Part shown: piece by piece, positions 1-59,596 of the stretch
Numbering within the stretch: the first letter of the stretch is position 1
Layout of the letters: the number at the start of each line of letters is the position of its first letter
NCBI GenBank assembly: GCA_000697335.1
Contig: JNEM01013760.1
Span: forward strand, 1-59,596
Reading direction: 5' to 3'
Origin: Conidiobolus incongruus B7586
Lineage: Eukaryota
Length of the DNA: 59,596 nucleotides
The notes under the pieces: model-generated
Databases searched by the model: none
What the model saw: only the letters and a program-made list of their open reading frames with translations
What the model was told of the DNA's origin: nothing
Position numbers and translations under genes: made by a program

Positions 1-1
1 A

Positions 2-930
2 GATATTATACAACTATTATAGTTTAATATTTTTACCTATTATAAAGTTTTATAAACTATTATATTTAATAAAAATATGTGATTTAACTTTTAATTTTAG
101 AAGTTATTATCCTTTTTCTTTAAAATTAATTTAGTTATATTTATTACTAATTATTATTAAATTAATAAACTTATTGAAAAAACTATTAAAATCTTAAAAT
201 AAATAATTAAAACTTATATTAATATTAATTAATTAAATTAAAATACTTATATCTGCTAACTTTAATATTTATTTAATATTTTTATTGACAAATCAATAAG
301 TTTTAACTTTTATTTTATTAATTATAACAAATATCCTAATTTAATAATTGCTTTAAAACTTTAAATTAATTTATCTTAAAATATTATTGAATTTCAATCT
401 AATATCAAATATATTAATTCTTTTATTAAATTTAACTTGGAAAAAAATTAAAGGATTATAAAATAATAATATTAAAAGTTATTTAAAAATCCTCTTAAAT
501 ATAAAACTAATAAGTTTGAATATTTAAAAAAACTTATCTTTAAACTTAACTTATTTAAATCTTGCTTAAAATTAAAAACTTACTATTATATTATAATACC
601 TATAAAATTTAGTTTATTGATTCAAAATTTGAAAATATTACACTAGAATTACCTTTAACTTTGAAGATCAACTTTATCTTTTACATATCTAAAATCAAGC
701 TTTATTTTAAAGATTTTAATATTTTTTTAATTAATTAAAAGTTTTAAAACTAAATCTGATTATTTATTAAAATAAAATAGAAAAATATTATATTGATTAT
801 ATAATTAAATTGAAATTTATTAGGAATAAACTTTATATATATATAAAATAAATAAGTTATCTTATTAAAAAAACTATATAAAAACCTTTATAAAATATTA
901 AGAATATTTTAAATAATTATACCAATTTGT
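2..930 (+). mobile_element. Hypermutated Ty3/gypsy (chromovirus-type) retrotransposon relic: integrase core, GPY/F motif and chromodomain; continues beyond the window start
   Basis: Frame +2 reads YKVL*TIIFNKNM*FNF*F*K...Y*INKLIEKTI...N*NTY. Reverting C>T/G>A changes gives HGVPQTIISDRDVRFNSQFWK...HQTDGLTERTI...NWDTY, an integrase DDE core. After a frameshift comes PYKI...TLELP..LKINFIFYISKIKLY (GPY/F region), and from ~777 EKYYIDYI...YIK*ISYLIKKTI*KPL*NI, which reverts to a chromodomain pattern (KW.GYP.EE.TWEPL.NI). Confidence 0.85.
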
Positions 931-3372
931 AAATAATTTAAAAAGTGTGTTTTTTTTTAAAAAATCTATTAAAAAAATATTAAAAGATTAATTTTTTAAA
1001 TTCTTATATATATATTTCTATATAATTCAATTAACTATAAATTATATAATTATTTTATATTTTTATAACTAAATTAATTATATAAACAGTATTAAATTAT
1101 TTAATAAACTAAGTTTTTTTTTCCTTTCAATTTTTATTATTTTTTATCTTTTACACTATTTTTAAAATTGAGACTACCTTTTATTTATATTATAGTATAT
1201 TGCTACTACCTACTATAAATCTAATATATCTGTGACTTATCTTAGTTCAAAGTTTAATTAAATTTTATTTATATTTGCATACTATAATTATATTATAATA
1301 CTACATTCTATGTTACACTATTTTATATTAAGTTTTCCTTTATATTATATTAGTATTTTACCACTATATTTATAATATTATTTGTTATTAATTTATAATA
1401 CTAATATTTAAAATATTAAAATATATTATAATATTATAATTTAGTTTTATAATCTATAGCTGATATAGTAATATTAATAATATTTATATTAAACTTTTTT
1501 AATTTTAATTTAATTAATTTTTTTTAAAATTTATTATAATTATTTTGATTTTTAATTAAAATACTTTTTTATAATAAATTATTATATAAAATCTAATTCT
1601 TAGTTATAATTCATTTATTAAATATCTTTATAATTTCATAATACTTATTTTTTCAATTAAAATAAAATATAAATATATTATATGATATTATCAATATTTT
1701 ATAATTTATCGCTATATTATATTTTTTATATAAATATCTGATATAATAATATATTAAATAATTTTTTTGAATATAATTAAATATATATTATATTTTTTAA
1801 TATTAAATCTAAGGATAAATATAAATAACATCTATTAAATAATATATAAAGTAAAATCCTATTAATTTTACGAAAGATTATTTACTCAAAAGATTATAAA
1901 ATTCTTTGTTCAAGGTCTATATAGAAAAATAAAATTTAAAGCTATGATTTATTTCAAGTAAATAATGGCAATTTAAATAGTGTTTAATAAAAGACTTTTC
2001 TTTATTCCCTTTTATTAGATATTATAAATTAAAATAATTTGAGCAATGACAAATAGTTTAATAGTTATATAATAAGCTGAATTATTTGAATTAATGATAA
2101 TAATATAAATTGTTGGCAATATTGCCAATTTAAAAATTAAATCTTTTTAAATTTCGATTTAAAATTAATTTTATCAAGTATTTTTTTTATTACAAACTTT
2201 GAAAATTTTAATATAGATTATAAATTAATTATTATATATTATTATATTTGTTATTTTTATTCTTTTATTTATCAAATTTATATATATAATATAATATACC
2301 TATATTTTATTTTTAATAAATTATAAACTAATTTTTAAAATTAAAATGATATTATGAAAATTAAAATTTAAAATCTATATTAATTTTTTCTAAAGCTATA
2401 TATATATATATATATATATTGAAATATTTTTTATTTTATTTTTATTTCTTTGGTTAATAATAGATTTAAAATAAATCAGATAAATTAAATCTTATACTTT
2501 AAATTATTTTGCTTTGAGTTAATTTTATTAGCTTGCAATATAATATTATAAAACCTTTTTGTTATCAATTATAATTTGGAGATTTCTAAGAAGTAAAATA
2601 TAAAATATTATATTTAATATAATACTTTGATTAATATTTTTTATTTAGCTTAAATAAAATTAAAAATTTATAATTTTTAATCTTTTATTTTTTTATTGAA
2701 AATCTTATAAAAAGAAATATTATATTAATAATAAATTTGACTAATCATTATATCACTTATTATTTTTAAAATTAATATAAAAATTAGAGTGAAATATATA
2801 TTATCAATGAAATAATATTTGATATAAATATAGAAAATTTTTTTAAACCATGGATAATCATAAAATATATTTAATTTAAAAATTATATTCTAAAATAATG
2901 CTTTTAATTAAGTTCTTAATTATTAAATTTTGATCAAGAAAAAAATAGGGAAATAATAAATAATAGTGAAAGCAATTATATTATAGTAAGAGATCAGAGG
3001 TATTAAACAAAGTTTTTGGCTATAAATTAAAAACACTGAAATATATCAGTTAATAGACATACTTTTATTAATTTTATTTGCAATGTATGCAATAATTTAA
3101 TATAACTATTCCTCTTAATATTTGTGAAATTTGAAAATATTAATCCCTAAGGTTAATTAATCTAGCAAAAAAATTTTTGTGCTATATCAGCTGATCAATC
3201 CAAAAAATTTAATCCTCAAAAAACAACAAATTCTACTTTTTATAATATGTCCAATAAATTTGTTTTAAACCATCCTAATTAAATAAATGTGTAATTATTT
3301 AGCTTACTTTAATTCGTTTCGATATTTCTAATAATATAGATATAGGATCAATTGAGTGTTCAATAACTTTTA

Positions 3373-3668
3373 TGTAAATAGTCGTCTTCCGGGACGGCAC
3401 CTGTTTGGTGATATAAAAGGGGTAATTTATTGTTTAACCTGGATTATTGGGCTGTACCCTAGGGAGAGGACCGACGTGATAACTTGGTTGTAGTCGGCAT
3501 ATTTATAGTTTGCTTGACGTGTCTTCCCAGCGTACGAACCGTACATCGGATGGAAGGATTGATTGCATTGCTCGGGTGTATTTTGTGGTCACGTTGCAGG
3601 GGGATCTGTGACGGGGTTCTCGAATGAATTGAATTGTTAAGGACGAACGGGTCCTCCGGCCCGTGACA
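3373..3668 (-). mobile_element. Probable solo LTR (296 bp)
   Basis: Sharply bounded GC- and CpG-rich island in AT-rich DNA. On the minus strand it runs TGTCACGG...TATTTACA, with TATAAATA (3507-3500) followed by AATAAA (3431-3426). It shares the TGTCACGG terminus with the TSD-flanked LTR at 35719. No clean TSD (TTTTA vs ATATA). Confidence 0.6.
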
Positions 3669-5301
3669 ATATATAGTTTGATAATTATACAAATTTAAGA
3701 TAAGCATATAGAATATTACTAAAGAATTTCAATATTTTATGTAATATGTAATATATAAGTTAATATTGAATGAATATAAACTCAGTATATGAATTATCAA
3801 TAATTATTTATATGAAAAAGACTAGATATTAATGAGGATGTCATTTTAAAAAATAAATCAAATCTTGGATAAGTAGCATAGTTATTGTTCAAACAAAATT
3901 TTCTGAATTGTCAATATTTCAAACGATATTCTATAAAAGTAAATATTATTTCGCCTGTTTTATAAAAACATTCTTTACTATTCTGATCTATTATATATTG
4001 AAATATTCATTATTATATAATTATTCCATTAGAAAATAATATTGAATATTATATTTGTTTCTCATTCGACAATTGGAACAATTGAGGTCTATTATCATGC
4101 ATTAATTTAAATTTAAATTTCAAAATAATCCCAACCAATTTCATGGATTTTGCTAGTCAAATATTTAATTTGAAAGTAAGCAAATTTGTAAAAATGAAGC
4201 ATGATTTTGATAATTCGCATCAAAATTTTGAATCTAGAAAATGCTAATACTGGCAATATTCACTAAATTAATTAAATTCGGTATTTTTTAGCTTTGATTT
4301 CTGTTTCTCAAAACATGTTATATATCAATTAGTTTGATATTTTTTAAACAAACTATTATAAATAGAATAAGTATATTTGATTAATTTCAATATAATATTG
4401 AAGAATTGATTGTTTTTACTAAATCATGAAATAATTGAATTTAAAAGATTTCAAATTATTTTCAAAGTGAAAGAAACTTGATATAAACTGATTTCAAAAA
4501 TTCTATTTAAAAAAGAAAGCTAAAATCATAAATGAGGATACTTAAATTAGCTTCAATTTTAGTTAGACTAATCCTAAATACTGCAATGATTGCATTGTTA
4601 TATAAATTATTGGTTAATTGAGTTTATGCTCAAAGATGATACTATTTTTGAAATTTTATTGTTGGGATAAATTTGACAAATCATTACTTCAATGAGTTTT
4701 ATTTTAAAATGAAATTTCCTTTCAATTTTTTTCAGATTTGATAGAAAAATGATTGGCTTAAAATTATCATTTGTAATGATACAAATATTCCAAATATGAA
4801 AATATTCAAATATTCAAATATTAAAAAACCAAGTTCATTATCATTTTAAAATCTATAACAAGGGTAAATTTATCATTTGGTAGAATACAAATGTTCATAT
4901 AAAATTAATCAAAAATTGTAGCTTTATTTTATCTCATCTATATTTAAATAACTAAAAAAATCTTAAATAACAAAGTTTATAGATAATTAAATTTCCTAAC
5001 TTGTCAATCACCAATCCAACACAAAAATTTGTTTTAATAATATTCATATAAAATTATTATGAAAAAAAATTCAGTAGTTTAATGCAATATGTCACAGCAT
5101 AAAATTTAATCTTATAATCTCAAAATTTTGCTCGTACAGAAATAAGAATTAGGACTAAATCATATCAACCTAAGCCATATTGAATCGGGAACCGAAATAA
5201 AATTTTAATGACGAATTTAGTAATTGATGCACATTCACTAGTATAAAAGCAATTAACTATCTCTGAATGTCAACAATACTTTTTATTTATTACCTTTTAT
5301 C

Positions 5302-6696
5302 ATGACCAATCTATTTAAAACAGTCTGGAAATACATTCGCAAGGTCAAATTAACTGCATGGATCTTTATCTTTATGATCATAGGTTTGATCATCGGTCTG
5401 ACTGATCCCACTGACTTCAGTCGCACTCAATTGCGCCATATTTCTACGATGTTCATCAGCATGGTCAAGTGTCTTATTGTGCCTCTTATCTTTTCTACAC
5501 TCGTCGTCGGTATTGCTGGACATGGTGATGACATCAAGCGGTTAGGAATGTTGGCACTGAAGAGTATTATTTACTTCGAAGTTGCTACAACGGTTGCTCT
5601 CATCATTGGTATGATTGCTGTTAACGTCATTAAGCCAGGTAAAGGAATTGATTTGTCAGGTATTGTTGTTAGCGATACCATTAAGGAGTCTATGAAGAAC
5701 TCTGATCACATAACATGGCATGATATCATTACCCACGTCGTTCCTGCTAGTTTCTTTAAAGCTTCGTCAGAAAATGAAGTTCTTCAAGTTGTATTCTGTG
5801 CTGTCATGTTTGCTGTTGCTTTGATGTTAGTTGATAGAAAATTCAAGCCTCCTATGCTCACCTTCCTCGAATCTCTTTCGATGATCATGTTCAAAGTTAC
5901 TGAACTTGTTATGAACTTCGCTCCGATCGGTATTATGTGTGCTTTAGCCGCTACTGTTAATGCTGCTGGCTCTGCTGTTTTGATCAACTTAGCTGCTTTG
6001 ATCGGTACTTTATACGTTTCATTGATCATTTATGCAATTTTAGTCTTCGTTCCAGTATTATTAATATGCCGCGTGCCACTATTAAGAGCATGCAAAGTCA
6101 TCGGTCAGCCAGCTTTAATTGCTTTCTCTACTGCTTCTTCCGAAGCTGCTCTTCCTAAGGCTATGGAATTGATTGAAAGATTCGGGGTTCCCAAAGGTAC
6201 TGTTTCATTCGTTATGCCCACAGGTTATTCTTTTAACTTGGATGGTACTACTCTTTACTTGGCTCTTGCCTCCGTTTTCTGTGCTCAAGCTGGTGGAATT
6301 GATATGTCCATCGGAAAACAAATTGTAATGATGTTGACTCTTATGTTAACCAGCAAAGGCGTTGCTGCTGTTCCTCGTGCTTCTTTAGTCATTTTAGCTG
6401 GTACTGTAACTACTTTCAAACTCCCTGCTACAGCCATTGAAGTTATTCTTGGTGTTGATGCTTTAATGGATATGGGACGTACTGCTATTAATTTGACTGG
6501 TAACTGTGTTGCTTGTATCGCTATGTCTGTCTGGGAAGGTAACTTTGATTACGATATTGCCTATGGTCGTAAGGAATGGACTGATACAGCTATTGATGAT
6601 GGCTTTGATGTTGATATTGAAGCTAACTATAATAGAGAAAAGGGAGTTCAAGTCGAGCCCAGTCAGCCTGTTTCCAGTGAAATTCCCCGTCATTAA
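5302..6696 (+). CDS. Dicarboxylate/amino acid:cation symporter (DAACS family), bacterial GltP/DctA-like
   Basis: 464-aa intronless multi-pass membrane ORF with family motifs FSTASSEAALP (HP1), GYSFNLDGT (TM7), SKGVAAVPRASLV (HP2) and DMGRTAINLTGN (TM8). TATAAAA lies at ~5242. Confidence 0.95.
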   Translation: MTNLFKTVWKYIRKVKLTAWIFIFMIIGLIIGLTDPTDFSRTQLRHISTMFISMVKCLIVPLIFSTLVVGIAGHGDDIKRLGMLALKSIIYFEVATTVALIIGMIAVNVIKPGKGIDLSGIVVSDTIKESMKNSDHITWHDIITHVVPASFFKASSENEVLQVVFCAVMFAVALMLVDRKFKPPMLTFLESLSMIMFKVTELVMNFAPIGIMCALAATVNAAGSAVLINLAALIGTLYVSLIIYAILVFVPVLLICRVPLLRACKVIGQPALIAFSTASSEAALPKAMELIERFGVPKGTVSFVMPTGYSFNLDGTTLYLALASVFCAQAGGIDMSIGKQIVMMLTLMLTSKGVAAVPRASLVILAGTVTTFKLPATAIEVILGVDALMDMGRTAINLTGNCVACIAMSVWEGNFDYDIAYGRKEWTDTAIDDGFDVDIEANYNREKGVQVEPSQPVSSEIPRH

Positions 6697-6949
6697 TTCT
6701 AGTTTTTGTATCTATAGTTAATTGATATTATATGAGTATAGTCATATTAAATGCCAAATAATAATCAATATTCCCTAGTAACAACAATTTGGTTTATTAT
6801 AAATTATCATCTATAAATATTCATAATAAAAATAAACTAAAATATTAATTTTGATTCATCATTATTTTATAATTATTTTTATTGATATTGTATAATTTAA
6901 AGCTCTTAAATCTGAAAATGATAACTAATAACCCCTTGAAACATTTCAA

Positions 6950-8850
6950 ATCCTTATTATAATGTATAATATATTTATTCCATATTATGCATGTATTCGA
7001 ATTAATATTTCTACATATTTATGGTTTGATACATATAGCAAGTAAATTCCACAAAATGATTGAAATGATCGATATTTTCAAATAGTCACTTGTTTACACA
7101 AATAATGAGCAATTTTGATATTTACAAAACATCTTTATACTATACACGATATAATGAGTATAGAAATTTTTCAAAGTTATATATAGTTTATAAAAATTAG
7201 ATAAGCCAATCTTGTATTGTCTATTATGTAATCAGCTACCCCAATTGGTACCTCAGCAATTGTTTAGTTATAATATATTAAATAATTTTTTCTTGTTTAC
7301 TTTTATCAAACATTGAACACTGATAATATCAATATAGATTAGAATTTACATTACCCCACAATAACCTTCAAAATTATCCATTACACATTAACAAAATTGC
7401 CAAATTAAAGTGAATAAATCCAAATCTTCTAATATTTGATGGAGTATAATTCACCATTTGAATTTTTTTAAAAATTGAAAATTTAATAAAATTATTTACT
7501 TTTTATTACTGACAGCCCAGAGTACTATTTATACTCAATAAGTATTTTATTATAATTGACAATGTTAAAAATATACTTTTATCAAATTATTAAATTAAAT
7601 GTTTAATATTATAATATTAATTTTATAAAATAAGGTTAAGCTAAATATACTGTTTTTTGATAATAAACTGATGAAAAATTTTTAAAATTAAATTTTTAAT
7701 AATTTCAAATAATAAAATAATAAAATAATTAATAGTCAAGATTATATATTTTAATAATAGTATAATAAGTTTGATATCAAATAATAAAAATTCTAGAATT
7801 AGTTTATTTAAATGACCAATATAAAATTATCATATTTGAGAGAGTAGTTTGATACTGTTAATACTCAAATATAAAATTAGTTTGATAATGATAATATAAC
7901 AGTATTTGGATATAAACTAAGAAATTAAGATTAACCTAATTAAAACATTTTTGTCAAATTATAGGAATATTGATTCAATTATAAAAAGTATATGTCAAAT
8001 ATAATTCTGGATCTAATTAAATATTTCATAATTGGTGTCTATTATAAAATTTTTTACTTGAAATTATATATTAAAAAAATTAATTACTAAAATTGATCCA
8101 ATAGCTTTTGGAATTATTTCAAATAAATTTAAATTGAATGATTCATATTTATAAGTAATTATCAAAATATTGTAAAAGAATGTTTTGTAGATGATTTAAA
8201 CATCATATATTAATTTCTGGTTAATTTGATTAATAATCCGAATAATTGAAATATAAATATTCTTAGTCCAGGTTAATATTACTCATGGATTTGCTTAACA
8301 TTGATTATAATCTAATAAAATTATTGTTTAATGTTTGGAACTTCAAATATAATTATTTAAAACAATTGATTAATCATTCCAATATTATTACTAATCAATA
8401 GTATAATGTGTGAGTACTAAAATTTAACGGTTTAATTGATATAATATTCATTAAAATATTCCTATATATCATTCCCTAACTGATGATACCTTGACTAAAG
8501 CTATCGCTATTGAAAAAATTTCGGTTTTCATTTTAATATTGAATATTTCTTTAATTAAAACTATGGTGTCTACCACTAATATATACTCTAAATATACATC
8601 AAATATCAATATGTTATATATTATATATTTCAACATTTCAATGAGTCATTATATTTTTGTGAAATTTAAGTAATTTATTATTGGACCTTCAAATTTCTTA
8701 TAATATAGCACATTTGATAGGATTACACATATTGAAAAAAAAATCTTGCATTCTATTAATTATATACCTTTGTTTCCTGAATAGAGATTTTATCAGATAC
8801 TCTTCATTACATATATTTGGACAAAACAATTATTAAGTAAGCTGAAAAAT
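6950..8850 (-). pseudogene. Possible heavily eroded family-B DNA polymerase relic
   Basis: Collinear motif-like remnants on the minus strand: NEEYLI (8808-8791), YIINRM (8766-8749), LNF-(1-nt gap)-SLYPN (7929-7904; motif A LDFxSLYP), RRFGFIHFNLAILLMCNG (7430-7377; motif B region) and ICRNINS (7018-6998), which reverts to ICGDTDS by transitions only. Many stops and frameshifts. Confidence 0.4.
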
Positions 8851-10611
8851 ATATTATATTAGCATTGAACTTAATAATATTTATATTCATTTCAATATTT
8901 TAAATTAAAAATTTTGCCAAATATCTTATATAATATTTTATATTCTTAACCATTATAATAAAATTAATTTTTAATACTTTAATTTATATTCAGATCTTAT
9001 AAATATATAACATTGTGAATTTTGGTATTGTTTATTTTTTCAATAATTTGGAGCAGGTTTAATATAATATTGTTTTACTATTAACTTGATATAATGGAAT
9101 TTATAGTAAAATATCAAATATATTAACTTTAATATTATAAAATTCTGTTTTTATTTATAATAAAATCAATATTATTATGAAATTTGAATATTAACAATAT
9201 ATCAAACTTGCAATAAATATATATAGAATTTTAAAATTTATATGAGTTAATATTTTAATTATAAAAATAAAATATCTATTTATATTTCCCAATTTGAATA
9301 TATTGACTTGATATTGATCAATTTGTGATACTAAGTTGGATATTATCTTATTTTGAACAAGATCAAATTATTATATAAAATTGATATTCTTTGATTTAGT
9401 GATAATATATAATACTAATAACGATAATTTAATTTTTTGATTTTATATGTAATTTAAAATTATTCAATCATAAATAATATTATTCTTTTAATTCTTTGTT
9501 TTAATTTATTTGATTAAGTTGAATTCAAAAATGTTATAATATTATAAGTAAATCTTAAATAGAATTTCTGAAATATAAAATTAAATAATATATAAAAAAT
9601 TTGGAAATTATAAATATAATGTTATACTTAGTTGAAATAACTGTAATTGAATATATTTATTATTTTATAGATCCATTTGTTTTATTCTTTTATAATATTA
9701 TAATTATAATATTAAGCTTTTAATTTTAATTATTATATTTTTAATTATAGCTTCTCATATCTATGTTATGAATAATTAAATTAAAAATATGAAAAAAGTA
9801 ATATAATTTTAAATTATTTTAATAATTTAAATAAAAAAATATAATGGCATAATGCTATTAAATTATCATCTTATAAAAAGTATGATTAATATCTAAATAT
9901 TTTCAATACTATAAAATAAATCAATATGAACTTTATATAATTAGAACAAAGATGATGGAAATTGAATAACATAAATAACTCTCATTAATTAAATATTTGA
10001 AAATTGAATTTAATTCAACTTTTAAAAAATTTCAATATTTAAATATATTATGCTAATATTGAAATATAAGAGCAAGTTATAAAATTATTAGCTTATTTAA
10101 TAATTGAACTGAAATATGATTGAATAATTAACTATATTAAATTATATAGGAGTTTTATTATATACTCTAATAGATATAACTATCTCATCTATTCAACCAA
10201 ATGAAAATTCAAAAAATTTGATTTATAAGATAGTTTATATCCATTTATTTTTAAATTGATTTAATCTAATAACCCTACTAAAAATAAGCATATATATTCT
10301 AATATTTTATCATATATATCTTTATTGATATCTTGCATAACCTTTATACTCAATTATTTTATTTTAATATGATTAATAATTATTTTCAATTAAAAATTTT
10401 ATATTGAATAAATACATTATTTATATTGATTTAATTATCATAATTATATTAATATTAATTAATATAATTCAAAATAAATTAATTATAATATTAGTAAATT
10501 AATGAATTTCAACTATTATATTATCAATACTAATTGATTATCATTATTAATTATTATATCAATTAAATTATAAATTTATAAAGATTATATCTATTAGGTT
10601 ATTTAATATAT

Positions 10612-11931
10612 TAGTGTAGAAATTAAATAATGGTATAATTTTAAAATTAAAATTAAATAAATAAATTAATAAATAATATATAAAAATTAATGAATAATAT
10701 AAAATTAATAGCCTTTTTTATTATTAATAACTTTTTTTTATATTTTTAGTAAGCTTCTAATATTTAAAAAATAGTATTTTTTTATTAAAGACTAAAATTT
10801 AATATTTCACAAACTAATTTAATTTGTTTACAGGAATTTTTTTTCCTACAAGTTATTTTTTTAATTGTTTAAAACAATTATAATCATATAGGTTATAATT
10901 AAGTAAATATACTAGATGTGGTAACTCCCTCTAATTTTTTTATATAAAAAATCTTTTATAGCTTTAACTTTATATATTTTATAATTATTATGCAAAATTA
11001 TAGATGTTTTTAATTTATATTAAGAATACTATTTAAATTTTATTTTATTTAAAAAGATAATATATAACCTACTATTAATTGATTTTCCTTGAGGTATTAA
11101 ATAAAAAAACTATATACTATTATAATCTATTACAATAATTAACATTTACTTATATTTAAAATATTTATTTATTAGAATTTATAAAAAAGATTAATTTAGC
11201 TTAACTTAACATTTTGTTTTATTTTTAAGTAAAAGATTATATAAAAAAATTTAAAATTCATTAATTATAAATATTTGCTATAAAAACTATTGTTTTTAGT
11301 TATATCTTAATAAGTTTAGTTTAGCTATAACTACTCTAATTTTCTTTTAAGCTTTTATTAAATTATAAAGTATCTATTTTACATTTTTATTAATTAATTT
11401 AAGTTTAAACTTAAGTAAATATAACATGCTTGTATAATTAATATTAAATTGCTTTAATAATTCTCTAACAGAAATAAAAAGGTATTTCTTAATATATTTT
11501 TTACTTTATTAGTAGGTGAAAAAATAATAATGAAAATCAATCTTTTAAATTTTAGTAAATTTTAAATAATGTCTCTTCTAGCTTTAAAATCACAAATCTA
11601 GTGATATATGGTAGTTTTAGATAAAACACCATCTTTATAAGCTGTTTACAAGTTTTAGATGATTTTAAAGGGTTTATAGTTAAGTTTTAAAGATACAAAA
11701 ATAAAAGCCTTTTGATAATTACAATCTAATTTAAGCATGATTAAATTTAAGTGTAAATTTTAAAATCAAAATATTTTAATAAAAAAATAATTAAAGTTAA
11801 ATATATATATATATATAGTTTGAAAATATTTATTTTCCTATATATTTTATATATATAAAATCTTTCAAAATGTATAATATGTTTGAAAGATCAGAAATTA
11901 AAAAATTTGCCATTTCTTAATTTCCATACTA
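10612..11931 (-). mobile_element. Full-length (~1.32 kb) hypermutated mariner (Tc1/mariner) DNA transposon
   Basis: TIRs at 10612-10635 (TAGTGTAGAAATTAAATAATGGTA) and 11931-11908 (TAGTATGGAAATTAAGAAATGGCA) are 19/24 identical, with 4 of 5 differences being transitions. TA dinucleotides occur at both ends. The element encloses a decayed transposase. Confidence 0.9.
10705..11738 (-). pseudogene. Mariner transposase pseudogene (~344 codons)
   Basis: From ATG 11738: AYKDGVLSKTTIYH*ICDFKARRD..NLLKFKRL (HTH; reverts to ...YRWIRDFKAGRD..DLPRSGRP), K*ILYNL (WIPHNL, the WVPHEL motif), INEF*I (DESWI), ILHNN (LHDN), LPHLVYLLNYNLYDY (LPHPAYSPDYNPCDY) and a C-terminal SLLKI*KKVINNKKGY*. Confidence 0.92.
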
Positions 11932-12522
11932 TTAATTATAGTTTAATTGATTGATTCCATTAAAATCATATTGCAAATACTTTTTAAAAACAATGGTCAA
12001 TTTGAATTCTTATAAATATTTGACTCAAGGATGCTAAAATATTTCAAATATTATTATTATTGTTAACATGTTATATATACTATGATTATATCCCTTAATA
12101 GTGGAAATGTAGATTAAATTAGTAAAAGGAGGTTTTTATAGAATATTAGCAAGTATATTAAAGTGATTATTTGCTTTTGATTTAATTATATAATCTACCC
12201 ACTTCACACCTCGTTAAGTTAAATCAGCCTTTGCTCAATTATATTTATATCAATGTATTATTTTAAGTTGATTTCTTTTAAATTATCATCCATGATTTAT
12301 TATTCTATTAATTATTTTAATGAAATTGGAATAAAATAAGTTTTTCACCCATAATAATCATTGATGGTGATTAGTTTATTAATGCTAATAATTAGAGTAA
12401 AAAAGCTTTAATTTTAAAGTCACTGATTCATGTTTAATATTATAATTTAAAAACACATATATATAATAATTATTATTAAATCAAATATACCCAATATAAT
12501 ATATTATATTAGATATTAATTA

Positions 12523-13452
12523 ATGGCTAATAATAGTGATAATTATGATATTTTAGATAAATTAGGTTCTGGAACTTATGGTTCAGTTCACAAAGGGTTA
12601 AATAGGAGGACTAACCAAACGGTGGCGATTAAGGTAATTCAATCATCTTTGGAGGAGGGCGTCACTCCCACCACCATTCGAGAGGTATGTTTATTAAAAG
12701 CCCTCAACCATCCCAATATCATTCCTCTATACGAGGTGTATATCCATCAACAACAATTACATCTAGTTTTTCAGTATATGCAATTCGATTTGGAAAGGTA
12801 TATGAAACATCACAAATATCAAGATGGTCTCCCGAGTGAAGAGTGCAAAAAATTTATGTGGGAACTTGTCAACGGTGTTGATTATTTACATGAACGAAGG
12901 ATTATTCACAGAGATTTAAAACCTCAAAATCTTTTAATTGACAGTGATGGTACTTTGAAAATAGCGGACTTCGGTCTAGCTAGACCCTACGGCCTACCCC
13001 TCAACGAATATTCAACTCATGTTGCGACACAGTGGTATAGAGCACCTGATGTTTTATTGGGATCTACAAAATACACTACTTCAATTGACACCTGGGCACT
13101 AGGATGTATCATGGCTGAAATGTATACAGGCAAGCCGCTTTTCCCAGGAAGCACGGAGGAAGACCAACTGAATCTTATCTTTCAAATGTTTGGAACACCG
13201 AACGAAAGGACGTGGCCAGGGGTATCTAAATTACCCAAATTTAGATACGATTTTCCCCAATACAATTATCAGCCATTTCAAATACCAAACCTCTTCTTAG
13301 ATAATAATGGTCAAGATCTGTGCCAGAGAATGTTATTGTATGATCCTACCAAGCGATTTAATACAAAAAAGATATTAATGCATCCATACTTCAGAGAATT
13401 TAGATATCCTCAATTGGGCATCGATCGTCATAATTATTTCGAATATCAATGA
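12523..13452 (+). CDS. Cyclin-dependent kinase, divergent Pho85/CDK5-like
   Basis: Intact 309-aa kinase with GSGTYG, VAIK, PTTIRE (PSTAIRE position), HRDLKPQNLLI, DFGLAR and WYRAPDVLLGS...SID...GCIMAEM..G.PLFPG, a Pho85-like segment. Intronless. Confidence 0.9.
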   Translation: MANNSDNYDILDKLGSGTYGSVHKGLNRRTNQTVAIKVIQSSLEEGVTPTTIREVCLLKALNHPNIIPLYEVYIHQQQLHLVFQYMQFDLERYMKHHKYQDGLPSEECKKFMWELVNGVDYLHERRIIHRDLKPQNLLIDSDGTLKIADFGLARPYGLPLNEYSTHVATQWYRAPDVLLGSTKYTTSIDTWALGCIMAEMYTGKPLFPGSTEEDQLNLIFQMFGTPNERTWPGVSKLPKFRYDFPQYNYQPFQIPNLFLDNNGQDLCQRMLLYDPTKRFNTKKILMHPYFREFRYPQLGIDRHNYFEYQ

Positions 13453-13764
13453 TCTAAATAATTATTTAATTTTATCATGTATTCAATAACTAAGTGATTA
13501 TAATTACTATATCGTCATTCAATACTTTTTAACAATATTTAGGATACCATACTCTCTATTTTTAGATCTCAGTGTTATGAAACAATACAAAGAGAATCTA
13601 AATTTTTGAATATTTTATGACAAATTCATAAAGTGTATCCATGCATGATTATTTTAGCAATATTTTGAAATCTGCAATTTTAACTACCAATAATTATCAA
13701 ATCAACAATAAAAATAAATAATTTATCTTAATATATTTTTATTGCTATTTAAATAAATAAATAT

Positions 13765-15393
13765 CTATTCTTCTTTAAATTGGCTTTCTACATATTGTCT
13801 TAACTTATCTGGAATAGAATAGCCAAACATATCCATCTCTTCCATCGCCATAAAGACTCTCTCGTCCTTCTCCATAGCACATTTGCGGATAATGGCATCG
13901 TAGCATTCCTTCGAAGGAACAATATCAACAGATTTCATCTCTTCTAACAGTGTAAAAGCTTCTTCATACGAGGACTGATTACATGCCAAATTGATAAGAT
14001 GTGTGTAAGTGGCTTCATCTGGTTTGATACCATCATTTTGCATTTGGGTGAAAAAAGCTTTGCATTTGTCTACTCGGTTACTCGACACTAAAGATTTAAT
14101 TACTGCGTTGTAGTAATGAATTTCAAGGGGACCATGTTGCTTTTTAGCAATATCGAATAATTGTAAACCAGATTCGAATTCATTCATTAGCAAATTACTT
14201 TCCATAACAAAGTAGATAAATTCCGAAGGTAATGTTGTTCCTGATTGCTGCTTATCCAAAATGTAACGAGTGGCTTCCAATAAGTCGTTATGGTTGTTTC
14301 TTAATTGACGGCGGAAGTAGACGAGAGAGTTCAATGAAGGCTTGATGTTTGCTTGAGCAGCCATGTTGAGAATTTGAATTCCTCTATCCCATTGCTTGGA
14401 TTTTAGGAAAGCTTCAATCAAAGGAATAAAATGATAGTCTTCACATGGGATTTTAAGTTCACTGAGAACTCTAAGCACAGAAGTAGCCAACTTGGCATTG
14501 CCCCATCTGGCGGCCGCACTGAGAACAATTTCTGTGAGGCCTTGATCAGGAAGGAGTCTCTGAACTTCAACAAGATGGTCCCAAGTCTCATAAGCGAGAT
14601 CATGCATATCCATATCAAGATACCCTCTGAGCAAGGTGAACAAATCAGTATGGTTGAATCTGTTCTTAGAGCTAAATGCTAATTTAGAAAATTTATTAAC
14701 CAACTCTACATCTCTAATTTGGAAAGCAATCTGAATAAGTGTAACATATATGCTGGGGATAATAAGGCTGTCATTAGATTTAATCTGATCAAATAAATTC
14801 AAAGCCAGCTCATAAGAGCCCACTTTAAAATAGTTCTTCAATGCCAAATCATAAGAACCAGAATTCAGTTCAATTCCATCTTCCTTAGCCAATTCAAAAA
14901 TAATTGAAGTCAAATGACCAGAATAAGGTGTATTAATACTCAATAAAATATTAATACAGGTAACATCAGGTTTCAAACCCATAGATTTCAACTCTTCGTA
15001 ATATTTCGAAGCTAATTCTATATCCTTTAAATTCCTTGCAGCTGATAATAAGCCATAATAAGTATTTAAATCGGGTTTGATGTTCTTTTCCTTAATCTTT
15101 TCACACAAAGTAAAAATTTGTTGAGCTGCCCATTTGGTAGTAATAGATGAAAAGTGGTCGATTTCTCTGTTATAAACGTTAATGGGACTGGCTTGATATG
15201 TTGAAAAGACTACTTCTTCTTTGAGTAAATTTGAAGTTGTTGAAAATGTTTTAATTGAATTATTAGAAATAGCTTTTGTTTTAGATAATTTAAATCCTAT
15301 AAAAAATATTTAATGTTTAGCATTAGAATATTATGTTTATTTTATTTCATTACTTAATAATAGAGATCGATTCCTATAAATTGATTGTATCAT
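13765..15393 (-). CDS. Mitochondrial pentatricopeptide-repeat (PPR) protein, 2 exons
   Basis: PPR motifs such as YNAVIKSLVSSNRVDKCKAFFTQMQNDGIKPD and TYTHLINLAC...AFTLLEEMKSVDIVP. ATG at 15393, intron 15353-15297, and exon 2 is in frame with the 447-aa ORF. The N-terminus MIQSIYRNRSLLLRFKLSKTK resembles a presequence. Confidence 0.88.
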
Positions 15394-15509
15394 TTTAATA
15401 TTATTAATGTTATTTTATCACTTAATTTTATTGATTATATGGGAGAATAGGTAAATTTATTTATTTTTTATCATTACTGAATTTAACTGAATGGGCTTAT
15501 TATTGAGAT

Positions 15510-15517
15510 TATGGGAT
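15510..15517 (-). promoter_or_regulatory. ATCCCATA motif upstream of the PPR gene
   Basis: TATGGGAT on the plus strand, about 120 bp upstream of ATG 15393, in sense orientation. Confidence 0.6.
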
Positions 15518-16902
15518 TTTAACAAAATTTTCCAATAGACCAATAATGATATTAAAATAAAAATTAATTGTATAGGTAATTAATCCAAATTCAATAATTG
15601 ATCTTTGTTAAGAATATAAAAATATATAAAATAATGGAAATATTATATTGAATCAATGATATTTGATATAATTCAAGATAAAATTACCTATGTTGAAATT
15701 TCTTTTTCTAATATTAAAATTGTTTAAAAATGTTAAAATCAAAATAAAGTCTTAAGAATAATTAATTAATCATAAATCAATAAATATATACTTTAATAGT
15801 ATTAACTATATTACCAAATTGAAAAATAATGATGAACATTTTGAATTTTAATATAAAATTGTTTAAAATTATTCATGAAAATACATAATGATTGATATAG
15901 TGATAGTATTTGTAAGCAAGTTGGTATGATATTAAAATAGTTATAATATTTTTATTATATCATTTCATTCTAAAACTTGATTGATTTGCAAAATTGAACC
16001 TTCAACGATTTAATTACTGTTCACAATCTGAAATATATACCAAATAGTATAGTTGTTTAGCAATTTGCCAATTCGGCAGAATTATCGGGTGTTTAAAACT
16101 ATTAGTAAAAGTACCATACTATCATTTTAAATTGGAGAATTTAGATTAAAAATTCTAAAGAAATATGAACAAATGATGGATGAAATGAATCGATACTTTT
16201 TTCCTAATTAGGATATATCCGAAATGGATTATTCGCGAAATGAATACAAAGAAAAGCGAAATTTCAGTTATTAGTAATTCAAAATAATTCAGCATTGAAT
16301 TTTTTATCAGTATATATTTTGATAATGCTATAATTTTAATATTTGAGATTTTCTATATTGTTGAGGCTTTCCAGAAAGTTATATTATTACTTGAAAGTAA
16401 TATCTGGTTTATTTTTATTTTGATGAGAATACCGAAGGAAAGCGGGTATTAATTAATTTTAGTAAGTTAAGTGATATAAAAGTGTATATTAATTTAATAT
16501 TATCAACAATTTTGAATAATGTATCTGTTAATTATGATAATTATTAAGTCGAATCTATTTAACCATAAGATATTTTGGGTTTAGTATTTTTATTATATTA
16601 ATAGAGTTGGGAATAATTTGTAATTTAAATTCAGTTGCTATATTTTTACTCCACAATAATATTAATCAAATTTATTGTTTTGAGTGGTTGGATCAAGCTA
16701 AAATTATATTATAAGTGATATTTCTATGCTTATTCAGTGTTAACAATTGACACTAAATTTGGTAACTATATGACGTAATTTGTAAAATTTAATCGATTTA
16801 AAATTCAGACGAAATGTCGGAATAGTAGTAATTGGTTGAGTATAAATAGGCAAATGATCTCATTTGATCGAGGTATTGCTTCTAAATATTAAATTTTAAA
16901 AA

Positions 16903-17556
16903 ATGCCCTCATTCTACGATTTCAAAGTTAAAGATAAAGCTGACCAAGATCACGACTTATCCCAATATAAGGGAAAGGTACTCCCATATTTATAATAACA
17001 ATTATCACTTTATTCATTATGTAAATAGGTTGTTCTCGTTGTTAACACTGCATCCAAATGTGGCTTTACTCCCCAATTTGATGGTTTGGAAAAGCTCTAC
17101 CAAAAGTACAAGGAAAAGAACTTTGTTATCCTAGGCTTTCCCTGTAATCAATTTGGAAGTCAAGATCCTGGCACTCAAGACGAAATTGAGAATTTCTGTA
17201 GAGCCAACTATGGAGTTACCTTCCCTATTATGAAAAAAATGTAAGTCTTTTACTCTTCCTCAAATAATCATACTAATATAAATTTATTTTTAGTGAAGTC
17301 AACGGAGACAAAGCTGACCCATTGTGGGAATACTTAAAAGCTGAAAGACCTGGTATTATGGGTTTAAAGAGAATCAAATGGAATTTTGAGGTGATATTTA
17401 GTCTCTGGTATATATTTAATGATTATCTAACTTACAATATTATAGAAATTCTTAATTGATGGTAAGGGAAATGTCCATGCTAGATACGCCAGTATTACTA
17501 CTCCCCAAAGCATTGAAGCCGACATTGAAAAATTGCTCAATGAAACTGCTAATTAA
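16903..17556 (+). CDS. GPX: Cys-type glutathione/thioredoxin peroxidase (Hyr1/Gpx3-like), 4 exons
   Basis: Spliced translation contains [33 protein letters not shown] and IKWNFEKFL. Introns at 16978-17028, 17241-17293 and 17391-17445. Missed by the ORF track. Confidence 0.95.
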
Positions 17557-18248
17557 ATTTATATAATATCATTATATTTAAATGAAAATAAATTGTTATA
17601 TATGTATATCTTAAACAATGAAATCTAAATTCCATTTCATTTCACTCAATACTAATCTATAGACAGCATTTATCAAGTATTTTTACATAATATTTCGCCA
17701 TCAAACATTACTAAATACACATATCCATTCTTTTCGATTAGAAATTAGAACCATATAACAATATTTGGCTAAATCACAATCGATAAAATAGAATATCATA
17801 TCTTATATTTATACTATCTTTTTCTTTTTTGCTTTATTCTCATTTTTTCATCTTAAACTAGTTATTTGGATTTGAAACAGATTTTTTATCTCTTTAATTT
17901 GATAAAGTTAATCCTGGTTCGGATATAAAATTGATGATCTATACAGTCAAACTTGAATGCATCAATTTATTTATTCACCTCCCTTAGTTCAAACTCATCA
18001 ATCTCTATTTTATTCTATATTTTTAGAGATAATATTGAGCCAAATCAATATTCTGATGTTTTCATCACTTTGAAAATTTTGTATTTAACCTATTTAGGCT
18101 AACAGAAAAAATATATAGGCATTATTCTCATAAATAATGGAGAAAATCTTTAAATCAATGCCTTGCCAATGGAAGACTTTAATTAGCTAAATGGCCAAAA
18201 ATATACAATGATTATACTATACAAATGCAGCTCGAATCTACTAAAAAT

Positions 18249-18255
<7 letters not shown>

Positions 18256-18286
<31 letters not shown>
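18256..18286. repeat. (TA)n microsatellite; similar runs near 2398, 11801, 35147, 40090, 45957 and 46988
   Basis: Perfect dinucleotide runs. Confidence 0.9.
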
Positions 18287-18289
<3 letters not shown>

Positions 18290-18504
18290 AATAATTGATG
18301 AATGTTATAATACCATTGAGCTAAATTCATTTTGGATTATAAATAATATACTAAGCTATTTTAATTATTAATATTTATTGCTGCTATTTATTTATTGATC
18401 ATATAATTTAATAAATGATGGATAGATTAATCAAATTTCAAATATATATTACCTTGTTTTTAGTCAATTACATCAGAATATTTTGGTAATTATCGATAAT
18501 ACAC

Positions 18505-18512
18505 ATCCCATA
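18505..18512 (+). promoter_or_regulatory. ATCCCATA motif upstream of the WD40 gene
   Basis: Exact motif starting 93 bp before ATG 18598. Confidence 0.6.
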
Positions 18513-18597
18513 AATATATCATAATTATATATATAATAAACTGAATAAGTAAGAATGATATCGATCAATTTAAAATCCCTAATAATTCATACATTTG

Positions 18598-19881
18598 ATG
18601 AGTAAGCTAACACCAAACAACTTTAGACTAACTCATGATTTAGTTGCCCAGTTTTTAGCTATTAATGGGTATGAAAAAGCCTTAGACAATTTTATTTTGG
18701 AAGGAGGTGATTTTATGACTCTCACCAGGGAAGAATGCTTCGAAACTAAACATAGTCACTGGAAACCATTGACTGAAATTGTCACTGAATATCAATCTAC
18801 AGAACACAGAAATAATAATAAAGAATTGAATGTTACTCAGTTGGTGTTTAAAGAAGATTTGGTTCCTACCAATTATAATGATCTATCCGATTCTAAATCA
18901 TTTGAATTAGTCAACGAACTGGAATTTTTACATTCTAATAATGTATTATCTACACTTATTCTTCCAAATTGGGAGGTTTCTGATGAGTGTACCTATTTGA
19001 TCGCTAGCTCTTCAGCCGATAAGACTGTAAAATTGAGTCAATTGGATCATCCCAATGCCTGGGTATCTACCCTTGAACTCAATCACAAAGGAGGTTCGGT
19101 ACTTAACATGACTTATCATCCACAGTTCAACCACATCTTGGCATCGTGCTCAATGGATGGAACAGTTTGTTTGACTGATTTGAGAGACCAAACCAATTTA
19201 TACACATTCCAACACCATACCAAATTCGTTCCCATCTGTCTTTTTAACTCGAAGGGAGACTACTTTATCTCAGCGGGTTATGACGGAAAGTTGAATATTT
19301 ACAAACAGACAAATTCTCAAGAAGCTGATCAATCACCTCAATATGATTTACACCATACTCATACTTTTGCAACAAGAGTTGAATGTTGTACATTTATTCC
19401 TGACACCAATATATTAATCCTTGGATTGTTGCAGTACAACTATTTGATCTACTTTAATTGTGACTCCTTTGAAATGAAGCAATACAATATGAATAGAAAT
19501 GGAGATGACTTTGTATCATTCAGCCCATCATGCATTTCAATCTCGCCTACTGGACCCTATGTTTTGGTTTCAACTAATCATTCATCTGGTCGTATGATCC
19601 TCTTTGAGTTGAACTCAACCAATCAACTCAATAACTACTATCTAGGGTCCTGCGACGAATTCGCTCTACCTAAGCACATTTGGCATCCTTCGGGACGCTT
19701 CATTTTCGGAACGACTGGAGATCAACAAATTCGTATATTAGATATTGTCACTGGGGATATTAAATGCACTGTCCCAATGCATACCAATCTAGTCAGAAGC
19801 TTTGATTTCAATATTGATAATGATTGTCTAGTATCTGGAGGGTTTGATCAAAAGGTTAAAGTCTGGAAACTATTCCAATAA
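18598..19881 (+). CDS. WD40-repeat protein with N-terminal LisH-like motif
   Basis: LVAQFLAINGYEKALDNFILE (LisH-like) followed by WD repeats (LASCSMDGTVCLTD, FISAGYDGKLNIY, LVSGGFDQKVKVW). First ATG is at 18598. Confidence 0.85.
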   Translation: MSKLTPNNFRLTHDLVAQFLAINGYEKALDNFILEGGDFMTLTREECFETKHSHWKPLTEIVTEYQSTEHRNNNKELNVTQLVFKEDLVPTNYNDLSDSKSFELVNELEFLHSNNVLSTLILPNWEVSDECTYLIASSSADKTVKLSQLDHPNAWVSTLELNHKGGSVLNMTYHPQFNHILASCSMDGTVCLTDLRDQTNLYTFQHHTKFVPICLFNSKGDYFISAGYDGKLNIYKQTNSQEADQSPQYDLHHTHTFATRVECCTFIPDTNILILGLLQYNYLIYFNCDSFEMKQYNMNRNGDDFVSFSPSCISISPTGPYVLVSTNHSSGRMILFELNSTNQLNNYYLGSCDEFALPKHIWHPSGRFIFGTTGDQQIRILDIVTGDIKCTVPMHTNLVRSFDFNIDNDCLVSGGFDQKVKVWKLFQ

Positions 19882-20489
19882 TTAATAAATATCGATATTT
19901 AACTTCTTACAGTATCACATGATATCAAAATATTTTCTAGCCAATTTCAGTCAAACTCAATGAATAGTTACTTTCTTAACTTTTAGTACTTGCTATGTAA
20001 AAATAACTATCAATGAAGATGAAATCTTTGAAAATAATTATATTTTTATAGTTAGGAATAATATCAATTGATAAAAATAGACAAAAAATATAAATGATAT
20101 TAATAGATTGAATTTCTCAAATATAGTCAAAAATAGATTATACTATCTTTAGTATATACCAATATATCTGATAAAAATTTAAAACAATACTATATATGTA
20201 TATTTTGAAATGCACAGGAATCTGGCCAATCAAATAAATATAAAATGTAATGAGCAATTAGTAAAAAGTGCGAAAAAAATGACCACATTATTCTATACTA
20301 ACAAAAAATGATCATTCACCATATATTGATTAAATTTAACAATTTTTGATTGAAATAATATCACTATTTCAGATTTAATCATCGTTATGATTATAATATA
20401 CTCTAATTTAAAAAGAAAAATTCTAATTTTAACAAATTGAATTGTGAATTTAAATAGTATCATCTGTATTAAAGTTGATTGGATTAAGT

Positions 20490-20701
20490 TTATATTAAAT
20501 AATAAATTAAAGAACCAATACAGGCAATCAGTGTATATTGGAATGAGTTAAAGTTTTTGATTGCATTGGATGATTGTACATGGTTATCTTTAGGGTCGTA
20601 GTTGTGATATACCAACACTGCTGTTTGAGGAGTTGTATCGTTGACTGGATAATTATTGCTGGTATCTGATGGAACGGGGCTGGTAGTAGTGGAAGATTCA
20701 A

Positions 20702-20743
<42 letters not shown>

Positions 20744-21107
20744 ATTCAGTGGTAGTGGTAAAATCGGTAGTGGTTTTGGTGATATAATGGGCAGCATCAG
20801 TAGTAGTGGTAGAATCAACTGAATCGGTTGTAGTAGGGATGATAGTGGTGGTTTCAGAGGGCAATTCAATTGATTTATCTTGAGTAGTAGGTAAAACAGG
20901 ATATCCTGATGTCATATGTTTAGTAGTTTCTTTTTCTTCGTATTGAATGGTGGTGAAGGATGACGTTGGTTGAGTACCATAACTGGTTTCGGTACTCACA
21001 GATTGATGATAGCGACTGCGACATTTTTTGGGATGACTAGGATGGCCCCAGGCCAAACCAACAATAAATAATAGAATGATATAAAAATGAGCTTTATTAA
21101 ATATCAT
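20490..21107 (-). CDS. Secreted Thr/Ser-rich, probably GPI-anchored cell-surface protein
   Basis: Signal peptide MIFNKAHFYIILLFIVGLAWG, mucin-like Thr-rich body, SSNA (omega-like site) and a hydrophobic C-terminus TLIACIGSLIYYLI. Confidence 0.75.
20702..20743. repeat. (TAG)n / (ACT)n microsatellite encoding a poly-Thr tract
   Basis: Perfect trinucleotide run inside the Thr-rich CDS. Confidence 0.9.
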
Positions 21108-23567
21108 ATTAATTAATGAAGAACGATCAAACAGTTAATGATGTGAAAGATTGCGTTTTTATATCAAATGTGGAATTGATAAACATGTCAAATTAAGATT
21201 GTACCACCATATATATACGCCAATGCTTTTACAAGTCCAGTCAAAACCAGTAAGCTGCTCACCTCAGCTACAATCTATATTATTTATGAAAATTGATATC
21301 ATTGTTTTAACATTCTTAACAATTAATATAAGTGGATAATACAGTTGTGAATTAACAATATCGATTAAATATTAAATCACGAAAACAAAAACAATACTAT
21401 AAATAGAGTAACTAGATTGTTTGAACATTCGAAAAAGAATATATTTAGCAGTTGTAAATATGATTTATACCTACTCGAATATATAAATTAAATCATATAA
21501 ATAAAATAATTTTATATTGACAAATTTTCATATTAACTAGAAAATTTTGAGATATTGTTAAATTTTTTTACCTTGAAATGTTTTACATAATGGAGGTGCA
21601 TGATATCATTTTTAAAATTTAATTAATCTATTATTTAATAATGTTGACTTTGAGAATTCTGTAATATGATTTGTTAATAGTAAAGTATTTTTGTTAAAAT
21701 TTAATATTACTATATACTTGAATATATGAATATTAATTTAAATGAAATAATTCTATTTCAGTTAGTATCGTTTTGGATCTTGCATCCAAAGTTTACATTT
21801 GCATTTTAAATTAGATTTATTCTTGAATGTCGATATATTATTATTATTATTAATGAGTAGCATTAAAAATGATTGAATTGATTCAAAAAAGCTGCATAAT
21901 ATATATTGCTATAAGCGATAATCACGAAATATTCATATTTAAAAAATTTGATTATAAAAGAATGATATATTATACTTAATATTGAAAAGTAACGACGAAT
22001 ATGATTCAATATAAATTCAAATTTAGAAAATTCAATGGAAAGAACTATATCAAGTGATTGAAATTAAATTATTTATATTTAATAAAATTATAAAACATGG
22101 AATATTTAAGTATTGGAATATAATAAAGAATATTGACCCCTAATAATATATATTATATTATTTAAGTAATTAAAATTCCAACAATTTTAATTTTTTTCAA
22201 CAAATTTCATATGACGAATATTCACGAATTTAAAATAATTTAAATTGTAGTTAAATTTTGAGATAGACAATTAAAATTCATACAAGGTGTCATCATTATT
22301 TGGACACCAATTCGTGAAATAAGACTGTGTGGTTATTCATGTTAGGAATTTTAGTCAGGAATTTTCTCATCTAACATGAATTTCAAATAAATCATTCAAT
22401 AATTCAATATTTATTATGACATAATTATTTATGATTTTGAGTTATACACTGAAAATTCCATAATCATTATTGTATATATATTTTAAATGGGATTCAAAGC
22501 ATGATTCAAGTAAAATAAAAAATCACATTAAATTTGTTAAATTTTTGATAGGTTGTCTTATAAAAATTGTTTAATTATAATTTATTAATTCATCAATATA
22601 AATCATAATTGCTAGTATATATTAAATGTTATTTTAATATCAGATCGCATAGTCCAGTTGATATAGGATTATTTTTTAAATTAAACAATACTACTCAAAG
22701 GCTACAAAATTGAAATATTTATCAATATTGTCTGAACTTAATTTTATTAATATATCTAATTCTAGTCTATGCAATTTTATTTACACTTAATGCATGAAAC
22801 TTCAAAAATTCGTAAATATTACAAATGAATAATTGAAATATATATATATTATTTCAAAATGATATCAGTGATACTATCATTGTATTAAATATTTTGTCAC
22901 TGGTCCGGTAATAAGTAAAGCACTTAATATATTCCAAATGTAACTTTCATTATCTTGCTCTACAATATCATATTACAGTATATCTTATTATGACTTGAAC
23001 CTTATGTTGAACTCAGCTTACTATTTGGAATATAGCAATAAGATATAATTGTAATATCAAATAGAGTTAAAAAATCTAGTTTAACAAATCTGAAGAGAAT
23101 TCGAAACTGTTATGCTATATTAACAAAATAATATTATATATTCAGGGAAAACTGAGGTTTACAAAAGATAATGTATAATAAAACTTTGGTTATATTATAA
23201 ATTAGATTGGTATACCAATTATTTAACAGTTCATTTAAACCAAGATTGATTATATAATAAGTTTTCTTTTCACTTTGATATAATATATTGAATTAATACA
23301 GTTAGCATCGATATAATATTTTAGTTGGATTATTTTTTTGAGAATCACATTATTTATAAAAATTTCACTAATTGTCAAAAAACTAGAAAATATCCTGAAA
23401 AATGTTGATTACTGATATCCAAAATTAGTATACCTTAAGTCTATATCTTAATCATAGAATTTGTAAAATTACTAGGATATTGTGAATAATGATTTTATTA
23501 AGTTAAATATAATATAGATTTAATGATGATATATGATGATAAAAATACAATGTAATGGTATTATTAT

Positions 23568-26500
23568 TTAAGTCTGGGGATTCAATTTTAACTTAATTTT
23601 AAATTTCTTGGGAGAACTTGGGGTTTCGCGGTGCGAAGAAGGAGGATGAGGTTTTTCGATGGGGGGTTTGTGATGTCGATGAGTATTAACAGATTCATCA
23701 GATTTGGGTAGTATTAATTTCACAATTAAAGATTTTCTACCACGATTAGACTCAACTCGTGATGGAGGACGGCTCTCATGGTGGTGCCTTGAAGCTGATT
23801 TATGATGATCTACTGACTCTGGACGACCCTCAAGTCGACGCTTAGAAGCTGATTTATAGTGATCTATAGGATCTGAACGATCTTCATGACGCTGGTTAGA
23901 AGATAATTTATGATTCTCCATAAGATCTGAATAGCTTTCGTGGCGCTGTCTAGAGGATGGTTTATGATGATCCATTGGTTCTGAACGACTCTCGTGGCGG
24001 TTTTTAGAAGATCTATGATATTCTTTCGAGTCTGGATGATGTGGTGAAGAACGTTTCTTATGCTCTGGTTCGCGCAATTGATCAATAGAGCGAGAGCTAA
24101 TTGGTTTGTGATGTGAAGATGTTAATTTTAATTTGGGGATTTTTCCGGAATCTGATAAATATCTAGTTGGACCATTGGCAAGAGAAGAAGTATCTGGAAG
24201 ACTTCGAGGAGAGTCGATAGATAAATTCGTTGAACTTGATAACTTGGGCTTCTTTTTTGGTTTAACTTCTGTTGGTTGATCAAGTCCATGTTTACTAAAA
24301 TTACTCAAAGGTTCAGATTGGTGTCTATCTCTATGTTCATGTTCTGGTGCGGGTATACTTTCGATATCAACATTAATATTTTCTTCTTTAATATCATGAC
24401 GTTTAGAAATATGAATATCAGTAGGCAAGGACTTCTTAGTTCCAATTTCGGATGCATCATGTTTGGATGATTTTTTAGTTTGTTTTTCTTGAGATTGGGA
24501 ATGAAGTTCTTTGGAATTTGTTTGTGAACCAGTTGATTTAATAGAATCAGGTAATTTTCTTGAACCATTTGGATGAATTGGTGCTGGTTCTTTAATTTTA
24601 CGTGACTCAACGGAAGCTGGTTTATTAAAAGGTGGATTGACAATGACAGGGTCGAATACAGCATCATCAATATCATAAACACTCCAATCAGGATCAGGAA
24701 TATCTTCGACTTGTATATTATTTTGAGATTTTATACCATTGAACTCATGTACACCGTTGGGATTTATATCCAGGCTCACTGATGATTCATTAATTTCCAT
24801 AGGAATACGAATTTTGAATAATGAAAAGTCCAGTGTCTCACGTTTTGAATTACTCGGAATCAGTTTACAAAGAGTAAAAAGGGCATTGCGAACTCGAAGG
24901 TCTGTGTTTGGATCATGAAGCTTTGACCATGCAACTGCTCTTAATTTTTCATCATGGGGAAAAAGAACAGGAGTATTTGGAGCGATATAACCGCCTTCTT
25001 CTAACAGATCAAGATAATTCTGATCAATAAAATCGGAATGATCCTCATTTTGAGATGGATCGTTTAGTCGGACATTAATTAGTGCATAAGTACGATTGAG
25101 TTTTTGAATTAAATAATATCTCATTTGAGGTTCAGGATCACTAGAAATCGTGCTAAATACATAGTCAAAAATTGATGCATTCAGCAGACCACCGAGCAAT
25201 AGAATAGCATCAAATGCAGCATATCTTACATGGATATAGTTTCCATATCTAGATAATATTAGGTCATGTTTAACATTTTATGTTTAAAATATACCTAGTA
25301 TATTTCAAAAAGAATACCAAATCAAGTGGTATAATCCTCTTTAGAGATAACTTGGTGAACACCTGTTAATGTGAATTAGAAATAAATAAGAAAAATGTGA
25401 ATAATAATATTTACTTGAATACAGCTGACAGTGATTGAGTTGTGGTATGAAGGTATTACTCTGTCGATAGTATTATACCTCTTTAATTCCTCAAGAAGGG
25501 ATGTGCATACAGCATCTAATCCGTTCAAATGACTAGAGCATTTAGACTCAATGATAAATCCAACTGCAATAATTAAGGAACTAATGTAAAAATTATCTGA
25601 ATACTAGAGATATTTTTATATAAATAAAAGTCAATAAGCTTGGTTAAAAATAAACTTACTGAATTGCTAGAATTATCATTCATTTTTAATAGTTCCAAGA
25701 TCAAGTTGATAACAACAGAAGGAGCTTCATTATAGTCATCACGAACTTGAGATAATGCTAGAATAATAGACTAAAGAAATTAGACCATTAAAAGTGTAAA
25801 TGTGAAATATTATACTTTTTGAACAAAATATTCAGATAAATTAGAAAAGTCATTAGGTTTCAACACGAAACGATCCAATTCTTCACCTTCATTAAGAATA
25901 TTACAACAATATTTGCGATGAAATATTTTCAAAAGATGGTATAGGCCGATATTATTGAATCTGGATTTTGCGCACTATAAGAATTTATGAGGCGATTAAT
26001 TTCTAAATATATATTACAATGCTTACATATATCAAAGCATGCGCTGCTTCTCCTCTTACTCGGTAATAGCATTGGCTATTCATAACTGTGCGAAGTAAAG
26101 TTGTGGAACATGCGGCAGAGGGCAAATTTTTTAATGCTTGAACAGCCTAATGATATGAATAAATAAATAAATATTAAACTGAATATATAATTGAACTTAC
26201 TTCATATTGAGAAACTACGTCACGATCTTTTTCCAGTTGACCAGCCCACATGTGATCCGGTTGATCAAGGGTAATTTCAGAGATCCATTCAAAATCAGAA
26301 TCCATACGAATCCACTCAAAAGTTGCGCTACAAAAGTTAAATATTTTGAAATATACGCACAATTCAATTATGTCATTTACCTAGCTAAACTTTCTTCATC
26401 ATCTTCACCCCACTCAACAATTTGCCATTCCTCTTTTTCTTTTTCGTTTCCTTCTTCAGCCAGAAATAGATCGTCTACTTCCGCGTTATCTACATCTAAT

Positions 26501-28784
26501 TGATCTTTAACAATGGCTTCAGCAGCTGCTGCGGCTTGTTTTCGAAGTTGGAATCTTTTGGTGTTTCTACGAATACGCTTATATTTAGTATTAAACTGAA
26601 CTTCAAATTTCTTTTCTGGCTCTTGGATATCAAGAATATGTTCATATGGTGTTCCATCTGCTTCACAAATACAGGCCGTCATGTAGCCAGTAAAGTATTT
26701 TGTTGGTTTCACTATTTCAAGCCAAGCTTTATCTTCTTGATTAATACCATCATTTGTGGTTGTTTGAGTCATATTGATTTCAACAACCATCTTTTTTCTA
26801 TTAAAAGAATAAGTAAAGGTAAATTTTGGACAACCGCTTCCATAGATCCATTGTTCTGCAAAGGATTTAAAATCAACTTTACTCATTTTCCTACAACATT
26901 TTAAGAACCAGTGAGTACTAAGAGAATTTCCAACTCCAAATTCTCCACTCATGGTTGCTCTTATTATTTCCGGTATTACCCTAAATAGCCCGTGGGATTT
27001 ACCACTTTTAACCATTTGCTTATTGATCATATATAAGACGATTGGAGCTTTAAGGTTCATAAAATACAAATCTTCTGGATCATATGGACAAGTAATTAAA
27101 GCGTTGCATAAAGGCGGGCGGTTGGAGTCGAGTTGGCATACTCTTATCATATCCTATAAATTATTAAGTTATTATTATAAATAAATATTGCAGTTTAAAT
27201 ACCATTTTCAATCTATATCGATATTCATTTATTCCAAAATGTGATTTTAAAAATAAAGAATTCATGAACCCACTTAATCCCAGAATTAACCAAATATCAG
27301 AGCTATAAAACATAGTAAACATCATTTTAATATGATAGACAATAAAATAATTATTTTACCATAGTTTTGGAACGACATTGACACCAAACCACTGTGTAGC
27401 CAAAGCGAGACCAATGGCTCTCCGTGTCTCATAAGCTTGATCAATAATATCTTCTGAGAATAAAAAATTGAGACCAAGGATTGCAACCTCTGCACCAATA
27501 CTAATTGAAGAATATGAAGTTTCCAAAAACACAAGTTTGAATGAATCGAAAGGATATGAGCCAAAATTATTAATGTAGAAGCTCATAGCTTTGCTGACAA
27601 TCTCACTTGAGTTCTTAAGCTCGTGTTTCCATCCTTTAGGACAGTATGCAACAACAGCTTTACTCATATCAAGTGTTAATTTCTCATTTGAGTCGGTTTG
27701 GGGTGCATATCCTTCCATTTCACCAAAAACGATATTTTCAAAATCTCCAATTGCAAACGATAATAGATATGCAGGACATGGAAAAGATACATAATATTTA
27801 TAAATTATCCTATTTGGGTCATGAGGATGAGTTTCCTGTCCTATTAGTTCCCCTGAGGCTATTACAGATAATCTTGATTTTGATAAGTCTGCTTCAGGTT
27901 GCGTGACTACAAAATTCATTTCCCAAGTACATCGTTCATGCATATCATCAATACACGGAAGCCAACATCTAACATCCCCGGGCCCTAAGTGATTGCTTGT
28001 ATAGAAATAAGAGGATTTCTAGTATACCATTAATTTTTTGTTAAATTAAGTTTTAAGATATTCAAATTACCTGAACGTCTGATTCTCTCCCATTCGATGA
28101 AAATAGAACACCAGTCTCAGGTGAATTAACTAAGTATTCAATTTGAACTAATAATGGCACTGGGGAAACTCCTTCAATAGAATTTAGTAAGTTTTGAAAT
28201 TAAAAATATAATATCGAATTTACCAGTTGGATTAGTCACGTTAGGAGAAAGATGCTAAAAGGTATTAAGGTTAATAAATAAATAGAGAAATTAATATAAA
28301 AGATGTAATACCATATTTAAATTAACTTCAGGAGGAATTAAAATCACTAATTCCCCATGATCTCCACTCGCTTGAGCCAAATCATATAATTTTTTAAAAG
28401 AATAATAACAATTGGGGGAAGCTTTAGATAATTCTACAGAGTTGCAGAGCTCAAAACAAGGGTCATATCTATCATATTTAGCTTTTATTCCGTTAATTTT
28501 AACATTAAGTATATCTTAAACAAATTAAAAATTAGATTGAAAAAATAATTTAACTGAATAAAAATTTTACCAGCTTTTTTAACGTTTAATCTTATAAATT
28601 GTGCTTCAATAGTATTAAAATAAATCTGTAATTCTGTAAAACCCTGGGATTTAAAAGTTTAATAAATTAAATTATAAAAGGAATGGGAAAGAAAAATTAC
28701 CAAAATGACTCTTGAGTTCATATCAATATCGAGAGTGAGTTTTTGATGATGCAAGTAAAACATTTTTGATTCTTCTTTGTCCAT
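23568..28784 (-). CDS. TAF2: TFIID subunit 2 (aminopeptidase-like fold), about 15 exons
   Basis: Starts MDKEESKMFYLHHQKLTLDID. TAF2 signatures include WLPCIDDMHERCTWE, FGSYPFDSFKLVF, LATQWFGVNV, FMNLKAPIVLY, FAEQWIYGSGCP, FEVQFNTKYKRIRR and FEWIRMDSDFEW...QLEKDRDVVSQYE. Long low-complexity last exon. Confidence 0.95.
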
Positions 28785-28905
28785 TTTGATTAATTTATTT
28801 ATATTTAATTAATAATATTTATGATTGTTCTATTCATTATGAAATTCAATCGTCCAAGACGCAATTTGAATGCAATATTTATAATCAATATTTTTCATTT
28901 TAATT

Positions 28906-28913
28906 TATGGGAT
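28906..28913 (-). promoter_or_regulatory. ATCCCATA motif upstream of TAF2
   Basis: TATGGGAT on the plus strand, about 125 bp upstream of ATG 28784, in sense orientation. Confidence 0.6.
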
Positions 28914-29552
28914 TACTTTTATTCTCATTAATCCAAATTTGGCATTGATTAAATGCTAAATCTTTAAATATAGGTTGAATATCTACTGTATAATATTGTT
29001 ATATAAATATAAATATTTAATTATGATATATATTAAAATTAATATGGTAAACTAATTATAATTAGAGTATGATAATTTTCAATTTTAAATAAAAGATATC
29101 ATAAATAAATCTTTTATCTCATAAAAGCAAAATATATTATATAAAAATATATATCTATAAAAATTGTTAATATCAGCTTGGTAAATAAAATTAGTAATTT
29201 TTGTAATCTTTTTTTCAAATAATTTATAACATAATATATGGTTATGTAATTTAGATATTTTTTAATAATTTTATTAATAAAACAAAGTAGTATAAGAAAT
29301 CCCAAACATTATATCATAACGATTAAATTAATCAAAAGTAGTAATATTAAACTGATTTTTAAGAGATTAATTATTTATTTCATTTTTTAAATATGATACA
29401 AGATTAAGATTAGATAATAAATTAAAACGTGGATTTGATTATTAACTCTCATTAAAAATGATCTAGACATTTTTTGTTTTCAATCGATATAGACCAAGTA
29501 TTAATCATTATTGATTGAAAAAAAATAAGCCCAATTATTAGAATGAAAATCA

Positions 29553-31529
29553 TTAAATAGTTCTAATAGGATAGATATCTTGTGTAATTGCTGGAGAGTA
29601 AACCAATCCACCGAGATTGTAGAGACCGGAGGATTCTAACCCACCGGTGAGTGGTGTTTCGGGGAATTTGTCATCATCAGAGCTGCAGCTGATGTCGCCA
29701 ACAATTATTTTTAGAGGATTTGGTTTTGAGCATTTGGCGAATTGAATTGCTTTGTTAGCAATATTAGATGGCTGAGATGAGCTCAGTTTCTCAAGTTGTT
29801 CGGTATAATCCTTTAAGCTTTCTGCTAAAGATTCAAATTGATACATGAGGGAAGGATCTGGATTGGAGGAATAAGATTTAGAGCATGAAAGGATCAGTTT
29901 GATATTCTTAGAAATGGAAGATCTCAAATTATTTAGTTTGGCGATTTCCTCCGAAGAATGAACTTCGTTTGAATCCTTGATATCTCCTAACTGCTTTATG
30001 ACTGGATGATAAGAAGTGATGACCCTTTGTGTGACAGATAGGACCTGCGATGATTTCTGGGATTTAACTGCATACAACAAGTCATTAATGCAGCTTTTCA
30101 ACTGATTTAACTCAGAATTTGGTATTTTGAAATATTCTGAATTCTTAGCTTGTTTTTCGATATCAGCTGCTTTGACTAAAATAAAAAATAAGAAAGATAT
30201 TTAAAATGATCTTACAAATATATTACCATTCATTTGTGGCTCTTGATCGGTAACTGATTTCTGAGATTCCTAAAATGAATCTTATTAATTGTATACTCTT
30301 ACTTTTTGATAAATTAAATTACCTGTTTGATATTATTTACATTAGGTATATTTTTAATTTGATTCGGGTTCACTCTCTTTAACTCAGCTTCCAATTTTGA
30401 TATTTTCTTTTTGAGTTGTTTTTCGCTCTTTTTTAGCTTTTCATTATCCTTTATGACTCAAAAATTAGAAATGAAATAGTTGGAATTTGGATATAGTATA
30501 CCTCTGTTAACCTTTTATTTATCTCGATAATTGATAGTACTTCTTGTGTATCAATGGATTGTGGTTCTTTAATTCCAATAACACTCTATAATTATATATT
30601 AGCAATTCGTTTATATATTAAAATATCAGCAACATACCTTTAGAGCTGTTTCTAATTCTTTAATTCTTTGATATGCTACCCGGATTTGAGCTTCGGAAGT
30701 GTATAATGAATCAGCTTGACTGTTCTTAAGCTTATCCTATAAATTGACAACATAAATAATATGCCATATTAAGGGATAATTTCTTGATTTACATTCTTAT
30801 TACTGTTATCCAATAAACTATCAAAGGCAGAGTGCAGCGTGTCATCAGAGTCTTTTTGTTTAACTTTTTCATAATCAGGTATTTTTCTAGATAAAATGTT
30901 TGGAGAAATATCTGATACGATTTCGCCATCTTGATTGAAGGAAGCACTTAATACAGTGATATTGGGATCATATTTTTCGATGGACTAAATATAAAATGTA
31001 AGGTTATCAGTTTTATCAATACAAATGATGGTGATTCTTACATCCATTAAGTTTGGATACTTGGATTTGAACACTTGAAGCAAGTTGCTTGCTAGTGTTC
31101 TGAATGATTTTGCATCAATATCTGAAATATATCTCTTTCCAAATACATCGTTGCTGATTAAATGATCTGTTTTTAAATACACTAAATACTTAGATTAATG
31201 AAACTTGAATTGCTGATTTAATTATGAAACTCACTGGTCAATAGACCTTCTTTCCTTCGGATAATTTCCAAGCTGACATCTTTCAATAGGAGCTGAAGTT
31301 GCTGGGATGAAAGTTTGATGAGATGTGGTGTAAAAGTTTGTTCATTTTCGTGGACTATATCATATAAATCATGGTTAATAAACTGAATATTACTGGATGG
31401 ATAGTTATTACCTAACGGCTGTGTTTTTAAAAATGCCTGAACACTCCTGTAATAATTCAAAAAACGATCCATTTCAGGCTCAAAATTATCTAGCTGATTG
31501 TTGTTCTGCTTGTCTGAAGTATTGGACAT
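29553..31529 (-). CDS. Spa2/GIT-like polarity scaffold, multi-exon
   Basis: Two SHD-like repeats (LIKLSSQQLQLLLKDVSLEIIRR and ISDIDAKSFRTLASNLLQVFKSKYP), then coiled-coil exons and a helical C-terminal domain. Exons 1 and 2 splice in frame (intron 31234-31182). Confidence 0.6.
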
Positions 31530-33418
31530 GAAAGTGAGAGAAATAGGGGGAATATAGATATTAAGTACTATATGAGTGGGTGGTGTTGAGCGAAGGTTTC
31601 AGTTCCAAAGGATGAGTTGACAGAAGTTAAAAATTCATTAAATTGTACAGGTTTACCTAATTTATATTATTTGGCTATCTCAAGCAGATTACCAAAATTT
31701 GTACAGATTGAATTTGGCTGACACAATTAATTTCATCCGCAATTTTTACCTCCATATTGTCTGAAATATTTTGATAGCTTTATTTTTAAAGTGAATCTAT
31801 ATAGTAGATCATTTCATCATGCTAAATAGTAAATAATTTTATAATGATTGGTTAGCCTTATATCAAATCATTTATTAAATATAGATATTTTATGAACTCA
31901 TTCAGCTTAAAAGATTTTATATTAAATTTAATGCAAACGTTAAATGAAAATTGGATTAAGATTTAACAGTGTACTAATTAAATGCGTAGATCATATTTCT
32001 ATTAATCTAACATCTATAATTTAACCGTTCGAGTGTAGTATATCAAATAATAATTAAGGATTCTTTACCTGTGCATTTACCTTTAGTATTAAATTTTGAA
32101 GGATATTTAAACCTTAGATTATCAAAATTACACTTATTTTAACATTCTCATTATTAAATTAAATTTTCTTTTTAAATAACCAATTTATTTAATTTAGCGG
32201 TTTTCTGGTTACAAAATAGATTGCTATTAATTTTTTATTCGATATTTATATTAATAATTGGCGTTATCATTGATTTTATTGTTTAATTTGTTTTTTTTGT
32301 TTTTATTTATTATTGTTTTAGTATTATAATTGAAACTAATAATGTCAAAATTGATCATTTAATTATAAGGAGTTGAAATTTATTATAAATGTGACAAATT
32401 AAGAATTTCGGAATGAAATCGAATGCACTGGGTTGATTCATTTCAGGCAAAATAATGATTAAAAATAATAAGTTCCGAAGGTTTTACAATTAATAGGCTT
32501 TTACTAGTTATAATCAATTGAATTAAAAATAATATGACTTGATACTTATATAAAATTATTCCTTCACTGTAATGTCGTCTAATTTTATTATTAATAATAA
32601 TATCTAAATAATCATTTATAATATTTCTCAGTATTAGATTTAAACAGGTAAAGTTTTATTTATTGCTGTTTAATACCAATTATAAATTCAAACTATTCTT
32701 AATTATGTCAAATTTGAAGAATAGACAATTAACTTATTATCAACTGCTTGGTATTAGAAATATTGAAAAATATATTTGTTCATTGAACTTTTTATATAAA
32801 AATGAATATTCAAAGTAGGTTTGTCATTCAATCAATAACCTTCCTCGTTTCGTCATTATAATTAATAAAAATTTGGAATTCAATTTAATTAATGACCATA
32901 GATATATTGTTGTATCACATAACGAATTGATAAAATGTATATTATTTCTTCTATTCATTAATAATAAATTTGAATGAATCATTATTAAGACACAATTTAG
33001 ATCGATAGTATTAATCTTTGGTGTAAATAGTTGTAAATATCTAATTTCAATTAGTTGGCAATTTGTATAAATAGTAAAGATTTAATTCACACGCCAGCAA
33101 GTTGTTTATATTGTACATATATTTCCAGTTAAAATTCAGTGTAATGTGATACTAAATAACCTATAAAATATTCAAAATTAATCAATTTTTAAGAGAATGA
33201 TATTATATAAATATGATTTATTCTTCTTTTATAATTTATTGAAATTGAAATTTTATTGGATTAGTTAATTTAAGTGAAATTTGCTAATTTCAACAATGTT
33301 TTTATACTAAGAAATGTTTATAATTAATTATGCTAATATTATCTAATCTATTTATAGTAATATTCAAATCAGTTTTCATAATTCAAAATTTCAATTATAA
33401 TTTAACATTAATTGGTTA

Positions 33419-33426
33419 ATCCCATA
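33419..33426 (+). promoter_or_regulatory. ATCCCATA motif upstream of the GPI1 pseudogene
   Basis: Exact motif starting 71 bp before ATG 33490. Confidence 0.55.
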
Positions 33427-33489
33427 ATATTTTATAATCCGATTAGAAGATTTTATCAAACAAGTTCCTTTAGTTATAAAATCAATAGA

Positions 33490-35500
33490 ATGACATATTT
33501 TAATAAATTTTATCTACCAAAACTCCATATAAATACCTCAATCAATTTGTCAATGCGCTGGTATTTTATATAATTAATTTAATATTTTAATATGATTTTT
33601 GGATGTAATGGTATTTACTAAACATATTATTTAATTTCCATATTATTCATATGATATTAGAATGAAAATAAATTGAATGAAAGCATTCAAATAGATAATA
33701 AATGGATAAAGTATTATTTAAAACAACCTTACGAGTTCAATTTATTGGAAGAATTATTATCTATTAATAGCAAAAACATTAATCATAACAACATTATTTT
33801 ATTCAAAGAATATAAGCTCAAAGTTACAAGGTAAATCGATATTAATAATTATCATTGAACATTAAAACCAAGGATTCTCTCATTAATCCTGATAATTTCC
33901 AGCAATTTTATTTCAATTTACCCCATTTATATTCATTAAATTCTTACTATGGAAAGAATTAAATTTAATCAATCATCCTAGTCAAAAGAAATGAATGTTC
34001 ATGTAAAAAGTACATATATAGTAGAATTAGATATTGATTTTAATCAATTGATTCAGTTGGTAATCGATATATTCCATTATCATTATATTCATTAATTATA
34101 TTTTTTAGATTATCATATATTCTATGATTCAACAAAAAATTGAAAATAAATCAATTACCCAAATTGAGCAATCTAACAATTTAATTCCATTACAATTTCC
34201 TATTTTTCAAAATTTAGGTAAATCTTTAATCCATTATACTTATAGTTATAAACATAGCATTTTGATTTACAGCAAATCAATTAAACTTTCGTCTTAATCA
34301 ATTCAACGTTACATTGAAGGATTATGAATCAAAACATATTTATTATTATTATTATTATTCTAATCAATTTAAGTTCATAAAATTAGTATAAAATGTTTAT
34401 ATTTTTATATGTTTATAATATATCTTGGTTTAGTATATACATGATCTTATTCGGTATCATATTTGATGATTTAATCGGCTACTGTTTAAATAATCATAAA
34501 GATTATCTCATTCGATTGATTATTCATTTTGTCAATGAATATATGCTGAAACTACCTCAAGAGATTGTGAATTGGCTTAGGGAATATCCCGTGAAACCGA
34601 TATTGAATAGTAAATTGGTACATTTCTTAAGTGAGTTATTCTCTTGGCTTACTATTAACTGGAATAGTAATTTTTTGACATATTTTAGTAATTTGGTGGT
34701 TAAATAATGATTGTTAAATCTTATTTTTAAATTCTTTAAAGCCTTATTGCTACGATTTAATCAAAGCTATTGGTCTATTTGGATTTTTTGGTCTGAGTCT
34801 TCGATTGAGCTAATCGTATGCTATCCTATCAATCAGTTTATTATACATCTTTTGATTCTATCTAGTCCCTAGAAAAATTACTTATTGGCTTTGAACTATT
34901 TTCAACTCTCTTTATATTACCTATTCCTATGTATTATCTTATAATAATATAGCTTTATTTGATATTTATAAATTTAAAAGGTAAAATGTGGAACCAGTTA
35001 AGACAGAGAGTTGATTTGTTTGATTATCATTTAGATCATAATATTAATGGTTCTATTTTATTCAACTTCTTAACCTTTTTATTCCCTTTAATTTTCATTT
35101 ATTTAACTAATTTCACTATGGTAATTGATAATTTATTTCAACTATGATATATATATATATATTCAATTTATTTGATAAATTTAGAGCTAGATATTAGTTT
35201 TCTGGATTCAGGGTATTTTTAAATTATTCATTAATCTCTTAAATTTTTTACCAATAGGGAGTTATTTTTCAAGATTTATTCTTCCTCAAAGATTTTATGG
35301 TAATTTTATCTTAATTATTTTATAATATCAATTTAATTAAAGTATAAAATTTTGTTTGATAAATATAATTAGGTTAAGTTATCAAATAGACCAAATGAAT
35401 CAAATTAATACTGTCTATTTAATAAAGGTAATTTGTAAGTTTTAATTGATTTATAATATTAATTTATGTTGTAATAGTCGAATTTTTGTAAATATTCCAA
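33490..35500 (+). pseudogene. GPI1: GPI1/PIG-Q (GPI-GlcNAc transferase subunit) pseudogene; 3' end approximate
   Basis: NWLREYPVKPILNSKLVHFLSELFSW resembles WL..WPAGLKLN..L..FL.ELF.W, and GKMWNQLRQRVDLFDYHLD...GSILF resembles GKK.NVLR.RIDS.DYDLDQLLLGTILF. The intervening homologous exon has in-frame stops at 34811 (TAA), 34853 (TGA) and 34892 (TGA). Confidence 0.75.
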
Positions 35501-35635
35501 GTTTAATCAAAATTTAGTTTATATTTCGAGTAATTTCATTCATAATTATTTTAACATAATTATTGCTAAAAAATATGTTAATTGAGATCTAATAAATAAT
35601 ATATAAAAATAAACAATATATTTTTTGGTCAAAAG

Positions 35636-35708
35636 TACTCCCAATAGGGATTGACCTGTGAACTTGGCGTTATTAACACCACGCTCTAACCAACTGAGCT
35701 ATGGGGGC
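35636..35708 (-). tRNA. tRNA-Ile(AAT), degenerate and probably a pseudogene
   Basis: Minus strand reads GCCCCCATAGCTCAGTTGGTTAGAGCGTGGTGTTAATAACGCCAAGTTCACAGGTCAATCCCTATTGGGAGTA. D arm/A box and anticodon arm (AAT) are intact. The T-loop/B box is damaged (GGTCAATC instead of GGTTCGATC) and the acceptor stem has a C:A mismatch. A TTTT tract follows. Confidence 0.85.
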
Positions 35709-35718
35709 ATCTGCATCT

Positions 35719-36252
35719 TGTCACGGCTATTAGCTCTTCGAGTGTCATCGTGGACACTGACACAGCCATTGTGTAGACCAAGTTGTGAAGCATGGCACCT
35801 ACCAGCTGGGGTAAACTACCGATGATTAGTTCCCTGGCTATCCGGCCGTGATAATTTGTAAACGGGGCGTTGAAAAGAGTGACTGAACCAGTGGCAGCAG
35901 TGGTGGTGTGAGCATCCGGCATACTAAGGGGACGGAATAACAAAATTTCAATGGGAACGAATGTAGAGTAAATAATGGAAGATGACTTAAGTGGCGCTAT
36001 AGGCGGCTACTTGAGTATACTAAGTGGATGGCTTTTGGAAGCAGGGAAAAAGGTTTAGTTGTAAAAAGAAGACAGAAAGTCCTCCTTAGAATTTAGTGAA
36101 AAAAGTGTTGGCATAAGTATGATACGACTGAGAATAGTGAGATCACTCGGATGTGGGGCTGGTAAAATATTAATATGATCTAATTTAATTAATCAGGGAC
36201 TTGGTAGTGATTTTGGGTGATAAATGGTATCAATCAGGCAACAATTGCTACA
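35719..36252. mobile_element. Solo LTR (534 bp) with 5-bp target-site duplication
   Basis: Begins TGTCACGG at 35719 and ends TGCTACA at 36252. Flanked by CATCT on both sides (35714-35718 and 36253-36257). Much more GC-rich than its flanks. Confidence 0.85.
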
Positions 36253-36616
36253 CATCTTCAATGAATAAGGATACATTAGTAGGCATCATTTACAATAATT
36301 CTATTTTTTCTGTTGAATTATTCATTATCCTGATTGTTTATATCTTTTTCTCTCACTTATTAATATTTATATTAGCCTCAAATTTGAATAATATTTAAAT
36401 TTCATATATTACTTACTCAATTTCATAACTTTTTATTTTTTCATTATATTTTATTAAATATTTTTATACAATAAGCTTGATCGAAATATCTTTTCTGAAA
36501 ACTATCAAAATTAATAATATATAGATCAAAACATCAATTAATTGGATTTTATTATACAAGGAAATAATATATATAAACTTCAAAAATATTTTGACAAAAA
36601 CCATTGTATGGGTTAG

Positions 36617-37959
36617 TTATATTCCGACAGCATGTAATTCAGATGGCGTTGGTGGCAGCACAACATCCACAATATCCCAAGGATCATCTTCGCCTTTGGA
36701 GCTATCCTCATCAGGGTTAAAATAGTCATCTAAAAGGAATTTGTCCATCGTGAGACTAGAGCTAGCTTGATGACCTTTGAATTGTTTGGTGACTAACTCG
36801 AGTAATTCCTTGAATTCAAGTTTGAAATTGGCATCTAGTTGATAACTCAGTTGAGTGATACCAATATTAGTCTGCTGGACTCTGTGTTGGCACATTTTGA
36901 ATAGTTGCTGGAGGTGATTTGGCCAATTTAAGTAATCTTGCGATGTGAGAATGATTGATTGAGTGAAACAGAGATATGCTAGGTTATAAAAACTAATAGC
37001 TAGCAGTAATGGATGATGATCTTGGTTTTGATCCAGCAGAAATAATGGGATTTCGGAGATATTTTGAAAATGGATAAAGTCGTGCTCAAGATAAGGAACT
37101 GATCCTCGATATACAACTGAGAATGGTAGAAGTTTTCCAAGATATTGAGATGCTAAGTTGACCACATGTATAAGATGCAATACACCTCCGCTAAATTGAG
37201 CTAAAATTATGTAAATAAAGAATACATTCAATGGGTAATATAGTGTCACTTACAGTAAAATTTAAAGTAGGGTGACTCGGTTTGGGAAATTTCCATAAAA
37301 CTCTCCTGCGTCGTATTGGAAGTTTTCTTATTTTTGTGATTTTCTTTTGAAATTTTTAACTTTTCAAGCTGTTGAGTCACAGGAGTGTCCATAGGATTGA
37401 AATGAACCATAGATCGAAGTTGATATACTAGACCTTTTCTAGTGTATCCTGTCCTAACTTGTGTATCTCTGTCAAGTTCCTTTGACTTGTTCAAAAACGC
37501 TTCTTGTCCCATTTTAGACTGCTCAATCAAACTATTTAATTTCGTTTTTAAATTTTCTATCCTAAGTCGTCTCTCTTGATTCTGCCTCTTTAATTCCATA
37601 TTTTTCGACTTGGCTAATATACAAGTATATAATTAAGATATGGAATATTTAGATAATAAATCAAAGTACCTTCAGTAATTTTTTTAGGTAGCTCAGTTTC
37701 TAATAATCTGAGTTGACCAATTTGCTCTCTTAAATAATTCACTTTGAACTGATTTAATTTTTTATTATAATGAGTCTGAATCATTTCTTTCATATTCGGA
37801 AAATATATTTCTATGTTATTTTTTAAATTTGTATAATCAAATAAACTATATTATATAATTAGTATATTAATATTAACATTAGTATCATTTATACCTCTCT
37901 GATATGCAAGCATTACAGAAAAATTTATTTTTATTTTGAAGACAAATGGTACACTCCAT
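36617..37959 (-). CDS. ATG14: Atg14/UVRAG-family PI3K complex subunit, about 4 exons
   Basis: N-terminal MECTIC...FCNAC (CxxC...CxxC), a coiled coil, GGVLHLIHVVNLASQYLGKLLPF, PLFL...YNLAYLCFTQ and an acidic C-terminal WDIV motif. Confidence 0.75.
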
Positions 37960-38422
37960 AATTTTAATATGATTGATTAATTAATAGTAATAATTTATAC
38001 TACTAGTGGTGAGTAATTCTTTTAAAAATAAGCAAAAAATATTATTTTGATTATTTAAAACAGTCAAACTCAAAAAGGATTGAGAAATTTTTGTTAAAAC
38101 CCTTAATTATATTTTTGACTTTCATAAATCCAAGTCGATAAAGTTGATTGGTTTATTTATAAGATATCACGTTGTCATTGGTTGATTGTGACAAATGGAT
38201 AAAATATTGATTCAGATTGTCATTTTAGTAAATATATCACTCAACAAGTTAAAGTGTAGATACTGATAGATATATGGTAAAAATATTATATAACAAATTC
38301 TGAAAAATAATACTAAATTTCTATATTATATGTCTGAGAAAAATGATTATAATTTTTTATATCAAAATATACTATAATTCACGTTTAAATCATAAAAATT
38401 TCAAAATTTAGTTTTATAATAA

Positions 38423-38430
38423 ATCCCATA
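38423..38430 (+). promoter_or_regulatory. ATCCCATA motif upstream of CFD1
   Basis: Exact motif starting 143 bp before ATG 38566. Confidence 0.6.
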
Positions 38431-38565
38431 TAAAAATAATTAAACAAATTGATTAAAATTCTAATTATTAGTAATCAAACACATGATTACAAATTCAGCA
38501 TATTAATAATTCAAAGTCATACACATTGATCATTAGTTTCTTTTCTTTGTTCTAGTTATAATATT

Positions 38566-39688
38566 ATGAGTTTATCAAGTTTGAGCCAGGTAAAACACAT
38601 TGTACTGGTGTTATCAGGAAAAGGAGGAGTTGGTAAAAGTACTGTCAGTGTGCAATTAGCGTTGAGCTTAGTATTGCAGGGTTTCAAAGTGGGAATCATG
38701 GATATTGACTTATGTGGACCTTCAATTCCCAGACTTTTAGGTGTCGAATCGAAGCCTGTTCATCAAGCTTCAAGCGGGTACTTTCATTTATAAATATTAA
38801 AACTTTGCAAACTAAATTATTTTTAGCTGGGTTCCTGTGTATGTTGACGAGGAACAAAAATTAAGCTGTATGTCAATAGGGTTTTTATTACCCAGTAAAG
38901 ATACTTCTGTTGTTTGGAGAGGTCCTAAAAAAACTTGTAATGTTTAATGATATTAACGATATATGCAGAATATTAATTTAGTATGGAATAGCAATGATCC
39001 AGCAGTTTTTAAGAGATGTTTATTGGGGCGAATTGGATTATTTAATAATTGATACTCCTCCAGGTATTTTAGATTTTAATCCTTGTATTTTAGTACCAAT
39101 ATTCATTTCTATTTTAGGAACATCTGATGAACATATTTCAGTTGTTGAATATTTGAAAGATATGAAGCCTGATGGTGCAGTATTGGTCACCACACCTCAG
39201 GTATATTTACCCACTATCAAGGCAGTTGAATGGCTTATTAATAATTCTGTAGGATGTATCATGTGCTGATGTTCGCAAAGAATTGAATTTCTGTCTTAAA
39301 TTAGAATTACCTATTTTGGGTTTGGTAGAGAATATGTCTGGTTTCAACTGTCCACATTGCTCTGTAAAACATACAATGATATATTTTATACCTTTAGCTG
39401 ATTAATTAAACTTTTAGGAATGCACCAATATTTTCTCATCAGGAGGTGGAAAGTCTCTAGCTGAACAATTCAAAATTCCATTCTTAGGTAGCTTTATTTA
39501 TTATAATTGTTTGATCTATAATAATAGTAATAATAACAAAAATAATAGGCGCCGTACCCATTGATCCCAATCTTATCAGTTTATTTGAATCTAATACGGA
39601 TCCCGAAAATAATCAGATTTTGGCCAAATATAAGGATTGCTCTATTTATCCAACCTTTAAAAGTATTATAGAACTGTTAGTTAATTAA
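38566..39688 (+). CDS. CFD1: Cytosolic Fe-S cluster assembly P-loop NTPase Cfd1/NUBP2, 7 exons
   Basis: [49 protein letters not shown] and [11 protein letters not shown]. It lacks the N-terminal Cys cluster of Nbp35. Confidence 0.93.
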
Positions 39689-40728
39689 AGTGCTGTCTAA
39701 TAAATGAAGAATTTAACTATTTGATTATAATTATAATTTTAGTTTATTATAAACTGATTGAGTGAGTTGCATTTTTTCTGGTTTAGTAGGCTTGGATTCG
39801 AGTGGTGGTAAATTGAAGGGCTGCTGAATTTCTAATTGTTGAAGGATTCAATCAGATTGTATAAAATCAACTAGGTGCTTATTTTTCATCCTTAAGTAAC
39901 TATATGCTCCATCCATTATTATATTGTCACCTTTTCTTAAAATCACTGCTTTTACCGTAAGTTTATTAGAAATTTTGATATTTATATTAATTATGGGTTC
40001 GTTTTGATAATTATTGGGTTAGTGTAAGTGTAAAATCAATAATATTAAAAAAGGATTAAAGCAATATCTGCATTATTTGTTTTTTAAATTTATATATATA
40101 TATATATATATATATGTTTTAAAGATCTTTTTCTTATTTTTCAGATATTTAGTCTAAAGATATTGTTTAAAATTTTAATCAATATATATACCAAAATATG
40201 CTTTCAATAAATTTTTTGATTGAAATATTATAAAAAAATAATTTTTATTATATTGGAGCGCATTTTGATGCTTAAATTGTTGTATTAATTATTTAACTAT
40301 AATTGTTTATATCAATTTGAAATATATTGCAATGTCTTTTATTTTATAGTAAAATATTTTGTCAAATAAGTAAAAAGAATCAACCAATCAATTCCTCGAA
40401 TTAATAAACCACTGAAAAATATTGGATCATTTATAAATCAAAATAATTTGAATTCAACGTCTTGAGATTTAGTAAAGTCTACTTTGGTCGTCATTGTTGA
40501 CTTCAGGTGACGAAACGTCAAGTTGATATTTCTCATTGTCTGAGGTAAAATACTTTTCTCTTGCTCAGCTGATTCAAGACTCTTTTTATATTTTAATATA
40601 GTTCTATTTTTCATCTATGGTTTCGACTATAGCATATCAATTCACAAAATGCTTAGTTTCTTTTTAAATTTATGATTGTTCTAAAGCTGTGCTTGATTAC
40701 TTGTCTAATATATTTTTATAGCGTAATA

Positions 40729-41667
40729 ATGAATAATCAAAATTTACAACCGGGAGAAGGAAAGAATTTTTCTCAGCCACCAAATGCTGAGCTGAATGCT
40801 GCACAAAACAGATTTATACAAACGGCGCCTATAAATTACCAAATGTTACCAAATCCTATTCCTGCTGAAAATGCTCAAAGTTCAGTCCCACTTCCTGTTC
40901 CTACAAATCATGATGCTCGCTTGGCTGGTGTTCCTCCCTTGCCTTTGCCTCAGCTACAGCAAATTGACAGTTCTAACTCACAGTCGCCTGTTAGTGGAAT
41001 TGTCACTCCAAATGCAGAAAACAGTTCTGCTCAGAATCCGGCCAATGGAGCCAACCCAATCTCTATCCCCCCTCCTCAGTCCAGTTTGGCCCCTACTCCC
41101 CTATTACCATCTACAGAAGCAGCTCAAATTCAATCTCAATCTAATTTAGTTCCACCTAATCCCACTCCTACCCCTACTCCACCTATTCTTGCAAGTCAGC
41201 ATCCTATAGCACCAGTTACTATAGCACCTCATTTGAAAAAAGATAACCTTCCTACTCATGGATCGACACATATGACAGCAACTAAACGTTCCAGCAATGT
41301 AACCCACGACAATCCAAGTAAAGCTGCAGCTCGTTTGCAATATTTGGAATATATGCATTCTGTGATGTCTTCAGTTATCCAATTGGATCCTGATCTTCCA
41401 CCTCGTACCAATGTAAAAGATGACTCAGTACGTCTTATTCAACGCCATTTTCCTGATACAAATCCACCAAGTCGTCCTAATCCCAGAAGGACTTCAATGA
41501 GAAGGTGCCGTGTTTGTTATGCTCGGGGGATCCGTAAGGAAACAAAATATTGCTGTAATGAATGTCCCTCTCAACCCGGGCTCTGTGCGGCTCCTTGTTT
41601 TAGGATATGGCATACATTATTAGAGTTACCAAAAAAGGTTAACTCGCCAGAACCATTGCCTGAATAA
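40729..41667 (+). CDS. Pro/Gln-rich protein ending in a piggyBac-transposase-type cysteine-rich zinc finger (no catalytic domain)
   Basis: The C-terminus RLIQRHFP...RRCRVCYARGIRKETKYCCNECPSQPGLCAAPCFRIWHT matches the piggyBac/PGBD4 C-terminal CRD pattern. The N-terminal ~200 aa are low complexity. The start is probably 40729 because a TTTTATAG acceptor ends at 40721; the ORF track starts at 40672. Confidence 0.8.
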   Translation: MNNQNLQPGEGKNFSQPPNAELNAAQNRFIQTAPINYQMLPNPIPAENAQSSVPLPVPTNHDARLAGVPPLPLPQLQQIDSSNSQSPVSGIVTPNAENSSAQNPANGANPISIPPPQSSLAPTPLLPSTEAAQIQSQSNLVPPNPTPTPTPPILASQHPIAPVTIAPHLKKDNLPTHGSTHMTATKRSSNVTHDNPSKAAARLQYLEYMHSVMSSVIQLDPDLPPRTNVKDDSVRLIQRHFPDTNPPSRPNPRRTSMRRCRVCYARGIRKETKYCCNECPSQPGLCAAPCFRIWHTLLELPKKVNSPEPLPE

Positions 41668-41755
41668 TCTGTTTAAATCACTGAAAACACTTATTCATTA
41701 TATTCAACATTTGCTAATAAAGTTCAAAATAAATAATTTTCAGAATTTATTAAAT

Positions 41756-43030
41756 CTAATATTTCAAGATGATTGATGATGCTTTAATCATTCTATTCAT
41801 GATCCCAGTGTTGAGACCCGATTCTTCCAAGCCTTCCATCAAGATATATTTGATGCCTGCGGTGTCGCAGTCCCTAAATGCCTTGAAAAGCAATTGACTT
41901 ACAGATTGGGCATTGTTAGGGTCGTAGAGTGACAAAATCATTGGTGGATGGCTTAGACTCTTCAATTTTTCAACAATTGAAGCGCCCAATGGAGATGTTA
42001 AGATGACGGCAACTGAAGTAGGAGTATTTAAAGATAATGATTCCTCTGGTGCGAGATCGTTCAACAAATTAGATATGGTAATTTCAAAATTCTCTGCGGT
42101 ACTTAGAGAGCTTCCAGGTTGAAGCAGCGTAATTTGCCCTGAGGGGGAATAGTGCTTATATTTCATACCAGGGGTGGTGGGGCATTCTTCTAGATTTTCA
42201 CCTTCGTTTTCAACAAATTTTCCCTTTTTATACACTTGACAATTTTCTAAAAGTTCAAGCTGTCTCAATTGTTCTAAGGTTACACCTCCGGGTCTTAAGA
42301 TACAAGGAGGTTGGCGAAGTCCATCAAGTACTGTCGATTCAATTCCAACATCGCAGGACCCTGAGTCAATAATGAGTGGAATCAATCCTTTGAGGTCCTG
42401 TAAAACATGTTCAGCAAGTGTTGGTGATGGCTTTCCTGATGTGTTTGCAGAAGGAGCTGCCAATGGCACCCCAGCTTCATTAATCATTGCTCTAGCAATT
42501 GGGTGCTCTGGGAAGCGCACGGCAACAGTGGGATGGCCAGCAGTGACGCAATCCGGAACATTTTTACCCCTGGGCAGTAGAATGGTTAAAGGTCCAGGCC
42601 AGTGTGTTTTAATTACTTGTTCATATATCTTTGGTAGAGTAGTGTTTTCAGGAAGGATTTGTTTCAACATATCCAGATCGCTAATGTGAATAATTAAAGG
42701 ATTATCATTTGGTCTACCCTTCGCCTTGAAGATTTTTTCAACAGCTGTAGAAGAAAATGCATTTCCTGCTAACCCATATACCGTTTCAGTAGGCATAGCA
42801 ACTACTTGATCAGATTTTAGTAATTGACCAGCTTCTTTTATCGATTCAGGTACTGATCCATTTTTCCAATTGTATTTGGGTCTATAAATATCAGTATCGT
42901 CAATACTCAACTGAGTAGTTGGAATAATATCTATCTTAGTATTAAAGCTCATTTTACAAATGGTATATACTTTGCTTTTGGGATTATTAAAATATAGTGT
43001 TCTATAAAAAGTATTCAATATAAACTTCAT
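41756..43030 (-). CDS. SUA5: Threonylcarbamoyl-AMP synthase
   Basis: VAMPTETVYGL, KAKGRPNDNPLIIH, AAPSANTSGKPSPT, GIESTV, ILRPG and PGMKYKHYSP, plus the C-terminal SUA5 domain. Confidence 0.97.
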   Translation of the reverse strand: MKFILNTFYRTLYFNNPKSKVYTICKMSFNTKIDIIPTTQLSIDDTDIYRPKYNWKNGSVPESIKEAGQLLKSDQVVAMPTETVYGLAGNAFSSTAVEKIFKAKGRPNDNPLIIHISDLDMLKQILPENTTLPKIYEQVIKTHWPGPLTILLPRGKNVPDCVTAGHPTVAVRFPEHPIARAMINEAGVPLAAPSANTSGKPSPTLAEHVLQDLKGLIPLIIDSGSCDVGIESTVLDGLRQPPCILRPGGVTLEQLRQLELLENCQVYKKGKFVENEGENLEECPTTPGMKYKHYSPSGQITLLQPGSSLSTAENFEITISNLLNDLAPEESLSLNTPTSVAVILTSPLGASIVEKLKSLSHPPMILSLYDPNNAQSVSQLLFKAFRDCDTAGIKYILMEGLEESGLNTGIMNRMIKASSIILKY

Positions 43031-43389
43031 ACAAATATCATAAGTATTCTAATGACTATAGTAAGAAGTCTGTATTTAATTAATTAAAAATGTATTCTAT
43101 AATTTATATATATTTTTTGTTTTTAGTGATTAAAGAGTTGATTTTTATATAAAATCAAAAAATTTTAGATGAATTCATTATTTCCCATAAATATGTAATT
43201 ATTAAACAATTACCATAAATTTGAATAAGTTATTTTTCAAAAATATATATTGTTTATTTTCGATAAAAAGCATGAAAATTCTGATTAATAAATTGCTAAT
43301 ATATCTTAATAAATGTTAAATTTAAATATCATCTAGATATTAATGTATTTATTTAAATGTTAAGAAATGAATAAATTTGTTTCCAGACA

Positions 43390-43397
43390 ATCCCATA
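43390..43397 (+). promoter_or_regulatory. ATCCCATA motif upstream of LSM2
   Basis: Exact motif starting 211 bp before ATG 43601. A variant, TTCCCATA, lies at 43182 in the same SUA5/LSM2 divergent promoter. Confidence 0.55.
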
Positions 43398-43600
43398 TTT
43401 TTTTTATTTATTAATTATTATAAATCTGTTTTACATAGTAGTAATTTGAATACAAATATTAAAGTTCAATTAAAATCAAATCAATTAAATATCAGTTTAA
43501 ATAATTTTTAAAAATTATAATTAAGTTTAATTTAATTTAAAAACATTAATAAATTTTAATTATAAATTATCTTTCAATATAATATTCATAACTATTAATA

Positions 43601-43999
43601 ATGGTAATTAATACTTTTATCTGATATATTCTATTATTAATATTATTGATAGTTATTCTATTCTTGTTTTAAAACTTTAATTGGAAAGCAAGTTACAGTA
43701 GAGTTGAAGAATGATCTTGCCATACAAGGAACACTGGCTACTGTTGATCAATTTTTAAATATGAAGTTAAATGATATTAAAGTAATTGATGAAGTAAATT
43801 ATCCTCATTTGGTAAATAATTTTATAGAATTATAATTTATTGGATTAATTAATATTCTGATTTTTAGATATCTGTTAAATCTTGCTTTATTCGTGGTTCA
43901 GTTATTAGATATGTACAATTACCACCCGAAGCTGTTGATACAGCTCTACTTCAAGACGCTGCTAGAAAAGAAGCTCAAGATCCTTCTACCTCTAGATAA
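43601..43999 (+). CDS. LSM2: U6 snRNA-associated Sm-like protein LSm2, 3 exons
   Basis: M|LFYSCFKTLIGKQVTVELKNDLAIQGTLATVDQFLNMKL...YPHL|ISVKSCFIRGSVIRYVQLPPEAVDTALLQDAARKE. Introns at 43604-43652 and 43812-43867. Confidence 0.96.
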
Positions 44000-44530
44000 T
44001 ACGTTCACTTTAAAATATTTCTTTTATTTCACCTTAAAATATATCTCTTCCATCAGTGTATAATCTACATAGACATGCTTCTAATTACTTATAATATGTT
44101 TATTCAATCAATATAATGCTAATTTATTTATTGATCCAATTTAGCAATTATTTATTTGATCATTATTAATTAATAGACAAAATTAAAATAATAACTATAG
44201 TTAATATAGTATAATGTAAACAGCATATATTTGAATATTAACTTCTGTTACTTTTTATGGTATGATTTGATCGATAACAATTGAATATTTTTCAATAGAC
44301 TAATTTAATTTGTTATTAAGTGTTGAAATCGATTAATATTATATTCAAGTTTGACGCTTAGAAATGGTTATATGAATTTTTATTATAACTAACTGAACAC
44401 TCTAAATAAGGAATATTTGAAATTAAAGTATATTATAAAATACTAGATTGATATGAATAATATAAATTAAAAATTTATATAATTTATAAATATTAATATG
44501 TATTGTTTTTAAATTAATCTAGTTGGGTGA

Positions 44531-45392
44531 TTAAGCTTTAATTTCAGATTCCTTGTTGGAGGGTAACCATTCTTTAGGATATTCAAATTTCTCGCTCTTT
44601 TGCTTAGTTAGAGGAACATCATTAAATTTATCTTCACTGGTCTAAAAATAACAATATTAGGATTTCGAATGTATGCGCTACTCAGCTGATTTACCTTTAC
44701 TACTTGGACAAGGTTTTTCCAGGTCTTAGCTAACCAAAGTTTATTTTCATCATAGGTAGGATACTTGGTAGAACCAATTCTTATTAAATTGGTGTCAGGA
44801 GAGTAAGTCTTTTCACAAATTAATTTAATGAAGTGAACTTCTTCAGGGGTAAATTCACCACTAGCTTCTAAACGATCTAAATGAACGATCATAACAGCCT
44901 TGTTGTCTAAAGGATGTTTCTCTCCCAAATGACGGATAGTTTGGAAACTTAGATATTGTTTGGGGGTAGGTGGTACAAAAGCTTTAACGTGTTCTATAAA
45001 AGCAATTTTAATTTGAATTTTAAATTGTAATAATTAAAATAGTTACCAGAGAAGGTAGGCATTTCATATTTAATTTGTCTCATGTACTTTCTAACATAAC
45101 GAACTTGTCTCAAATAATGATGGGCCATAGTAGTATGATCGTCGAATTCGTAAGGTTCAATATCATCATCGTCTTCGTCTTCACCTTCTTCAATTTCAAG
45201 CCATTGGTTGACATTTTCTTTTTGGATGGGCTTGAGACCGAGACCCTTTAAAGTCTGTAATCTGTTAGCATCTTTAGCGTTCTTAAATAAGGTATCGTTA
45301 ATATTAAATAATTGGATAGATCTAGTATGGAATTGTGACACTTGTCTTATTTGGTTTAAAGGAAACCTCTTAAATAATAATTGAACATTCAT
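44531..45392 (-). CDS. RSM24: Mitochondrial small-subunit ribosomal protein mS35, 3 exons
   Basis: Presequence-like N-terminus, then YEFDDHTTMAH...RKYMRQIKYEMP, FVPP, GEKHPLDNKAV, KYPTYDENKLWL, DKFNDVPL and FEYPKEW, matching the MRP-S28/Rsm24 pattern. Confidence 0.85.
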
Positions 45393-48379
45393 TTTATATT
45401 GGTTTTAATTTTTTGATTATTATTAAATTTATCCAATTACAAAAAATCAAAAGTTTGTATTTTTTAATGAAGCAATTGTAAAAATCATTATATTATAAAT
45501 TTACATTAAAAAAATTGTGGGATTTCAATTAACTGAATTCCATTATATACATTTTGATTTTTTCTCCGAAATTTTTAACGAATATTTACTTATGAAAATA
45601 TAAAATAACTAATTTAATAATCACATTTTATCTCATCACTATTAAATCTATTCTATATTTTCATTTAGCCCTTTAAAATATTAAAATTAATATTCTTTTA
45701 ACTTATATTTGGCAATTATTCAAACTATTAATTGAAAAATAAATCTCAAAATAGCAATTTGTCAAATTTTGAAAATGCTTGATATTAAGTGGAGATGATA
45801 GGTTAATATTCTACCATTTAATATTTTATAACTAAATTATTTATATTTGTTCCATCTATTTATTATTTCGATTTTTGATATTTGATATCATTTTCATAGT
45901 TATATAAATTTTATTTTATGAACACTTCCTTAATACCAATTTTGCACTTTTGATTCTATATATATATATATATATATTCAAGTGATAGTAGATTAACTAT
46001 TTTCATGTAAACACTGTATATTTCTATTAGCAATTAACATATTGAACATTATTTAAGCGATCAACTATATTATAATATCATATCATTAATATACATTGAC
46101 AAAATGTATCAATATTATTAAATAGCATTTTATATCATTATAAATTGCCTCAGCCCCTAAATTCTAACTATTTCGTTTTAATTATTTTCAATTCAAGTAT
46201 TTTATTTTTTATAATAATTCTCCTTTTTATTGTTACATTAATTGATTTTTATATTATAGATATATTGGATCAGGTATTGATTGTTTGGATTGTAATTTTT
46301 AATTTCTAACGTTACCATTTAATTATTTTAAAATAATATTTAATATTTCAGTCCGGATATATCTCCTACTTTAAAAGTGCATGGTGGTTAATTAGTAATG
46401 TTTTATATCTCAATTTTTATGAAAATAAAATTCATCAATTATTAAATACCATTTGAATAAATTTAATATTAATTTGAAAGGATATATTATTGAACTAATG
46501 AAATATTTTTTACATCATTATTTCTTATAAAGAATTTGAGCAGCTCAAAATACATAATATGTAACTTTAGTATCACGTGAACCAAATATAGTACAACGGA
46601 AGTCTTGATTATAATAATATTACAATTTTTGTGAATAACTGGTAGTTAAGGATTTAAATATAATGATTAGTAATAGATAATATCAATTCTAATAAATTGT
46701 TGATAGGAATAGCCCCAAATCTGGAAAAATAATAGACATAAACAATAATCAAAGAGAATAATAATAATAATAATAGTAATAATAAGCTTGGAGAGAAAAG
46801 AAGAGGAACTATGTTTATTAATTTAATCTAGGATATTTATACAATAAAATTCCTTATTAATTTGATTTTGGTATTAATTTTGGCATAAAAATACATAATT
46901 GACTGAATATTAAAATAAACCTGAAATGCTGTGATATAACTTTTTGTATATGTAATATTGCTGGAAAAACAATAATATTAAATAATGATATATATATATA
47001 TATATATATTATAAAACAAATTTAATGATTTTATTCAATAGATTTTTAATAGTCAAGATTTAATGTATCTAAATATTCAAATTTCAGGTATATAGAAATC
47101 GCAGTTTGAATATTCCATTAATATAAAACTTATCTATTCAAATTATATATTATGAAGTTAGAAATTTCATACAGAATTATAAATGTAAATATTAATCTTC
47201 TATTGTTTTAAGTTAATGTATTATAATGCTATATATAAAATTCGATAATTAAGGCGTAATTAGTCACCAACTTTGATACATATAAAGGATAATACCTTCT
47301 CATTATTTGTTAGGTAAATATTTGATAATGATTTTATTAGATCTATACAGTATTTTTATAAAATTGAAATATTTGATAAAATTATATTTAAATTGAAAAT
47401 TGAAAAATTTCGATTACTTATTAAGAATATATAGGTTTTCCCTAATGCTTATCAATTTGATAATACAAATGGTATATAATTAGAAATATTCACACTATTT
47501 TAGCAGTATTATAGTACATATAAGATGCTAAAAATTGTAGAGATACCTAATATAATCTACATTTATATATTCTTCAATAATCTTATGTCCTAGAACAATA
47601 AAAATTATATTCAAAAATTTACAAATATCAAAAATAAATCAGAGCAATATAACTATTAATCCTTTTAAATAAACGTTACTAAATTTTAATATATCGATAT
47701 ATTGCCGAATATATTTTTTTAATATTAATGAGATAATATATTTCTAATATTAGCTTGATTACATATTACTCTGTGGATATTAATTGGTAACATTAATACA
47801 AAAAATTTATTGTAGTGAAAAGTTTTAATATAGAAACAGTTGGTGAAATTGCCAGATTTTTGTTCCTAGACTATTTCTTTAATATGAGATTTAAATGACG
47901 AGTATTGTCATTTTAAATATCATTATATCACTATTCGTTTATAATTATGCCTATTAATAAATACCAGGAATCTGTAGGATTTTAATTTAGTAATATTTTC
48001 AATCTTAATACAAAAATTTAAACATTTAATTCATAATTTAATAATTTAATAATTTATTAGAAAGAGAATATAAGTTTGAAACCTATTACTACTACTACTT
48101 AATACTTTAATATTTCAATCTATTTTTCACTAATAATCGCATATTTTAAAAAATTTTATACAATTTTTAAGGATTTTGAAAATTTTTAATTAAATAATTA
48201 GAATTTGTAAATAGTTGAATTAGTTTCATTTTTTATCAACACTTGCGGATTTGTCCCACAAAGTTATTGGATAAAAGATAATTAAAATAGAGGGGTTGAG
48301 GATGAATATATTTTTATAACTATGCTTAATTAATAATCTGTTATATTAATTATTAAATTTAATATTTAGATTTTTAAAA

Positions 48380-59596: not shown

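Follow-up and report, generated by a model that had tools for sequence, protein, structure and literature searches.

A repeat with the ends of a long terminal repeat (LTR) lies 10 nt (35709-35718) from the 5′ end of a tRNA-Ile gene in the stretch of fungal DNA analyzed here (59,596 nt, referred to as the window), and this position raises the question of whether the repeat was guided there by components of RNA polymerase III (Pol III) transcription or arrived by chance. The window is AT-rich (26% GC across its length) and gene-dense. The best named relatives of a transporter encoded at 5302-6696 come from Conidiobolus coronatus (84%) and Neoconidiobolus thromboides (64%), with further named relatives in Massospora, Entomophthora, and Basidiobolus. 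Judged by these relatives, the host resembles a Conidiobolus-type entomophthoralean fungus. The repeat and the tRNA gene sit between Gpi1 exons (34387-35147) and a minus-strand ORF ending at 36617, for which no Pfam family was found. The best explanation of the locus, held with slightly more belief than doubt, is an old solo LTR whose position reflects Pol III targeting that is either partial or works in two orientations.

Table 1. Elements of the repeat-tRNA junction, in window positions.
Feature	Position	Strand	Remarks
tRNA-Ile(AAT), decayed	35636-35708	-	Rfam tRNA 46.4 bits (gathering 29), E 9.3e-08
T4 run, Pol III terminator-like, one base past tRNA 3′ end	35631-35634	-	sequence; function inferred
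Host spacer, 5 nt (-5 to -1), from duplication to mature tRNA 5′ end	35709-35713	-	part of GCATCT tandem
Left target-site duplication CATCT	35714-35718	+	tRNA positions -10 to -6
Repeat copy, likely solo LTR	35719-36252, 534 bp	not assigned	TGTCAC...GCTACA ends, sharp left edge
Right target-site duplication CATCT	36253-36257	+	repeat depth ends within bin 36237-36260

The first-pass annotation of this DNA had described a 534-bp TG...CA element with an exact CATCT duplication, the 10-nt gap to a minus-strand tRNA-Ile(AAT), and a tandem duplication of GCATCT at 35707-35718. The coordinates and letters of the element and its duplication were confirmed, the gap was verified by sequence and by Rfam, and the exact tandem is present in the letters, where it extends across the left duplication and into the first two bases of the tRNA. 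Hexamers containing all four letters are tandemly repeated at 4 of the ~59,600 window positions, GCATCT included, and this one may be accidental or may record an earlier event at this site. The element has a GC content of 43%, compared with 17% in the 500 bp left of the tRNA and 18% in the 300 bp to the right. The window holds 814 TG...CA pairs, spaced 100-2000 bp, that have a 5-bp duplication; 47 of them are TGT...ACA, so that such ends with a 5-bp duplication mean little by themselves. Among the 47 the element ranks first in GC content, and no other pair among the 814 has its start within 50 bp of the 5′ end of the tRNA. No coding remnant was seen in its 534 bp, and no second copy or internal repeat was found within the window. 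The motifs TATAWA and AATAAA are absent on both strands of the element, AATAA occurs twice on the plus strand, ATTAAA once on the minus strand, and TATA twice on each.

The identity and position of the tRNA-Ile(AAT) also stood, and its degeneracy, which had gone unmentioned, has to be added to the description. One base is missing from the T-loop/box B (by the Rfam alignment, in the assembled sequence rather than raw reads), C-A mismatches occur at 3:70 in the acceptor stem and at 50:64 in the T stem, and ARAGORN does not call a tRNA at this position. The box A region agrees with the Rfam model. On these features the gene is likely a pseudogene now. It has no encoded CCA, and the T4 run points to a gene that was genomic from the start, not to a retro-copy. 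A search of 1-35600 and 35709-59596 with Rfam returned no further family at gathering score. One other candidate, a tRNA-Phe(AAA) called by ARAGORN at 8850-8936 (minus strand) in very AT-rich DNA, was set aside as probably false, being without Rfam support.

Evidence that the element is a repeat comes from sequencing contigs. The region was found in four runs of one sample, and the contigs of two of these (X1 and X3) were aligned to 35709-36420 at 80% likeness; both runs derive from the same sample, possibly the source of the window, and are not mutually independent. The alignment yielded 206 contigs from X1 and 215 from X3, which rules out a single-copy segment, an outcome that the first-pass annotation had named as refuting its proposal. 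Most of these contigs are less than 90% alike to the window (125 of 206 and 133 of 215, respectively), with transitions dominating the differences, and this copy differs from most of its relatives by ~10-20%. At the left edge the other contigs cease to match sharply at 35718/35719. At least 25 contigs in X1 leave the element on this side (8 at 35718, 10 at 35719, and 7 at 35728, the last a variant terminus in which TGTC are still the first letters), and their flanks are mutually unlike, with an agreement of ~0.5. On the right side, position 36216 is covered by 9 other contigs and depth is 0 after bin 36237-36260. Given the repeat edges, the chance of finding CA and CATCT inside this 24-nt bin is ~1e-3. 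Left and right repeat edges agree with the CATCT duplication, and the edges are therefore fixed by independent evidence.

Coverage of the left part of the element is far above that of the right part. As judged by eye, 11-12 contigs continue at 36023 in window-like sequence, so this rightward fall looks like divergence rather than truncation. Some contigs are lost to the contig filter, among them the two junction contigs of this locus, as judged from the finding that neither 35751 nor 36216 shows the window letter in any contig. Depth summed over contigs (up to 11,128, compared with 39.6 for the locus's own X1 contig) was not taken as copy number, and a family of 25-130 copies was used as an assumed range. 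Two runs under another organism label (X5 and X7) gave 0 aligned contigs and hence no empty-site allele, which is not proof of absence there. Searches with short motifs of the element gave 0 matches in viral contigs for a 19-nt motif and 0 in viral and prokaryote contigs for a 23-nt motif; a single metagenome contig containing the 19-nt motif was dismissed as chance, its GC content being 63% and its match extending over only 20 bp.

The repeat thus combines TG...CA termini, a 5-bp duplication at its true edges, and dispersed copies with unrelated flanks. Its length, ends, and duplication are typical of LTRs, and a solo LTR is the best fit for it among the readings considered. The earlier identification as a solo LTR holds as regards multiple copies, LTR-like ends, and the duplication, and goes beyond the evidence as regards descent from a coding retrotransposon. 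A 5′-truncated SINE or LINE was rejected on the absent A-tail and the fixed TG...CA ends.

Several known LTR elements occupy comparable positions, and the 10-nt distance lies inside the span of ~5-33 bp upstream of mature tRNA 5′ ends used by targeted elements. The closest in geometry include Tj1 of Schizosaccharomyces japonicus, a Ty3/gypsy element that makes a 5-bp duplication and inserts on the upstream side of tRNAs, 5-11 bp from their mature 5′ ends (PMC4600332). Tj1 differs in that 13 of 17 inserts are at tRNA genes, all in one orientation, whereas a strict orientation is rejected for the contigs here, and in its LTR of 244 bp compared with 534 bp; the comparison is one of features. The DGLT-A elements of dictyostelids, also Ty3/gypsy, are found as solo LTRs at 10-19 bp in front of tRNA genes, with DGLT-A.3 and DGLT-A.5 of D. 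purpureum at 10-11 and 10-19 bp, respectively (PMC5006619). LTRs of this family measure 163-601 bp and insert in either orientation in D. discoideum, and some DGLT-As of P. pallidum have lost targeting (PMC5006619, PMC5911963). Their host is an amoeba, and their targeting was recognized from several copies at a similar distance, in contrast to the one copy here. Ty3 of Saccharomyces cerevisiae, with its sigma LTR, integrates at the Pol III start region by the mechanism proposed here (PMC8632968), yet it lies ~15 bp from the mature 5′ end (PMC5006619), slightly beyond the 10 nt at this locus, and it requires intact boxes A and B, whereas box B is broken here. The beta LTR and Tca8 of Candida albicans resemble the present case in that LTRs and partial elements lie 6-30 bp from mature tRNAs, on the upstream side (PMC5911963), but they belong to an ascomycete yeast and their association with tRNAs is documented family-wide, compared with one copy here.

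Whether the family as a whole targets tRNA genes was approached through the flanks of its other copies. For the 8-contig and 10-contig groups, a consensus was formed from the 30 letters beyond the left edge, at this one end of the element and from 12 of 138 loose-end rows; the group of 7 was excluded from simulation because 9 of its 30 letters belong to the element terminus. Both consensus flanks are AT-rich, with 1 G/C letter in the distal 20 + 20 positions (agreement 0.50 and 0.48). They were compared with simulations combining a generic tRNA model devised for this analysis with window backgrounds. In simulation, at most 1 G/C letter appeared with a probability of 0.86 or 0.20 when none of the flanks faced a tRNA, 0.18 or 0.012 when 30% did, 0.022 or 0.002 at 50%, and at most 0.003 at 60%; at 80-100%, 0 of 3000 simulated runs per setting reproduced the consensus, for contigs passing the filter. 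A joint test of G/C content and agreement fitted best at 0-20% tRNA-facing flanks (P at most 0.24 at 0% and 0.003-0.03 at 50%). For one element end and filtered contigs, 10-30% tRNA-facing flanks remain compatible with the simulation.

On this evidence a fixed, Tj1-like orientation to tRNA genes is rejected for the contigs seen, strict 50:50 targeting in two orientations is disfavored, and partial or orientation-biased targeting would fit the flanks about as well as none. The lengths of the flanks also bear on what adjoins the element. The median loose length is 255 in the three X1 groups, perhaps an upper limit, and 255 and 165 in the X3 groups listed; most left flanks are, to judge from the contigs, long and unique and meet no repeat. 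Two of the three distinct left-junction contigs listed end after ~35 and ~60 flank letters, a hint in the other direction, as short flanks would occur if repeated sequence, such as a tRNA gene, adjoined. The proposal of a tRNA-targeting LTR family consequently fares unevenly: the multiple copies, LTR-like ends, 5-bp duplication, and a distance within published ranges agree with it, the AT-rich flanks, most of which do not seem to lead into a tRNA, speak against its strict form, and one decayed copy leaves targeting by the family unproven.

The likelihood of a chance encounter can be gauged from a relative. C. coronatus has 1,294 predicted tRNAs in 44.21 Mb (PMC12387763), a high count of which many might be decayed or repeat-linked copies, and its repeat matches include 3,777 Gypsy, 33 Copia, 2 unclassified LTR, and 3,021 MITE. 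With these numbers a random insertion would fall in a 10-20 bp window at a tRNA gene in 0.03-0.06% of cases, or 0.06-0.12% if half of the genome tolerates insertions, and a family of 25-130 assumed copies would have at least one chance tRNA neighbor with a probability of 0.015-0.14. Given thousands of repeat matches in C. coronatus, a few chance tRNA neighbors per genome are therefore expected, and scanning a genome would bring them to attention. Because the flanks fit partial targeting and no targeting about equally, the per-copy odds decide between them. These were set at ~0.001 for an untargeted element and 0.2-0.45 for a partly or two-way targeted one. They were weighed with a prior, by judgment, that puts tRNA targeting in 3-15% of the LTR families of such compact genomes, and with some margin for open chromatin near tRNA genes, where insertions of any kind may be enriched. 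The weighing favors targeting at roughly even odds to four to one, with priors that are a matter of judgment.

The main competitor, which may be entertained tentatively, is an untargeted solo LTR with a preference for AT-rich or open intergenic DNA that came by chance to lie beside a tRNA gene or pseudogene. The AT-rich, heterogeneous, and mostly long flanks at the left end are what such an element would show, the joint simulation is best fitted by a low share of tRNA-facing flanks, the related genome abounds in both targets and repeats, and the locus was selected for study because of its tRNA adjacency. Set against this are the probability per insertion of such a position, only ~0.1%, and the coincidence of the position with that used by known targeted elements, while the flank test itself covers one end, a small share of the loose-end rows, and filtered contigs.

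Two further readings concern the nature of the repeat and of the tRNA. A non-autonomous, MITE-like DNA transposon, or another TG...CA repeat with a 5-bp duplication, targeted or not, would account for the fact that a full-length element, a PBS, and a PPT were not seen and that canonical TATAWA and AATAAA are lacking, and MITE matches are plentiful in C. coronatus; it is nonetheless improbable. MITEs carry terminal inverted repeats. The ends of this element share only TGT, a match of 3 bp and hence no real terminal inverted repeat, where ~10 bp or longer would be expected of a MITE; its dimensions and duplication are those of LTRs, and the rightward fall in depth resembles divergence, not truncation. 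Very improbable is a tRNA that traveled as a passenger of the element, whether as a retro-copy, by primer read-through, or within a composite repeat, instead of serving as its target. The similar degree of decay in tRNA and element and the unusually high tRNA count of C. coronatus would suit a passenger, but the CATCT duplication encloses the element alone, the 5′ end of the tRNA faces the element whereas primer read-through would give the 3′ end, and CCA is absent with a T4 run following the 3′ end. A reading of the tRNA as primer read-through or as a PBS was rejected on this geometry.

Placement of an old solo LTR by Pol III targeting remains the preferred reading. It is somewhat likely that a Conidiobolus-type fungus harbors a family of LTR retrotransposons whose insertions go to the Pol III start region of tRNA genes, be it for only part of the copies or in either orientation. 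The family is putatively Ty3/gypsy, an assignment taken from the repeat table of the relative only, since LTR matches in C. coronatus are almost all Gypsy. What is directly observed is a TG...CA repeat whose 5-bp duplication occupies -10 to -6 relative to a tRNA gene that is now damaged. Before that, a full-length element would have integrated beside the tRNA-Ile gene with a 5-bp staggered cut while box B still worked, its integrase presumably guided by Pol III factors as that of Ty3 is by TFIIIB. LTR-LTR recombination reduces an element to a solo LTR, and such recombination between the two LTRs would have left the one seen here. LTR and tRNA would then have decayed neutrally, a loss of the tRNA-Ile that a genome rich in spare tRNA genes would tolerate.

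The precedents invoked for this mechanism in the first-pass annotation are borne out by the literature: integration of Ty3 at Pol III start sites through TFIIIB by PMC8632968, and insertion of DGLT-A upstream of tRNA genes by PMC5006619 and PMC5911963. [quoted passage not shown] Targeting by Ty3 needs boxes A and B intact and is abolished by a broken box B (PMC5911963); as box B of the tRNA-Ile is broken now, the order of events given above must be assumed. If targeting holds, the element would work like Tj1, DGLT-A, or Tca8.

Such a case would place a known mechanism in a new fungal lineage, Entomophthoromycotina (Zoopagomycota), and would extend tRNA targeting from ascomycete yeasts and dictyostelids to early-diverging terrestrial fungi. 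Table 1 of PMC5911963 lists tRNA-targeted LTR elements for ascomycete yeasts and dictyostelids only, and no report of such elements in Zoopagomycota or Mucoromycota was found among titles and abstract beginnings of mainly open literature, Repbase excluded. The accessible parts of PMC11105155 describe Ty3 expansion in Entomophthorales and do not discuss tRNA neighbors, and those of PMC8826637 contain nothing on tRNA-adjacent elements. If the reading is true, an integrase would become available for testing shared origin against convergence, and an entomophthoromycotinan case would bear on whether TFIIIB docking is an old trait of Ty3/gypsy elements or arose repeatedly in compact genomes.

Other parts of the window yielded observations of their own. 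The transporter gene at 5302-6696 (plus strand) is an uninterrupted sodium:dicarboxylate symporter ORF (PF00375). Among the 120 matches listed, the named ones that follow those from Zoopagomycota and Calcarisporiella are nearly all bacterial, at ~55-60% identity, and include Longimicrobium, Gemmatimonadaceae, Gemmatimonas, and Sphingomonas, which hints at an old bacterium-to-fungus transfer. Four window proteins had no exact-sequence match in the protein cluster collection searched. A low-complexity ORF of 331 aa at 40672-41667 (plus strand) ends in a DDE_Tnp_1-like zinc finger (PF13842, E 8e-09); no transposase domain was detected in it, and it is possibly a domesticated transposase piece. 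The RNase H encoded at 53190-53924 (plus strand) has an RNase H1 N-terminal domain and looks like a host enzyme rather than a retroelement remnant. Farther along, a tandem pair of diverged TMEM33/Pom33 paralogues occupies 54263-54805 and 56025-56528 on the minus strand, ~1.77 kb apart.
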